Part shown: positions 1 through 64,000 of the stretch, in pieces
Layout of the letters: every line of letters starts with the position of its first letter
Numbering within the stretch: position 1 is the stretch's first letter
Assembly: GCA_963791285.1 (NCBI GenBank)
Contig: CAWBSC010000025.1
Coordinates: 92,520 to 156,519 of the forward strand
Direction: 5' to 3'
From: an uncultured delta proteobacterium
Lineage (GTDB): Bacteria > Desulfobacterota > Desulfobacteria > Desulfobacterales > SpSt-501
DNA: 64,000 nucleotides
Notes under the pieces: model-generated
The model's database searches: none
Seen by the model: only the letters and a program-made list of their open reading frames with translations
What the model was told of the DNA's origin: nothing
Made by a program: the position numbers and the translations under genes

Positions 1-598
1 CCAGGGTCCGGCCCTGCAGCAGCGCGGCCGCCGGCGCCCAGCGCCACAGCGTGAGCGCCCGGCGCGTCCGGCTGAAGCAGAGCTCGAAGCGCCCCGGCTG
101 GAAGCGGCTGGCCGCAAGTCGGAAGTCGCGCGGAAGGTCGGCGGAGATGTCGAACAGGCGCCAGCGGGTGCGCGGGCCGCGTGGGTGGTCCGCCAGCGAG
201 GACAGCACGCGCAGCGCCCGCCGCTCCCCCTCGGCGTCCCCCCGGTCGAAGAACTGAATCAGGCTCGCGGTGCCGCACTCGCGGCAACGCACGCACGCCC
301 CGACGGCACGCCGCCCGTCCGCGTTCCACTCGAAGGCCGATCCCTCCCGGCCCGGCAGCGCGAGCTGCCATTCGGACGGCAACGGGTACTCGCGGTAGAC
401 ACCGCCCTCGCGCCGCACCCCGCGCGCCAGCCGGCTCAACGGTCGTCCGCCGCCGGCGCCCCACTTGATCTCCATGGCCGGCCCGAAATCGGACTCGAAC
501 AGGAGGTGGTCCTCCGCGACGCGGCGGGGCTCCCACTCGACCGGAACCGATAGCTCGATGCCGCCCCAGGCGATCTCTCTGTAGTCGGCGTCCGTCAC
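1..598 (-). CDS. hypothetical protein, N-terminal part (gene runs off the left edge)
   Basis: Minus-strand frame is open from GTG at 598 to position 1 (VTDADYREIAWGGIELSVPVEWEPRR...CVRCRECGTASLIQFFDRGD...). It starts 9 nt after the stop of the upstream gene. It is absent from the supplied track because it is open-ended. No family recognised. Confidence 0.45.
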   Translation of the reverse strand, partial: MTDADYREIAWGGIELSVPVEWEPRRVAEDHLLFESDFGPAMEIKWGAGGGRPLSRLARGVRREGGVYREYPLPSEWQLALPGREGSAFEWNADGRRAVGACVRCRECGTASLIQFFDRGDAEGERRALRVLSSLADHPRGPRTRWRLFDISADLPRDFRLAASRFQPGRFELCFSRTRRALTLWRWAPAAALLQGRTL

Positions 599-607
599 GG
601 GCGGCCG

Positions 608-1228
608 TCACCGTTTCGGGACGAGGTGGTCCCAGCCCGGGTTCCCGCCACCCGGGGCCGCCTGGCCGCCCGCGAGGTCGCGGCGGGGGTCCGCCTGCTT
701 CCGCGCGCATTGGGCGTCTTCCTCCAGGCGGTTGACCAACGTGAGTTTGACGGCATTGCCGAGCTTCTCGTCCTCGTCCTCCTGATTGTGCTGCAGGGTG
801 AGGCTGATGCGGTCCCCGCGCTCGTCCGTGAAGGACCACTTCCATCCCACGAAAACGCCGAACGGGTCCCCCCGGTACTCGTCCGGGTTGCCGAAGCGCA
901 CCTTGTACCGCTTGAGGAGATCGTCGTAGAAGGCCCGGCTGCCGTCGGCGTACTTGAGCTTGATGCGCACGACGACCTCGGGCCGGCGGCAGGTGGTGTA
1001 GGCGATCAGCCCGCTCTTGAAGCCGTCGACCGGCCGGATTTCCACCTCGCGCAGGCTTTCCATGTAGCGGACCGGCAGGGCGGTCTGCATGAGGACGCGG
1101 TCGACCGCATCCTCGATGGGCTGCCCCAGGGTGAAGCCCGCAATCGAGCGCGGCGGCTCGGCCGCCCCGGCCGGACCGGCCCACAGCGCGGCCGCCGCCG
1201 CAATAGCCAGAAGAACCCGATAGCGCAT
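608..1228 (-). CDS. secreted hypothetical protein
   Basis: 206-aa ORF. The N-terminus MRYRVLLAIAAAAALWAGPAGAAEP looks like a Sec signal peptide. Same strand and operon as the membrane/ABC genes upstream. No family recognised. Confidence 0.7.
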   Translation of the reverse strand: MRYRVLLAIAAAAALWAGPAGAAEPPRSIAGFTLGQPIEDAVDRVLMQTALPVRYMESLREVEIRPVDGFKSGLIAYTTCRRPEVVVRIKLKYADGSRAFYDDLLKRYKVRFGNPDEYRGDPFGVFVGWKWSFTDERGDRISLTLQHNQEDEDEKLGNAVKLTLVNRLEEDAQCARKQADPRRDLAGGQAAPGGGNPGWDHLVPKR

Positions 1229-1360
1229 GTCTTCCCCTCCCCGTTGCCGACGCCGCCGGGCGTCGCGCGTGATGAGGCCATTTTAAGGCGCAGGGCGGGG
1301 GAAAGCAACCGGGGAGACAGGGTTCAAGAGAAGAGACCAACCGGGGGCGAGCAGGGCTGA

Positions 1361-1466
1361 GGGTTCAGGGTTCAGGGTTCAGGAGGAAACAGCAGACTCG
1401 GGGAATCTCTCTTCCCTGAACCCTGAACCCCGAACCCTGTAAACGTCATCCTGATCCTGAACCCTG
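1361..1466. repeat. heptamer-repeat hairpin, (GGGTTCA)n / (TGAACCC)n arms
   Basis: 1361-1383 GGGTTCAGGGTTCAGGGTTCAGG is complementary to 1415-1437 CCTGAACCCTGAACCCCGAACCC (22 of 23) with a 31-nt loop. A further CCTGAACCCTG lies at 1456-1466. Intergenic, inside the operon. Confidence 0.85.
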
Positions 1467-1479
1467 TGTCCTGCGACTT

Positions 1480-3441
1480 TCAATATGGGAGCCGGGTCAG
1501 AGACTTCAAGATGAGGGTGATGCCCATGGCGAACATGCCGCTCAGCCCCATGCCGCAGGAGAACCCGGCCAGGAGCACGGGCGCGTACTGGCGCCACATG
1601 GCCCCGTAGCGCCGCAGGAAGAGGAAACGCCCGAGCAGCGCGCCCGCGACCTCCAGGATCAGCCCGTGCGGCGTGCTGTGGCCCAGGCCCCGCACCAGCC
1701 CGTAGACCAGCATGACCGGGAGCCCGAAGATCGTCAGAACAAGGTAGAGCACCACCCCGAGGGCCGTCCCCGCGCCGACGTGGATCCAGTTAAGGGCCTG
1801 GAAGAAGAGCGAGTTGCCCTCGAGGGTCGAGGTCTGCATCAAGAGCGAGTTCAGCGCTTGCAGGTGCCACAGCTCCTGGGCGAAGGGGTAGGCGCTCGAG
1901 GGGATCGGGGCCAGCCGCCAGATGAACTGGGAGAAGAGCAGGCTCGCCACCATCACGACCGGGAAGACGACGATCTCGGACTTGATGATGCCGCGGATGC
2001 TGGTGCCGGTCAGCTCGATCTCCCGGAAGCCCACCGTCGCGCCGCCGTAGTTGTGGATGGGGATCGGGGCGTACCAGATCTCGATCCCGTGGTAGCCGAA
2101 GTACTTCGCGCCGGCGATGAAGCTTGCCTCCCGCACCAGCGGCAGGCTCACGAACTGGCCGGCGATGCCTTCCATGCGGGCCGTGATGTACGAGATCAGG
2201 GGCGTGTAGACGAACCCGTAGATGAGGAAGAAGGCCACCGGGAAGGACGGCACGAGCCAGGCGCAGAGCAGGACATAGGCGCTCGTCGAGGCCACGTAGA
2301 TGCCGATCGACAGCCAGAAATTGATGTCGCCCCGGCCCGGCGGCGGGCGGAAGAGGTCCCGCAGGTTGCCGCGCGTGGCAGCCCCCATGCGGCCGAAGGA
2401 GCGCACGACGTGCCACACCCCGATCAGGCCGATGGCCAGCCCCAGCCCGATTCCGAAACTGAGATAGAAGTCGAAGCTGTTGGCGAACAGGGTCTCGACC
2501 GTGCGCATGCCCGGGTGCCAGCGGCTGAGAATGCCGTGGTGGTAGAGGATGGGATTGGCCGTCACGGTGATCGCGAGCGCCGCCAGCCCGCCCATGACGG
2601 CCCAGAAGGGCAGCACCATGCCCACAAAGACCAGCCCCAGGTCGAACTGGAGCCCGGTGGCGACCGCAGGCAGCCAGTCCTCGGTGTGCAGGGTCAACTC
2701 GATCCAGGGGATGGGGATCAGCCGGATCGGTTCGATCAGCACCAGCCCGGAGAGCGCCGGCAGCAGGACGTACACACCGCCGAACAGCAGCCCGATCATG
2801 CCGCCGATCGAAAAGACACGCCATTTCCACCCGCGCTCGCGCTCCTCGGTCGACTCGGCCAGCGCCATGGTGCCCAGGGCGGCCACCGGCGCCATCGGGA
2901 AGGGCAGCTTCTCCACGTCGGAGGTGATGCGGTAGAGGGCGTACCCGAGCCCGAACTGGTCGACGCGGGTGATGATCTGCGTGCCGATCAGGAGCAGGAT
3001 GGGGACGAGCCAGTCGCGGTGGAAGAGACTGCGTTCGACCAACGCCTCGGAGCCGAGCGGGGGGGCGACCCAGGCGGGGATGAGGTCGGTCAGCCCCAGC
3101 ATGCGCGCCGCGTCGGACTGGACCAGGTACTGGTTCCAGAGCATCCCCTGAAAGGGGGTGTGCAGCGCGGCCCCGGCCATGTAGTAGAGGAGGAAGATTT
3201 CCTGCTGCTTGAGGTCGCTGTAGGCGCGCTTGGCCAGCTCGGCGAAAAGGATAATGGTGACCCAGCGCGCGGCCGGCCCGATGCCGGTACCGATCACCAG
3301 CTGCAGGTACATGCTGCCGGGCATCATCAGAAAGCCGATGAAGATCGCCCCGACGACCGTCTTCCAGTCGAAGCCCTCCTCGAACTGGGTGGGTGCGATC
3401 AGCAGGTCGCGGTATTCCTGGAGCTCTTTGTCTTCTTTCAT
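1480..3441 (-). CDS. large polytopic inner-membrane protein, family not assignable by eye
   Basis: 653-aa ORF with many hydrophobic segments (e.g. VVGAIFIGFLMMPGSMYLQLVIGTGIG, LGLVFVGMVLPFWAVMGGLAALAITV). Similar size and style to the neighbouring 680-aa membrane protein. Confidence 0.85.
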   Translation of the reverse strand: MKEDKELQEYRDLLIAPTQFEEGFDWKTVVGAIFIGFLMMPGSMYLQLVIGTGIGPAARWVTIILFAELAKRAYSDLKQQEIFLLYYMAGAALHTPFQGMLWNQYLVQSDAARMLGLTDLIPAWVAPPLGSEALVERSLFHRDWLVPILLLIGTQIITRVDQFGLGYALYRITSDVEKLPFPMAPVAALGTMALAESTEERERGWKWRVFSIGGMIGLLFGGVYVLLPALSGLVLIEPIRLIPIPWIELTLHTEDWLPAVATGLQFDLGLVFVGMVLPFWAVMGGLAALAITVTANPILYHHGILSRWHPGMRTVETLFANSFDFYLSFGIGLGLAIGLIGVWHVVRSFGRMGAATRGNLRDLFRPPPGRGDINFWLSIGIYVASTSAYVLLCAWLVPSFPVAFFLIYGFVYTPLISYITARMEGIAGQFVSLPLVREASFIAGAKYFGYHGIEIWYAPIPIHNYGGATVGFREIELTGTSIRGIIKSEIVVFPVVMVASLLFSQFIWRLAPIPSSAYPFAQELWHLQALNSLLMQTSTLEGNSLFFQALNWIHVGAGTALGVVLYLVLTIFGLPVMLVYGLVRGLGHSTPHGLILEVAGALLGRFLFLRRYGAMWRQYAPVLLAGFSCGMGLSGMFAMGITLILKSLTRLPY

Positions 3442-3503
3442 TCGCGCAGACCGTACGTGTGTCGATGCGTGCTCAGGATCCCGGGAGCCGGGTTCGGCTC
3501 AAA

Positions 3504-3583
3504 GGGTTCGGGGTTCAGGGTTCAGAAAAAGAACCTCGCTTCCGTGGGTCTTTCCTGAACCCTGAACTCTGAACCCTGACCCC
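3504..3583. repeat. heptamer-repeat hairpin, (GGGTTCA)n / (TGAACCC)n arms
   Basis: 3504-3525 GGGTTCGGGGTTCAGGGTTCAG pairs with 3554-3583 CCTGAACCCTGAACTCTGAACCCTGACCCC across a 28-nt loop. The arms are nearly identical to those of the element at 1361-1437. Confidence 0.85.
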
Positions 3584-3597
3584 TAATTCCATCCCCA

Positions 3598-5640
3598 TCA
3601 ATCCGGTAACACCATGTAGCTCGCATAGCTGAACAGCCCGTAGATCGCCCACGAGCCGGCCATGAAGAAGTCGCCGATGATCAGGCCGACGAAAAACAGC
3701 CGCAGCTTCGTATAGAGCGCCGTCCCGCCGTAGCGCATACAGAGTGCGCTGCAGATCCAGCCGACGAAGAAGCTGAACCACAGCGTCCACATGGCCGAGC
3801 TGTAGGCCGTGAGGTAGCCGATCGGGTGAATCGGCCACCAGTAGAACCGGTGGTACCCGACGACCAGCGCCAGCATGACCACGGCTCCGAGCGCGATGAA
3901 CTGCAGAACCCAGCGGTTGGGTTCGGCCGGGGTCTCGATCAGGCTGAAGACCGTTTCGTAGACGCCGACCGTCGTGCGCGTCGCCCAGTCCATCTGCAGT
4001 TCGCGCCCGCCGAACTTGTAGCAGACGGCCAGCATGGCCGCAAAGGAGGCGAGCACCCCGAGGGCCAGGGTGAACATCAGGCCCAGCGCCACCCAGCGGT
4101 TGTTGCGCACCCCGTCGGTCACCTTGCGGGTGTGCAGCAAGGCCGGCATCAGCGCCTCCCGCAGGTCGAGGAAGAGCACCTTCTGGACCACCGCCGCGAC
4201 CACCAGGCCGGTCTGGGTCAGGAACCGCGACCCGAAGAAGGCGGTGACCGCGTCGAGCGGGGCCGTCGTGAGCGTGAAGTAGGTGATCCCGCCCTGGCAG
4301 ATGACCCGCACGGCGACCAGGGTGAACAGGAAGAAGGCCGACAGCACCACGAGCGCGGCCCCGACCGGCAGCCCGTAGTGGTGGCACCAGGCCACCAGCG
4401 CCGCGCAGCCGACGACCAGGCCCCAGAAGGCCGGGCGGCTGGTGATCCACTCGGTGGCCGGGTCCTCCTCCTGCCGCCGGCCGATGGCTTTCAGGAGGGT
4501 GTCCTTGAAATGAAAGCGGGCGAGCCAGGCGAGAAAGAGGAAGAAGACGATATAGGCCCCGATCGACTGGGTCTCCTCCGGCCGCGAGAGGGTCGCGCTG
4601 AAGGTGGTGCCGAGCGCCGCCGCGGGAATGTTGACCCCCAGCACGCTCAGCAGACCGATCAGCAGGCACCCCGCCAGGAAGAAGACCCACAGGGAGAAGG
4701 AGATCTGCCGGGCCGTCAGGAAGGCGAAGCCGATGAAGGCCGGGTAGATGCAGATCTTCAGTTTGAAAAAGCCCGAAAAGAGCCCGGCCTTCGGGAAAAA
4801 CTTCCCCGCCAGGATCAGGGTGGGGATCGAGGGGATAGAGGGGTTGTAGAAGCTCAGCCCGTTCAGCAGGTGCAGGCAGACCGGCACCAGCAGCCCCGCG
4901 ATCAGCCACCGGTCGAGAAAGAAGCGGCCGATCCGGTTCTCGTCGAAGGCCTCCTGCAGCATGATCGGGACCCGCAGCAGAGGGAAGTTCATGCGCTCGT
5001 TGTAAAGCGGCTGGCGACTGAGCAGGCTCACGACGCAGACCATGATCGCGTAGCAGAGCAGGATGAACCCGGTCCAGTGCAGCAGGGGCCCCGCCCAGGC
5101 CCCCCACGGGACGGCCCGCAGCACCTCCGCCCACCCCATCTGCCGCGCACCTGCGATCCCGTTGTAGAAGAGGTCGACCGCCTCGGCGCCCGCCGGGTAC
5201 CAGCCCGCGGGCAGGTGGGGCAACAGCACCTGCGTCCAGCGGTTTTCGACCGTGGCGAAGTAGAAGGGGGCGGTCAGGTTGATGAAGAACGTGCGGGCCA
5301 GGCCCGTCCAGGCGATCCCGGAGAGCAGCACCATCAGGCACCACATGACCAGCAGCTCCCGGCCGGTCAGCAGGCCGCGCCCCCGCATGAGCGCCCGCAG
5401 CCCGGCCGTCGCCAGCATCAGCCAGACCAGGATGTAGAAGGGTGCGAGCGGGAACTGGCCGCCGCCGAGGGGGGTCCCCTGCAGGTAGGCGTTGTTGAAC
5501 GGCGTCAGCACGCAGACGACCAGGGCGAACGCGGCGCCGAGCACGATCGCCCGCAGCCGGACGCGGTCCCCCCGACCGGGGTCGGCCGCGGCCGGCGCCA
5601 GGTCCGGGCGCCCGGCGGATGTCTGCGGAGTCATGGGCAT
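3598..5640 (-). CDS. large polytopic inner-membrane protein, family not assignable by eye
   Basis: Sensible sequence starts at MPMTPQTSAGRPDLAP (ATG 5640, alternative ATG 5634) within the 921-aa track ORF. It overlaps the stop of the upstream gene (ATGA at 5631-5634). Many TM segments (AIVLGAAFALVVCVLTPF, FYILVWLMLATAGL ...). Confidence 0.8.
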   Translation of the reverse strand: MPMTPQTSAGRPDLAPAAADPGRGDRVRLRAIVLGAAFALVVCVLTPFNNAYLQGTPLGGGQFPLAPFYILVWLMLATAGLRALMRGRGLLTGRELLVMWCLMVLLSGIAWTGLARTFFINLTAPFYFATVENRWTQVLLPHLPAGWYPAGAEAVDLFYNGIAGARQMGWAEVLRAVPWGAWAGPLLHWTGFILLCYAIMVCVVSLLSRQPLYNERMNFPLLRVPIMLQEAFDENRIGRFFLDRWLIAGLLVPVCLHLLNGLSFYNPSIPSIPTLILAGKFFPKAGLFSGFFKLKICIYPAFIGFAFLTARQISFSLWVFFLAGCLLIGLLSVLGVNIPAAALGTTFSATLSRPEETQSIGAYIVFFLFLAWLARFHFKDTLLKAIGRRQEEDPATEWITSRPAFWGLVVGCAALVAWCHHYGLPVGAALVVLSAFFLFTLVAVRVICQGGITYFTLTTAPLDAVTAFFGSRFLTQTGLVVAAVVQKVLFLDLREALMPALLHTRKVTDGVRNNRWVALGLMFTLALGVLASFAAMLAVCYKFGGRELQMDWATRTTVGVYETVFSLIETPAEPNRWVLQFIALGAVVMLALVVGYHRFYWWPIHPIGYLTAYSSAMWTLWFSFFVGWICSALCMRYGGTALYTKLRLFFVGLIIGDFFMAGSWAIYGLFSYASYMVLPD

Positions 5641-8600
5641 GGGGCCGCCTGTTCCGCGACGCCGTGCCGGTCGCGGCCGGCCGGCGCGCCTACAGGAGCG
5701 GCCACGGCCTGCGCCAGGCGCTCCTCGAAGTGGGCCTTGGTCGCGTCGTCCAGGGAGCGCCAGATCAGCAACTGGCGCCGGATCGCGTGCAGGAACCCCT
5801 TGTTGATCCGCCGCCAGGTGTGGGATTCGCCCGACTCCCGGGTCAGGGTCACCTGGATCTCGACGAACCCGGGCTCGGTGCGGGACGGCGTGAAACGCAG
5901 CTCCGCCCGCTGCATGATCCCGAAATCGAAGGGGGCGAGCCACACCCGGCAGACCAGGCGCAGACACTCGCCCACCTCGCAGCGACCCTCCGCGCAGCCT
6001 GCGGCGGCCGCGGAGCCGGACTGGATGTCGCAGGCGAACGCGATGTTGATGTGCGAGGTCGAAAACCGCCCGTGGGAGACGTCGAAGTGCCCCTCGAAGA
6101 AATCGTAGAGGAAGCCGCCGACGCTGCGGTGTTCCCGGTAGGTCATCAGGAACGGGAACACCAACGCGAGGGTGTTGCCGCTGGCGGGCGGCAGCGTCCA
6201 GGAGCGGTTCACGTCCGGGATGGCGATCTGCCCGGCCACCCACGAGGGGTAGATGGCGGAGAGCAACACCACGGCCATGACGAGCAGCATGGCCGCCACC
6301 CCGCCCATGGACGAATAGTTCACCGTGATCCCGGACCAGACGCTCGTCCCGGCGAAGAGCCACGCGCTGGTCTGCGCGAGCAGGTAACCGAACACGACGC
6401 TCAGCACGGCGAAGGCCAGCGCCTCGGCGATGAACAGGAACGAGACGTGGGACGGGGCCAGACCGACCGACGTGTAGACGGCGATTTCGCGCTTGCGCTC
6501 GTACACGCTGCCGATCATGGTGTTGAGCACGATGGACACCGAAATGGCGAGCGGGATGATGATGTTGGGCACGCCGCTGTAGCTCATCGTGTCGCTCGCG
6601 TGGTAGAGGAAAGTCCCCTCCGGCTCGCCGCTGAACAGCGACAGCCCGAAGCGGTCCACCAGCTCCCGGGCCGTGGCGACGACCTCGGGAGAGTCCACGC
6701 GCACCGCGATGGCCTTCAGGCTTCCGCCCGCGGCCATAAGCGTCGGGTAGGGGACGATCACGATGAGGTCGGCCGGGGTGTGCTGGTAGCGGCTCTGGTA
6801 CTCGCGCACGTCGTCGCCGGACTCGAGGGATTCGGTCTCCTCCTCGGACAGGTCCGTCGACGACTCGCGCGGGAAGGTCACCGGCGTCAGGGGCTCGCCG
6901 TCCAGGTCGGTGCGCGCCTGCAGACTGCGGCCCGAGAACACGCCGGTCACTTCGAAGTCCATCCCCCAGAGCGAGACGGTCTGCCCCGCGCCATGCCGGG
7001 GGTCCAGCCCGAGGCTCTCGGCCAGCCGCTCGGAGATCAGGACGGCCCGGCGGTCCTGGGCGGTGAACCAGCGACCGGCCGTCAGCACGTCGCCCAGGCC
7101 CGAAACCTCCGGCTCGGCGTGGGACAGCCCCATCATCCCGAGCGCGTCGATGCTCCGCCCGTTGGCCCTCAGCGGGATGACGCTCGTGCGGGTGACGTCG
7201 TCCTCCTCCAGCCAGGCCCGCGGGACCGTCAGCCCCTTGCCCGCGAAAAAAGCGGATACGGAGCCGAACGCCTCAACGGGCAGCTCGCCCCAGTTCACGT
7301 TCTTCAGGAGAAACCCCTGGTAGGTCGCCCCCGGGCTGTAGAGGATTCGCGCGTGCCGCCGCAACGACTTGACCGAGGTGAAGCTCATGATCGTGAAGGT
7401 GAGCAGCACCAGGGTGATGCAGGTGAGCGCGGTGCGCACGCGTCGGCGTCTGAGGTTGCTCACCCCCAGCAGGAACGCCGCCACGAACGCTTTCCAGCGG
7501 CCGATCTCCCCGGCCGAGGCGACGCGCGCACGGGTCTGCAGCCGGGCCATCTCGTGCTCGAAGCGGAAAAAGATGATCAGCGTCACGATCAGGGACAGCC
7601 CCATGATCAGGAAGGCGAGGATCACCACCATCGGGCTGTAGGCCAGCTGGAAGGCCGGGTGCACCTGGTAGATGACCGCCACCAGCAGCAGCAGGATGGC
7701 GCCCAGCGCAATGAGCCGTTTGTAGACGTTGGCGTAGGCGAAGAGGAGCCGCTCCAGGCAGAAGGCGAACGGCACGAACAGCGCGATGTAGAAGAGGACC
7801 CCGTAGAGGACGTCCTTCTGGGTTTTCTCCACGTCGTCGTAGACCCGGGTCGCGAGCGCCCAGGCGCGCGAGCTCGCCTCGGCGAAGCGGTCGTAGGCCG
7901 CGGCCGCCCAGGCCGCCTCGGCGCTCTGGACGGCCGCCGTGCCCTCCGCCTGCAGCTGCCGGATGTGCTCGTTGACGATGCCGCGCTGCTCGAGGTTGGC
8001 GATGCGCGGGCGCAAGCAGCGTCCACATGTCGCGTGCCACCAGGTACTCGGTGCGGTGCAGCCGGGGGGTGTCCTCCACCTCGTACCCGACCCCGGTCGG
8101 CGACCGTTCGCTCGCGTTGATCAGCACCAGCTTGCGGCGCAGCACCGTGTCGGACAGGGTGAGCTTGAGCGCTGTTCCCGGCTCGAGGTAAAAGGTGCCG
8201 ATCGTCGAGGCGAGCGTGTCCAGCCGGCTCATGTACCAGTGCGACGGCTCGGCATCGCGGCGACCGTCCAGGACGTCGGCCTTGGTGAGATACCGGAAGG
8301 TGCGCGGCTCGAGCAGGCCGAAGGCGGTGGTCCCCTTGCCGGCGAACATGACCAGGTCGCTCTCCATCGAGCGGCGGTTCATGCGCACCCGGTAGGCGTC
8401 CTTGGCGGTGAGCTTCTTGTCGATGACCCAGACCGCCTCACCCGTCTGCGGGTCGAACCGGTAGCCTTCGAGCACCACCTTGTAGAAGCTGTGGGTCTTG
8501 TCGGCCACCCCTTTGAGGCTGAAGCGCCCCCGCGGGTCCACCATGCTGTAGAAGCGCGACTGCCCCTGGTAGCCGAGCAGGACGGTCCCCGGCGCGGGCT

Positions 8601-10603
8601 TGTCGGCGAACAGCTCGCCCTGGCGCAGAAACTTGGCCCGCCCGCTGACGGTGGAAAACCCGTTGCGCGGCGCCTCGGGGCTGCGCAGGTGCGCGGTCCG
8701 GGACAGTCCCTCGATCATGCCGCAGACGACCTGAGCCTGGCGCGCGGCGAAGGCGAGGTCGACCCGCTCCGGGGTGTCGGCAGGCGTTCCCCAAGCGGGC
8801 CGGGCATCGCCGGTGGTCGCCAGGGTGACGCCGTGGATCCCCGCCAGCGCGAAGACCTCGCCGCCCAGGGCCGGCTTGTCCGGGAAGTACGTCTGCCAGG
8901 ACCGGGTCTGGCTGGGCCGCAGGGTGTCCTTGAACATCCTGGCGGCGCCGGCCGCTTGCTCGGCACCGGGCGCGGCCTGCTGCAGGGCGTCCTCGAGCAC
9001 GGCGTAGGCCGGCACGCGGTTGATGCGCGGACGCAGCGGGTAGAGCCAGCCGTAGTTGAAGGCCCCGAACCCGTCGCCGTGGCTGGACAGGTGCAGCGAG
9101 AGCGCCGCGACGATCTCGGCCTCCTGGACGCTGCCGCGCAGGCGCACGGCGCTTTCGAGCAGGCGCAGCTGCTGGCGCAGGTCGGCGAGAAGCAGCTGCT
9201 GGCCGTCGCGCGCGCGCGCGGCCACCTGGGCCATCAGCGCCTGTTCGGCCGCCGACATCCCGTCGTAGGAGCTGCGCCAGCTCAGTCGGCGCAGCTGCTC
9301 GCGCTCGGCGCTGAGCGCCTGGATGCGGCGCGGGTCCTGGCCGTGCCCGGCCAGCCGCAGCTGCATCAGCTGCCGCGAAACGAGGTCGGCCTCGGTCTTG
9401 AGCTGCTCCTCCAGCGCCTCCCGCAGCAGGGCGGCCGGAGTCCTCCGGCGGGCCGCCCTCCCCGTCCGCGGCGCCTCCGGCCGGCGGCGAGACCGCCGGC
9501 CGGGACGGGCCGCCGTCGAAGTGCGCCTCCGCGAGGGCCTGCACGGCCGCCCGCGCGCGCTGGACGGCGCGCCGCAGGTCGGTGCGCGCGTCGCGCAGGT
9601 CCTTGGAGCGCGCGGTGAGGGCCCACACCAGCTCGCGCAGCCCGGCCATCGCCTGGGCGTGCCCCGAGGTGGCTACGAGCAGCACGGTGCGCTCCGGCGG
9701 ACGCTCCTTGAACCCGCGGGCCAGCTGCAGCAGCGTCACGGCGCCGATCGCCTCGTCCGCGCCGGGGGAGAGCCCGGCCACTCGCGCGGTGCTGTCGTAG
9801 AAAGACTCCACCAGGAGAATTTCCTTGCGCCGCTCGGCCGAGGATCCCGGGATGAGGCAGACGATGTTCTCGGAGACGGCGTTCTCCCATGCAGCGTCGG
9901 CCCGAAGGCTGACCGCCTCGGCCACGAGCCCGCCGGGAGTCGCGGCGAAGTCCCCGAACGCGCGGGCGAGGTCCTCGGCGCTCGCCCAGAACCGCGGGAA
10001 GCCCAAGGGCGAGAGCTCGAATTTGTCCTCGAACAGGAACCGCGGGGATTGCCCGCGGTCCACGTAGATGAGCGCGTTCGCCCCGAAGTCGGCCGCGCGC
10101 AACCAGCCGGCGCCCGAATCGAGCTCCATCAGCAGGATCGCCCCCTCGATGGGCTTGCCGTTCAGCTGCTCGAGCTCGCCGTTGCCGACGTAGACGAGCG
10201 GGCCGTTCAACCCCGGCGGGGCCACGGCCGGCGGGGTGAGGGCGTTGCCGGCCAGCGCCCGCAGCGGGAGATTCCCGGACCGGCCCGGGACGCTGAGCAC
10301 ACTGTCGCCCGGCACGGATGACCGGCACCGTGAACGCCTGGGTCGCCACCGCTCCCGGGAAGAGCTGCTCGAGCGTCGTGCGGATGGCGTCGGCCGCCCG
10401 GCCGTTGCCGGCGGTGCCGGTGCTGCGGTCGCCATGGGAGGCCAACGCGCCGATCGCCTCTGCGAAGGCGACCGCCTGCGCGTCGTCTGCGGTGGCAGGC
10501 CGGCACGACGCCCCGAGGACCAGGCAGACGGCCAGGATCGCCGCCGGGAGACGGCGGCCGCCGCGCGCCGATACCGGCCGATACGGCTTGGCCGCCCGGG
10601 TCC

Positions 10604-10607
<4 letters not shown>
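5631..10607 (-). pseudogene. ~1650-aa fusion protein: signal/TM anchor, M28-peptidase-like (PA-type) ectodomain, long coiled/beta-rich region, MacB-like periplasmic domain, FtsX 4-TM permease and a ~190-aa C-terminal domain; broken by 3 frameshifts in this assembly
   Basis: Sense sequence runs through three track ORFs (9366..11015, 8438..10435, 7273..9366) into 5631..8015. Frame switches lie near 10300, 9430 and 8015 (DMWTLLA then RPRIANLEQRG). Start is GTG at 10607, overlapping the ABC ATPase stop (GTGA). M28-like block: [10 protein letters not shown]...[20 protein letters not shown]. FtsX block: YERKREIAVYTSVGLAPSHVSFLFIAEALAFAVL. Confidence 0.75.
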
Positions 10608-11344
<737 letters not shown>

Positions 11345-11427
11345 GGCGAGAAACCAATTTCAGATTTGAGATTCGAAAGTTGAGGTTCAGAACCGGTTCA
11401 CCGTCTCGGCTGATCCCCTGTCCGCGT

Positions 11428-11545
11428 GGGGTGCCCGAAGCCCGAGATCCAGGCGGCGCGCCGCGCGAACGAGGCGTACGTTTCAGTACGCCGCAGTTCG
11501 GCGCGGCGATGCGCAACGCCGATATCGGGCTTCGGGCGACGTCAC
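11428..11545. repeat. ~120-bp palindromic intergenic element, variant family PR-2
   Basis: Arms GCCCGAAGCCCGAGATC (11433-11449) and GATATCGGGCTTCGGGC (11521-11537) flank a central GAGGCGTACGTTTCAGTACGCCGC. Homologous to 36282-36410 in reverse orientation. Begins 3 nt after the stop of the upstream gene. Confidence 0.75.
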
Positions 11546-11548
11546 GCC

Positions 11549-12245
11549 TCATTGCTCGACGCGCATGGCCTCCACGGGCTGCATGCGCGACGCGACCCAC
11601 GCCGGGTACATCACCCCCGCCAGGCTGAGCCCGATGCCGACCGCGGTGGCCACGGCGAGAGACTGCAGCACGTCCCCGGCCGGGACCGCTGCGACCGCCG
11701 CGCCCCCGAAACGCGCCCAGGCCCCGAGCAGGGCCACGGAGCCGCCGGCGAGCGCGCCCGCGGCCGCGCCGGCACGCCCCCTGCATCCCCGCCTCGAGGA
11801 TGAACAACCGCAGGACGAACCGGTCGAGCGCGCCCAGGCATTTCATGGTGCCGATCTCGCGGAAGCGCTCGGTGACCGCCATGAGCTGGGCGTTCACGAT
11901 GCCGACCGTGCAGACCAGCAGCGACAGGAAGATGATCCAGCGCTGCTTGGGGCTGCCGGACACGTTCACGGTCTGCGGCGCCACGTCGTACCCGGCGCGG
12001 ACCAGGTCCTGCCGCCACTCGGGGACGCGGCTGGCCAGCATGCCGTTGGCGATATCGTTGCTCACGTCGGTGAAACTCAGGAACGACACCGCGAGCACGA
12101 GGCTGAGGATCGTGATCAGCGACCGGAAAAAGCGCACCCGGATGCTGCGGTAGGCGATCTCGACCGACTTCGCGAACGGCAACACCACCTGCCGTTCCAC
12201 CCCCGCGTGCTGGCCTTCGGCATCGGCAAACATCTGTTTCGTCAT
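11549..12245 (-). pseudogene. small FtsX-family ABC permease (~231 aa), 1 frameshift in this assembly
   Basis: MTKQMFADAE...FFRSLITILSLVLAVSFLSF...ERFREIGTMKCLGALDRFVLRLFILEAGMQG continues in ORF 11549..11737 (ALLGAWARFGG...MYPAWVASRMQPVEAMRVEQ). There is one extra base near 11785. Confidence 0.75.
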
Positions 12246-12371
12246 CGGTCACCGCCTGCACGTGATCGTGCCGGAATTCGTGATCGGCAAGTGCTCGAAG
12301 TCATGGAAAATATGGATAACACACGCCCATACCGATGTAAACAGCGCCGGGCCGTGCCCCGGCGTGCCGTC

Positions 12372-13550
12372 TCAGGCGGGGCGGCGGGTGCGCGCGCGCT
12401 CGGACCGCCAGCCGTCCACCCACGCTGCGACCGCCGCGGCCCCGCCAAGATCGACGAGGCCCGCGGGCGGGCGCGGGGCGGGCAACTGCCCGCCGACGAT
12501 CTCCGCCAGCCGCGCCGGGTCGAGATCGGCATCCGCGAGGACGCGGAGCGCGCCTCGTGCGGCCAGGCGTTCCGAGCGCATGCGCTGCTCGCGGTTCTGA
12601 GCGAAGGGCCACACCAGGGCGGGCACCCGGGCCGCCAGCAGATTCATCGTGGTGTTGTAGCCTGCCATGCTGATCGACAGGTCGGCCGCGGCCAGCAGCG
12701 ACAGGAAATCGGAGCTGAACCGCTCGACGCGTGCGCGGCCGCCCGCGAGCGCGCGCAGCCGCCCGAACTCCGGTTCGGGCAGGAACGGCCCGGTGAAGAC
12801 CAGCAGGCGGGCCCCCGGCGGAATCCCGGGCCGCTCGAAGGCGCGCACGGCGGCCTCGAGCAGCGGCATCCCCACACTGCCGCCCCCGGCGCTCGCCACC
12901 ACCAGCCGCTCGCCCGGCCCCACCCCGAACTCGGCGCGTACGCGCTGCCGCGCGCCCGGGGCCGGGGCCGGCGTGACGAAGCCGGTGTAGACCAGGGGGA
13001 CGTCGATCTCCGCCACGCGGCCGAAGGTCTCCTGCAGGCGCACGAAGGCCGGGTCCGCGTGGATCAGCACGGCGTCGAAGAACCGGTTGAGCGTGGACAC
13101 GACCCGGCTCTCGTAGGCTCGCGGGTCCCCCTTTTCGACCAGGATGTCCCGCACGCTGCAGACCACACCGCAGGGCGGGAGCCGCCCCGCGCGCATGGCC
13201 TCGAGCAGCGGGTCGATCTCCGCGCGGAACGCTTTGCGCCCGAAGGGGTAGAGCTCGACGATGAAGAGGTCGGGCGGCTCGGCCGCCAGCAGAGCCAGCA
13301 GCCGGTCGCGGCGTTCCCGCAGGACCGTTTCGGCATCCGATCCGGACTCGGCGCGCAGCGCCTTGAACTCGGGATCCATGTGCAGGGCCGGCAGGCGGAC
13401 CTCGGCGACGTGGGGGGGCAGGTGCGCCTCCAGGGGCGGGCCGCCACTGATCAGGCGGACCCTGTGCCGGTCGAGGGCGCGGCAGATCTCGAGCGTGCGG
13501 AAGAAGTGCCCCACCCCGAGCACGTGCTGGCAGTAGACGACGATGTTCAT
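12372..13550 (-). CDS. glycosyltransferase, MurG-like (GT1/GT28 superfamily) fold
   Basis: 392-aa intact ORF. The N-terminus MNIVVYCQHVLGVGHFFRTLEICRAL and the C-terminal ...SISMAGYNTTMNLLAARVPALVWPF are typical of GT28 C-terminal-domain transferases. Confidence 0.75.
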   Translation of the reverse strand: MNIVVYCQHVLGVGHFFRTLEICRALDRHRVRLISGGPPLEAHLPPHVAEVRLPALHMDPEFKALRAESGSDAETVLRERRDRLLALLAAEPPDLFIVELYPFGRKAFRAEIDPLLEAMRAGRLPPCGVVCSVRDILVEKGDPRAYESRVVSTLNRFFDAVLIHADPAFVRLQETFGRVAEIDVPLVYTGFVTPAPAPGARQRVRAEFGVGPGERLVVASAGGGSVGMPLLEAAVRAFERPGIPPGARLLVFTGPFLPEPEFGRLRALAGGRARVERFSSDFLSLLAAADLSISMAGYNTTMNLLAARVPALVWPFAQNREQRMRSERLAARGALRVLADADLDPARLAEIVGGQLPAPRPPAGLVDLGGAAAVAAWVDGWRSERARTRRPA

Positions 13551-13658
13551 GCGACCACTTCCGAAAGCGGTTCCGTGCGTCGGCGGCTCATGCTATGACG
13601 TCGGCAACCGACCATTTCACGTTTTCCCCGGTCGACCCAAGGGGGCAAGCGTATCACC

Positions 13659-14702
13659 GTGCACACGCCATCGCTTCGCATCGAACGGGTCCGCGTCCGC
13701 GAGCTTCTCTCGTTCGCGGCCGAGGCAGCCGCGGACCGGGCGTTCGCGCAAGTGGCCCCACTGACCGGTCTGCGGGCCGCCTCCATGGCCCGCAACCCCT
13801 GCGCCGCGCCCGAGGACGTCGCCCTGCTCGTCGCGCTGCAGGAGGGTCGCTGCGTCGGCTACCAGGGCCTGCTGCCGGGGCGATTGCTGAGCGCCGCGGG
13901 GGCGTCTGCAGTCCACTGGCTCATCACGCTTTTCGTGGCGCCCGAATGCCGCGGCCGGGGGGTCGCCCGGCGCCTGATCCAGGAGGCCCTCGGCCTGGGG
14001 CTGGACCTGGCGGCCGTCGGTCCCGCACGCGCCGCGGACGCGGCCTACCGCTCCGCGGGGTTCGCGACCCTGGGCGAGCTGCGCCTGCGGCGGTTTTCGA
14101 TCGAACGCCTGCCCCGCGCCGTCCACGGCCTCGCGCTATCGATGCTCTGCGCCGGCCGACCGGCGACGGATTTCCGGCCCGTGCCCCGCATCCCGACGGG
14201 GGCGGAGCGCCGGCCGGCCGACCTCCCGCGCTTCCTGCGGGACGCGCAGGTCGTCGACTGGGTGCTCGCCCACCCCTGGGTCGTGTCGCGCGCAGAGGCC
14301 CCCGCGCTGGTCCGACCGTATCACTTCTCCCACGCGCGCGACCGGTTCCGCCTCGAGGCCTGGGAGACGGCCGGTGGCGGCCAGCCGGCGGCCGTCGTCC
14401 TCTCGGCCGGCCAAAACAAGGGTGCGGGCCGCGTCAAGCTGCTCGACCTCTTCCTGCCGGCGGCGGACGCGGCTGCGGCCTGCGCCGTCGCGTTGCGACG
14501 GGCGCGTGCGCTCCGCGCGGCGCGCATCGATTTCCCGGCCGAGGTCGACCCGGCCCTGGCCGCCTCGCGGCTCCTGCGCCGGTTCACCCGCTGGAAGTCC
14601 CGCACCACCGTCTACCACCCCGGCGCGCCTGACAGCGCGCTCGCGCGCGCCGCCGGGGCGATTCACCTGGACCCCTGCGACGGGGATGCCGCCTTCACCT
14701 GA
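13659..14702 (+). CDS. GNAT-family N-acetyltransferase-like protein
   Basis: 347-aa ORF with a GTG start. The motif LFVAPECRGRGVARRLIQEAL resembles the acetyl-CoA binding Q/RxxGxG/A motif of GNATs. Confidence 0.6.
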   Translation: MHTPSLRIERVRVRELLSFAAEAAADRAFAQVAPLTGLRAASMARNPCAAPEDVALLVALQEGRCVGYQGLLPGRLLSAAGASAVHWLITLFVAPECRGRGVARRLIQEALGLGLDLAAVGPARAADAAYRSAGFATLGELRLRRFSIERLPRAVHGLALSMLCAGRPATDFRPVPRIPTGAERRPADLPRFLRDAQVVDWVLAHPWVVSRAEAPALVRPYHFSHARDRFRLEAWETAGGGQPAAVVLSAGQNKGAGRVKLLDLFLPAADAAAACAVALRRARALRAARIDFPAEVDPALAASRLLRRFTRWKSRTTVYHPGAPDSALARAAGAIHLDPCDGDAAFT

Positions 14703-15479
14703 GGCCACCGGCGGGTGCCCGCGCCCTCCTCGATCAGCCGGTCGATGTCGAGGCGGGGGATCAGGCTCGGGTCGCGCGGCGCCCGCGACGCAAAAAACTC
14801 CCGGAAGCCGTAGGACCGCAGGATCTCGAGCAGCGGCGGCGAGTACTCGTTGAACGGGAAGCAGTAGCTCTCCGGGACCCGGCCCAGATGCCGCCGAAAC
14901 CACTCCAGGCAGAGCTCGGTGTCCTCCCGGATGTACTCCCGCCAGCGGGCCTCCGACCGCGGGCTCAGGCCCCCGTCGCCATGTGTCGAACCCCTGGAAG
15001 GCCAGCCGCGAGCGGATGCTCAGGCCGCGGCGCAGCGCCTCGGGGACCTCGCGAAACCGCTCGGTCTTCCAGGGACTCGGCGCCTTGGGCTTGCGGGGGT
15101 GGACGTCGGTAAGGACGACGTCGTGGAAGTGGCTGTGCGCCCCGATCCGCACGCCCGGCTGATCCGCGAGAACGCCCACCTCGTCGACCGTCATGAAGTC
15201 GTCCAGGCGCCCCTCGATGAACGCGCGGCGGGAGTAGACTCCGCTTTTCAGGTGTTCGAGGTAGCGCCCGGCGAAGCGCGGGCGGGCCGGCCCGGGACGG
15301 ACGAACGCGGTCGCGAGGAAGAAGGTGAGGTCGCCCGGCTGGCCGGCCAGCAACGGCTGGTAGTAGTACTGTGAAAAGAGCCCGTCGTCGAAGGTCAGAC
15401 GATAGTCGCGCAGCGGCAGCGCGAAGTACTCCGGCTTCAGGTCATGGATCATCAGCGTTTCCACTCGACGTCTCCTCAC
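14663..15479 (-). pseudogene. polysaccharide deacetylase family protein, 1 frameshift in this assembly
   Basis: N-terminal part lies in ORF 14136..15479 (LTFDDGLFSQYYYQ...IGAHSHFHDVVL). After an extra base near 14970 the sense frame continues (RSEARWREYIREDTELCLEWFRRHLGRVPESYCFPFNEYSPPLLEILRSYGF) to a TGA at 14663. The start could be an internal GTG or ATG up to 27 nt downstream. Confidence 0.65.
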
Positions 15480-15499
15480 CGCGGATGCGGGCTATCCCA

Positions 15500-15638
15500 G
15501 GTTGCGGAAAAACAAGTATCAGGCCGTCAGCCAAGGCGTGCGGCCTTTTGGGAAGCGCAGCATACGGACCCGTATGTGAGCATTCACAAAAGCCGCGCAA
15601 CGCCGGATCACGGCCTGAGACGCCGTTTTTCCGCAACC
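15500..15638 (+). repeat. ~120-bp palindromic intergenic element, family PR-1 (full copy)
   Basis: GGTTGCGGAAAAAC...CAGGCCGTCAGCCAAGGCG...CATGTGAGCATT...CGCAACGCCGGATCACGGCCTGAGACGCCGTTTTTCCGCAACC. The terminal inverted repeats pair. Overlaps the last 10 codons of the histidine phosphatase gene. Confidence 0.85.
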
Positions 15639-16252
15639 TGGCAGTCCGGCAGCTCTTCGACGCCGTCCAACCCGAGCTCCCCGCCGGCGGCCGAGATCCG
15701 GTACAGCCGGTAGACATGGTGCTCGGGCCGCTCGGTCGGCGGGGTCGGGTCCCCGGCGAGAAAACAGGCGAGGCTCTTGATCACGCCCTCGTGCGTCACG
15801 ACGAGGATCGCGCTGCCGGGCCGCTCGGCGGCTGCGTCCAGCAGCGCCCGGCGGCTGCGCTCGAGCTGGGCGCGGCGGGTTTCGCCACCCGGCGGCCGGA
15901 AGTCCCAGCCCGCGCACTCTTGCGCCGCCACGACGTCCGGTTCTTCCCCGCGCAGCTGCCGCACCGTGCGGCCGGTCCACCGTCCCCAGTCGAGCTCGCG
16001 CAGCCGGGGCTCGGGGTGGATGGGCAAGTCGAGCCGGCGGTTGATGAGGTGCGCGGTCGCCAGCGCCCGGCCGGTGTCGCTCGCCAGGATGAGCGTCCAG
16101 GGCGTCGCCTGCAGGTATGCGCCCCAGAGCTCCGCCTGCCGCTCCCCCTCCGGAGTCAGCGGCGAGTCCGACCAGCCCTGGATGCGGCGCTCCCGGTTCC
16201 ACACCGTCCGCGCGTGGCGGATCACCCCGAAAGTCGTTCGCCCGGCGTTCAC
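15608..16252 (-). CDS. histidine phosphatase family protein (phosphoglycerate mutase-like)
   Basis: 214-aa ORF. RHARTVWN fits the RHG-type catalytic motif region, and VVTHEGVI supplies the second His. The start overlaps the upstream GT4 stop (ATGA). Confidence 0.85.
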   Translation of the reverse strand: MNAGRTTFGVIRHARTVWNRERRIQGWSDSPLTPEGERQAELWGAYLQATPWTLILASDTGRALATAHLINRRLDLPIHPEPRLRELDWGRWTGRTVRQLRGEEPDVVAAQECAGWDFRPPGGETRRAQLERSRRALLDAAAERPGSAILVVTHEGVIKSLACFLAGDPTPPTERPEHHVYRLYRISAAGGELGLDGVEELPDCQVAEKRRLRP

Positions 16253-17373
16253 GGGCGGCGGCCCTCCGCGGCCAGGCGCCTCAGAACGACCTCCATGCCG
16301 GCGTAGTTGCGGTCCAGGTCGTGGACCTCGCGGATGCGGGCGCGGGCGTTTGCGCCCAGGCGCCGGCGCAGGACCGGGTCCGCGAGGAGGCGTTCGACCG
16401 CGTCGCGGAAGGCGTCACGGTCGTGCAGCGGGGCCAGCAGCCCCGTCTCGCCGTGGCGGATGGCCTCGGGGGTCCCGGCGTTGTCGCAGGCGACCACCGG
16501 CAGCCCGCAGGACTGGGCCTCCAGGTAGACCATCCCGAGGGCCTCCTGGAAACCGGGGAAGACGAAAAGATCGGCCGCGCTGTAGTGGCGGAAGAGCTCA
16601 CCCCGCGGCACCTGCCCGACAAACCGCACCGCCGGCAGGCCCGCGGCCGCCGCCAGCCGCTCGAGCGCGGGGCGGGCCTTGCCGTCGCCGGCGATCACCA
16701 GAGTGAAGCGGTGCCCGCGGCCGGCGAGTTCCCCGCAGGTGCGGATCACCCGCGCAAGCCCATCGGCCTTGACCCCGGGCCGGAACATGGCGACCGAGAG
16801 CACCACCGGCTCCTCCCCGACGCCCCACTGCGCCCGCAGGTCGGCGCGGGCCTCGGGGCAGAAGGCAAACTCCTCCGGGTGCAGCCCCGGGGCCACGTAG
16901 GTGATGCGCTCCGCGGGCAGCAGGCGCAGGAGATTGTGCAGGTCGCGGCGCTTGTTGGTGAAGACGTGGCGCGCGGCGAGCAGCACCCGGCGGTTGAGGT
17001 GGTAGCCGGGCAGGCTCGCCCAGCGACGGCGGGGCTTGGTGGAGAAGATGCCCTGGAAGAGCACGTAGGGGACGCCCAGCGCTCGAGCCACGCCCGGCCC
17101 GAGCAGGTCGGGCGCCTTGTAGTAGGAGTGGTAGCTGAACCAGAGATCGCATCCGCCTGCGGCGAACCGCCGGCGGATGCGCCGCCGGTCGCGCGCGAGC
17201 AGCGGCCACAGCCACGGCCGCCAGTAGATCCAGCGGCAGCGCAGCCCGCTCGGCACGGTCAGCTCGTGGCCGCGGCGGCGGAGGTAGTCGAAAATCCCGC
17301 CGGCGGTCACGAGGTCCCCCGAGGGCAGCCGGTGACCGAGTGGCTTGAAAGCCGGGTAGAAGCAGATCTTCAT
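16249..17373 (-). CDS. glycosyltransferase family 4 (GT-B, EX7E type)
   Basis: Sense sequence begins at MKICFYPAFKPLG (ATG 17373) within track ORF 16249..17727. The C-terminal FVFPGFQEALGMVYLEAQSCGLPVVACDNAGTPEAIRHGETGLL is typical of GT4. Confidence 0.85.
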   Translation of the reverse strand: MKICFYPAFKPLGHRLPSGDLVTAGGIFDYLRRRGHELTVPSGLRCRWIYWRPWLWPLLARDRRRIRRRFAAGGCDLWFSYHSYYKAPDLLGPGVARALGVPYVLFQGIFSTKPRRRWASLPGYHLNRRVLLAARHVFTNKRRDLHNLLRLLPAERITYVAPGLHPEEFAFCPEARADLRAQWGVGEEPVVLSVAMFRPGVKADGLARVIRTCGELAGRGHRFTLVIAGDGKARPALERLAAAAGLPAVRFVGQVPRGELFRHYSAADLFVFPGFQEALGMVYLEAQSCGLPVVACDNAGTPEAIRHGETGLLAPLHDRDAFRDAVERLLADPVLRRRLGANARARIREVHDLDRNYAGMEVVLRRLAAEGRRP

Positions 17374-17390
17374 GGCTCCGGGGTGCGGCG

Positions 17391-17777
17391 TCAGAACGGC
17401 GGGAACCCGCTCTTGAGCAGCCACGTCTGCTTGGCGGCGTTGAACTCCCAGAGCTGCTGGTCCATGAGGGTTTTCAGCTTCATGTCGCTTTCGCGGTAGT
17501 AGCTGATCTCGATGATGTTCACCGCCGTCTGCTTGTCCTGGGTGAAGACCAGCTGCTTGAAGTCGTAGCTGGCCACCCGGACCCCCTTGGGGACGGTTTT
17601 CACCTCCGCGTCGGGCGTCAGGTAGGCGCTGGCCGTGCCGAAATCCGACCAGGTCATAAGCCGGCCGTAGGCGCGCACCGTGTCCTCGAAGACCTCCTCG
17701 CGCCGAAAGTCGAAGGTGGACGCGCACCCGACCGTCAGGACCACCGCTACCAGAATGAGCAGAATCGACCGCTGCAT
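17391..17777 (-). CDS. lipoprotein, hypothetical
   Basis: 128 aa from ATG 17777, preceded by GGGAGGGGG. Lipobox LTVGC in MQRSILLILVAVVLTVGCAS. Confidence 0.7.
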   Translation of the reverse strand: MQRSILLILVAVVLTVGCASTFDFRREEVFEDTVRAYGRLMTWSDFGTASAYLTPDAEVKTVPKGVRVASYDFKQLVFTQDKQTAVNIIEISYYRESDMKLKTLMDQQLWEFNAAKQTWLLKSGFPPF

Positions 17778-17833
17778 GGCACCCCCTCCCTTGCGCTGTT
17801 TACTGTAGTCCATTATAAGCGAATGGCCAAGAG

Positions 17834-17954
17834 GTGGGGGTTGTTTTGTGTTTGGTGTTTCGTGTTTCGTGTCGGGTGCTGAGACCGCTGAACCGAAATC
17901 TGAACTGTTGATCCGTGAACCGCTGAAGCGTTCAACCGTGAACCCCTGAACCTG
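17834..17954. repeat. composite short-repeat tract: GT-rich (GTGTTTG-like) block followed by a TGAACC-periodic block
   Basis: 17834-17877 reads GTGGGGGTTGTTTTGTGTTTGGTGTTTCGTGTTTCGTGTCGGGTG. 17888-17954 carries CTGAACCG, CTGAACTG, GTGAACCG, CTGAAGCG, GTGAACCC and CTGAACCTG at roughly 10-12-nt spacing. Lies in a divergent intergenic region. Confidence 0.7.
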
Positions 17955-17971
17955 CCTCCTGAAAGGTCCCC

Positions 17972-18781
17972 ATGGCCACCATCGACATCGAGGCGCTGCG
18001 CCGCATCGCGGAGGCGGTCGTGCAGGCGGAGCCGGCACGGCTGGGGCACGCCGGGTGGTGGAAGCCCCCGCTGGTTGCCGCCGCCCCCGTGGATGAGCGC
18101 TTCGAGCGCCTGACCGCCATCGCGGCGCCCGACCACCTGCACCCCCGCGACCTGCTGCCGACCGCGCGCTCCGTGGTGGTGTTCTTCATCCCCTTTCAAA
18201 ACGCGCTGTCCCGCGCCAACCGCGGGGGCGACCGGCCCTGCCGGGACTGGGGCGTGGCCTACGTGGACACCAACCGGCTGATCGCGGCCGTGAGCGCCGA
18301 GGCCGCGCGCCGGCTCGAGGCCGAGGGATATCGCTGCGGGCTGACCCCGGCGACGGCCAACTTCAGCGAGGACACCCTGACCGCGCGTTGGTCCCACAAG
18401 CACCTCGGCTACCTGACCGGGATCGGCCGCTTCGGGACGCACTGCATGCTCATCACGCCTGCGGGCTGCGCCGGGCGCCTGGGCAGCTTCGTGACCGAGG
18501 CCGAACTGGGAGACCACCCCCTGATCGAAACCCCCGAAGCCTGCCTGCTCAAGTCCGGCCGGCGCTGCGGCCGCTGCATCGCCGCCTGCCCGGTGGGGGC
18601 GCTCGAGCCCGCGGGCATCCGGCGGCGGCGCTGCTGGGACCGGCTCCTGGAGAACCGGTCCGTTCTCGCAGCGTTGGCCGACTTGCCGGAGGACACGCAG
18701 GTCTGCGGCAAGTGCGCTGCCGTGATGCCCTGCAGCTTCGCCAACCCCGTGCGCCGGCTGCGGACGGCCGAGGGAGCCTGA
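17972..18781 (+). CDS. 4Fe-4S cluster protein, epoxyqueuosine reductase (QueG)-like
   Basis: 269-aa ORF. Cys motifs CGRCIAACPVGAL and CGKCAAVMPC. Overall resemblance to short QueG/reductive-dehalogenase-related proteins is judged by eye. Confidence 0.6.
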   Translation: MATIDIEALRRIAEAVVQAEPARLGHAGWWKPPLVAAAPVDERFERLTAIAAPDHLHPRDLLPTARSVVVFFIPFQNALSRANRGGDRPCRDWGVAYVDTNRLIAAVSAEAARRLEAEGYRCGLTPATANFSEDTLTARWSHKHLGYLTGIGRFGTHCMLITPAGCAGRLGSFVTEAELGDHPLIETPEACLLKSGRRCGRCIAACPVGALEPAGIRRRRCWDRLLENRSVLAALADLPEDTQVCGKCAAVMPCSFANPVRRLRTAEGA

Positions 18782-19045
18782 TGTGCGAGCGCCGCTTCGG
18801 CCCGGTCCGCTTCTTCCCGGGTCCGGACCGGGGGAAGTGCCCGCACGGCCGCTGCGTCCCGTGAGGGGATGCCTGCGGTCCTTTTTCTCGGCGACTACGG
18901 CCTGACCCCGTTCGGCCCCTGGTACGGGGACCGCGACGCAAGCGTGGAGTTGACGGAGGAATCGGTGGCACGGCTGCGGCGAGTCCCGGCGCAGGTCCGC
19001 CGGGCCGGTCACGAGCAGGGGGTCTTCGAGACGGAGCCGGGGTCA
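18780..19045 (+). pseudogene. remnant of an MBL-fold metallo-hydrolase gene (internal deletion and 3' truncation)
   Basis: ATG overlaps the upstream stop (ATGA). MCERRFGPVRFFPGPDRGKCPHGRCVP matches the usual N-terminus of this family. It then jumps directly to the C-terminal block PAVLFLGDYGLTPFGPWYGDRDASVELTEESVARLRRVPAQV...GHEQGVFETEPG. The HxHxDH core is absent. Confidence 0.5.
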
Positions 19046-19336
19046 CTCCTCGGGCTTGGCGGGCGGAAGCTTGGCCTCGATGCGCTGCAAGAGCGTGCGG
19101 ATCTCCCGCAGCTGGGCTACGACGGATTCCCGGTCCCCGGGCGCGGGGTCCGACTTGCCGCCGAGGCTGCGCGAAATTTCGTCCAGCCGCACGCCGAGCG
19201 TCACGATGAGGTAGAGCAGCACCGCGAACCCGAGCTGGCGCTCCCCCCAGCCCAGTCCGCGCCAGCCGAAGAGCAGGATCCCGATGAAGACCCCGCTCGT
19301 GATGGTGTAAGGGTGTTTGGCAAACCAGTTTTGCAT
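19043..19336 (-). CDS. small membrane protein, hypothetical
   Basis: 97 aa from ATG 19336, with GGAGA upstream. MQNWFAKHPYTITSGVFIGILLFGW...FAVLLYLIVTLGV gives two predicted TM segments, followed by a charged tail. Confidence 0.5.
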   Translation of the reverse strand: MQNWFAKHPYTITSGVFIGILLFGWRGLGWGERQLGFAVLLYLIVTLGVRLDEISRSLGGKSDPAPGDRESVVAQLREIRTLLQRIEAKLPPAKPEE

Positions 19337-19399
19337 CGATTCTCCAGAACCGCCTTTCCAACTTACGCCTTGGCCGCATGAGCGGCTGCGAGCCCGCAC

Positions 19400-19478
19400 G
19401 TTTTCCTCCGGGCACATGCGTCCACGGGCGCACGCGTGATCAAGTCGTGCAACGCCCGGCCACGGCCTGAGACGCCGT
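19400..19478 (+). repeat. PR-1 family, right-half fragment
   Basis: GGCACATGCG...GTGATCAAGTCGTGCAACGCCCGGCCACGGCCTGAGACGCCG matches the right arm of the full copies. Ends at the stop codon of the acyl-CoA ligase gene. Confidence 0.5.
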
Positions 19479-21235
19479 CATTCATCTTTAGGCGGCGCGG
19501 CGCCGCCGCCTTTGGTCAACTCGCCGTTGCGCAGCAGCCGCCGCAGCACCTTGCCCACGTTCGACATGGGCAGGGTGTCGCGGAACTCGATCTGCCGCGG
19601 GCGCTTGTAGCCGGCCATGTTCTCCTTGCAGAATGCCAGGATTTCCTCGACCGTCGCGCTTTCGCCCGGTTTCAGCTGGATGAAGGCCTTGACGGCCTCC
19701 CCGCTGTGGGCGTCGGGGACCCCTACGACGGCCGCCACGGCGATCTTGGGGTGCTGGAAGAGGATGTCTTCCACGTCCCGCGGGTAGACGTTGAAGCCGC
19801 CGACCAGGATCATATCCTTTTTGCGGTCGGTGATCAGGATGTAGCCCTCGTCGTCGACGTGGCCGATGTCGCCGGTCAGCATGTAGCGCCGCCCCGCGAT
19901 GGTTCGAAAGACCTTCTCGTCCTCATCGGGCCGCTTCCAGTAATGGGTCATCACCTGCGGACCGCAGACGGCGACCTCGCCGTCCTGGCCGCGGGGGAGT
20001 TCGTCCGTCCCCTTGACCAGGTCCACGATCTTGACGTCGGTCCCCGGCAGGGGAAAGCCGATGGTGCCGATCCGGCGCTGACGGGTGTTGGTGGGGTTGG
20101 CGCTCACGATCGGGGAGGTCTCGCTCAGGCCGTACCCCTCGAAGACGACCGCGCCCGTGCGCTCCTCGAAACGGCGGCAGACCTCGGGCGGCATGGGTGC
20201 GCCGCCGGAGAAGCAGCCCATGAGCGAGGTCAGATCGTACTTCTGCACGTGGGGGTGGTTGGTGAAGGCCATGAAGATCGTGGGGACCGCGGGCATCAGG
20301 GTCGGCCGCTCGCGCTCGACCAGCTTCAGGACCTCGGTGAACGGCGGGGTGCCGGCCCGGGGGTCGGGGACGCACAGCAGCCGGCTGGCGCTGGCGCTCG
20401 AGGCCAGCAGGGCGCACGTCATGCCGAACACGTGGTACCAGGGCAGCACGCCGAGGTAGGTGTGGGCCCCGGGGCGCTGGGTCTCTTCAGGTGCGCCCGG
20501 CGCGGGCGACAGCCGGATCCACTCCTTGATGCAGGTCAGGTTGTAGGCGATGTTGCTGTGGGTCAGGCAGGCCCCTTTGGGGACCCCGGTGGTGCCGCCG
20601 GTGTAGAGGATCAGGGCCGTGTCCTGCGCGGGGTCGATCTCCACCTGCGGCGCGCGGGGCTCGGCCGCGCGCAGGACCTCGTCGAACTGAAGGTGCCCGG
20701 CCTCGTGCCGCTTGGCGCGCGGGATTTTCCCGAGCAGCGCGCCGAGGAACCCCTTCAACGGCGGCAGGTAGGATTTGATCCCGCAGATCACGACCGTCTC
20801 GACCGCGGTGCCTTCGATGGACTTGACGGTGGTCGGGTAGAAGCGCGGGTGGTCCATGCAAAACAGCGCCCGGGCTCCGCAGTCCTTGAGCTGGTGGTTG
20901 AGCTCATGCGCGGTGTAGAGGGGGTTGCACGTGACGCCCACGGCCCCGGCCTTGAGGATGCCGAAGAAGACGGCCGGGTAGTGGGGCAGGTTGGGCAGGA
21001 AAACGGCGACCCGGTCGCCCTTGCGCACGCCGCGGCCGGCCAGGAAGTGGGCGACCCGGTCGGCCGCGTCCCTGACCTGCGCGTAGCTTCGCGACGCGCC
21101 GCCGAAGACCGTGTAGGCGTGGTTCGGAAACTCAGCGGCAGCCGCATCTAGAAACGAGAACAGCGGCCGGTCGTAGCCGGACACCGCACGCGGAACGCCG
21201 TCGGGCCAGTGGGGGGTGGGCCAGTCTGCAACCAT
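19478..21235 (-). CDS. long-chain fatty acid--CoA ligase (AMP-binding enzyme family)
   Basis: Start chosen at MVADWPTPHW (ATG 21235, AAGGAGG upstream). AMP-binding motifs LYTGGTTGVPKGA, GYGLSETS, TGDIG and the C-terminal KRPRQIEF...GKVLRR are present. Confidence 0.9.
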   Translation of the reverse strand: MVADWPTPHWPDGVPRAVSGYDRPLFSFLDAAAAEFPNHAYTVFGGASRSYAQVRDAADRVAHFLAGRGVRKGDRVAVFLPNLPHYPAVFFGILKAGAVGVTCNPLYTAHELNHQLKDCGARALFCMDHPRFYPTTVKSIEGTAVETVVICGIKSYLPPLKGFLGALLGKIPRAKRHEAGHLQFDEVLRAAEPRAPQVEIDPAQDTALILYTGGTTGVPKGACLTHSNIAYNLTCIKEWIRLSPAPGAPEETQRPGAHTYLGVLPWYHVFGMTCALLASSASASRLLCVPDPRAGTPPFTEVLKLVERERPTLMPAVPTIFMAFTNHPHVQKYDLTSLMGCFSGGAPMPPEVCRRFEERTGAVVFEGYGLSETSPIVSANPTNTRQRRIGTIGFPLPGTDVKIVDLVKGTDELPRGQDGEVAVCGPQVMTHYWKRPDEDEKVFRTIAGRRYMLTGDIGHVDDEGYILITDRKKDMILVGGFNVYPRDVEDILFQHPKIAVAAVVGVPDAHSGEAVKAFIQLKPGESATVEEILAFCKENMAGYKRPRQIEFRDTLPMSNVGKVLRRLLRNGELTKGGGAAPPKDE

Positions 21236-21349
21236 GTCCGCCTCCTTGGGTGGGACGTCTCGCATCCGCCCCGGAAACCGCGAGCGACTATAGGAGACCC
21301 CCTGCGGGGTGTCAAACCGCCAGATCGCGGACCGTCGCCGGGGGCCGGG

Positions 21350-22111
21350 TCAGCCCGCGGCCGCCTCCCGGCAGATGACCCGGTAGAGCTCCTCGCCGAC
21401 CGCCAGGCCGAGGTCGATGAACTCCGGCCCGTACCGCCGGCCCGCCGCCGTGCGGAAGGTGGACTTGATGCGGGCCAGGCGCTCCATCCCCGACGGGTAG
21501 AGCGTCAGGAACTGGTCCACGGGCGGCCGGCTGAAGGCGACCATCGCCCAGAGGGTGTCGGTGAAGTTGTCGGGCCCCCAGCGGAACTTGTCCGCATCGT
21601 AGAGGCAGTCGGACAGCAGGGATCCCGAACGGCGGTCGCCCCCGACGGTGTCCCTGAAGGCCTCGTGGTTGCGGATGGCGCTGCAGATGTCCTCGACATC
21701 GGCCGCGTCGATCGGGAAGGCCCGCAGCAGGTCGGCGGCCTGGGCCGCTCCCAACTCGGCGTGGTTGGGCTGCTTGCGGGCCAGGTCGTGCAGCAGGCCG
21801 GCGCAGTGGGCGCTGCGGATGCGGAGCTCCAATGCGGCGGGCGGCTCGACGGCGCGCGCCTCGATGTGCATCAGGGCCCCGGCGTCGAGCGCGACCTTGA
21901 GCCCGTGCGCCATTCCGTGACCGAAATCGTCCTCCAGTCGCGTCGCCACCCGGTCGCGGATGCCCCGCACGAGGGGGTCGCGCTCCAGGAGGGCCTGCGA
22001 GGCCGCGACCGCATCGGCTTCCCGGCGGTAGAAGGTCGCGGCGGGGTGCCGCGCGACTATCCCGCGGGCCCGCTCGCGCCAGCGCATGTAGATGGCGAGC
22101 GCGTCGGACAT
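21350..22111 (-). CDS. HD domain-containing protein
   Basis: 253-aa ORF. GHGMAHGLKV and LLHDLAR supply the H...HD metal-binding motif. Confidence 0.75.
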   Translation of the reverse strand: MSDALAIYMRWRERARGIVARHPAATFYRREADAVAASQALLERDPLVRGIRDRVATRLEDDFGHGMAHGLKVALDAGALMHIEARAVEPPAALELRIRSAHCAGLLHDLARKQPNHAELGAAQAADLLRAFPIDAADVEDICSAIRNHEAFRDTVGGDRRSGSLLSDCLYDADKFRWGPDNFTDTLWAMVAFSRPPVDQFLTLYPSGMERLARIKSTFRTAAGRRYGPEFIDLGLAVGEELYRVICREAAAG

Positions 22112-22206
22112 CGGCTGATCGGGGAACGCGTGTGACAGGTGGATGGCGCGTGCCGGGCGATAGGCGCAGGAGCCGGCACGCGCGGGCGACGGTAGACGTG
22201 ACCGGG

Positions 22207-22698
22207 TCAGCTTCCCATCAGGCGGAAGGGCTTGCCGCAGACTTTCCAGCTGTCGCCCTCACGCACGAGGGTAAGGGTTTCCTGGACCGGGTGAACCTCT
22301 CCGATCCCGAACCAGCGCGCCACCTGCCCGTAGACCGGGTTGATGGTGCGGCGCCGGTCGCCCATGAGCCGGACCTCGGCCGTGCCCGCGTCCTTCAGGG
22401 TGACCCGGGTCTCGACGTGGTAGATCCCCTGCTTCATGTAGTCGAACTCGTAGCCCAGCGAGCGGGCCTCGTCCCGGGTGCGCCGCAGGTAGCCCTCCAC
22501 GACCGCGGCCTTGCCCGAGGCCAGGTTGGCGCACAACCGGTCGGCCATGGACGGGTCCAGCCAGTAGTAAGCCTCCGCGAACTCCACGGCGGCCTTCTCC
22601 GGCGTGTCGCGCTGGTCGGCGACGGCCAGAACCACTTGGAGAATGAGGGCCAGCATGAGGATCGAGGTGAACGTCAGGAATTTGGTGCCGCTGTCCAT
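22207..22698 (-). CDS. membrane-anchored hypothetical protein
   Basis: 163-aa ORF with an N-terminal TM segment FLTFTSILMLALILQVVLAV. No family recognised. Confidence 0.65.
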   Translation of the reverse strand: MDSGTKFLTFTSILMLALILQVVLAVADQRDTPEKAAVEFAEAYYWLDPSMADRLCANLASGKAAVVEGYLRRTRDEARSLGYEFDYMKQGIYHVETRVTLKDAGTAEVRLMGDRRRTINPVYGQVARWFGIGEVHPVQETLTLVREGDSWKVCGKPFRLMGS

Positions 22699-22835
22699 AT
22701 GCCTTCCTCCTTGTATCTATCCGGGGGTGTCGCAGGGGGGATGCTCGGCCTGGGGCGTCACGAAGCCGCGCCGTTCCAGGCTTTACAGCGTTGGGCCTTA
22801 CCACGATTGTCCGGAGGATGACAAGAGGTTTTTGG

Positions 22836-22947
22836 AGGGTGGGAGGGGGTGTTTGGGTGTTTCGGTGTTTGGGTATTCGGTGAAACACCTGAACACCGCT
22901 TGCCGCCCAGACACTACGACACCCAAATACCCAAACACCCAAACAAC
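22836..22947. repeat. heptamer/octamer-repeat hairpin, (GGTGTTTG)n / (CACCCAAA)n arms
   Basis: The left arm GAGGGTGGGAGGGGGTGTTTGGGTGTTTCGGTGTTTGGGTATTCGGTG (22836-22882) is complementary, in several registers, to ACACCCAAATACCCAAACACCCAAACAAC (22919-22947). Confidence 0.85.
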
Positions 22948-22955
22948 AAATTCCC

Positions 22956-23651
22956 TCACCGCACGCGGCAGCACTCGACCCACGGTTCGGCGCGACGCGC
23001 GAGCTCGGCCATCTCGGCCTCGCTGAAGCCGGGGTCTCCCTCGCAGAACCCGGGACGGAGGATATCTCCGGCCCGGAATGGCTGGAGAATATAGAGGCGG
23101 CTGCCCCGGATCAGGCGTGCGATGTGCTCGACCGTCGCGAGGGACACCAGCGGGCGGACGCAGGTCGTGCGGAACTCGTAGTCCAGCCCCGAGCGCATGA
23201 TGGCGTCGACGCTCATGCGCAGGGTGGCGGCGTCGCAGCCGGCGGACACGGACTCCCGGTAGCGCTCCGGGTCGGTCTTGAGGTCCATGGCGACGTAGTC
23301 CACGAGCCCTTCCGCCATCAGGCGCGCGAGCATCTCCGGCCGGCTGCCGTTGGTGTCGAGCTTCACCGGGAAGCCCAGCCGCTTGATCCGACGGCAGAAC
23401 TCGGGCAGCTCCGCGTGCAGGGTGGGCTCGCCGCCCGAGACGACCACCCCGTCGAGCCGGCCGCGCCGCTGCTCGAGGAACGCGAAGACCTCGGCCGCGG
23501 TCACCCGTTCGACGTGGAGCGCGGGGTCGCCGGTCAGTTGAGGGTTGTGGCAGTAGGGGCACTCGAAATTGCAGCCCGCGAGGAAGAGCACGCAGCAGAG
23601 CTTCCCGGGGTAGTCGATGCACGAGGTGGGCTGGATGCCGCCGATCACCAT
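22956..23651 (-). CDS. nrdG: anaerobic ribonucleoside-triphosphate reductase activating protein (radical SAM)
   Basis: 231-aa ORF with the radical-SAM motif CNFECPYCHN. Lies directly downstream of nrdD. Confidence 0.9.
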   Translation of the reverse strand: MVIGGIQPTSCIDYPGKLCCVLFLAGCNFECPYCHNPQLTGDPALHVERVTAAEVFAFLEQRRGRLDGVVVSGGEPTLHAELPEFCRRIKRLGFPVKLDTNGSRPEMLARLMAEGLVDYVAMDLKTDPERYRESVSAGCDAATLRMSVDAIMRSGLDYEFRTTCVRPLVSLATVEHIARLIRGSRLYILQPFRAGDILRPGFCEGDPGFSEAEMAELARRAEPWVECCRVR

Positions 23652-23659
23652 GGGGGGAT

Positions 23660-23891
23660 GAAAACCGCGTCTCAGGCCGTGGTCCGGCGTTGCGCGACCC
23701 TTTTATGATTACCTGCAAACACCGGCAGGTACACCGATGGAAGCACTGACGTGCTTCTGGTCTTTTCGGCCTGCGGCCGAAAATCCGCACACCCGCCTGC
23801 GCGGGTGGTCGTTGAGCGCCCACATACTGGCCCGTATGCCGCGCATCCCAGAGAGCCGCGCGCCTTGGCTGACGGCCTGATACGTGTTTTC
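23660..23891 (-). repeat. PR-1 family copy in reverse orientation, with a ~105-bp internal insertion made of four small hairpins
   Basis: The ends match reversed PR-1 arms: GAAAACCGCGTCTCAGGCCGTGGTCCGGCGTTGCGCGACCC and ...GCCGCGCGCCTTGGCTGACGGCCTGATACGTGTTTTC. The insert carries stems at 23711-23730, 23740-23757, 23763-23783 and 23790-23807. Confidence 0.8.
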
Positions 23892-23914
23892 AGTGAGGTG
23901 GCCATTACGTCCTT

Positions 23915-26071
23915 TCAGGACGCGACGTTGAAGCTCTTACGGTTTTCGAATTCCGCCTGTTTGCCGCTGTTCCACTGCTGCACGGGCCGCAGGTAGCCGA
24001 CCACCCGCGAGTAGACCTCGGTCGACTCGCTGCACCGCCGGCAGTGCGGCTGCTCGCCTTCCAGGTAGCCGTGGGTCGGGCAGATGCTGAAGGTCGGGGT
24101 GAGCGTGAAGTAGGGCAGCCGGTAGCCGGTCGCGATCTTGCGCACCAGTCCCCGCACGACCGCGGGATCCCGCACCTGCTCGCCGAGGAAGACGTGCAGG
24201 ACGGTGCCGCCCGTGTACTTGGTCTGCAGCTCGTCCTGCAGGTCGAGGGTCCGGAACAGGTCGTCGGTGAACCCCACGGGCAGGTGGCTGGAGTTGGTGT
24301 AATACGGCGCGGCGTTGCGGTCGCGGACGTCGCGGTCGTTGGCGCTGACGAGATCCGGGAAGCGCTTGCGATCGAGCATGGCCAGCCGGAAGGAGGTCCC
24401 CTCGCCCGGCGTCGCTTCCAGGTTGAACAGGGTCCCGGTCTCCTCCTGCAGCCCGGCGATGGCCTCCCGCAGGAAGTCCATGACCTTGAGGGCGAAGCGC
24501 TGGCCCTCGGCCGCGGCGATGTCCTGGCCCAGGAAGTTCAGGCAGGCCTCGTTCATCCCGATGATGCCGATCGTCGAAAAGTGGTTCTTCCAGTAGATGC
24601 CCGAGGCCTTCTTGATGTCCCGCAGGTAGAACTTGGAGTAGGGGTAGAGGTTCTTGTCGGTGAACTGCTCGAGGATCTTGCGCTTGATGATCAGGCTCTC
24701 GGCCGCGATGCGCACCAGGCGCCCCAGACGCGCGAAGAAGTCCGGCTCCCCGTCGCTGAGGTAGCCCACGCGGGGGAGGTTGAGCGTCACCACGCCGATC
24801 GAGCCGGTGAGCGGGTTGGCGCCGAACAGCCCGCCGCCGCGCTTGAGCAGCTCACGGTTGTCCAACCGCAGCCGGCAGCACATCGAACGCGCGTCCTCGG
24901 GCGACATGTCCGAGTTGATGAAGTTCGAGAAGTAGGGGATCCCGTACTTGCCCGTCATGCGCCAGACGGTCTCGAGCGTCGGGTTGTCCCAGTCGAAGTC
25001 CGCGGTGAGGTTGTAGGTCGGAATCGGGAAGGTGAACACCCGCCCCTTGGCGTCCCCCTCCATCATGACCTCGGCGAAGGCGCGGTTGATCAGGTCCATC
25101 TCGGCCTGGAACTCGCCGTAGGTCTCGGGCTGCTGCTCGCCGCCCACGACCACCGGCACGTCCCGCAGGGTGGAGGGCGCGCCGAGGTCGAGGGTGATGT
25201 TGGTGAACGGCGTCTGGAACCCGACGCGCGTGGGGATGTTGATGTTGAAGATAAACTCCTGCAGCGCCTGCTTGACCTCGGGGTACGTCAACGCGTCACG
25301 GCGCACGAAGGGCGCCAGCAGGGTGTCGAAGTTGGAGATGGCCTGAGCGCCGGCCGCCTCGCCCTGGAGGGTGTAGAAGAAGTTGACGATCTGCCCGAGC
25401 GCGCTGCGCAGGTGCCGGGGCGGCGAGCTCTCCACCTTGCCCTCGACCCCCTTGAACCCCTGGCGCAGGAGGTCCAGCAGGTCCCAGCCCACGCAGTACA
25501 CGGACAGCAGGTTCAGGTCGTGGATGTGGAGGTCCCCCTCGGTGTGGGCGCTGCGGATCTCGGGGGGATAGATGCTGTTCAGCCAGTACTCGGAGGTGAC
25601 CTCGGAGGAGATATAGTTGTTCAGCCCCTGCAGCGAATAGCTCATGTTGCTGTTCTCGCGGATCTTCCAGTCGAGCTTTTCGATGTAGTGGTTGACGAGG
25701 TCGACGTTGGCCCGGGTCGTGATCTTGCGAATCTGCGCGTGCTGCTCGCGGTAGAGGATGTAGGCCTTGGCGGTCTTATAAAAAGGCGAGTCGAGCAGCA
25801 CCCGCTCGACGATGTCCTGGACCTCCTCCACTTTGGGCGACGGGCCCAGCCGCAGCTCGTGGGACAGGGTCAGCACGCGCAGGGTGAGCTTGCGCGCCTC
25901 GCGGTCGCCGAACTCACCGGTGGCGCTCCCGGCCTTGGCTATGGCCGCAGTGATCTTCGAAGAGTCGAATTCGACAATCCGTCCGTCGCGCTTCTCGATT
26001 TTCTCGAACACGGGTGCAACTCCTGCGGGGGTAGAGGGTCCGGGGACGATGCGCACGCCCGCTGCGTCCAT
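23915..26071 (-). CDS. nrdD: anaerobic ribonucleoside-triphosphate reductase (class III)
   Basis: Intact ORF. Start taken at MDAAGVRIV (ATG 26071). ATP-cone-like FEKIEKRDGRIVEFDSSKITAAI. The C-terminal Zn ribbon and glycyl-radical region reads CPTHGYLEGEQPHCRRC...VYSRVVGYLRPV. Confidence 0.95.
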   Translation of the reverse strand: MDAAGVRIVPGPSTPAGVAPVFEKIEKRDGRIVEFDSSKITAAIAKAGSATGEFGDREARKLTLRVLTLSHELRLGPSPKVEEVQDIVERVLLDSPFYKTAKAYILYREQHAQIRKITTRANVDLVNHYIEKLDWKIRENSNMSYSLQGLNNYISSEVTSEYWLNSIYPPEIRSAHTEGDLHIHDLNLLSVYCVGWDLLDLLRQGFKGVEGKVESSPPRHLRSALGQIVNFFYTLQGEAAGAQAISNFDTLLAPFVRRDALTYPEVKQALQEFIFNINIPTRVGFQTPFTNITLDLGAPSTLRDVPVVVGGEQQPETYGEFQAEMDLINRAFAEVMMEGDAKGRVFTFPIPTYNLTADFDWDNPTLETVWRMTGKYGIPYFSNFINSDMSPEDARSMCCRLRLDNRELLKRGGGLFGANPLTGSIGVVTLNLPRVGYLSDGEPDFFARLGRLVRIAAESLIIKRKILEQFTDKNLYPYSKFYLRDIKKASGIYWKNHFSTIGIIGMNEACLNFLGQDIAAAEGQRFALKVMDFLREAIAGLQEETGTLFNLEATPGEGTSFRLAMLDRKRFPDLVSANDRDVRDRNAAPYYTNSSHLPVGFTDDLFRTLDLQDELQTKYTGGTVLHVFLGEQVRDPAVVRGLVRKIATGYRLPYFTLTPTFSICPTHGYLEGEQPHCRRCSESTEVYSRVVGYLRPVQQWNSGKQAEFENRKSFNVAS

Positions 26072-26156
26072 CCGTAGCGGGCCGCCGAGGCCTTGCGTTT
26101 CAGATTGTGGCGTTGCACTGCGAGCGAGGGCTTTTCCGGTGAGGCCGCTGTTAAAA

Positions 26157-26209
26157 TTTATACACAACATCTTGCGGTCAAGTCAAGATATTCCTTCAAC
26201 ATGTAGTGA
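26157..26209 (-). promoter_or_regulatory. putative nrdD promoter with two NrdR-box-like sites
   Basis: On the minus strand: TTGACT (26186-26181), 18 nt, TATAAA (26162-26157). Box-like 16-mers at 26162-26177 (ACACAACATCTTGCGG) and 26194-26209 (CTTCAACATGTAGTGA) have centres 32 bp apart. Each matches about 10-11 of 16 positions of the NrdR consensus as I recall it. The patch is locally AT-rich in a GC-rich genome. Confidence 0.4.
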
Positions 26210-26280
26210 TAATTCGAAATTTTGCGCGGGCATAATCTGGCATGAATGCCGCATGGATCGGCGGGGTCCGCAGGGTGGGC

Positions 26281-27177
26281 CTACTCGACCGTCCAGACGT
26301 AATCGGCGATGCCGGCGGCCGGCTCCTCGCCGGGGGAGACGATGACCACGGTGCGGAAAGGGGCTCCATTGCGGCCGAAGGCCCGCGCGGGGATGCCGTA
26401 CTTGAATTGGATGTGGCCGTTGCCGGCCAGCACCACCATGCGGCCGGAACCGAGCTCGCGTGCGACGGACTCGGCCATGACGTCCTCCCAGACGCATTGG
26501 GCCAGGTAGAAATCCTCGAAGTCCGAGCGGAAGTCGTGCTGCCGGAAAACCTGCTGGACAAAGGCGCGGTGCGCGGCGTTCGAGGTGTCCACCCGGCCGG
26601 GGAGGAACCCCTTCTCGTAGCCCGAGAGATGCTCCGTGCCGCCGACCCGGATCTTGGGCGGGATGCTGGAGGGCAGGTTGAGCGCCACCAACCGCAGGCG
26701 GTTGGCCTTGACGTAGTCGAGGATCGGGCGGTAGAGCGCATAGTCGAAGCGCCAGTTCGCGTACCAGTGGGTGCGCCGCAGGAACTCGGCTTCGTCCAGC
26801 TCGCCCGCCGACCACCGGTCCAGGACCGGCTGGTAGGAGCGGTCGAACATCTCCATGCCGACCGCGAGGTCCCGGTCCCGGGCGTGCAGCGCCTGGATCA
26901 CGCGCAGCTGCGCCCGGTGGTCGGCCGCCGACGGGTGCCGCTCGCCGACGTAGACCACGCGCACCGCAGCGAGGTCCGCCACCATCTCGTCCCAGCCGAC
27001 CGGCGTCCCCGTGGTCCCGGAGACGATCTCGTCCGGCCGGCCTGCGGTCACCCCCGGGCGCATGTCGGTTGTCTTCGGCACGGCACACCCCGCAACGCCG
27101 GCCAGCGCGAGGGCCGCCAGCAGCACGATCGCGGCCGTGCCGCGGGTCCGGCCTTGATTTTCGCCGCACGGCCGCAT
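26281..27177 (-). CDS. ChaN-family (haem/iron-associated, DUF399-like) lipoprotein
   Basis: 298-aa ORF with lipobox LAGVAGC. VVYVGERHPSAADHRAQLRVIQAL and VVLAGNGHIQFKYGIP resemble ChaN-type proteins, by eye. Confidence 0.65.
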   Translation of the reverse strand: MRPCGENQGRTRGTAAIVLLAALALAGVAGCAVPKTTDMRPGVTAGRPDEIVSGTTGTPVGWDEMVADLAAVRVVYVGERHPSAADHRAQLRVIQALHARDRDLAVGMEMFDRSYQPVLDRWSAGELDEAEFLRRTHWYANWRFDYALYRPILDYVKANRLRLVALNLPSSIPPKIRVGGTEHLSGYEKGFLPGRVDTSNAAHRAFVQQVFRQHDFRSDFEDFYLAQCVWEDVMAESVARELGSGRMVVLAGNGHIQFKYGIPARAFGRNGAPFRTVVIVSPGEEPAAGIADYVWTVE

Positions 27178-27228
27178 AAGGTTTCACCCCGTGATTCTGA
27201 TGGGTATGGAAAGGAGTCGGTCGCCCGC

Positions 27229-27519
27229 TTGAACCTCATCCCCCAGCTGCAGCGCCGCCGCCCGCCCGGGCTGAGCATCGACCTGGGCCGGCCTCTGCCC
27301 GTCCGCGGGCGGCCGGTCCTGACCCATGCCGCGGCGGCCCGCACGCTCATGCTGGCGCTACTCGCGGCCGTATTCGTGTTCGGGCTGATCGGGGTCGCGG
27401 TCGCCCGTGACGAAGAGGCCTACCGGGCCTTCATCTGGGTGCCGCGGCTGCTCGTCGCCGCCAGCGGCCTGCTGATCGTCGCCAGCCTGGTGCGCGCCGT
27501 GCGCCGCTGGCGCCGCTGA
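27229..27519 (+). CDS. possible small two-TM membrane protein
   Basis: TTG start 12 nt after AAGGAG. The tail of track ORF 26242..27519 becomes non-antisense here (TLMLALLAAVFVFGLIGVAVA ... LLVAASGLLIVASLV). Weak call. Confidence 0.3.
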   Translation: MNLIPQLQRRRPPGLSIDLGRPLPVRGRPVLTHAAAARTLMLALLAAVFVFGLIGVAVARDEEAYRAFIWVPRLLVAASGLLIVASLVRAVRRWRR

Positions 27520-27595
27520 GAAGACCATAGACCCGTGTGCCGTGGACCCGCAAGATAGAAATACCGGGTAAACGGGTTAACCGGCCAACCGCCGT

Positions 27596-28030
27596 CTACT
27601 TCGGCGTTGCGGTCAGGACCGCGGTCAGCGCCTTCATCATCTGGTCAGGAGGAATGAAGCCCGGCAAACTCCCGATTTCCTGGCCGCCCTCTGTCAGGAA
27701 AACCATGTGGGGCAATCCCTTCACGCGGTAGAGGGAGGCGGCGGCCTTGTCGCGGTCCGCGTCCACCCGGATCGGGATGAAGCTGCGGTTGAGCATGGCG
27801 ACGACCTCGGGGTTCGTGAAGGTCTTGCGGTCCATGTCGGCGCAGTAGGCGCACCACTCCGCGTGAAAATAGACGAAGGCCTTCTTCTTCTCGAACCGGC
27901 TGCGGGCCATGCCCGCCTCGTAGGAATGCCACTCGATCTTCTCCGCGGCCGCCCACAGGCGGTCGAGGAAGGGAACTCCTGCCGTCACCGCCGCCAGCAC
28001 CAGCAGCCACACCGCCGACTTCAATGTCAT
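27596..28030 (-). CDS. thioredoxin-fold protein with N-terminal anchor/signal
   Basis: 144-aa ORF. CxxC motif in FHAEWCAYCADMD. Signal-like N-terminus MTLKSAVWLLVLAAVTAG. Confidence 0.8.
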   Translation of the reverse strand: MTLKSAVWLLVLAAVTAGVPFLDRLWAAAEKIEWHSYEAGMARSRFEKKKAFVYFHAEWCAYCADMDRKTFTNPEVVAMLNRSFIPIRVDADRDKAAASLYRVKGLPHMVFLTEGGQEIGSLPGFIPPDQMMKALTAVLTATPK

Positions 28031-28085
28031 GCAAACCTCTGCCCGCTGAAATGGTTCTGTCCCGACCGCATTGCCGAATCGCGCC

Positions 28086-28526
28086 TCAGGCGGCGGGACG
28101 CCGCACCCGGTGGCGCAGCGCCCAGAGCCCGCCAGCCAGCATGACCAGGTCGCGCACGAGGGACTCCAGCACCCGGCCGCTGCCGGCGCCGGCCGCCACC
28201 GAAAAGCAGCCGCAGTCCGTGTCGATGCCGCGCAGCGCGTTGAGGGCGAGGGCGGCCGTGAAGACCGCCATCAGCGCAGTGCAAACCGCCAGCCCCCCGC
28301 CGGCCCACACGCCCGACACGAGGCTGAGGCCGCAGACCGCCTCCACCCAGGGCAGCACGACCGCCGCCGGGTGGACCAGGGCCGGCGGCAGCAGCTGGTA
28401 GTTCTGGACCACCCGGGCGAAACCGGCCGGGTCGAGGATCTTGCCCCAGCTCGCATAAAGGAAGATCACCCCGCAGCCGACCCGCACCAGGTGGTAGAGG
28501 ATATCCTGCAGCGTGCGTCCGTTCAT
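28086..28526 (-). CDS. MauE/DoxX-family redox-associated membrane protein
   Basis: Start at MNGRTLQDILYHLVRVGCGVIFLYASWGKILDP (ATG 28526). Four TM segments and a CGCF motif. Paired with the thioredoxin-like gene downstream. Confidence 0.7.
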   Translation of the reverse strand: MNGRTLQDILYHLVRVGCGVIFLYASWGKILDPAGFARVVQNYQLLPPALVHPAAVVLPWVEAVCGLSLVSGVWAGGGLAVCTALMAVFTAALALNALRGIDTDCGCFSVAAGAGSGRVLESLVRDLVMLAGGLWALRHRVRRPAA

Positions 28527-28625
28527 GGGGTCAGCCTGCCTCTCCGCCGCCCGAGCGGTAGTTTGGCCTCCAGCCCTGAGCGGGAGGACCGGGCAAAGGG
28601 GCGAAGGTCGCAATCATCATCCCCG

Positions 28626-28664
28626 CCAAACACCCAAATACCCAAACACCAAACACACAACACC
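28626..28664. repeat. single-arm (CACCCAAA)n-type tract
   Basis: CCAAACACCCAAATACCCAAACACCAAACACACAACACC. No complementary arm nearby. Confidence 0.75.
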
Positions 28665-28695
28665 ATTCCGATATTGGGCTTGCCGAGACGTCGTC

Positions 28696-29547
28696 TCAGT
28701 TATTATTGGCATCGGCAAAATACTTGATCATCATCTCCCCGAGCTCCTTCGAACGCAGGGTGGCCGCCTCGACCGCGTTGATCAGGGTAGTGCGCAACCC
28801 GCCCTTTTCCAGGGTGTGGATGCCCGCGATGGCGGTGCCGCCGGGCGATGTGACCCGGTCCTTGAGCTGCCCCGGGTGCTCGCCCGTTTCCATCAGCATC
28901 TTGGCCGCGCCCATCACGGTTTGCGCCGCCAGGTACTGGGCGTCCTTGCGCGAGAGGCCCATCTTGACCCCTGCGTCGGCCAAGGCGTCCACGATGATGA
29001 AGATGTAGGCCGGTCCGCTGCCGCTCAGCCCCGTGATGGCGTCCATCAGGTAGTTCTCGCGCAGGAAGACCGTCTTGCCGACCGAGTTGAAGATGGACAT
29101 GGCGAGCTCGACATCCTCGCGACGCGCGTGCTTGCCTGCCGAGAGCGCGGTCGCCGACTCCTTGACCGAGGCGGCGATGTTGGGCATGACCCGGATCAGG
29201 CGCAGCTCCTTCTGCAGCAGCGACTCGATCGCGCGCAGCGGCACGCCGGCTGCGATCGAGACGACCAGCTTGGACATGTCGAGCAGATCCGCGGTCTCCT
29301 TCAGCACCTCGGCCATGAGCTGGGGTTTGACGGCGTAGATGAGGATCTCGCTCGCGCGCACGGCCTCGAGGTTGTCGGTCGACGTTTTGACCCCGTAGCG
29401 GGTGCGCAGCTCCTCGAGGCGCTCCTCGCGGGGGTCGGTGCAGATGATGTTCCCGGGCCGGGCCGACCCCGACAGCACGAGCCCGCTCACCAGCGCCTCG
29501 CCCATGTTGCCCGACCCGATAAAGCACAGCGTCTTGTCCTTCAGCAT
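28696..29547 (-). CDS. proC: pyrroline-5-carboxylate reductase
   Basis: Start at MLKDKTLCFIGSGNMGEALVSGL (ATG 29547, GGAGG upstream). The family block GLSGSGPAYIFIIVDALADAGV...VTSPGGTAIAGI is present. Confidence 0.9.
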   Translation of the reverse strand: MLKDKTLCFIGSGNMGEALVSGLVLSGSARPGNIICTDPREERLEELRTRYGVKTSTDNLEAVRASEILIYAVKPQLMAEVLKETADLLDMSKLVVSIAAGVPLRAIESLLQKELRLIRVMPNIAASVKESATALSAGKHARREDVELAMSIFNSVGKTVFLRENYLMDAITGLSGSGPAYIFIIVDALADAGVKMGLSRKDAQYLAAQTVMGAAKMLMETGEHPGQLKDRVTSPGGTAIAGIHTLEKGGLRTTLINAVEAATLRSKELGEMMIKYFADANNN

Positions 29548-29657
29548 GACCTCCGCCTCCCCGTGACGTGGATTGAGTCGGAACATGTAGAAACTCGACC
29601 TTGAATAGTCAAGGACAATGATGGGGCGCCGCGACAGGCGGCGGAGACGGCACGCTC

Positions 29658-29699
29658 TTGACAGCGCCGCAGCGAACGGGTTAGATATTGGTCTAACCA
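29658..29699 (+). promoter_or_regulatory. sigma70-like promoter with a GntR/FadR-type operator
   Basis: TTGACA (29658-29663), 17 nt, TTAGAT (29681-29686). The palindrome TGGTCTAACCA at 29689-29699 fits the GT-N-AC core typical of GntR-family operators. Lies between divergent proC and the GntR gene. Confidence 0.5.
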
Positions 29700-29726
29700 T
29701 TCTAACCGATCCCGCGAGAGTGCCGC

Positions 29727-30503
29727 ATGTTTCAATCCGCCAAGCCTACGAAAATCTTCCAGGATGTGGTGGCCCAGATCGAGGAGGCCATCCTGACCGG
29801 CCGACTGCAGACCGGGGAGACGCTGCCCTCGGAGCGCGAGCTGAAGGGCACCTTCCAGATCAGCCGGGGCACCTTGCGCGAGGCGCTGCGGGTGCTCGAG
29901 CAGAAGGGGCTGATCGAGATCCGCCTGGGCGTCGGCGGGGGTTCGGTCGTCAAGTCCGTCGAGGCCGGCTGCGTCAGCGAAAGCCTCGGCCTGCTCATCC
30001 GCTCGCAGAAGGTCTCGCTCAACCACCTGGCCGAATTCCGGGAGGAGCTGGAAGGCATCATTGCCGCCCAGGCGGCCGAACGACGCACCCCGGAGGACGT
30101 CGTGCGGTTGAACGCCCTGCTCGCGGAAGCGCGCGACTGCGTGGGCGCCGGGCCGGCCCGCCGGGACGAGTTTCTAGAGGCGGACAAGTGCATCCACCTG
30201 GCGGTGGCCGCCGCCACCGGCAACCCCCTGCACGTCAGCGTCCTGACCTCGATCCACGACAACATCCACCGCTACTACGACCGCTTCCTGTCGATGGACG
30301 GCGCCGAACTCGAGCAGAACTACCGAGACCTCTGCGACCTGGTGGCGGCCGTGACCCGCGGTTCGACCGCGGACGCGCGCCGCCTGGCCCAGGCGCACGT
30401 GGAGCGATTCAACCTGTTCATGCAACAGCGCGAGGCGCTGGAGTCGGCCGAGCCCGCACCTCGGGCCGGCCGGGCCGCGCCCCGCCGCAGGAGGCGACCA
30501 TGA
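29727..30503 (+). CDS. GntR-family transcriptional regulator, FadR-like C-terminal domain
   Basis: 258-aa ORF. Winged-HTH PSERELKGTFQISRGTLREALRVLEQKGLIEI, followed by an all-helical FCD-like domain. Confidence 0.88.
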   Translation: MFQSAKPTKIFQDVVAQIEEAILTGRLQTGETLPSERELKGTFQISRGTLREALRVLEQKGLIEIRLGVGGGSVVKSVEAGCVSESLGLLIRSQKVSLNHLAEFREELEGIIAAQAAERRTPEDVVRLNALLAEARDCVGAGPARRDEFLEADKCIHLAVAAATGNPLHVSVLTSIHDNIHRYYDRFLSMDGAELEQNYRDLCDLVAAVTRGSTADARRLAQAHVERFNLFMQQREALESAEPAPRAGRAAPRRRRRP

Positions 30504-32584
30504 CCCCCGGCAGAATCGACACCCACCCCGTCCTGACGGTGCCGGACCGGCGCCCGGTGGCGTTCACCTGGAACGGGGCGGCCCTCACCGGCTTCGAAAA
30601 CGAGATGCTCTCCTCGGCCCTGGTCGCCGCCGGGGTGCAGGTGTTCGGCCACCACCACAAGGACGGGAGCCCCCAGGGCCTCTTCTGCGCCAACGGCCAG
30701 TGCTCGCAGTGCCTGGTCATCGCCGACGGGCGGCCGGTCAAGGCCTGCATGACCCCCCTGCGCCCCGGGATGAGCGTCGCGTCGGTCGAGGGCCTGCCGC
30801 GGCTGCCGGCCGCAGACGCGCCGGCTGCGACCGCGGCGATCGAAACCGTCGCGCCCGATGTCCTGATCATCGGCGGCGGGCCGGCGGGGCTCTCGGCCGC
30901 GATCGAGCTGGGGAAACTCGGCGTCCGCACCCTGCTCATCGACGACAAGGACCGGCTGGGCGGCAAACTCGTGCTGCAGACCCACAAGTTCTTCGGCTCG
31001 GTCGAGGACTCCCATGCCGGGACCCGCGGCTTCGAGATCGGCGCCATCCTGGCCGAGGAGATCGGGCGGCTCCCTTCGGTCGAGGTCTGGCTCGACACCA
31101 CGGCCGTGGCGGTGTTCGCCGACCGGGTGGTGGGCGTCGTGCGCGGCGGGCGCTACGTCACCGTCCGTCCGCGGGCCCTGATGATCGCCACCGGCGCGCG
31201 CGAGCGCATGATCTCGTTCCCCGGCAACACCCTGCCGGGCGTCTACGGCGCCGGCGCCTTCCAGACCCTGGTCAACCGCGACCTGGTCAAGTCTTCGGAG
31301 CGCGTGCTCATCGTGGGCGGCGGCAACGTGGGGTTGATCGCCGGCTATCACGCCATCCAGGCCGGGATCGAGGTGGTCGCGCTGATCGAGGGGCTGCCCC
31401 AGGTCGGCGGCTACAAGGTGCACGCCGACAAGCTCGCGCGCCTGGGCGTCCCCATCTTCACCGCCCACACCATCGTCTGCGCCGCGGGCCGCGAGCGGGT
31501 CGAGTCGGCCACGATCGCCGCCCTCGACTCCGGCTGGAACGTCGTCCCGGGCACCGCGAAGCGCTTCGCGGTCGACACGGTCCTGATCGCCGTGGGGCTG
31601 GCCGAGGTGAACGAGTTCACCCTGAAGGCGAAGCAGTTCGGCATGGACGTCTTCCACGCGGGCGACGCCCAGGAGATCGCCGAGGCCTCGGCCGCCATGT
31701 TCACCGGCCGGATCGAGGGGCTCAAGATCGCCCGCCACCTCGGCGCGTACGAGGGCGAGGTCCCGCGCGAGTGGGACGAGAAGGCGGCCGTGCTGAAATC
31801 GCGCCCCGGGAAGGTCGCGCGGCGCGAACCGCCGCAGAAGGAGGACGGCGTCTTCCCGGTCTTCCACTGCTTCCAGGAAGTGCCCTGCAACCCGTGCACC
31901 TCGGTCTGCCCGAACCACTCCATCCGCACCGAGGGGGATCTCATCACCGGCCTGCCCTACCTCACCGACACCGACAGCTGCACCGGCTGCGCGGCCTGCG
32001 CAGCCGTCTGCCCGGGGCTCTCGATCACGCTGGTCGACTACCGCAAGGACCCGGAGCACCCGCTGGTGACCCTTCCCTACGAAATCCACCGCGACCGCGT
32101 CGAGCCCGGCCGGATGGTCCCGGTCACGGACGTGGACGGGGCGCTGCTCGGCCGCTTCCCGGTCGTAAAGGTCAAGGCCCGCAAGAAGTACCCCGGGACC
32201 CTGCTCGTGCAGGTGCGAGTCGACCGGGCGGTCGCCAAGCGCGCGGTCGGCATCTGGGTCCAGGAGCGCCAGGTCGACCCGGTGCCGATCTACGCCAAGG
32301 CGCCCCCGGCCGACGAGGCCGTCATCTGCCGCTGCGAGCGCGTCACCGCCGGCGACATCCGGGCGGCCATCCGCGCCGGCGTGCGCGACCTGAACCAGCT
32401 CAAGGCGCTCACCCGCGCCGGCATGGGGGCCTGCGGCTCCAAGACCTGCCGCCCCATGATCTGGCGCCTGTTCAAGGAGGAGGGAGTGGACCTCGGCACC
32501 GTCACCGACCGCGTGGACCGGCCGCTCTTCGTGGAGGTCCCGATCGGCGCCTTCGCCGGGACCCGGGAGGACTCTCATGACTGA
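30500..32584 (+). CDS. multidomain iron-sulfur flavoprotein, HcnA+HcnB / sarcosine-oxidase-alpha / PDH1-alpha-like (2Fe-2S, FAD/NAD(P) oxidoreductase, 2x4Fe-4S, BFD-like 2Fe-2S)
   Basis: ATG 30500 overlaps the GntR stop (ATGA), with AGGAGG upstream. N-terminal CANGQCSQCLV...KAC. Dinucleotide folds VLIIGGGPAGLSAA and VLIVGGGNVGLIAG. Ferredoxin-type motifs CNPCTSVCP and CTGCAACAAVCPG. BFD-like ICRCERVTAGDI...GACGSKTC. Confidence 0.8.
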   Translation: MTPGRIDTHPVLTVPDRRPVAFTWNGAALTGFENEMLSSALVAAGVQVFGHHHKDGSPQGLFCANGQCSQCLVIADGRPVKACMTPLRPGMSVASVEGLPRLPAADAPAATAAIETVAPDVLIIGGGPAGLSAAIELGKLGVRTLLIDDKDRLGGKLVLQTHKFFGSVEDSHAGTRGFEIGAILAEEIGRLPSVEVWLDTTAVAVFADRVVGVVRGGRYVTVRPRALMIATGARERMISFPGNTLPGVYGAGAFQTLVNRDLVKSSERVLIVGGGNVGLIAGYHAIQAGIEVVALIEGLPQVGGYKVHADKLARLGVPIFTAHTIVCAAGRERVESATIAALDSGWNVVPGTAKRFAVDTVLIAVGLAEVNEFTLKAKQFGMDVFHAGDAQEIAEASAAMFTGRIEGLKIARHLGAYEGEVPREWDEKAAVLKSRPGKVARREPPQKEDGVFPVFHCFQEVPCNPCTSVCPNHSIRTEGDLITGLPYLTDTDSCTGCAACAAVCPGLSITLVDYRKDPEHPLVTLPYEIHRDRVEPGRMVPVTDVDGALLGRFPVVKVKARKKYPGTLLVQVRVDRAVAKRAVGIWVQERQVDPVPIYAKAPPADEAVICRCERVTAGDIRAAIRAGVRDLNQLKALTRAGMGACGSKTCRPMIWRLFKEEGVDLGTVTDRVDRPLFVEVPIGAFAGTREDSHD

Positions 32585-33733
32585 AACCTACGACGCGATC
32601 GTGGTCGGCGCGGGGTCGGTCGGCATCCCGACCGCCATGGCACTCGGCGCGCGGGGGCTGCGCACGCTCGTCGTGGACCAGCACGCTTCCCCCGGCCAGG
32701 GCGAGAACAAGCACGCCATCGGCGGGGTGCGGGCCACGCACTCCGCGCCCGGGAAGATCCTGACCTGCATGCGCTCGATCCAGATCCTCTCGACCTGGAA
32801 GGAACTGCACGGGGACGACATCGAGTGGCTGCAGGGCGGCTACCTCTACCCGGTCTACCGCGAGGGCGACGCGGAGCTCTTGAAAAACCTGCTGCCGCTG
32901 CAGAAGTCCCACGGCCTGAAAATCGACTTCCTCGGCCCCGGCGAGGTGGCCTCCATCCTGCCGGGCATCGCAACCGAGGGGCTGCTCGGCGGGACCTTCG
33001 CCCCCGAGGACGGCTCCATGTCGCCGCTCCTGGTGGTGAACGCGTTTTACCGCCACGCGCTCGCCCACGGGGTCGCGTTCCGCTTCAAGGAGCGGGTCAC
33101 CGGCCTGCGGGTCGAGGGCGGGCGGGTCGCCGGGGTCGATACCGACCGCGGCCGGTACGAGTCCCCCGTGGTCGTGGACGCGGCCGGCCCGCTGTCGGCC
33201 GAGCTCAACGGGACGGCGGGCGTGCGCATCCCCGTGGTCCCGGACTGCCACGAGGCGGCCATCACCGAGCCGGTGCAGTCGTTCTTCCGGTGCATGGTGG
33301 TCGACATCCGGCCGGCGCCCGGCTCGAAGAACTTCTACTTCTACCAGAACCCGCACGGCCAGGTGGTCTTCTGCATCACCCCCGACCCGCCCATCGTGGG
33401 CACCGACCGCCGCGAGACCTCGGCCTTCCTGCCCCAGGTCTGCACGCCGGCTGGTCCACCTGCTGCCGCGCCTCGGCAACCTGCGGGTGCGCCGCACCTG
33501 GCGCGGGCTCTACCCCATGACCCCCGACGGCTCGCCGATCGTGGGCTGGAACCGGGAGGTCCAGGGCCTGCTGCACGCCACGGGCATGTGCGGCCAGGGC
33601 CTGATGCTCGGGCTCGGGGGTCGGCGAGATCGTCGCCCGCCTGGTCGCGGGCGCACCCGACCTGGACGACGAGACCATTCTGCGCGAGTTCTCGCCCTAC
33701 CGCGAGTTCAAGGGGATGGAGAAGCTGAAGTGA
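32577..33733 (+). pseudogene. FAD-dependent oxidoreductase, DAO family (HcnC / sarcosine-oxidase-beta / proline-dehydrogenase-beta-like), 2 frameshifts in this assembly
   Basis: MTETYDAIVVGAGSVGIPTAMALG. After an extra base near 33443 the sense continues in ORF 33487.. (RRTWRGLYPMTPDGSPIVGW...ATGMCGQGLMLG). After an extra G in a G-run near 33615 it ends ...EFSPYREFKGMEKLK, with TGA at 33731. Confidence 0.8.
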
Positions 33734-33740
33734 TGGAGCA

Positions 33741-33907
33741 TTCGGTGTCTTGGTGTTCAGGCATTTTGGTGTTTGGTGGCTTGTTGAACTTGCCGGTTGA
33801 TACGAACATCCGATCAACCCACCGCCTCTGCGCCTAAATACCCAATCACCCAAACACCTAAATACCCAAATACCTAAATACCCAGACACCCAAACACCTA
33901 AATACCC
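33741..33907. repeat. asymmetric GT-rich / CA-rich repeat hairpin, (CACCCAAA/CCTAAATA)n family
   Basis: The left arm TTCGGTGTCTTGGTGTTCAGGCATTTTGGTGTTTGGTGG (33741-33779) faces a 75-nt right arm CCTAAATACCCAATCACCCAAACACCTAAATACCCAAATACCTAAATACCCAGACACCCAAACACCTAAATACCC (33833-33907). An inner hairpin GGTTGAT...ATCAACC lies at 33795-33819. The element ends 35 nt before the aor start. Confidence 0.85.
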
Positions 33908-33942
33908 TTACACCTCGCGCGCAGCGCGAAAAGGAGCCCCCC

Positions 33943-36087
33943 ATGTCCACTTACGAGCTGAAACCCCTCAAGACCTTCGAGTACCGGCGGCCCGAGATCG
34001 ACAAGGGCTATGCCGGCCAGACCTTGCGGGTGGACCTGTCCGACGGCTCGATCACGACCCAGCCGGTCACCGCCCAGATGAAGCAGATGTTCATCGGCGG
34101 GAAGGGGTTCGACCTGTGGCTGCTGTGGAACGCGGTCACCCCCCGCACGCGCTGGGACGACCCGGAGAACGCCGTCTGCATTGCCTGCGGCCCGCTCGGC
34201 GGGACACCGGCCTACCCCGGTTCGGGCAAGAGCATCGCGGTCACGCTCTCGCCCCTGACGGGGGCCCCCATCGACTCGAACGTGGGGGGCTACTTCGGCC
34301 CCTACCTCAAGTTTGCGGGCTTCGACGCCCTCGAGCTGCGCGGCAAGACGGACTCCGGCCTGATCGTGTTCGTCGACGGCATCGAGAGCAAGGTGCACCT
34401 CTACCGGGGCACCGGCCTGCCGGAAGACTCGTACGCGCTCTCCGAGGTGCTGACCGCGCACTTCGCCCAGGGCAAGCCGCGCGACATCTCGGTCGTCTCG
34501 ACCGGCCCGGCCGCCCGCCACACGCTTTTCGGCTGCCTCAACTTCAGCTGGTACGACCCCAAGCGCAAGCGCGCCCGCTACAAGCAGGCAGGCCGCGGCG
34601 GGGTCGGGACGGTCTTCGCCCACAAGGGGATCAAGGCCCTGGTGGCCCGCTGGGACGCGGGCGTCAAGGTCGAGACCAACCGGCCGGCCGACGCCGAGCG
34701 CGTCAAGAAGGTGGCCCGGCTGCACGCCAAGGAAATCGTCGAGCTCGATCCCAAGCAGAACGAGATGGCCAAGATCGGCACAACCCATATCGTGACCATC
34801 ATGAACGACCACGACCTGCTGCCGACGCACAACTTCCGTTTCGGCCAGCACCGCGAGGCCGCCAACCTCGGCCAGGCCGTCTACCGCCGCATGTTCGACC
34901 CCGGCTACGACGGCTGCTGGATGGGCTGCACGGTCGCCTGCTCCCACGGGGTGCGGGATTTCACGCCCATGAGCGGGCCGTACGCGGGGCGCAGGGTCTT
35001 CGTCGACGGCCCGGAATACGAGACCGTCGCCGGCTGCGGGTCGCTGCTCGGCATCTTCGACGCGCACACGGTGACCGAGATCAACTTCTACTGCGACGCC
35101 TACGGGCTGGACACGATTTCGGTCGGGACGTCCATCGCCTTCGCCATGGAGTGTTACGAGATGGGGCTGATCGGGGCGAAGCAGACCGGCGGCCTCGAGC
35201 TCTACTTCGGCAACCGCGCGGCGGCCCTCGAGATCGTGCACCAGATGGCCCGCGGCGATGGGTTCGGCCGGATCGTCGGCGAGGGGGTGCGGCGCATGAA
35301 GGCCCGCTTCGCCGCCGAGTTCGGGGCCGACGCCGCGCTCATGGCCGACATCGGGATGGAGTCCAAGGGGCTCGAGTTCTCGGAGTACATGACCAAGGAA
35401 TCCCTCGCCCAGCAGGGCGGGTACGGTCTCGCGCTCAAGGGCCCGCAGCACGACGAAGCCTGGCTCATCTTCCTCGACATGGTGCACAACTTCATGCCGA
35501 CCTTCGAGCAGAAGGCCGAGGCGCTGCACTGGTTCCCGATGTTCCGCACCTGGTTCGGGCTCTGCGGGCTGTGCAAGCTGCCCTGGAACGACATCACCCC
35601 CGAGGACAACAAGGACACCCCCGAACCGGCCAAGGTCATGAAGCACGTCCAGTGGTATGCCGAGTACTTCAGCGCGGTCACGGGCCGGAACGCCGGGCCC
35701 GACGACCTCATCCGCATGAGCGAGGTGGTGTACACCTTCCAGCGGGTGTTCAACCTGCGCATGGGCTTCGGCCGGCGCGCGCATGACACCCTGCCCTACC
35801 GGGCGATCGGGCCGGTGACGGAGATCGAGTACGAGTCGCGCGTCGAGCGGTATGACACGCAGCTCACCGAGACGGTCAAAGCGGACATCGCCGGGCGGAC
35901 CACGGCCGAAAAGGTGCAGATGCTGCGCCGCTACCGCGAGGCCCAGTACGAGCGGCTCAAGGACGCGGTCTACCGGCGTCGCGGCTGGACCCCGGACGGT
36001 ATCCCCACGCTCGCCACGGTCACGCGGCTGGGGATCGACTTCCCGGAGGTCGTGGCGCTGCTGAAGGCCAACGGGGTGACGGCGTGA
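33943..36087 (+). CDS. aor: aldehyde:ferredoxin oxidoreductase family (tungstopterin enzyme)
   Basis: Intact 714-aa ORF. The N-terminal YAGQTLRVDLS...GGKGFDLWLLW and the Cys-rich DGCWMGCTVACSHG are typical of the AOR family. Confidence 0.9.
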   Translation: MSTYELKPLKTFEYRRPEIDKGYAGQTLRVDLSDGSITTQPVTAQMKQMFIGGKGFDLWLLWNAVTPRTRWDDPENAVCIACGPLGGTPAYPGSGKSIAVTLSPLTGAPIDSNVGGYFGPYLKFAGFDALELRGKTDSGLIVFVDGIESKVHLYRGTGLPEDSYALSEVLTAHFAQGKPRDISVVSTGPAARHTLFGCLNFSWYDPKRKRARYKQAGRGGVGTVFAHKGIKALVARWDAGVKVETNRPADAERVKKVARLHAKEIVELDPKQNEMAKIGTTHIVTIMNDHDLLPTHNFRFGQHREAANLGQAVYRRMFDPGYDGCWMGCTVACSHGVRDFTPMSGPYAGRRVFVDGPEYETVAGCGSLLGIFDAHTVTEINFYCDAYGLDTISVGTSIAFAMECYEMGLIGAKQTGGLELYFGNRAAALEIVHQMARGDGFGRIVGEGVRRMKARFAAEFGADAALMADIGMESKGLEFSEYMTKESLAQQGGYGLALKGPQHDEAWLIFLDMVHNFMPTFEQKAEALHWFPMFRTWFGLCGLCKLPWNDITPEDNKDTPEPAKVMKHVQWYAEYFSAVTGRNAGPDDLIRMSEVVYTFQRVFNLRMGFGRRAHDTLPYRAIGPVTEIEYESRVERYDTQLTETVKADIAGRTTAEKVQMLRRYREAQYERLKDAVYRRRGWTPDGIPTLATVTRLGIDFPEVVALLKANGVTA

Positions 36088-36281
36088 TCCGCGTCGGCGA
36101 CCGGGAACGTCCCTGGCGGGAGGGGATGACGATCGCCGACGTGCTGCGTGAGTGCGCCGACGCCGGGGACACGCCGGTCGTGCGCCTGGACGAGCACTAC
36201 GTCTCACGCCGGGACTTCGCCTCCACCCCGGTGCCGGACGGCTGCCAGATCTATCTGCTCCCCACGATCGCCGGCGGCTAA
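36084..36281 (+). CDS. MoaD/ThiS-family ubiquitin-like sulfur-carrier protein
   Basis: 65 aa ending ...LLPTIAGG. The GTG start overlaps the aor stop (GTGA). Confidence 0.72.
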   Translation: MIRVGDRERPWREGMTIADVLRECADAGDTPVVRLDEHYVSRRDFASTPVPDGCQIYLLPTIAGG

Positions 36282-36410
36282 GGGGGCGACTTCGCCGAAA
36301 GCCCAAGCTCTGCGTTGTGCTTCGCCTCGAGGGCGCTGCGGCGTACTCCCAGTACGCCTCGCGCCGCAAGGCTTGCACGCCTTGATCTTGGCCTTTGGGC
36401 AAAGTCGTCC
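36282..36410. repeat. ~125-bp palindromic element, family PR-2
   Basis: GCGACTTCGCCGAAAGCCCAAG...GCGGCGTACTCCCAGTACGCC...CTTGGCCTTTGGGCAAAGTCG. Starts directly after the MoaD-like stop. Homologous to 11428-11545. Confidence 0.75.
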
Positions 36411-36437
36411 GACTCCCTACAGAGCCATTGAACCATA

Positions 36438-36474
36438 CCGCGCGCCTTGGCTGACGGCCCGACACTTGGTTCTC
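36438..36474 (-). repeat. PR-1 family end fragment
   Basis: CCGCGCGCCTTGGCTGACGGCCCGACACTTGGTTCTC matches the reversed left end of PR-1 copies (compare 23854-23891). Confidence 0.55.
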
Positions 36475-36625
36475 AGCCGCCTGCCGCGCCACAAGAGAGT
36501 GTGTTTCTACCTGCCCGACGCCTCAAGGCTCGCCCGCCCTGATCTTAAGCCTTTTTTTGAAGTCGCCCGCCCGCAGCGCCCTACCGTTTCACCGCCCGGC
36601 AGCCCTCTAAGTCCCCCTCCTCATA

Positions 36626-36654
36626 ATGAATCGTCGCCGCAGGCGACGATTCAT
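36626..36654. other. perfect 13-bp-stem palindrome
   Basis: ATGAATCGTCGCC GCA GGCGACGATTCAT, sitting 7 nt upstream of the putative -35 box at 36661. Confidence 0.8.
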
Positions 36655-36660
36655 GGCGAT

Positions 36661-36689
36661 TTGCATTCGAACCGCGTTGGTGATAAATT
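36661..36689 (+). promoter_or_regulatory. possible sigma70-like promoter upstream of yggT
   Basis: TTGCAT (36661-36666), 17 nt, TAAATT (36684-36689), in a locally AT-rich patch. It would give a ~195-nt leader. Confidence 0.3.
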
Positions 36690-36890
36690 TTTTAATAGCA
36701 TAGCGGACCCTGCCCCTGCCGGCGGCGACCGTCGTCTGCCCGTGCCCGCCTCAAGTTTTCCTGCGATCGGCCGAAAATGGTTGTGTGCGGGTGCCGGCGC
36801 AGCGGCGACGTCGCCCCCACGGTCGCCTGTTGTGAGCCGGCGCACAGGGACCCGCGCCACACTCTCAACCTCATTCACGCCGGGGAGGCC

Positions 36891-37193
36891 ATGTCGATTC
36901 TGGGAAGCAACTTTCTCGACGCCGCCGCGAACGTTCTCGGGTTTGCGCTCAACATGTACATGTGGATCATCATCGCGCGCGCCGTGCTGTCCTGGGTGAG
37001 CCCGGACCCGTACAACCCCATCGTGCGGTTCGTCCACACCGTGACCGAGCCGGTACTCTACCAGGTGCGGCGACGGCTGCCGGCGTCCTTCGGCGGCATG
37101 GACCTGTCGCCGGTGATCGTCCTCATGGTGATCATGTTCCTGGAGCGCTTCGTGGTGGACAGCCTCCACCAACTGGCTGCCGGCGTGCGGTAG
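36891..37193 (+). CDS. yggT: YggT family membrane protein
   Basis: 100 aa from ATG 36891 (GGGGAGG upstream). MYMWIIIARAVLSWVSPDPYNPIVRFVHTVTEPVL is the typical YggT motif. Confidence 0.82.
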   Translation: MSILGSNFLDAAANVLGFALNMYMWIIIARAVLSWVSPDPYNPIVRFVHTVTEPVLYQVRRRLPASFGGMDLSPVIVLMVIMFLERFVVDSLHQLAAGVR

Positions 37194-37214
37194 CCCAACA
37201 GGAGACCCTCACCC

Positions 37215-37721
37215 ATGGCACTCACACCGCTTGACATCCAGCAGCAGCGCTTCCGGACGGCGTTCCGGGGCTACGAGACCAAGGAGGTCGAGACCTTTCT
37301 CGAGCAGGCGGCGGCCGCCTTCGAGGACCTGCAGCGCGAGACCCTGCGCCTGAACGAAGAGCTCACGCGGTCCGCGGCGGAGATCGAGGAGTTCAAGCGC
37401 CGCGAGGGCACGATCAAGCGCGCCCTGCTCCACTCCCAGAAGGTTCTTGACCAGATGCAGGAAAACGCCCGCCGCGAGGCCGACGTCATCGTGGCCGAAG
37501 CGGAAAACAAGGCCGAAAAGCTCCTGCAGCACACCCAGAGCCGGGTCGCGCAGCTGCAGGAGTCGGTCGCGGAGCTCAAGCGCCAGCGAATCCAGGCCGA
37601 AGCGGAGATCACCTTCGTGATCGAGTCCCACCGCAAGCTCCTCGAGGCCGGGCGCGCCGCCACCCGCGGGTTGGACGAGATGGACGACAAGCTGAAGATC
37701 CTCAAGACGGCCAACTCGTAA
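37215..37721 (+). CDS. divIVA: DivIVA domain-containing protein
   Basis: 168 aa. MALTPLDIQQQRFRTAFRGYETKEVETFL is the canonical DivIVA N-terminus, followed by coiled coil. Confidence 0.85.
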   Translation: MALTPLDIQQQRFRTAFRGYETKEVETFLEQAAAAFEDLQRETLRLNEELTRSAAEIEEFKRREGTIKRALLHSQKVLDQMQENARREADVIVAEAENKAEKLLQHTQSRVAQLQESVAELKRQRIQAEAEITFVIESHRKLLEAGRAATRGLDEMDDKLKILKTANS

Positions 37722-37781
37722 CCGGCCGCCGCAGCCGGACGGGCAACCCGCCCCTCGACGGAAAGGCACTGAAGGGCACCT

Positions 37782-38864
37782 ATGGCGAAAATCGACGCGT
37801 TCTTCAAGCTGATGCACGAGCAGGGCGCCTCCGACCTGCACCTGGTGGCCGGCCAGCCGCCCGCGCTGCGCATCCGCGGCGAGATCGAGCGGGTCAAGTA
37901 CAAGGTCCTGACCAGCGACGACCTGCGGGCCATGCTTTACGAGATCACCCCCGAGCACAAGATCAAGGTCTTCGAGGAAACCGGGGACATCGATTTCGGT
38001 TACGAGATCCCGGGGCTGGCCCGCTACCGCGCCAACTACTTCATGCAGAAAAACGGGGTCGGGGCCGTCTTCCGCGAGATCCCGAACACCATCATGACGG
38101 CCGAGCAGCTCGGACTGCCTCCGGTGATCTCGAAGCTCGCCATGCTGCCCCGCGGCCTGATCCTGGTGACGGGGCCCACCGGCAGCGGCAAGTCCACGAC
38201 CCTCGCCTCGGTCATCGACGTCTCCAACCGCAACCGCAAGGACCACATCATCACGGTCGAGGACCCGATCGAGTTCGTCCACCAGAGCCAGGGCTGCATC
38301 ATCAACCAGCGCGAGGTCGGAATCCACACCAAGAGCTTCTCGGCCGCGCTGCGCGGGGCGCTGCGCGAGGACCCGGACATCATCCTGGTCGGCGAAATGC
38401 GCGACCTGGAGACCATCTCGCTCGCCGTGGAGGCGGCCACCACCGGCCACCTGGTCTTTTCGACCCTGCATACCTCGAGCGCGGCCAAGACGGTCGACCG
38501 CGTAATCGAAGTCTTCCCCTCGCAGGAACAGGCGCTCATCCGCTCCACCCTGGCCGATGGCATTCGAGCCGTGATTTCGCAGGTGCTTTTCAAGCGCATC
38601 GACAAGATCGGGCGCATCGTCGCCCTCGAGATCCTGATCGGCACCCCGGGCGTGCGCAACCTGATCCGCGAGGGCAAGAGCCACCAGATCCCCTCCATGA
38701 TCCAGACCGGCAAGAAGTACGGCATGACGCTGCTCGACGACTCGATCATGGAGCTCTTCAAGCGCGGGGCCATCAGCGCCGAGGATGCCTATGCCAAGTC
38801 GAACGAGAAGGCGCGCTTCCGACCGCTGCTGAGGGGCGTGCCGAGCGACTTCACGGAGGCGTGA
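37782..38864 (+). CDS. pilT: type IV pilus twitching-motility ATPase PilT
   Basis: 360 aa. Walker A GPTGSGKSTT. PilT signature AHLVFSTLHT-like GHLVFSTLHTSSAAKTVDRVI. GMxTLDxS-like GMTLLDDS. Confidence 0.92.
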   Translation: MAKIDAFFKLMHEQGASDLHLVAGQPPALRIRGEIERVKYKVLTSDDLRAMLYEITPEHKIKVFEETGDIDFGYEIPGLARYRANYFMQKNGVGAVFREIPNTIMTAEQLGLPPVISKLAMLPRGLILVTGPTGSGKSTTLASVIDVSNRNRKDHIITVEDPIEFVHQSQGCIINQREVGIHTKSFSAALRGALREDPDIILVGEMRDLETISLAVEAATTGHLVFSTLHTSSAAKTVDRVIEVFPSQEQALIRSTLADGIRAVISQVLFKRIDKIGRIVALEILIGTPGVRNLIREGKSHQIPSMIQTGKKYGMTLLDDSIMELFKRGAISAEDAYAKSNEKARFRPLLRGVPSDFTEA

Positions 38865-38868
38865 GAAC

Positions 38869-40036
38869 GTGAAAAAGCAAGAGATCGACCACATCCTGGT
38901 CAAGATGCTCGACTCCCACCGGGAGGTGTCCGACCTGAACTTCACGGTCGGCAAACCCATGCAGGTGGAGAGCTCGGGCGAGTTGTTGCCGGTCGAGATG
39001 CGCGGCAGCAGCAAGCCGCTCACGCCCTTTCAGACCGAGGTGATCGCACTGAACCTCATCAATCAGGAGCGCCGCCTCACCGAGGCGGTGCTCAAGACCG
39101 GCTCCTGCGACCTCTCCTACGCGCTGCCCGGCAAGGCGCGCTTCCGCGTCAACATCTTCTCCCAGGGCGGCAATTTCTCGATCGTGTGCCGCAAGCTCGA
39201 GTCCAAGATCCCCACCATCGAGGAGCGCGGGCTGCCCAAGGCCCTGTATCAGATCGCCAAGGAGAAGAACGGGATCGTGTTCGTGACCGGCGCCACGGGC
39301 TCGGGCAAGACGACCAGCCTCGCCGCCGTGCTGGACGACATCAACGAGCGCCGCTCGGTCCACGTCATCACGCTCGAGGACCCGGTCGAGTACCAGCACC
39401 CCCACAAGAAGTCGACCTTCAACCAGCGCGAGCTCGGCATGGATTTCGACCACTACTCCAGCGGGCTGCGCGCCGCGCTGCGCCAGGCCCCCAAGGTGAT
39501 CCTGGTGGGCGAGATGCGCGACCGCGAAACGGTGGAGATCGGCCTGAGCGCCGCCGAGACCGGACACCTGGTGCTGACCACCCTGCACACCACGGACGCC
39601 GGCTCGACCATCAACCGCATCCTCGGCATGTTCCCGAACGAGGACGAGCAGCAGATCCGCATCCGACTGGCGGACGCCCTGCGCTGGATCGTCTGCCAGC
39701 GCCTGCTGCCCAAGGTCGGCGGCGGGCGGGTCGCGGCCTTTGAAGTTCTCGGGACCAGCCTGCGGGTCAAGGACGCGATCCTGAACGGCGAAGCCGAGGG
39801 CCGAGACCTTCTACGACATCATGGAGGCCGGCACCGCCTTCGGCATGCTCACCTTCGACCAGAACCTGGTCTCGCTGTTCGAGCAGGGCCTGATCACGCA
39901 GGAAACGGCCATGGGGTATGCCTCGCACCGGGGTTCGGTCGGGCGCGGGATCGACATGATCAAGAGCGCCCGCGGCGAGGCCACGACCGACATCGGCAAG
40001 CTGGAGATCGACAAGGCCTACAACCAGATGATCTGA
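38869..40036 (+). pseudogene. PilT/PilU-family retraction ATPase paralogue, 1 frameshift in this assembly
   Basis: GTG start. Walker A GATGSGKTTS, then GHLVLTTLHTTDAGSTINRIL. After an extra base near 39804 the sense continues in ORF 39821..40036 (FYDIMEAGTAFGMLTFDQNLVSLFEQGLITQETA). Confidence 0.85.
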
Positions 40037-40067
40037 GGGGGGACGACCGAGGACCCCGGGGACGACC

Positions 40068-40718
40068 ATGAACATCACCTGCAGTCACTGCCGGAGCCAG
40101 TTCAAGATCGCGCACGACAAATTCCCGCCGGGCGCGCGCTCGGCCGCCTTCACCTGCCCCAAGTGTCAGACCCGCGTGACGGTCGACGCCCCGCCGCCCG
40201 CCCCCGGGCCCTCCAAGGTGTCCCTGAACGAGATCGACACCAGCGCCTACAACCCGGCCGACCGCCCCTTCGACTTCGTCGAGGAGGAAGGCAAAACCGC
40301 GCTGGTGTGCGAGCAGCACCCGTTGATCCGCAAACCGATCCTCGAAAACCTGGAGCTGATGGAGTATCAGATCACGGTCGCCGAAAGCGCCCGCGACGCC
40401 CTCAAGCGCATGCGCTACCACCTCTACGACCTGGTGGTGGTGAACGAGGACTTCGACACGGACACGCCCGACGCCAACGGAGTGCTGATCTATCTCGAAC
40501 GCCTGGGCATGGCCGCGCGGCGCAACACCTTCGTCGCGATGATCACCGGCCGCCACCGCACCATGGACTACATGACCGCCTTCATGAAGAGCGTCAACCT
40601 GATCGTCAACACGAAGAACATCGACGACTTCGCCAAGATCCTCAGCCGCGGCCTGACCGACCACCTCGCCTTCTACCGGATTCTGCGGGAGAAGCTGCAC
40701 GAGTTCGGCCGCACCTGA
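40068..40718 (+). CDS. zinc-ribbon (MJ0042-type CxxC...CxxC) protein with a receiver-like C-terminal domain
   Basis: 216 aa. MNITCSHCRSQFKI...FTCPKCQTRV. The C-terminal TALVCEQHP...YDLVVVNEDF...FVAMITG has a CheY-like pattern. Confidence 0.7.
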   Translation: MNITCSHCRSQFKIAHDKFPPGARSAAFTCPKCQTRVTVDAPPPAPGPSKVSLNEIDTSAYNPADRPFDFVEEEGKTALVCEQHPLIRKPILENLELMEYQITVAESARDALKRMRYHLYDLVVVNEDFDTDTPDANGVLIYLERLGMAARRNTFVAMITGRHRTMDYMTAFMKSVNLIVNTKNIDDFAKILSRGLTDHLAFYRILREKLHEFGRT

Positions 40719-40907
40719 CCCCTTGGCCCGCACGGGCCCCTTCTGCCGCTCGTCCAAACTTCCGCTGTTTCGTCGAGCGGACAGGGAATCCCAGTTTAAT
40801 TGCAGATACGCTTCGAGGTTCCGGGACAACACGCCAGCGATTGAGTCGATTAGCAGATCAAACCCCTCGTTAGCAGAATATGTTTTTTAAAGGCTGGTCT
40901 GGCCTCC

Positions 40908-42788
40908 TCAGTTCTTGAGATTCTCAACGAGGATCCGCCGCACCTCCTCAATGGCCAGCGGCGATTCCTGCGCCGAGTGGCCGGAGTGGACGACGAGCTC
41001 GGAGGCGACCCCGTCGATGTGGGCGCTCTTGTAGGCCACGACCCCGTCATCCCACTCTTCCCTCGGGTCTTCGGGGTTGGCCACGGCAATGATGGAGTGG
41101 GCGATGACGCCCGGCGCAATCGGGATCGATGAAAAGGTTTTGATGAATCCGCTCTCGGGGCTCATGTTGTCGGTGCTGCGCGGGACTTCACCCCCCATCG
41201 AACGTGCCGTGACGGCCTCGGGACTCCTTTGGAAAATTTCCTGCAGAGGGCTGAGAAGCGTGCCGGGCAGCGAAATCAGACGCCTCAGCAACTCGCTGAT
41301 ATAACCTCCAGTAAAGTGACTGCCCTGGTGGGGTGTCGAGATGAAGACGACTCGGTGGACAAACGGCAGGGGTTTGTAGAAGAGGCTGCGCCGGAGCAGT
41401 TCGCGCGTATCGGACGAGACGTCGAGCTGATCGATGGGGACGTTGAAAAGGCGATCCCAGAAACGATCGCCGCTGTCGATGGCGGTCAGCTTCGTTAGCA
41501 GCCCGCCCTGGCTGTGGCCGATGACCACCATCTTCCGCAGGGCCTCATCCTGCCCCGAGGGGTCGAGTTGCTGAACCACGTTGCGCAGGCCTTGCGTGAG
41601 AATCCCTCCGGAGTACAGAATGGGGTTGCCGGTGTTGTAAGTGAACAGCCAGACTTGGTAACGGTTCCACAATTCCGGGTCGTTGAGGATTTCGTTGAGC
41701 ATTTGCGCCCACCGCGCCGGGCTCGAAGCCGTTCCGTGAACGAGCACCAGCGGAATCCGGCCGGGACGGTAAGGCGCCATGAGAAGCACGTTATCCTTGA
41801 AACGGGCGGTCTCCTTAAAAATCGCGAGGTCCCCCGATAAAAGCCCCTTGAGCTCCATTGCGTAGGCCTGCGACCCCTCAAGCGTGTCGGCAAGGACGGC
41901 CGTCAGCGCGTACTCCAGTGGTACGGTGCGGTTGCCGACGGTGACGGAGGTGTCTTCCTGCGTGGTGTGGAGGGTCAGCCGTCCTTCCATCCGGCCGGTC
42001 CGGATTCCCTCCTCAACATTTTCCAGGCGCAGGAAGGCGGTGGCCGCCACTCGTAACCCCACCGGGACCATGGCAAATTCCCGCTCCTCCGCCCCCGGCC
42101 GGTGTTGCAGGGCGGCGGCCAGGGACGCCCCGATCCCCGGCCAGCGGTAGGTGTTCCGGAGGCCGCGCACCTCGAGCTCCGCTGTGTCTACAAAATTCAC
42201 CATGCGGAACGGGCCGTAGCGAAACTCATCCGGATCGATGTGGACGGAAAGCTCCCCGAAGGGAAGCCTGTAAACCCCTTCCTCTAAAATTACATGTCGT
42301 TTCTCCGGTATAAGCACCTGTCTGTTTTCCGGTTCGGCGAAGCCCCCGGTGATGCCCCGGTTGTAAAGTTCGACGGCGGTTCGAAAACGGGGGTCAAAAG
42401 GGTCCGGGGATGCGCCGGAACCCTGCGGGAAGAGAAACGCATACGAATATACCGCGGCGGCGAGGAAGTAGGACCGGTCACCGCTTTTTGCCGCATGCAG
42501 GAAGGAAAGCTCCGCCAGGGCAAAGAGCCGGTCGGCCTCGCGGGCGGTGGGGAGAGTCTGGTGCAGGGCTGCGATCGCCTCGGTCGGTTCACTCTGGAAC
42601 TGCTTCTCCAGGCCGGCCCGGTTGAGAATCTGTAGCGTCGGGGCGCTCAGTTTGTCGTTTGACAAAACGGTTTCGGTCAGCCTGCGGTTGGCCTCCTTTG
42701 AATCCAGCGGGCGCACGCCCACCGGCGTGGCGCATCCGGACAATGCAAGCACCACAGCGAGATAAAAAACGCAAGTAATTCGCCGCAT
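40908..42788 (-). CDS. alpha/beta-hydrolase lipoprotein (lipase/esterase-like)
   Basis: Start at MRRITCVFYLAVVLALSGC (lipobox). Nucleophile elbow VVIGHSQGG. Intact ORF in the lower-GC island. Confidence 0.8.
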   Translation of the reverse strand: MRRITCVFYLAVVLALSGCATPVGVRPLDSKEANRRLTETVLSNDKLSAPTLQILNRAGLEKQFQSEPTEAIAALHQTLPTAREADRLFALAELSFLHAAKSGDRSYFLAAAVYSYAFLFPQGSGASPDPFDPRFRTAVELYNRGITGGFAEPENRQVLIPEKRHVILEEGVYRLPFGELSVHIDPDEFRYGPFRMVNFVDTAELEVRGLRNTYRWPGIGASLAAALQHRPGAEEREFAMVPVGLRVAATAFLRLENVEEGIRTGRMEGRLTLHTTQEDTSVTVGNRTVPLEYALTAVLADTLEGSQAYAMELKGLLSGDLAIFKETARFKDNVLLMAPYRPGRIPLVLVHGTASSPARWAQMLNEILNDPELWNRYQVWLFTYNTGNPILYSGGILTQGLRNVVQQLDPSGQDEALRKMVVIGHSQGGLLTKLTAIDSGDRFWDRLFNVPIDQLDVSSDTRELLRRSLFYKPLPFVHRVVFISTPHQGSHFTGGYISELLRRLISLPGTLLSPLQEIFQRSPEAVTARSMGGEVPRSTDNMSPESGFIKTFSSIPIAPGVIAHSIIAVANPEDPREEWDDGVVAYKSAHIDGVASELVVHSGHSAQESPLAIEEVRRILVENLKN

Positions 42789-43236
42789 GTTCGCACCAAC
42801 GGTCTCGCGAGGCTTCATCACACCCCCCTTATAGGGATTGTTGTTACTGCGGAAGGCAACCTACCGACGCGTACATCAAACGGCAAAAATGGGGTCCTGA
42901 ATTCAACAGGAAATCGCGACTCGGCTACCGAGCACGAAGGCCATGTCCACTCATAGGATTGCAGAGTCCACAACTTGGGCGTCGAGAGTCACATGCATCC
43001 AGTGGGTGAACTCCATGTTTTAAAGGCATCGCCACCGGTTTCGTGGTCGATTGCGAGATTGTCCATCAGGCCTTTATTCGCGCATTGCAGGTGATAGATG
43101 CGCGAATGCGCTCGTGGTCGCCAGCGCGCAAACGAGCACGGCGGGGATGAGGATTTGTCTGCGCGTAGTATCCATTGTTGTTCTCCTCTTTATGCGTGTA
43201 TCCAACCGGGTTGCTATCTACTTCGGAAAAAACCCA

Positions 43237-45207
43237 TCAGCCCTCCTTTATCGCCCGGACCTCTGCGGCGCGTTCATCCACGGGGATCCCCGGCAGTTCG
43301 CCCTTGGTCCTGACCGGCAGGCTGCGCAGGTGATCCATGATCGCCTGCCATTCCTTGATCTCGCGGCCGGCGCTTTTCCCCGCTCCTGTGGCGACACTGC
43401 CCTTGTCCGTCGTGCCCGGCGGCGGCAGCAGGTAACCCGAGTTTTCGTGAGCCGCATCGAGTGCCTCAACTCTGGACTTGAGGGGCTGCCCCGCCTTATT
43501 CTTGGGAACAAGAGACAGCTTGCCTTTGGTGGTCTTGGGGATGGCCACGATAAATACGCCGAGCATCAGTGGGCACGTGAGGCTGTACAAGCGTTCGTCC
43601 TTGCCTGTGATGTCGATTGCTCGGTAGCCGCGATCGAGGTCTCCCAGTTCAATGGCCGTCACGACGTCGAACTGTGGGCGGGACATGTCGTACCGGAACC
43701 TCATGCCGGAGGCGCGAGGGAAGAACTCGCCGGGGTGGGCGGGGTTGTCTACGAGCCAGTACCCGAGCAGGTACTTCAGGTCCAGACCCGTGAAGTAGCC
43801 GGTCACGAGTGCACTGCCTGCCGTCGTATCCACCACACCGTAGCCGAGGGGTGCCACGGCGAAAATATCGTAGACTGTTTGCACGCCGGACTTTCCCCGG
43901 GTCAGGCCGGTACGCATCAGCCCGTTGACGCTGAAGCCGATGTCCGCTTTCGTGGCGCTTCTGAAGGCATCGGTGCAAAGGTTGGCGAGGATCGTGCTGG
44001 CGGCGATGTCGGTAAACGTGTTGGGCAGGTCCTGCGGAATGATCGCCAGCGGCTGGTCGACGCTGTAGCCGCGGGAGGCGAACACGGCCGTGGTGACGGA
44101 CTTCTTGAGTTTTTGGATCTCGTCGGCGATCGCCCGATCGCCGGCAATACTGTCGTCGATCGGGTAGAGCTTGTAGGAGTCGACCGACAGCTTGGCGCCG
44201 TCCAGTGTGATCACCAGCTCGCCAAGGCTCTTCCCTTCCTTTCCGGTCTGGACTACAGGCGTGCGGTCATTGACGATGACCGTCTCCTGCAGCTCGGTAT
44301 GGCTGTGCCCGCCGATCACCACATCGATGCCCGGCACGGCTTCGGCCAGGCGCACGTCGTCACCGCCGGTGTAGCGCCCGTCCTTGCCTTTCTCCACGCC
44401 GCCGTGACTGAGCGCGATGACCACATCCACCTTCTCGTTTTCGCGGAGAACCTTCACCATTTCCCGGGCGGTCTCGATTGCGTCGGTGAAGGTAACCGCA
44501 CCGCCATTGGCGTAGAAGATGGCTTCTTTGCCGATCACCCCGAATAGGCCGAAGCGAATGCCGCCGCGTTCGATCACGAGATGACGGCGCAGCACCCTGG
44601 CCTTGGCAAGGCGTTGCAGATCCGCCAGTGCTGGATCTTGCTTCGTGAAGCTGGTATTTGAGGTGAGCACCACCGGGACGTGGCCCGCTTTCGCGGCCAC
44701 GCCGATGGACCGGCCCAGGCCCTCAGGCCCGTAGTCGAATTCATGGTTGCCGAAGGTGGTGGCGTCATATCCCATTCGCGACATGAGCTGCAGTTCGCCG
44801 CCGATCTCACGCGTGGCGGCGCCGAATGCGGTCCCCATGCTGTAGTCGCCTGCGTCAAGCACCAGCACAGGACCCTGCTCCTTGCGCGCCTCCCTCCTCA
44901 TGGCGATCAACCCGGCCAAACGTGCGTACCCGCCCCGGGTCTTGTCGTCGTTAAGCGTGAACGGCGTGTAGTCCGAAGCCGGACCCAGCCCGATGAAGGC
45001 CGAGTGCATGTCATTGGTGTGCAGGATTGTAAAAGTCTTCTTCCCGCCCGCTGCTTCAGACGTGCCTCCAGGCAGGAGTACCGCCACACCGACTGCCGCT
45101 GCGCCAGCCAGGAACTCGCGACGGGTGATCGTATCGCGTGACTTGAGGGTGAAGGTCTTTTCTGCGTCCGCTGCTGCTGCCGGTTCTTTGTCTCTGGTCT
45201 TTATCAT
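43237..45207 (-). CDS. bifunctional metallophosphatase / 5'-nucleotidase, Tat-exported
   Basis: 656 aa. Twin-arginine signal TRREFLAGAAAVGVAVLL. Metallophosphatase motifs HTNDMHS, DAGDY, GNHEFD and GGHSH. Confidence 0.88.
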   Translation of the reverse strand: MIKTRDKEPAAAADAEKTFTLKSRDTITRREFLAGAAAVGVAVLLPGGTSEAAGGKKTFTILHTNDMHSAFIGLGPASDYTPFTLNDDKTRGGYARLAGLIAMRREARKEQGPVLVLDAGDYSMGTAFGAATREIGGELQLMSRMGYDATTFGNHEFDYGPEGLGRSIGVAAKAGHVPVVLTSNTSFTKQDPALADLQRLAKARVLRRHLVIERGGIRFGLFGVIGKEAIFYANGGAVTFTDAIETAREMVKVLRENEKVDVVIALSHGGVEKGKDGRYTGGDDVRLAEAVPGIDVVIGGHSHTELQETVIVNDRTPVVQTGKEGKSLGELVITLDGAKLSVDSYKLYPIDDSIAGDRAIADEIQKLKKSVTTAVFASRGYSVDQPLAIIPQDLPNTFTDIAASTILANLCTDAFRSATKADIGFSVNGLMRTGLTRGKSGVQTVYDIFAVAPLGYGVVDTTAGSALVTGYFTGLDLKYLLGYWLVDNPAHPGEFFPRASGMRFRYDMSRPQFDVVTAIELGDLDRGYRAIDITGKDERLYSLTCPLMLGVFIVAIPKTTKGKLSLVPKNKAGQPLKSRVEALDAAHENSGYLLPPPGTTDKGSVATGAGKSAGREIKEWQAIMDHLRSLPVRTKGELPGIPVDERAAEVRAIKEG

Positions 45208-45326
45208 CGCGACCTGTATATTTTGTTGATTGCTGCACCCATCGCCTTACACGATGGGCGCAGCAGTGAAACGCCAGGTTAGTGGCCACGACGGGGCGCT
45301 ACCCGCAGCGCCCCGTTTGCTCCGTG

Positions 45327-46928
45327 CTACTTAGACCCGCTGCTTTCGTTCAGCTTCTGAAGAACTTCATCCAGGTTGAAGCTGGCCGCCTTCTGCCGCT
45401 GAGGGTAGTCCTTGAAGGTCATCAGGAACTGGCCTACATACGCCTGCGCAGGGACCATCAGGAAGGCGTGATCCAACAGCCAGTCGTAATAAGTGTTCGA
45501 AGTGATATCCGCCCGCTCGTACGGGTCCGTGCGGAGATTGAAAATCTTCGGCACCCGCAGGCTGGTGAATGGGTTCGCCCAGATAAGCATCGTTCCGGGG
45601 GCCCGTTGCTCCATGAATACGAGCTTCCAGTTGTCGTAGCGCAGGCCGGTCAATTGCTGGTCATCGTTGATGTACAGGAACGATTCCCGCGGGCTCTTCT
45701 CGGCTTGGCCGGTCAGGTAGGGGACGAGGTTGTCACCGTCCAGATGGACCTTGTAAGTCATGTCTCCAACCTTGTAGCCCTTGAGCAACTTATCTTTCAC
45801 TTGCGTATCACCGGCCACGGCCAGAAGGGTCGGCAGCCAGTCAAGGTGAGCAACCATCTCGTTGGACACCTGGCCCGGTTTGATCTTGCCCGGCCAGCGG
45901 ACCATGCCAGGTACCCGGTAGGCACCTTCCCAGTTCGAGTTTTTCTCGCTGCGGAACGGCGTCATGGCACCATCCGGCCAGCTGTTCATGTGCGGGCCGT
46001 TGTCGGTGCTGTACATGACGAAGGTGTTGTCCGCGATGCCGAGGTCGTCCAGCGCCTTGAGCACCTGGCCGACATTCTTGTCGTGGTCGATCATGGTGTC
46101 ATGGTACGGGCTCTGCCAGCGCCCTGCCTGGCCAATGCTCTCCGGCTTGGTGTGGGTGCGGAAGTGCATGTGGGAGAAGTTCACCCAGACAAAGGCGGGC
46201 TTGCCGGCCTCGTTTTGCCGCTTAATGAAATCCACGGCCCGGTTGGCGACGTCATCGTCGATCGTTTCCATCCGCTTTTTGGTCAGGGGACCGGTGTCTT
46301 TGCACACCTGCTTGCCGACCTTGCCGAAGCGTGGATCCACAGTCTGGTCGTCCGTGCTCGAGGCCTTACAGTCCATCACGCCACGGGGGCCAAACTTTGC
46401 ACGGAACGCCGGATCTTTCGGGTAGTCAGGCAGTTCCGGCTCTTCCTCCGCGTTCAGGTGATAGAGATTGCCGTAGAACTCGTCAAAGCCGTGCACGGTG
46501 GGGAGGAACTCGTTGCGGTCCCCCAAATGGTTCTTGCCGAACTGGCCGGTGGCATAGCCGAGCGGTTTGAGCAGCTCGGCAATGGTCGGGTCTTCCTTTT
46601 GCAACCCTTGCGTCGCGCCTGGCAGACCGACCTTGGTCAAGCCAGTGCGCAAGCCGGACTGACCGGTGATGAATGACCCCCGGCCGGCGGTGCAGCTCTG
46701 CTCAGCATAGGTGTCGGTGAACATCATTCCTTCCTTGGCAACCCGGTCGATGTTGGGCGTCTTGAAGCCCATGAGGCCTTGCGAGTAGGCGCTGACGTCG
46801 GACAGGCCGATGTCGTCGCCCCAGATGATGACGATGTTAGGCTTCTTGTCCGCCGCTGCTGCCTCGCCGGCGATGCACGCCAAACCGACAGCAGTTATGG
46901 CGAACAGGTGTAACAGTTTCTTTTTCAT
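45327..46928 (-). CDS. arylsulfatase (Cys-type formylglycine sulfatase)
   Basis: Start at MKKKLLHLFAITAVGLACIAGEAAA (ATG 46928, AAGGAGGAG upstream). FGly motif SCTAGRGSFITG. GKNHLG block present. Confidence 0.9.
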   Translation of the reverse strand: MKKKLLHLFAITAVGLACIAGEAAAADKKPNIVIIWGDDIGLSDVSAYSQGLMGFKTPNIDRVAKEGMMFTDTYAEQSCTAGRGSFITGQSGLRTGLTKVGLPGATQGLQKEDPTIAELLKPLGYATGQFGKNHLGDRNEFLPTVHGFDEFYGNLYHLNAEEEPELPDYPKDPAFRAKFGPRGVMDCKASSTDDQTVDPRFGKVGKQVCKDTGPLTKKRMETIDDDVANRAVDFIKRQNEAGKPAFVWVNFSHMHFRTHTKPESIGQAGRWQSPYHDTMIDHDKNVGQVLKALDDLGIADNTFVMYSTDNGPHMNSWPDGAMTPFRSEKNSNWEGAYRVPGMVRWPGKIKPGQVSNEMVAHLDWLPTLLAVAGDTQVKDKLLKGYKVGDMTYKVHLDGDNLVPYLTGQAEKSPRESFLYINDDQQLTGLRYDNWKLVFMEQRAPGTMLIWANPFTSLRVPKIFNLRTDPYERADITSNTYYDWLLDHAFLMVPAQAYVGQFLMTFKDYPQRQKAASFNLDEVLQKLNESSGSK

Positions 46929-47403
46929 TTTCTCCTCCTTGTTTAAATTGTGCCTTGCACAAAGACCCTTGACACGCGTGTCCTCCAAACATTTGCGCCG
47001 GAGGTCTTCTTTTAACTTAATGGCGTTATCACAAAATCGGTCTTTTGGTGGTAACTTCGGATGATAACCATACCCCGCCGATCCTGCAATCGGCATAAAA
47101 AGTAACATGAATCCCAGGGCGGCTTGAAGATTAGACTGCGTGCCTGTTCCGCAACTTTTGCCGGCCGCATAAATGAGGGTTTAGCTAACGCTACATACAA
47201 ATTTACTATCAGGCTACAATCGGCGAGCGCCTGAGTGGATGACGATGGAGAACCTACCGAAGTGCCAAAGTGCGGGTTTTGGAGGGTTAACCGCAGGTTG
47301 GGCGTAGCCGCTAAGCGGCGCGCGAAAGGAGGGAGAAGCCGACTTAAGCGCATCCGGTTGAGCCGCGTGTTAGGCCCGACCGTGTTAGATGTCGGGCCTG
47401 AGC

Positions 47404-47748
47404 TTATTCTTGCCTGGCTATATCGACCGAGATCTCCACTGCCGGAATCGTTCCTCTGTTCTCAAGCCAGTGTGTAGTGTTCCTATCCTCGGGCCAGCCC
47501 ACTCCCGGCCCATAGTCTGTAGCGACTCCATTTCGATGGTCAGTGATCGTTCCTTGCAGTATGTAGACGGTGCCTGGCCGGTCTTTATGGCCGTGAATCG
47601 GGCCGAAGACGCCTCCCGGCTCGATGGTCACCATACGCATTCGAAGTTGGCGCCCTGCCATGCCCTCGATCTCAGGGCCAAGGTCAACCGTTGCAAGTAA
47701 CTTCACCGTAACACCTTTCGTTTCAGGTGCCACCTGCTCGTTGCTCAT
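47404..47748 (-). CDS. cupin domain protein
   Basis: 114 aa. GGVFGPIHGHKDRPGTVYILQG...THWLEN fits the two cupin motifs. Confidence 0.78.
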   Translation of the reverse strand: MSNEQVAPETKGVTVKLLATVDLGPEIEGMAGRQLRMRMVTIEPGGVFGPIHGHKDRPGTVYILQGTITDHRNGVATDYGPGVGWPEDRNTTHWLENRGTIPAVEISVDIARQE

Positions 47749-47834
47749 CGCACTCTCCTCTCAGTACTTCCTGGGTCTAACAATGATTAGATGGTTTCAT
47801 TGGGGTCGGTCGGCAATAGTGGACACCAAACTGA

Positions 47835-48698
47835 TTATGCTGCCAACCGCTGTTCATAGTACCGGCGCTCGTAGGCTGCCGGAGATAGATACCCCAACTG
47901 CTTCTGTATACGCTGTCGGTTGTAAAAGACCTCGATGTACTCGGTGATCTCCCGAATGGCCTGCTGCCGGGTGGCGAAGCGACGATGAAAGACCAACTCG
48001 GTTTTCAATGTTGCCCAGAAGCTCTCCATCGGGGCATTGTCGTAGCAGTTGCCCGCTCCACTCATCGAGGCCTTCATGCCAAGCGCCTCCAACATCTTCC
48101 GGTACTCCGCGGAGCAGTACTGACTGCCTCGGTCCGAGTGGTGCACCAGTCCGGTCGGCGGACGGGTTGCCTCAACGGCGCGCCGCAGCGACTCGATGAC
48201 CAGGTTGCGCGTCATGCGCACGCCCATCGCATAGCCGACGATCTTGTGCGTACACAGGTCCTTGTGCCCGACCAAGTAAAGCCAGCCTTCCTCCGTGGGG
48301 ATATAGGTGATGTCGCTCAGCCAGGTCTGCGACGGAGATCGAGCATCGAAGCGCTGCCCCAGCAGATTCTCCGCAACCGGCAGGCCATGACGGGAATCGG
48401 TCGTCGCCTTGAATCTTCGACGCTGCTTGCAGCAAAGCCCGAGCTTGCGGCGCAGGCGTTTGATCCGGTGCACCCCGATGCACACCCCGTGAGCGGCCAA
48501 CTCCCGCTGCAGCCGCTCCGGTCCGTAGGTCTGCCGCGTGCGCTGGTGGGCGGCGCGGATCTCGATCTCCAGCCGAGGCTCCTGCTGCGCTCTTCGCGAC
48601 GGCGCACGGCGGCGATTCGCATGAAAACCGCTCGCAGAGACCTCCAGCACTCGGCACAGCACTCCCAACGGATACTCGAGTCGCAGCTGCTCCATCAT
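47835..48698 (-). CDS. IS3-family transposase OrfB (DDE integrase core)
   Basis: 287 aa. WLSDITYIPTEEGWLYL, HHSDRGSQYCS and NCYDNAPMESFWATLKTE give the DD(35)E region. Confidence 0.9.
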   Translation of the reverse strand: MMEQLRLEYPLGVLCRVLEVSASGFHANRRRAPSRRAQQEPRLEIEIRAAHQRTRQTYGPERLQRELAAHGVCIGVHRIKRLRRKLGLCCKQRRRFKATTDSRHGLPVAENLLGQRFDARSPSQTWLSDITYIPTEEGWLYLVGHKDLCTHKIVGYAMGVRMTRNLVIESLRRAVEATRPPTGLVHHSDRGSQYCSAEYRKMLEALGMKASMSGAGNCYDNAPMESFWATLKTELVFHRRFATRQQAIREITEYIEVFYNRQRIQKQLGYLSPAAYERRYYEQRLAA

Positions 48699-48731
48699 CG
48701 CGTGCCGTGCAGCGACTCCTTGGCAAAGTAC

Positions 48732-49969
48732 GCGGCGGTGAGTTCAACCAGTCAACGCAACACAATCTCTAAATTTCTCTGCTGGCGACAGATACCCCAA
48801 AGTTTTTCGTGGCCTTTGATTTAGCCGCAAGGCGACCTCGTCCAAATCGGATTGTGAGTAGGCAGAAAGTTCAGCGCCCTTTGGAAAATACTGTCTCAGC
48901 AGTCGGTTTGTGTTCTCATTTGTCCCGCGCTGCCATGGGCTCTGTGGATCACAGAAATAAACCTGCACATCTGTTGCAATCGTGAATTCCTTGTGTTGGG
49001 CCATCTCCATGCCGCGATCCCACGTTAAGGACCGACGTAGCTGGGTCGGCAGTTCGAGAACTTGCTTGGATAGTGCCGATGTCACGCTGGTGGTATCTTT
49101 GCCTGCGACTTTGACAAGCATGGTGTAGCGCGAGCGACGTTCAACCAAAGTTGCGATATGAGTGTTCTTCGAACCGGTGATCAAATCACCTTCCCAGTGC
49201 CCTGGGATTGAGCGATCTTCGACATTGGCCGGTCGCTGCCGGATGGATACCGCATCCACAATTTGCCCTCTTGGTTGGCCACCGGATTTGGCATTAGCTG
49301 ATCTCCGCATAACCTGTCTGGATCTCAAATGCCCCAGCAGCTCCTTTTTGAGCACACCCCTGGCCTGGATAAACAAACTTCGGTAAATCGTCTCGTGGGA
49401 AACGCGCATGCTTTTGTCGTTGGATATTCTACAACCAACCATCCGGATATTTGCTCTGGAGACCAGTCCAGGCTCAACTTCTCAGCTACCACCTGCTGTA
49501 ACTTATTGCAGGCGGCAAGTCGGCACAACTTCGGGCGGCGAGATCGATCCCAAGCGGCAAAATCAGCAGCCGAAGCACGATATTCTCTTCGCCCACCATG
49601 ACGGCCAATTTCCCGGCTCACTGTAGATGGGGCTCTTCGGATTTTTGCGGCAATTTGGCGGATCGACATTCCTGCAACTATACCCCTTGATATTTCTTCC
49701 CGTTCGGCCAAGTGAAAGAGCCAATCGGGATCGGCGACGCGGTATTGGAAAGATCCCTCCATGAGAAGATAATACCCCATGAACCGATCCCGGGTTCTTG
49801 CCGAGCGCCCGGCTTATCTCGCTCAGTGACTGACCGTGTTTCCATCGATGCCAAAGATCTGCCTTCTGGGAAGCAGTGAGCCCAGGTCGTCCCATTTGTG
49901 CCATACGCACCACCTTTCCAGATTGTTATCGGTCAAGGTGTTGCGTTGATCAGTTGAATATACCGCCGC
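48732..49969 (-). mobile_element. IS30-family insertion sequence nested inside the IS3 element
   Basis: Roughly 32-bp imperfect inverted repeats: GCGGCGGTGAGTTCAACCAGTCAACGCAACAC (48732-) and GTGTTGCGTTGATCAGTTGAATATACCGCCGC (-49969). The ends are uncertain by about 3 bp because of the GCG repeats. Length about 1.24 kb. Confidence 0.8.
48744..49913 (-). pseudogene. IS30-family transposase, 2 frameshifts
   Basis: Three track ORFs join in sense: MAQMGRPGLTASQKADLWHRWKHGQSLSEISRALG...; then AEREEISRGIVAGMSIRQIAAKIRRAPSTVSREI...; then NDKSMRVSHETIYRSLF...GHWEGDLI...TWDRGMEM...CDPQSPWQRGTNENTNRLLRQYFPKG. Shifts lie near 49705 and 49430. Confidence 0.85.
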
Positions 49970-49976
49970 TTTTTTT
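49970..49976 (-). other. A7 slippery run, likely programmed -1 frameshift site of the IS3 element
   Basis: Minus strand reads CTA AAA AAA GCG within orfA. The -1 frame is open from here into orfB. The IS30 end abuts this run. Confidence 0.5.
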
Positions 49977-50239
49977 AGGATGTCGCGCTCCATCCGCACC
50001 AGGGCCAGCTCTCGCTTCACCCGGGCCAGTTCAGCCTCCGTCTCTGTCAGAGGACGCTGGCTGGACCCGATCCGCTCCAGCTTGCCGGCTTTGAAGGCTC
50101 GCAGCCAGTTCTCAAGCGTCGATTTGGGCAGCGACAGTCGCATCGAAGCCTCTTGGACCGATACTCCGCCCTCGGTTACCAAGCGCACCGCTTCCAGCCG
50201 CAGCTCTTTAGTGTACTTGCTGTGTGGGAGCCGTTCCAT
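49970..50239 (-). pseudogene. IS3-family OrfA (HTH), interrupted by the IS30 insertion
   Basis: MERLPHSKYTKELRLEAVRLVTEGGVSVQEASMRLSLPKSTLENWLRAFK...RDILKKAA, followed by IS30 sequence. The displaced 3' end (YFAKESLHGTR stop) lies at 48695-48731. Confidence 0.8.
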
Positions 50240-50781
50240 CGTGACACCTCCGTTTGTCTTCCATCGTAAACTTTGGTGTCCATTTTTTCCAGCTTACCCA
50301 CATTATAAGACCCCACAGATGCGCAGGGTACGCTCCAGACAGGCTTAGCTTGGGGAAGCTGTGGCACTCCGGACCGCACCTTTTGAATATAGCATCACTG
50401 GTGCGTCTGTCGATCTGCCTCTCTTGGAGCGACCAAGGGGGTATGCACAGGGTTAAAGCATGTGGTAGCACCACCCCTATCCGAGGCTTTAATCGCCGGA
50501 GGCAGAAATGTGGATTACGATGGAGAATCTATCCACTTGTCAAAGTGTGGACTTCATGCCTTATCCACAACTTTTGCCGAACCGGATAAATGATGGTTTA
50601 GCTGACGCTTCCTGAAGATTTCCCTGCAACCCGCAAATGGAGAGGATCTGAGTCGACTACAGTCGACGGCGGCCATCTCCGTTGCAGCGAGGGCCGTGGC
50701 CCTCCCCTCGCAACTCCGAGCTCGCAACTTCGCCTTGCAAGGTCCTATATTGTCGCCACTTCACGCTCAGGAGGGCACGCG

Positions 50782-51689
50782 GTGCAACCGACCATCACCC
50801 CCGCCGGCGACGGCGTGTTCCAGATCCACCTCACCCCGCCGGCGCTGCCCGGTTTCGGGGACTTCATCAGCAGCTGGCTCATGACCGGCCCGGCGACCTG
50901 CCTGGTCGACGTCGGCCCGGCGTCCACCGCCGACCAGCTATCCGCCGGCCTCGCGGCGCTCGGGGTGACGCGCCTGGACTTCATCCTGATCACCCACATC
51001 CACCTCGACCACGCGGGGGCGACCGGCCACATCGCCGCGCGCTTCCCCGAGGCGCGCATCGTCTGCCACGACAAGGGCATCCCGCACCTGGTGGACCCGG
51101 CCCAGCTCTGGAAGGCTCGCGCAAGGTGCTGGGGGCGGTCGCGGACGGGTACGGGCCGCTTCTCCCCGTCCCGGCCGGGCGCTTCGTCCCCGCCCAGGGG
51201 TTCGACGAGGCCGGGATCCGCGCGCTGATCACGCCCGGGCACGCGCCGCACCACGCGAGCTTCGACGCGGGCCGCGTGCTCTTCGCGGGCGAGGCCTGCG
51301 GCGTGCTCTACGCGCTCTCCGCCGGGGACTACATGCGGCCGGCGACCCCGCCGCGCTTCTTCCTGGACACCGCGCTCGCCAGCATGGATCTCCTCATCGC
51401 CCGCGCGCCCGGCCGCATGGTCGTCGGCCACCACGGCCTCCGCGACAACGGCGCCGAACTCCTGCGCCGGCACCGGGAGCAGCTGCTCTTCTGGGAAGGG
51501 TGGATCGCGACGCATCAGGCCGAAGCCGGCGACGCCAACGCCGTGGAACGCCTGGTCGACGGGCTGCTCGCCGAAGACCCGCTGCTGCGCGCGTTCGATA
51601 GCTTCCCCGCGCCGGCGCAGCAGCGCGAGCGCTACTTCCTGAAGAACAGCGTCAACGGGTTTCTGGGGTGGGTGAGGGAGAAGAGATAG
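50782..51689 (+). pseudogene. MBL-fold metallo-hydrolase, 1 frameshift in this assembly
   Basis: GTG start and the motif HIHLDHAG. A missing G in TGGGAA near 51110 joins ORF 50782..51228 to the sense tail of ORF 50682..51689 (LGAVADGYGPLLPV...ITPGHAPHH...). Confidence 0.75.
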
Positions 51690-51694
51690 GGGAA

Positions 51695-51942
51695 GTTGGC
51701 CCGTTGGCCCACGGTGAGGCCCTGCGTCGTTCAATGGGAGGGCCCGCTTTCTCGGTCTGATCGGTCGGACCGCTCGGGTCGGACCCATCCCCGTATCACG
51801 GCCTGCAATAACGTTCGAAACGGCGCCCCAGGCCGTCAGCCAAGGCGCCGCGGCCCTTCGGAAAACGCAGCATGCTCCTCGGCATGTGAGCATTTACGAA
51901 GGGCCGCGCAACGCCGGATCACGGCCTGCGGCGCCGTTTTTC
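51695..51942 (+). repeat. composite repeat: ~115-bp head, 26-nt PR-1 right-end fragment, and one full PR-1 unit (51817-51942)
   Basis: The head is homologous to 62011-62104. The unit reads GAAACGGCGCCCCAGGCCGTCAGCCAAGGCG...CATGTGAGCATTTACGAAGGGCCGCGCAACGCCGGATCACGGCCTGCGGCGCCGTTTTTC. The element fills the whole gap between two stop codons. Confidence 0.85.
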
Positions 51943-52816
51943 TCAGCTGTTCAGGATCGCGTCGATGACGTTGACGGTGGCCACGGTCGCGGCGACGTCG
52001 TGCACGCGCACGATATGGGCCCCGCCGATCACAGCGGCCGCCACCGCCGCCTGGGTGCCGGTCTCGACGACGGGCAGGTCGGGCGGGATGTCCCTGACCT
52101 CGGGCGGCTTGACCAGCCGGCGGATGAAGGACTTGCGGGAGGGACCGACCAGCACGGGCAGGTCCAGCACCGCGAACTCGGGCAGTCGACGGATCAGCTC
52201 GAGGTTGTGGGCCGCGGTCTTGCCGAAACCGAGGCCCGGGTCCACGACCAGCCGTGAACGCTCCACCCCCATTCGCTCCGCACGCTCCACCGCCCGCAGC
52301 AGGTGATCGCGGATTTCCCCGACCAGATCCTCGTAGCGCGGGTCCACCTGCATGGTGCGCGGCTCGCCGCGCATGTGCATGAGCACCAGCGGGGCCTCGA
52401 ACTCGGCCGCCGCGCGCGCGAGATCCGGGTCGAGCTCCAGCCCCGAGATGTCGTTGACGATCGCGGCTCCGGCCTCGAGCGCCCGGCGCGCGACCTCGGC
52501 CTTGGTGGTATCGATGCTGATCGGGACGTCGACCCGCCGGGCCAGCTCGGCGACGACCGGGACCACCCGGCGGATTTCCTCCTCCGCGGGACCGGATCGG
52601 AGAAGGGCCGCGTCGACTCGCCGCCGACGTCGATGAGTCGGCGCCGTCGGCCGCCATGCGCTCGCCGCGCGCGACGGCGGCCGACGGGTCGAGGAAGCGC
52701 CCGCCGTCCGAAAACGAGTCCGGCGTCACGTTCAGCACCCCCATGACGCAGGTGCGGCGGCCCAGGTCGAGGACCCGGCCGCCGCAGGCGAGACGGTATA
52801 GAGCGCGCGTGGGCAT
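51943..52816 (-). pseudogene. folP: dihydropteroate synthase, 2 frameshifts in this assembly
   Basis: MGVLNVTPDSFSDGG. IDVGGESTRP is readable only after restoring single missing bases near 52638 and 52588. ISIDT and VNDISG blocks present. The C-terminal part is ORF 51943..52566. Confidence 0.85.
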
Positions 52817-52913
52817 CGTCCGGCTTACACCCGGGTGTCGACCGCGACCGGCTGCGCGGCCGGCTCGTCCTGCCTCGATCTTCTTGAGGGCAGCCGGATG
52901 CCCGGGCGCAAGC

Positions 52914-54717
<1,804 letters not shown>

Positions 54718-54851
54718 TCACCAGTTAGGGGTGGGGTGTCTTCAAAACTGCGGGAAGTATCCCGTATCTCACGCGAAAATTCAAGCACCATTTGCCGGGG
54801 CGGGAGCATCCGAGCAGGGGCGAGTGGAATTCCGGAATAATTTCCGGCAAC

Positions 54852-56293
54852 CTAATCATCCTCGCGCACAGGCGCAACCAGGCGCTCGGCCGTGAGCACC
54901 CGCCGCGTGCCCGGGGTGATCCGGACGCTCTCGTCCAGGCGGTGGCCGGCGACCCAGACGATGCGGTCATCGCTCAGCAGCAGCGGGCAAGATCGGCGCT
55001 CCGCGGGCGCGACCTTGTGGTCCCCGAAATACTTCTTGAGCTTTTGCGATCCCCCCACCCCCAGGGGACGAAACCGGTCCCCGGGGCGGCGGTTGCGGAT
55101 CATGAGGGGAAACCGCACCGTCTCTGCGTCGAGCCGCGCCGTGAACGGGCCCCCGCCGAGCAGGCCCTCCGACCTCACCCGGCGGGGCTTCCACGAGCCG
55201 AATCGCCTCGCCGGTTTCGGGGACGACCAGGGTCCCGCACCCGGCCAGGCGGTGTTCGTAGACCGGGCCGGGTACGGCCGGTCCGGGCCGGCCCGCGGCC
55301 GCGGCCCGCTCGATGACGATCTCTCGCGCGGTGCGACTCACGCACACGCCGCCCGGCAGGTGCCGGGTGCCCGTGGCGTTGAAAACGCTCTCGACGTGGT
55401 CGAAGCCGATGCGCTGCAGGTCTCCCCGCACCCGGCGCAGCGCCGTGCGCACGACGCGGCGGCGCACGGCGACCGGGAGCTCGGCCAGGGCCGCCGCGTC
55501 CAGCGCCACGCGCCCGGGAGCGCGCTCCTGCAGCAGGCGTTCAACGATGGGCTGCAGCAACTCGTCGATCCAGACCTCTTCCGCGGCCAGCACTTCGGCC
55601 GCGCGGCTGAGAACGGCACGGGCCGCCGGCTGGAAGTCCCGCTCCAGGAGCGGGATCAGGCTGGTGGCGGATGCGGTTGCGCCGCAGGCTCTCGTCGGCG
55701 TTGGTGGCGTCGTTCATCCAGCGCAGCCCCCGGCCGCGCAGATACGCGTCGATGTCCGCCCGGAAGGCCCGCAGGAGCGGGCGGATGTAGATTCCGTCCC
55801 GCATGGCGCGGATCCCCCCCAGCCCGGACCGACCGCTGCCGCGCAGCAGATTGAGCAGCAGGGTCTCGGCGTTGTCGTCCGCGTGGTGCCCCAAGGCGAC
55901 CTTGGTGTAGCCGTGGCACTCGGCCGTGCGGCGGAAGAAGGCGTAGCGGGCCTCCCGGCCGGCCGCCTCCAGCGACGTCCCCAGCTGCCGCTGCAACGCG
56001 CGCACGTCCGCCCGTTCGCGGTGCACCGTGACCCCGAGCTCGCCGGCCAGGCATTCGACGGCCCGGGCCTCCGCCGACGATTCCGGGCGCAGCCCATGGT
56101 CGAGGTGGCCGACCCCCAGTCGCAGGCCCAGGCGCTCCCCGCGCGCCCGGAGCAGGTGCAGCAGCGCGGTCGAGTCGGCCCCGCCGGAGACGCCGACCAG
56201 CACGGCATCCCCCGGTGCGAGCAGGGCGTAGCGGTCCACCGCCTGGTCGAACAGGCGCTCGAGGCGGGTCGGGTGCGGGTCGGAATGGGCCAT
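54852..56293 (-). pseudogene. tilS: tRNA(Ile)-lysidine synthase, 2 frameshifts in this assembly
   Basis: PP-loop VGVSGGADSTALL. Frames join near 55660 and 55190. The C-terminal domain RNRRPGDRFRPLG...KLKKYFGDHKVAPAERRSCPLL is typical of TilS. Confidence 0.85.
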
Positions 56294-56395
56294 GATCGAA
56301 AATCCGTTCGGCGGGATTCGGCTGCCTGTTTAGCCTTTACGGCATCCCCCCGCACCAAGTCAACCGCCGCGCTCGCCCAGCCCCATACGCCCCCT

Positions 56396-56444
56396 CCAAA
56401 ACACCCAAACACCAAAATACCAAAATACCCAAACACCCAGACCC
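56396..56444. repeat. single-arm (CACCCAAA)n-type tract
   Basis: CCAAAACACCCAAACACCAAAATACCAAAATACCCAAACACCCAGACCC. Confidence 0.75.
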
Positions 56445-56461
56445 CCGCCCCCCACTTTCCG

Positions 56462-56489
56462 CTTGAAAAATCGAGCGAAGGGCGTATGT
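56462..56489 (+). promoter_or_regulatory. sigma32-like promoter motif P1 (no ORF downstream for ~300 nt)
   Basis: CTTGAAA (56462-56468), 13 nt, GCGTATGT (56482-56489). Same architecture and flanks as P2 (GCTTGAnA-N13-nCnTATGTTCnCC). Confidence 0.35.
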
Positions 56490-56771
56490 TCACCCAGTCT
56501 CGAGAAGCGGGGTCAAATTTGAAGCCCCCTCTCCCGCCCAGGGCCCTGGGACGTGTGGCCCGGATTCATCCGGCCGGTCGCCACGCAACAGACGCGCACG
56601 AACCTCGTCAGGTCCGGAAGGAAGCAGCGATAAGTGATGTCGGCTGTGTCGTGGATCGTTTCCGAACCGATGGTTCGGGCCACACATCCGAGGGCCCCGG
56701 GCCGCAGCCCCTCCCCCCCACCCCGGCAACCCAACGCCTCTAATTCGTTATAGAAAACCTTTTGCCAACGG

Positions 56772-56799
56772 CTTGACATCGAAAGCGCGTGCCTTATGT
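56772..56799 (+). promoter_or_regulatory. sigma32-like (or sigma70-like) promoter P2 of grpE-dnaK
   Basis: CTTGACA (56772-56778), 13 nt, CCTTATGT (56792-56799). Compare the E. coli sigma32 consensus CTTGAAA-N13/14-CCCCATNT. Lies 35 nt upstream of the grpE ATG. Confidence 0.5.
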
Positions 56800-56833
56800 T
56801 CCCGGTCGATCTCATTCGACAAAGGCAGAGGAA

Positions 56834-57457
56834 ATGTTCGACAAGCGCAAAATCAGGATTGCATCTCACGACGACAAGGCGGTGAACGCGACCGCTGACG
56901 CAGAGGGCCAGAGCGACGCGCCGGCAACCGGGGGCGACGACGCCCCGACCGGTGAGGCGGGCGCCGAGGCGGCCGGACTCGAGGCGAAGGAAAAGGAGCT
57001 GAAGGAAACCTACGACCGGCTCCTGCGAACCACCGCGGAATTCGAGAACTACAAGAAGCGCATGGCGCGCGAAATGGACGAGTTCCGCAAGTACGCCAAC
57101 CAGTCGCTGCTGCGGGAACTGCTGTCGATCGTGGACCACATCGAGCTGGCGCTCCAGGCGGCCGGTTGCGAGGGGTCCGAGAAGACCATCGCCGACGGCT
57201 TGGGCCTGACGCTGAAGGAGCTCATGCGGATCCTGGAGAAGTTCAGTGTGACCCCGGTCGAGTCGACGGGGCAGCCGTTCAACCCCGAGGTCCACGAAGC
57301 CATCCTGCGTGAGCATTCGGACAGCCTGCCCGAAAACGCCGTCATTCGCGAAATGCAGAAGGGCTATTTGATCAACGGCCGCCTGCTGCGGCCCGCCCTC
57401 GTGGTGGTGGCCGCCCGGCCGGCTGCGGAACCCGGCGATGGCGACCCGACCCGCTGA
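56834..57457 (+). CDS. grpE: nucleotide exchange factor GrpE
   Basis: Start at MFDKRKIRI (ATG 56834). YDRLLRTTAEFENYKKRMAREMDEFRKYANQSLLRELLSIVD and GYLINGRLLRPALVVV are typical GrpE blocks. Confidence 0.9.
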   Translation: MFDKRKIRIASHDDKAVNATADAEGQSDAPATGGDDAPTGEAGAEAAGLEAKEKELKETYDRLLRTTAEFENYKKRMAREMDEFRKYANQSLLRELLSIVDHIELALQAAGCEGSEKTIADGLGLTLKELMRILEKFSVTPVESTGQPFNPEVHEAILREHSDSLPENAVIREMQKGYLINGRLLRPALVVVAARPAAEPGDGDPTR

Positions 57458-57506
57458 CCCATTATTGGATACTATTCGACACTGACATCAGGAGGAGGAA
57501 AACGGT

Positions 57507-59437
<1,931 letters not shown>

Positions 59438-59466
59438 GGCGCGGGCGACCCCCGCACGAAGAACGC

Positions 59467-59497
59467 AAGCGGCCCCGCGCGGGGCCGCTTGTTTTTT
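59467..59497 (+). terminator. rho-independent terminator after dnaK
   Basis: AAGCGGCCCC GCGC GGGGCCGCTT (10-bp stem) followed by GTTTTTTG. Confidence 0.8.
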
Positions 59498-59603
59498 GTG
59501 GGGAAGCGCTCCCGCGGCCCGGTGTTCTTTACATCCGGGCCGCGGGTGTTATGTTCCGGATGATTCACACGCTGGAGACTGGAACGCACGCAAAAGGAGG
59601 CGC

Positions 59604-60074
59604 ATGATGGCGGGCAAACGCATTCTGTGGCCGACGGACTTTTCGAGCATATCCGAACAGGCGCTGCCCCACGTGAAGGCGCTCAACCAGAACGAGCCGG
59701 GCGAAATCCACGTCCTGTACGTGATCGAGGACATCGCGCACCACGACGGGTGGTACGGGGCCTTCGAGGAGAAGCGCGTGCAGGAGCTCATGGAGCACGC
59801 CAACCGCACGGCAACCAAGCGGCTGGGGCAGATCTGCGAAAAATACCTGGAGGGGTGCCCGCTCTACATCAAGCACGTGGCCGTCGGGGACCCGGCGACC
59901 GAAATTCTGAAGCTCATCCAGAAGGAGAAGGTGGACCAGGTCGTCATGGCGAGCCACGGCGCCCAGGGCAACTTCCGCTTCGGCAGCGTGGCCGACAAGG
60001 TGCTGAAGCACTCGCCGGTGCCCGTCACCGTCATCCCGGTCGACCCCAAGCCGAAGACCAAGGCCACGGCATGA
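59604..60074 (+). CDS. universal stress protein family
   Basis: 156 aa from ATG 59604 (AAAGGAGG upstream). ILWPTDFS...VVMASHGAQGNFRFGSVADKVLKHSPVPVTVI fits the UspA ATP-binding motif G-x2-G-x9-GS. Confidence 0.85.
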   Translation: MMAGKRILWPTDFSSISEQALPHVKALNQNEPGEIHVLYVIEDIAHHDGWYGAFEEKRVQELMEHANRTATKRLGQICEKYLEGCPLYIKHVAVGDPATEILKLIQKEKVDQVVMASHGAQGNFRFGSVADKVLKHSPVPVTVIPVDPKPKTKATA

Positions 60075-60085
60075 AGATGGAAACC

Positions 60086-60208
60086 AAAAACGAGCCTCGG
60101 GCCGTCAGACAAGGCGTGCGGCTTTTTGAAAAGCGGAGCATACGTTCAGTATGTGAGCATTTGCAAAAAGTCGCACAACGCAGGATCACGGCCTGAGGCG
60201 AGGTTTTT
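60086..60208 (+). repeat. PR-1 family, full diverged copy
   Basis: AAAAACGAGCCTCGGGCCGTCAGACAAGGCGTGCGG...TATGTGAGCATTTGCAAAAAGTCGCACAACGCAGGATCACGGCCTGAGGCGAGGTTTTT. It fills the gap between two convergent stop codons. Confidence 0.8.
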
Positions 60209-60672
60209 CACCCGCCCGAGGTTTGCGGGAACGCAGTGTTGGCGTAAAGGTATTCCATCTTTTCCTTGTGCCGCAGTTCCTCGTTGGCCATCTTGAGCAG
60301 GATCTCTCGGGCTTCGCCGGCCGCGTGCTGGCCGGCCAGCTCGGTGTAGAAACGGTGCGAGCGCAGCTCGCGGTGGGCGGCCGTGAGGAAGACCTCGGCG
60401 CTGCTCATCTGCGCGGAGCGTTCCGGCTCGGCCATGTGCTCGGCGATGCGGGTGGCGACGACCTCGATCAGCCGTAGCGCGGCCGCGCCGTACTCCCCCG
60501 CGCGGTAGCGGACGAGGAACTCCTTGTGCCGCACCTCCTCCCCGGCCACCCACTGGATCGCCTCGCGCGCAGCCGGGTCGCTCACGCGCTCGCGCAGCTC
60601 CGTGTAGAACCGGTAGGCTTCCTCCTCGCGGGCAATCGCCGTATCCACCAACGAGCACAGATGCGCATCCAT
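60208..60672 (-). CDS. ferritin-like / rubrerythrin-family diiron protein
   Basis: 154 aa. Two ExxH motifs (GEEVRHKEFL and NEELRHKEKM), each preceded by an acidic helix (EEEAYRFYTEL, ELRSHRFYTEL). Confidence 0.7.
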   Translation of the reverse strand: MDAHLCSLVDTAIAREEEAYRFYTELRERVSDPAAREAIQWVAGEEVRHKEFLVRYRAGEYGAAALRLIEVVATRIAEHMAEPERSAQMSSAEVFLTAAHRELRSHRFYTELAGQHAAGEAREILLKMANEELRHKEKMEYLYANTAFPQTSGG

Positions 60673-60706
60673 CGGACCCCCTTCCGGTTTAAAGACGCCC
60701 AGCCCC

Positions 60707-61492
60707 TCAGCGTCGCCGCCGGGCGACCGTCGCCCCGTAAATGACCAGGTAGGCCGTTGCCGCCGCGAAGGCGACCGCGGTCCCCCATCCCACCCCCAGG
60801 CGCGGATAGCCGAGCGCCACGGCGCAGCCGTAGACGATCAGCGACCCGAGCCCCAGCGGGAAGTTCTTGATGATGGTGTGGACATGGGCCTTATCATAGG
60901 TGAGATGCACGATCAACATGAGGGGGAACAGCGCCGTCGGGAAAGCGGAGAACAACCCGGCCCAGGCCGGGCCGACGACGCGCGCCGCCGCGGTAATGGC
61001 CAGGATGATGGCGGCCGCCAGGCAGGCCCGCAGCAGCATCACGGCCGGGGTGAAGCGCACGCTGCGGGTGATCGCCACGTTGCGGATGTGGCGGAAGAGG
61101 TAGGAGAAGACCAGGATGGACGCGGCCGGCAGAAGCAACGCACCCGGCAGCGAGAAGGGCACCCCCTGCAGCACCCCGGCCGCCGCAAAATAGGCGGCCA
61201 GCGCGGCCGCGGTCGCCGGTGCGACCGCCCGCCCCCGGCAGCGGGCGGACACGACGAAATAGGCGTACACGAAGGATAGCGAGGCGGCCAGCCCGGCCAG
61301 CGCGAACACGGCGCTGTCGGCGGCGAACTGCGGCCCGATCTCGAGGCCGATGAAGAAGAGCGCGATCGCCGCCCCCAGCGGGTAACCCGAGAGCACGCCG
61401 GCCACGCGCGGGCTGAACCGCTCGGCCACCAGCGAGAGCCCGAGCACCATCCCGATGGTGACGAGGATCTTGACGGGGATGAGAAAGGCCAT
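60707..61492 (-). CDS. integral membrane protein, hypothetical
   Basis: 261-aa ORF, about 8 hydrophobic segments. No family recognised. Confidence 0.65.
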   Translation of the reverse strand: MAFLIPVKILVTIGMVLGLSLVAERFSPRVAGVLSGYPLGAAIALFFIGLEIGPQFAADSAVFALAGLAASLSFVYAYFVVSARCRGRAVAPATAAALAAYFAAAGVLQGVPFSLPGALLLPAASILVFSYLFRHIRNVAITRSVRFTPAVMLLRACLAAAIILAITAAARVVGPAWAGLFSAFPTALFPLMLIVHLTYDKAHVHTIIKNFPLGLGSLIVYGCAVALGYPRLGVGWGTAVAFAAATAYLVIYGATVARRRR

Positions 61493-61537
61493 GGGCCGCC
61501 GCTTTACTTCACTTCGCCTTCGGGGTATGGGATTTCA

Positions 61538-62008
61538 ATGACTGCCCTGCATGCCACCGCCGATGTCGGCCCGGCCGTCTTCATCCGGCTCTCCCCCGGG
61601 ACCGATCTCATCACCGGGATCGAGGAGGCCTGCTGCGCGCAGGGGGTCCGCTCCGGCGCGATCGTCAGCTGCATCGCCAGCCTGCGGCGCGCCTCGTTTT
61701 TCGTGGTCGTCCCGATGGACACCGCGGTCGGCGGAGGCTACAGCGAGCCCGTGCACCTGGAAGCACCCGTCGAAATCGTCTCGGCGCAGGGGAGCATCGG
61801 CGCGGAGGCGGACGGCACGCTCTTCGTCCACCTGCACGCGGCCGTCGCGGATGCGGGCGGCACGGCGCACGGCGGGCACTTGCTGCGCGGGCGCTGCCCG
61901 ATCCTGATCACCTCCGAGATCGTCATACTGCCCTTCACCCGCCTGCAGCTCGTGCGCATGCAAGACCCGGAAGCCGGCATGCCGATCCTCAAGCCAATAG
62001 CCAAGTGA
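61538..62008 (+). CDS. PPC (DUF296) domain protein
   Basis: 156 aa. LSPGTDLITGIEEAC...LFVHLHAAVADAGGTAHGGHLL is the typical PPC/DUF296 pattern. Confidence 0.72.
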   Translation: MTALHATADVGPAVFIRLSPGTDLITGIEEACCAQGVRSGAIVSCIASLRRASFFVVVPMDTAVGGGYSEPVHLEAPVEIVSAQGSIGAEADGTLFVHLHAAVADAGGTAHGGHLLRGRCPILITSEIVILPFTRLQLVRMQDPEAGMPILKPIAK

Positions 62009-62010
62009 TC

Positions 62011-62378
62011 GTTCGCCCGTTTGCGCGTGGACCCACGGCAAGGCGCTTCGGCGTTCAAAGGCAGGGCCCGTTTTTTTCGACCGATCGGTCGGATCGGACC
62101 GATCGCCGGATCACGGCCCGCGATAACGTCCAAAACGGCGCCCCAGGCCGTCAGCCAAGGCGCCGTGGACCTTCGGAAAGCGCAGCATGCTCCCGGCATG
62201 TGAGCATTTACGAAGGGCCGCGCAACGCCGGATCACGGCCCGCGATAACGTCCAAAACGGCGCCCCAGGCCGTCAGCCAAGGCGCCGCGGACCTTTGGAA
62301 AGCGCAGCATGCTCCCGGCATGTGAGCATTTACGAAGGGCCGCGCAACGCCGGATCACGGCCTGCGGCGCCGTTTTCC
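62011..62378 (+). repeat. composite repeat: ~95-bp head, 26-nt fragment, and two tandem PR-1 units (62131-62252 and 62253-62378; period 122 bp)
   Basis: The two units are near-identical (CAAAACGGCGCCCCAGGCCGTCAGCCAAGGCGCCG...GGATCACGGCC). The head is homologous to 51695-51792 and carries a T7 run at 62071-62077. Begins 3 nt after the PPC gene stop. Confidence 0.9.
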
Positions 62379-63655
62379 GGGAACAACCCGTCGACCGCGG
62401 CCCAAGCCGTCGCGATAGCCAGCCCCGACCCGCACTTCATGCGCATCCAGTCCTGGTGGGCCAGGATCGACCCCGCGGCGCGCAGCTGCGGGTGCACCAC
62501 CCGACCGTCCGCGTCGACCGGCCGAAAGGCCGCGTCGACCTCGACCCCGGCCCGGTTGATCGGGTGGCCGCGGCGGTCGAGGAAATCCTCGCGGTGCCAG
62601 TCGTCCCGGCGCACGGGGTGGCTGACCGGCAGGTGGAACAGGGTCTCGTACACCCGCTGGCGGTCGGCCTGCAGGCCGCCTCCCATGAAACGCCCGGTCG
62701 CCAGGATCACGGCGCGCGCCTCGATCACCTCTTCGACGTCCCGCACCGGCCCGGCGTGCAGCCGGAAGCCTCCGCCCGGGTCCGCCTCCGTGCGGACGAC
62801 CCTGCTCTCGAGACAGAGGGTCACCCCGAGACCCTTCAGGCCCCGCTCGAAGGCCTCCTTGAGGCGCAGCCCCGTGACCCCCGGCGGCATGGTGGGGATT
62901 TCGAACACTGGCACCCCCAGGCGATTTTCGAGATCGCGCAGGACCTCCGCCGAACCGGAAACCCCGAGCACGGCCGGCAGCCCCACGACGGCGGCCGTCC
63001 CGAGCCGCGGCCGCAGCTCGGCTGCGAGCGCCTCGCGGCTGGCGGCCACTTCGAGCGAGCGGGCCAGGCGCTCGGGGAAGACCTCTCCCGGCCCGGTGCT
63101 CCCCGGCAGGCTCAGGCGCGTCGTGCACACCCCGGGCCAGCGGTCGCCGAGGGTGGCCGCGATCTGGCGCGCGCTGAAGCCCTTCAGTCCCCGGATGTCG
63201 GCGATGAGACAGGGGGAACGCCGGCCGAGCGCGACGACCCCGTTCCACGCCGTGGCCGGCACGCGGTAGGTCGTCTTCAGGGTGCCGACCGAGGTGACGG
63301 CCTGCACGTTCCGGTCGGCCTCCCCGACATAGGGCAGTCCCTGCTCCGCGAGGAAGGCGACCAGCCCGTCGAACGCCGACCGGATCCGCTCGGCCGGGAT
63401 GCGCGCGTACGGGTGCCGCGGCTGGGCCGCCATGAGCGCCGCCAGGCCGGCCCAGGGATCGTCCCAGACCTCGCCGGTTTCGGGCGCGGGCACGGCCAGC
63501 AGGTCCAGAAAGCCGGTGGCGAAGATGATCTCCCCGGTCCGCCCCACCACGACCGTGGACAGGCCGCGCCGGGCCGCGAACAGGGCCGCGCTCAGACCGG
63601 CCATCCCGCTGCCGACGATGCAGAGGTCGTAGGGTTTCGATTCGGCGGCGTTCAT
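62330..63655 (-). CDS. glpB: anaerobic glycerol-3-phosphate dehydrogenase subunit B
   Basis: Start at MNAAESKPYDLCIVGSGMAGLSAALFAARRG (ATG 63655, overlapping the glpA stop as ATGA). The last 16 codons (PENGAAGRDPALRGPS) are encoded by the PR-1 repeat. Confidence 0.78.
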   Translation of the reverse strand: MNAAESKPYDLCIVGSGMAGLSAALFAARRGLSTVVVGRTGEIIFATGFLDLLAVPAPETGEVWDDPWAGLAALMAAQPRHPYARIPAERIRSAFDGLVAFLAEQGLPYVGEADRNVQAVTSVGTLKTTYRVPATAWNGVVALGRRSPCLIADIRGLKGFSARQIAATLGDRWPGVCTTRLSLPGSTGPGEVFPERLARSLEVAASREALAAELRPRLGTAAVVGLPAVLGVSGSAEVLRDLENRLGVPVFEIPTMPPGVTGLRLKEAFERGLKGLGVTLCLESRVVRTEADPGGGFRLHAGPVRDVEEVIEARAVILATGRFMGGGLQADRQRVYETLFHLPVSHPVRRDDWHREDFLDRRGHPINRAGVEVDAAFRPVDADGRVVHPQLRAAGSILAHQDWMRMKCGSGLAIATAWAAVDGLFPENGAAGRDPALRGPS

Positions 63656-64000
63656 GGGCGGTCCTCCAGCTCGAGCCCGAGATACCCGCAGTGCAGCGCC
63701 TCCTGCAGCTCCTCCTGGAGCAGCGCGGTGTCCCAGAGGATGGGGCGCATCCCGCGCCAGCGGGCGCTCAGGAACGAGCGCAGGTCCGCGAGGCCCTCCC
63801 GCGCCACCAGCCGGCCCTCCTCGTAAAGGTAGGCGTTGATGCGCAGCCCGCAGAAGGCCCCCTGGCAGGTGCCCTTGCCGATGCGGCTGCGCCGGCCGAT
63901 CCCGTAGAGGCTGGGGCGCCCGCCCTGGGTGCGGATCCCGTCGATCACCGCATCCACGGCGCTGGCCGGCACCATCTCGCACTCGCACAGCAGCAGGTCG
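63652..64000 (-). CDS. glpA: anaerobic glycerol-3-phosphate dehydrogenase subunit A, C-terminal part (gene runs off the right edge)
   Basis: Open frame ...DLLLCECEMVPASAVDAVIDG...RRSRIGKGTCQGAFCGLR...FLSARWRGMRPILWDTALLQEELQ. This matches the BFD-like domain and tail of GlpA (compare E. coli FLNERWKGVQPIAWGDAL). Confidence 0.8.
   Translation of the reverse strand, partial: DLLLCECEMVPASAVDAVIDGIRTQGGRPSLYGIGRRSRIGKGTCQGAFCGLRINAYLYEEGRLVAREGLADLRSFLSARWRGMRPILWDTALLQEELQEALHCGYLGLELEDRP

What the first reader, a model, noticed from the sequence alone, without database searches (positions are those of the whole stretch)
28696..36281. GntR-controlled HcnABC/proline-dehydrogenase-like flavoprotein pair coupled to a tungsten AOR and a MoaD-like protein, divergent from proC
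The cluster reads: proC, divergent promoter with operator, GntR/FadR regulator, a 694-aa fusion (2Fe-2S + FAD/NAD oxidoreductase + 2x4Fe-4S + BFD-like 2Fe-2S), a DAO-family beta subunit, AOR, and a MoaD/ThiS-like protein. The first overlaps are ATGA/ATG-type, implying co-translation.

The alpha/beta pair resembles archaeal PDH1-type L-proline dehydrogenase, opine/sarcosine oxidases and HCN synthase. All of these oxidise a C-N bond of an amino acid and release an imine or aldehyde. With proC next door, one coherent hypothesis is a ferredoxin-linked proline route. In it, proline is converted to P5C/glutamate semialdehyde by the flavoprotein, and AOR then oxidises the semialdehyde to glutamate. 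That would replace the usual NAD-dependent P5C dehydrogenase. I do not know of this pairing having been described, and the substrate is not established by the sequence.
Basis: inference. Interest (0 to 1): 0.6.

Follow-up and report, generated by a model that had tools for sequence, protein, structure and literature searches.

The report
Proline-type dehydrogenase operon with tungsten oxidoreductase
A sulfate-reducer relative carries a repressor-controlled operon that joins an archaeal-type proline dehydrogenase pair to an uncharacterised long tungsten-type aldehyde oxidoreductase; the enzyme probably turns the aldehyde made from proline or ornithine into glutamate, which would give this enzyme clade a first natural job, though no experiment has tested it.

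Summary
- The beta (DAO) gene carries two +1 frameshifts in this assembly. Near-identical metagenome contigs from three studies lack both extra bases, so these are probably assembly errors.
- proC ends at 29548.
- A 209-bp repeat hairpin separates beta from the AOR.

GntR-alpha-beta-AOR-MoaD is kept in at least four different gene arrangements in Desulfobacterales, and as AOR-alpha-beta in Asgard archaea. In those independent settings the neighbours are ornithine cyclodeaminase-family genes, ornithine carbamoyltransferase, carbamate kinase, an arginine-synthetase-like gene, a class-III aminotransferase and Liv-type transporters. A profile of beta matches the Pyrococcus L-proline dehydrogenase beta subunit at 238 bits; the next solved structure scores 121.

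This supports a proline/ornithine to glutamate-semialdehyde to glutamate route with a ferredoxin-type AOR. No substrate has been tested.

The genome also has PutA and ProA. The AOR and alpha/beta also occur without each other.

A rival reading is that the AOR makes the semialdehyde for proline synthesis: proC-AOR-MoaD units exist, and proBA loss is enriched in AOR-carrying genomes.

No searched paper describes the pairing. This scan reached the same reading before on other DNA (e1-3578219, e1-3862475, e1-5453444, e1-4250428).

The parts
28696..29548 (-). proC, pyrroline-5-carboxylate reductase (284 aa). A divergent neighbour, probably not part of the operon.
   Evidence: TIGR00112 at 293.5 bits against a cut-off of 196.8, plus P5CR_dimer and F420_oxidored. 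The start MLKDKT was read. The adjacency is part of a long syntenic block.
29658..29699 (+). Promoter-like TTGACA-17-TTAGAT followed by the GntR/FadR-type operator TGGTCTAACCA (29689-29699).
   Evidence: Sequence read. It is the single match in the window, against 0.14 expected. TGGT-N3-ACCA is conserved upstream of the GntR gene in 28 of 29 usable loci.
29727..30503 (+). GntR-family regulator of the FadR subfamily (wHTH + FCD), 258 aa.
   Evidence: PF00392 at 64.5 bits and PF07729 at 71.8 bits. It is found next to alpha and/or AOR in about 30 loci.
30500..32584 (+). Alpha subunit, 694 aa: [2Fe-2S] Fer2_4, FAD and NAD(P) Rossmann folds, 2x[4Fe-4S], and a BFD-like [2Fe-2S] with an SO_alpha_A3-like C-terminus.
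   Evidence: Pfam and NCBIfam hits. PDB hits are SoxA 2GAG_A and PH1363 1Y56_A. Invariant Cys and Gly motifs appear in alignment A1. There are thousands of homologues, with the 120 listed at 73-96% identity.
32577..33733 (+). Beta subunit (DAO-family FAD dehydrogenase; 384 aa when read through). In this assembly two single extra bases, at about 33446 and about 33610, interrupt it.
   Evidence: PF01266 at 136 bits on the first frame, and the DAO C-terminus on the next frame. The three frames are shown. The extra bases are absent from contigs X1, X2 and X3. The read-through is collinear with L001 beta. The profile scores 238 bits against 1Y56_B.
33734..33942 (+). Spacer with a GU-rich/CA-rich imperfect hairpin repeat (a dispersed family) and the AOR ribosome-binding site.
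   Evidence: Sequence read. The fold is -66.2 kcal/mol against a shuffle mean of -45, z = -5.1. No consensus promoter or terminator was found. Contigs break or pile up there.
33943..36087 (+). Long-form AOR-family tungsten/molybdenum-pterin oxidoreductase, 714 aa.
   Evidence: AFOR_N and AFOR_C. The Cys ligands, the Glu313 and His448 equivalents and the DxxGxD motif are conserved against 1AOR. It belongs to a distinct long-AOR clade (100/100) and is single-copy in 55 of 201 genomes of the class.
36084..36281 (+). MoaD/ThiS-like beta-grasp protein, 65 aa, ending in Gly-Gly; its GTG start overlaps the AOR stop.
   Evidence: PF02597 at 30.7 bits. The overlap was read. It follows the AOR in nearly all bacterial loci.

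Best explanation
This is a five-gene unit under a FadR-type GntR repressor. The repressor binds TGGTCTAACCA, which overlaps its own promoter.

The proposed route:
1. Alpha and beta form a heteromeric iron-sulfur flavoprotein of the archaeal L-proline dehydrogenase (PDH) type. Here the small Fe-S subunits of related enzymes are fused into alpha.
2. Beta (FAD) oxidises the C-N bond of L-proline, taken up or made from ornithine or arginine, to pyrroline-5-carboxylate.
3. Electrons pass through the flavins and the four Fe-S clusters of alpha to NAD(P)+ or ferredoxin.
4. Pyrroline-5-carboxylate opens spontaneously to glutamate-5-semialdehyde.
5. The long-form tungsten/molybdenum-pterin AOR oxidises the semialdehyde to glutamate and reduces ferredoxin. 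It does the job of NAD-dependent P5C dehydrogenase.
6. The MoaD-like protein serves pterin-cofactor sulfur supply for this AOR.

Shown here:
- the domain architectures;
- conservation of the operator;
- conserved linkage of AOR with alpha/beta across rearrangements and across domains of life;
- the arginine/ornithine/proline neighbours;
- the closeness of beta to PDH1 beta.

Inferred:
- the substrate (L-proline) and the AOR substrate (glutamate semialdehyde);
- the electron acceptors;
- the effector of the repressor;
- the role of MoaD.
For: Architecture:
- The domain hits are, with invariant cluster cysteines and two dinucleotide folds in alpha.

Linkage with the AOR:
- GntR-alpha-beta-AOR-MoaD, or a variant, occurs in 26 bacterial loci of 80 seeded on alpha. 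These include divergent forms (MoaD<AOR<GntR< >alpha>beta in L006, L020, L029 and L052) and copies outside the proC/YggT synteny (L024, L026, L028, L032, L033). AOR>alpha>beta occurs in 5 Asgard-type archaeal loci.
- At genome level, 17 of about 21 sampled genomes with alpha at 65% identity or more have the AOR within 5 kb, and 3 more have a variant alpha adjacent.
- In the AOR tree, the alpha/beta-linked bacterial and Asgard AORs are nearest relatives (84/78) inside a 100/100 long-AOR clade. The next cluster (P0128, 52% identity) has no such neighbours.

Neighbours outside the synteny:
- OCD/mu-crystallin genes in 6-7 loci.
- OTC (TIGR00658, 360 bits against a cut-off of 281).
- Carbamate kinase (TIGR00746, 383 against 358).
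- An acetylornithine-aminotransferase-family protein (NF004426, 638 against 552).
- An ArcE-like gene upstream of the Asgard AOR (PMC11032458).
- ProRS in Thermoplasmatota loci.
- Liv-type ABC transporters in 8-18 loci.
- proC>AOR>MoaD, with gaps of about 20-110 bp, in 6 of 6 genomes of one family.

Beta:
- The profile scores 238 bits against 1Y56_B, with E = 9e-70 and a full-length alignment. Glycine oxidase scores 121 and SoxB 103.
- The Arg-X-Trp FMN motif of this enzyme family (PMC4575208) is present as R-T-W and is invariant.

Operator and MoaD:
- The operator is conserved.
- MoaD-like genes in aor operons are known, and their products are not part of the purified enzyme (PMC6365974).
Against: - There is no biochemical or expression evidence for any step.
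- Within Desulfobacterales, AOR-MoaD sits at the proC/YggT-DivIVA-PilT block with or without alpha/beta. Part of the adjacency may therefore be inherited gene order rather than selected.
- The coupling is not obligatory. Alpha/beta has no AOR within the fetched flank (up to 10 kb) in the Anaerolineae, Acidobacteriota, Cloacimonadota, Aminicenantes and Thermoplasmatota loci. The AOR orthologue occurs in genomes where alpha was not found (family f21, 0 of 6). In G160 the two lie 650 kb apart.
- This genome already has a canonical PutA, and ProA as well, so nothing is 'missing'.
- PDH-type enzymes also oxidise pipecolate (PMC4141209), and relatives act on D-hydroxyproline, opines and glycine. Beta could not be compared with HcnC, LhpB or OoxB.
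- In L028 and L032 the aminotransferase sits beside a methylmalonate-semialdehyde-dehydrogenase-type gene, which points to other omega-amino acids.
- The beta gene of this assembly is broken as it stands.
Confidence: 0.55

Rival explanations
1. The AOR works mainly in the reductive direction. It reduces glutamate to glutamate-5-semialdehyde with reduced ferredoxin, the product cyclises, and ProC reduces it to proline. This would be an ATP-free bypass of ProB/ProA. On this reading alpha/beta is a separate, catabolic add-on in some lineages.
For: - proC>AOR>MoaD is codirectional and tightly spaced, with no alpha/beta, in all 6 sampled genomes of family f21. G127 has proC< >AOR.
- Both proB and proA were not found in 9 of 55 AOR-carrying genomes (5 families, 91-97% complete), against 2 of 146 genomes without the AOR.
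- AOR-family enzymes can reduce acids (PMC6365974).
Against: - 8 of the 9 genomes without ProBA have OCD-family genes, which can make proline from ornithine.
- This genome and the f21 genomes keep proA.
- Acid reduction by AORs runs at under 0.3% of the oxidation rate and is endergonic with ferredoxin-range donors (PMC6365974).
- The genomes are related and incomplete, so the enrichment is only a hint.
- The neighbours in Asgard and Desulfobacteraceae loci are catabolic (carbamate kinase, OTC, ArcE-like).
Confidence: 0.13
2. Alpha/beta oxidises another secondary or N-alkyl amine, and the AOR removes whichever aldehyde results. Candidate substrates are L-pipecolate, D-proline, hydroxyproline, sarcosine or another N-methyl amino acid, or an opine-like compound. 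Candidate aldehydes are 2-aminoadipate semialdehyde, 2-oxoglutarate semialdehyde and formaldehyde.
For: - The enzyme family spans L-ProDH, D-HypDH, opine dehydrogenases and HCN synthase (PMC4575208).
- PDH1-type enzymes also oxidise pipecolate, and OCD-family members include Pyr2C/Pip2C reductases and lysine cyclodeaminase (PMC4141209). The OCD-family neighbour scored below every NCBIfam cut-off.
- Alpha lacks the folate-binding domain of SoxA, so any aldehyde would be released free.
- A methylmalonate-semialdehyde-type dehydrogenase lies nearby in L028 and L032.
Against: - OTC, carbamate kinase, the ArcE-like gene, ProRS and proC all point to arginine, ornithine or proline rather than lysine, sarcosine or opines.
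- Among solved structures, beta is twice as close to PDH1 beta as to sarcosine or dimethylglycine enzymes.
- No hydroxyproline epimerase or Pyr4H2C deaminase genes were seen among the conserved neighbours.
Confidence: 0.2
3. The adjacency has no pathway meaning. The AOR is a general aldehyde scavenger, or serves an unrelated housekeeping role at the YggT-DivIVA locus, and the flavoprotein operon merely landed beside it.
For: - AOR-MoaD stays next to YggT-DivIVA-PilT across the order whether or not alpha/beta is present.
- The genome has about 8-9 AOR paralogues.
Against: - The AOR stays beside alpha/beta in loci away from that block, after an inversion, and in Asgard archaea.
- A GntR gene with the same operator precedes either alpha or the AOR.
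- The orthologue is single-copy, with a clean identity gap (65% or more against 44% or less) to the paralogues.
Confidence: 0.07

Closest known systems
Dye-linked heteromeric L-proline dehydrogenases of Thermococcales (PDH1 alpha4beta4, P. horikoshii PH1363/PH1364, PDB 1Y56; the alpha-beta-gamma-delta form PDH2)
   Same: - Beta is a DAO-family FAD subunit with the Arg-X-Trp motif, and it is the best solved match by a wide margin.
- Alpha is an FAD/NAD(P) Rossmann subunit with an N-terminal ferredoxin-like beta-grasp domain.
- It is linked with OCD-family genes, as in Thermococcus litoralis (PMC4141209).
   Different: - Alpha is a 694-aa fusion. It keeps the [2Fe-2S] cysteines, which PH1363 has lost (PMC1949818), and adds a 2x[4Fe-4S] module and a BFD-like [2Fe-2S].
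- From my own recollection, not checked here, PDH2 carries such clusters on separate small subunits.
- The host is a mesophilic bacterium.
- It is coupled to an AOR and a GntR repressor.
- Activity has not been tested.
AOR family of tungsten enzymes (P. furiosus AOR 1AOR and FOR 1B25; Aromatoleum AorABC 8C0Z; WOR5; BamB)
   Same: - It has AFOR_N and AFOR_C, the [4Fe-4S] cysteines, the Glu/His active-site pair and a pterin-binding DxxGxD motif.
- A MoaD-like gene lies in the operon, as with aorD and aorE (PMC6365974).
   Different: - It is about 100 residues longer.
- The cluster motif is CxxxCxxxC instead of CxxCxxxC, and the second pterin-motif Asp aligns with Gly.
- It is roughly equidistant from AOR, AorB and FOR (160-180 bits) and forms its own clade.
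- No dedicated polyferredoxin or FAD subunit is encoded, unless alpha plays that role (untested).
- The metal is unknown.
PutA / P5C dehydrogenase route of proline catabolism
   Same: The proposed net chemistry is the same: proline to P5C/glutamate semialdehyde to glutamate.
   Different: - Both steps use non-homologous enzymes: a DAO-type flavoprotein instead of the Pro_dh TIM barrel, and a pterin enzyme instead of an NAD-dependent ALDH.
- Electrons would leave at low potential.
- This genome has a PutA as well.
Arginine synthetase / ADI-type arginine catabolism with ornithine aminotransferase (Thermococcus kodakarensis; PMC11032458)
   Same: In Asgard loci the AOR-alpha-beta unit is flanked by an ArcE-like gene, OTC, carbamate kinase and a class-III aminotransferase.
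   Different: - Those genes are absent from this window.
- The published pathway ends at ornithine or proline and names no enzyme that oxidises glutamate semialdehyde.
Heterotetrameric sarcosine oxidase, HCN synthase HcnABC, opine and D-hydroxyproline dehydrogenases
   Same: The modular plan is the same: a 2Fe-2S protein, an FAD/NAD alpha and a DAO beta (PMC4575208).
   Different: - There is no folate-binding (GCV_T) domain.
- SoxB scores less than half of PDH1 beta.
- Here the small subunit is fused to alpha.
- The neighbours are not those of opine, hydroxyproline or cyanide systems.

Membership tests
Heteromeric PDH-type L-proline dehydrogenase (beta subunit) | DAO-family fold with an N-terminal ADP-binding GxGxxG motif | tested here: met
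   PF01266 scores 136 bits. VVGAGSVG is at residues 9-16, and G11, G13 and G16 are invariant in alignment A3.
Heteromeric PDH-type L-proline dehydrogenase (beta subunit) | Arg-X-Trp motif proposed as the FMN site at the alpha/beta interface (PMC4575208) | tested here: met
   R-T-W appears in the read-through sequence. R306 and W308 are invariant in 21 orthologues, and the motif aligns with RTW of 1Y56_B.
Heteromeric PDH-type L-proline dehydrogenase (beta subunit) | Closer to characterised PDH beta than to other DAO-family enzymes | tested here: inconclusive
   Among solved structures the answer is yes: 238 bits against 121 or less. HcnC, LhpB and OoxB/OdhB have no solved structure and could not be fetched for a tree.
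Heteromeric PDH-type L-proline dehydrogenase | Oxidises L-proline to P5C with dye or natural acceptors | not testable with these tools
   This needs an enzyme assay.
Heteromeric PDH-type L-proline dehydrogenase (alpha subunit) | FAD/NAD(H) Rossmann subunit with an N-terminal ferredoxin-like domain | tested here: met
   Fer2_4 scores 84.7 bits and Pyr_redox_2 89.1 bits. GGGPAG and GGGNVG are invariant. 1Y56_A matches at E = 2.5e-18. Unlike PH1363, the four cluster cysteines are kept.
AOR family (tungsten/molybdenum bis-pterin oxidoreductases) | AFOR_N plus AFOR_C domains | tested here: met
   The scores are 159.9 and 336.6 bits.
AOR family | Four Cys ligands of the [4Fe-4S] cluster and the Glu313/His448 equivalents | tested here: met
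   C325, C329, C333 and C544, plus E360 and H503, align with 1AOR and are invariant in A2. The spacing of the first three is CxxxCxxxC.
AOR family | Contains tungsten and oxidises aldehydes with ferredoxin | not testable with these tools
   Metal content and activity need purified protein.
Known AOR subfamilies (AOR, FOR, GAPOR, WOR4, WOR5, XOR, BamB) | Falls inside one named subfamily | tested here: not met
   It scores nearly the same against AOR, AorB and FOR (160-180 bits) and lower against WOR5 and BamB. It sits in a separate long-AOR clade with 100/100 support. GAPOR matches only at 30 bits.
GntR family, FadR subfamily | N-terminal winged HTH plus a C-terminal FCD domain, and a palindromic TNGT-N3-ACNA operator | tested here: met
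   PF00392 and PF07729 hit. The operator is conserved in 28 of 29 usable loci. Binding and the effector are untested.
MoaD/ThiS sulfur carriers | Small beta-grasp protein ending in Gly-Gly | tested here: met
   PF02597 scores 30.7 bits and the C-terminus reads ...TIAGG. Thiocarboxylate formation cannot be tested here.
Heterotetrameric sarcosine oxidase (SoxABDG) | Alpha subunit with a C-terminal folate-binding aminomethyltransferase domain; score above the family cut-off | tested here: not met
   TIGR01372 scores 153 bits against a cut-off of 1164 and covers only the N-terminal 420 positions. No GCV_T domain is present. soxB scores 55 bits against a cut-off of 529.
HCN synthase HcnABC, opine dehydrogenase and D-hydroxyproline dehydrogenase | Orthology of beta to HcnC, OdhB or LhpB | not tested
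Gene context argues against it.

The most novel reading that the evidence does not exclude
The long AOR is a reversible glutamate / glutamate-5-semialdehyde:ferredoxin oxidoreductase. In anaerobes that have lost proB and proA it, together with ProC, is the route of proline synthesis: an ATP-independent, ferredoxin-driven replacement of the universal glutamate kinase / glutamyl-phosphate reductase pair. With the PDH-type flavoprotein the same enzyme closes a low-potential proline-to-glutamate catabolic route.
Probability: 0.13. Interest if true: 0.8.

Novelty: new variant of a known kind. Interest (0 to 1): 0.6.

Why it matters
- AOR-family tungsten enzymes are widespread in anaerobes, yet most clades, including FOR, WOR4 and WOR5, have no established physiological substrate. 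A clade tied by gene context in both bacteria and Asgard archaea to arginine/ornithine/proline breakdown makes that question directly testable with one substrate, P5C/glutamate semialdehyde.
- It would add a ferredoxin-yielding step to amino-acid oxidation in sulfate reducers and in syntrophic sediment archaea. That changes the energy and hydrogen budgets assumed in metabolic reconstructions of these groups, where the genes are currently labelled 'sarcosine oxidase' and 'aldehyde ferredoxin oxidoreductase'.
- The fused 694-aa alpha shows how the multi-subunit PDH, opine and HCN-synthase enzyme plan can be condensed.
- The conserved operator gives a ready handle for finding the inducer.

Tried and rejected
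1. Complex prediction of the AOR with alpha residues 436-694 (the ferredoxin-like and BFD part) gave no verdict (score 0.00). It says nothing about binding either way.
2. I tested whether the AOR replaces ProA. proA is over its cut-off in 186 of 201 sampled genomes, including this one, so no general replacement occurs. The residual enrichment of proBA loss among AOR carriers is kept only as a rival reading.
3. proC adjacency as evidence for the substrate was rejected as lineage synteny.
4. Paper searches for proline dehydrogenase or glutamate semialdehyde together with aldehyde ferredoxin oxidoreductase, and for sarcosine oxidase with AOR and carbamate kinase, found nothing relevant. One search failed on a syntax error.
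5. A tree of beta against HcnC, LhpB, OoxB and PDH2 could not be built, because no tool gave me those reference sequences.
6. Context look-ups of the more distant long-AOR clusters gave either a polyferredoxin/ThiS context without proline genes (P0128) or contigs too short to tell (P0130, P0131).
7. A consensus promoter and terminator scan of the beta-AOR spacer found nothing.
8. RNA runs hold only small shares of the stretch, and the single read-laying run went on the frameshift question. There is therefore no expression evidence.
9. Stretches of the spacer without contig cover (33768-33824) were not interpreted.

Full report
**What is in the window**

The region 28.7-36.3 kb holds the genes below. 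All but proC lie on the plus strand.

| Gene | Coordinates | Main evidence |
|---|---|---|
| proC (minus strand) | 28696-29548 | TIGR00112, 293 bits |
| GntR/FadR-type regulator | 29727-30503 | PF00392 + PF07729 |
| alpha, 694 aa | 30500-32584 | Fer2_4, Pyr_redox_2, two 4Fe-4S motifs, Fer2_BFD, weak SO_alpha_A3 |
| beta, DAO family | 32577-33733 | PF01266 |
| AOR, 714 aa | 33943-36087 | AFOR_N 160 bits, AFOR_C 337 bits |
| ThiS/MoaD-like, 65 aa, ends GG | 36084-36281 | PF02597 |

- The start/stop overlaps are ATGA (GntR/alpha), ATGACTGA (alpha/beta) and GTGA (AOR/MoaD).
- In an alignment of 19 alpha homologues, all cysteines of the two [2Fe-2S] and two [4Fe-4S] sites are invariant or nearly so, as are both dinucleotide-binding glycine motifs.

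**Corrections to the observation**

- Beta is not one open frame in this assembly. It runs through three frames with two +1 shifts.
- Contigs of near-identical organisms from three metagenome studies lack one base at 33446 and one at 33610.
- Taking those two bases out gives a 384-aa protein collinear with the 384-aa orthologue in locus L001.
- The genome has 26 contigs and 77.7% completeness. Other genes are split the same way: three AOR paralogues and an OCD-like gene.
- I therefore read the breaks as assembly indel errors, or at most a strain-private lesion. The population has an intact gene.
- The 209-bp beta-AOR spacer carries a GU/CA hairpin repeat (z = -5.1). That repeat is the subject of another note of this scan.

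**Regulation**

- TGGTCTAACCA lies at 29689-29699, directly after TTGACA-17-TTAGAT and 28 bp before the GntR start codon.
- It is the only TGGTYNRACCA in the 64 kb.
- A TGGT-N3-ACCA element lies upstream of the orthologous GntR gene in 28 of 29 usable loci, including distant ones at 46% protein identity.
- This is good comparative support for an autoregulated FadR-type repressor site. The effector is unknown.

**Is the AOR really coupled to the flavoprotein?**

Alpha has thousands of relatives. Eighty loci seeded on alpha were fetched from species-representative genomes and mapped by tblastn.
- GntR>alpha>beta>AOR>MoaD is found in about 20 Desulfobacterales loci.
- A divergent form, MoaD<AOR<GntR< >alpha>beta, is found in L006, L020, L029 and L052.
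- Copies outside the local synteny are found in L024, L026, L028, L032 and L033.
- AOR>alpha>beta is found in five Asgard-type archaeal loci (L045, L069, L072, L073, L078), with AOR identity of 55-57%.

In a sample of 201 genomes of the class:
- The AOR orthologue is single-copy in 55 genomes. It shows 65-83% identity, with a clean gap to paralogues at 43-44%.
- 17 of about 21 genomes with alpha at 65% identity or more have the AOR within 5 kb.
- Three more have a variant alpha beside it.

A maximum-likelihood tree gives the following.
- All these AORs fall in a 'long AOR' clade (100/100), apart from ordinary 600-aa AORs.
- The bacterial and Asgard alpha/beta-linked groups are sisters, with moderate support (84/78).
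- AORs without an adjacent alpha/beta nest inside the bacterial group.
- The next cluster (P0128, 52% identity) sits with a polyferredoxin and has no amino-acid genes.

The coupling is therefore real but not obligatory.
- Alpha/beta has no AOR within the fetched flank (up to 10 kb) in the Anaerolineae, Acidobacteriota, Cloacimonadota, Aminicenantes and Thermoplasmatota loci.
- Family f21 has the AOR but no alpha was found there (0 of 6 genomes).

**What the proC clue is worth**

- The whole block NrdD<ChaN<Trx<MauE<proC< ... >YggT>DivIVA>PilT>PilT is syntenic in about 17 loci.
- AOR-MoaD sits at this block across the order even where alpha/beta is missing: YggT< >AOR>MoaD in genus g30, and YggT< >proC>AOR>MoaD in family f21.
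- proC next door is thus mostly inherited gene order. By itself it says little about the substrate.
- The f21 arrangement has proC and AOR codirectional, with gaps of about 20-110 bp. It is a hint in its own right (see the rival reading below).

**Independent evidence for the substrate**

Away from that synteny the cluster keeps other company.
- OCD/mu-crystallin genes lie directly upstream of GntR or alpha in 6-7 bacterial loci.
- In the Asgard loci the order is [ArcE-like]>AOR>alpha>beta>OTC>carbamate kinase, with a class-III aminotransferase nearby.
  - OTC: TIGR00658, 360 bits against a cut-off of 281.
  - Carbamate kinase: TIGR00746, 383 against 358.
  - Aminotransferase: NF004426, 638 against 552.
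- The 450-aa gene upstream of the Asgard AOR has no Pfam hit. Its nearest atlas clusters are 'putative GTPase' and cyclic-2,3-diphosphoglycerate-synthetase-like proteins. That is the similarity reported for arginine synthetase ArcE (PMC11032458), so calling it ArcE-like is an inference.
- Prolyl-tRNA synthetase lies near alpha/beta in Thermoplasmatota loci.
- Liv-type amino-acid ABC transporters accompany alpha/beta in 8-18 loci.

All of these converge on arginine, citrulline, ornithine and proline, whose common oxidation intermediate is P5C/glutamate semialdehyde.

A profile of 21 beta orthologues matches the beta subunit of Pyrococcus horikoshii L-proline dehydrogenase (1Y56_B) over its full length.
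- The score is 238 bits, against 121 for glycine oxidase and 103 for SoxB.
- The match includes the Arg-X-Trp motif of this enzyme family (PMC4575208).
- OCD-family genes are also clustered with heteromeric L-ProDH genes in Thermococcus litoralis (PMC4141209).

**Mechanism proposed**

- Beta oxidises L-proline to P5C.
- Electrons travel through the flavins and the Fe-S chain of the fused alpha to NAD(P)+ or ferredoxin.
- P5C opens to the semialdehyde.
- The AOR oxidises the semialdehyde to glutamate with ferredoxin, or possibly with alpha's ferredoxin-like module.
- MoaD serves cofactor synthesis, as suggested for aorD and aorE of Aromatoleum (PMC6365974).

The AOR has the family's cluster cysteines (spaced CxxxCxxxC), the Glu313 and His448 equivalents and the first pterin motif. 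The Asp of the second pterin motif aligns with Gly. All substrate, acceptor and effector assignments are inferences.

**Evidence against, and rival readings**

- This genome has a second, canonical locus: OCD-like, DAO, Liv transporter genes and a 1258-aa PutA. It also has proA. The AOR route is therefore an addition here, not a replacement.
- PDH-type enzymes are promiscuous; they also oxidise pipecolate (PMC4141209).
- I could not compare beta with HcnC, LhpB or OoxB.
- In L028 and L032 the aminotransferase sits by a methylmalonate-semialdehyde-type dehydrogenase.
- Another secondary amine with another aldehyde therefore remains possible. I rate this at about 0.2.

A more novel rival is that the AOR works reductively, making the semialdehyde for ProC.
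- Besides the proC-AOR-MoaD units, proB and proA were both not found in 9 of 55 AOR-carrying genomes, against 2 of 146 others.
- Against this, 8 of those 9 have OCD-family genes that can supply proline from ornithine.
- The genomes are related and incomplete.
- Acid reduction by AORs is slow and uphill (PMC6365974).
- I rate this reading at about 0.13.

Pure coincidence of adjacency rates about 0.07.

**Novelty**

- Each component family is known.
- The pairing of a PDH-type dehydrogenase with an AOR, and glutamate semialdehyde as an AOR substrate, appeared in none of the papers I could search.
- Within this scan the same reading was reached before on other DNA: a sulfate-reducer relative with a related AOR (e1-3578219), Clostridia (e1-3862475, e1-1376400), Synergistales (e1-4250428) and a Loki-type archaeon (e1-5453444). 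Those are unchecked AI notes, not independent evidence.
- What I tested here agrees with them. This report adds the genome-level co-occurrence figures, the conserved operator, the synteny caveat about proC, the frameshift diagnosis and the proBA observation.

**Verdict**

- This is a new variant of a known kind. Interest is 0.6.

Noticed in passing
window 33730-33945: The beta-AOR spacer folds into a long GU-rich/CA-rich imperfect hairpin (-66 kcal/mol, z = -5.1). Metagenome contigs break or pile up there (depth 813 at 33825-33881). It looks like a dispersed repeat family inserted into an otherwise 60-110-bp spacer.
   Followed up: partly
own genome C23:74000-93000 (L102): This is a second proline/ornithine locus. 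It holds an OCD-like gene split over two frames, a stand-alone 392-aa DAO flavoprotein, two Liv-type binding proteins with permeases and an ATPase, and a 1258-aa PutA (Pro_dh + Aldedh).
   Followed up: partly
own genome (C3:199205-200077, C3:578882-579914, C8:67168-68124) and window 33446, 33610: Several genes are split by single-base frameshifts, and completeness is only 77.7% for 26 contigs. The assembly seems indel-prone, so other 'pseudogenes' in this window should be read with care.
   Followed up: partly
sampled genomes of the class (G039, G046, G049, G079, G143, G181, G066, G089, G156; G024, G140): Both proB and proA were not found in 11 of 201 genomes. Nine of the 11 carry the long AOR orthologue, and eight of those nine also have OCD-family genes.
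   Followed up: partly
L082-L087 (family f21): proC>AOR>MoaD is codirectional, with gaps of about 20-110 bp, next to YggT-DivIVA-PilT. No alpha was found in those genomes at E <= 1e-100.
   Followed up: partly
L095-L097 (genus g22); genus g30 genomes: In g22 a variant alpha with a different C-terminal half sits next to the AOR. In g30 a second alpha clade (51-56% identity) lies unlinked to the AOR.
   Followed up: no
L073:8668-9942 and L026:11779-13158: A ThiC-family radical-SAM gene (NF009895, 494 bits) lies between the AOR and alpha in one Asgard locus and near the cluster in one bacterial locus.
   Followed up: no
L045:5094-6458, L069:6187-7533, L072:718-2064, L073:4253-5665: A 450-aa gene with no Pfam hit lies directly upstream of the Asgard AOR. 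Its nearest atlas clusters are 'putative GTPase' and cDPG-synthetase-like proteins, so it is probably an ArcE arginine synthetase homologue.
   Followed up: partly
window 36699-40718: YggT, DivIVA, two PilT-type ATPases and a zinc-ribbon/receiver protein follow the cluster. This block is syntenic with the AOR locus across the whole order.
   Followed up: partly
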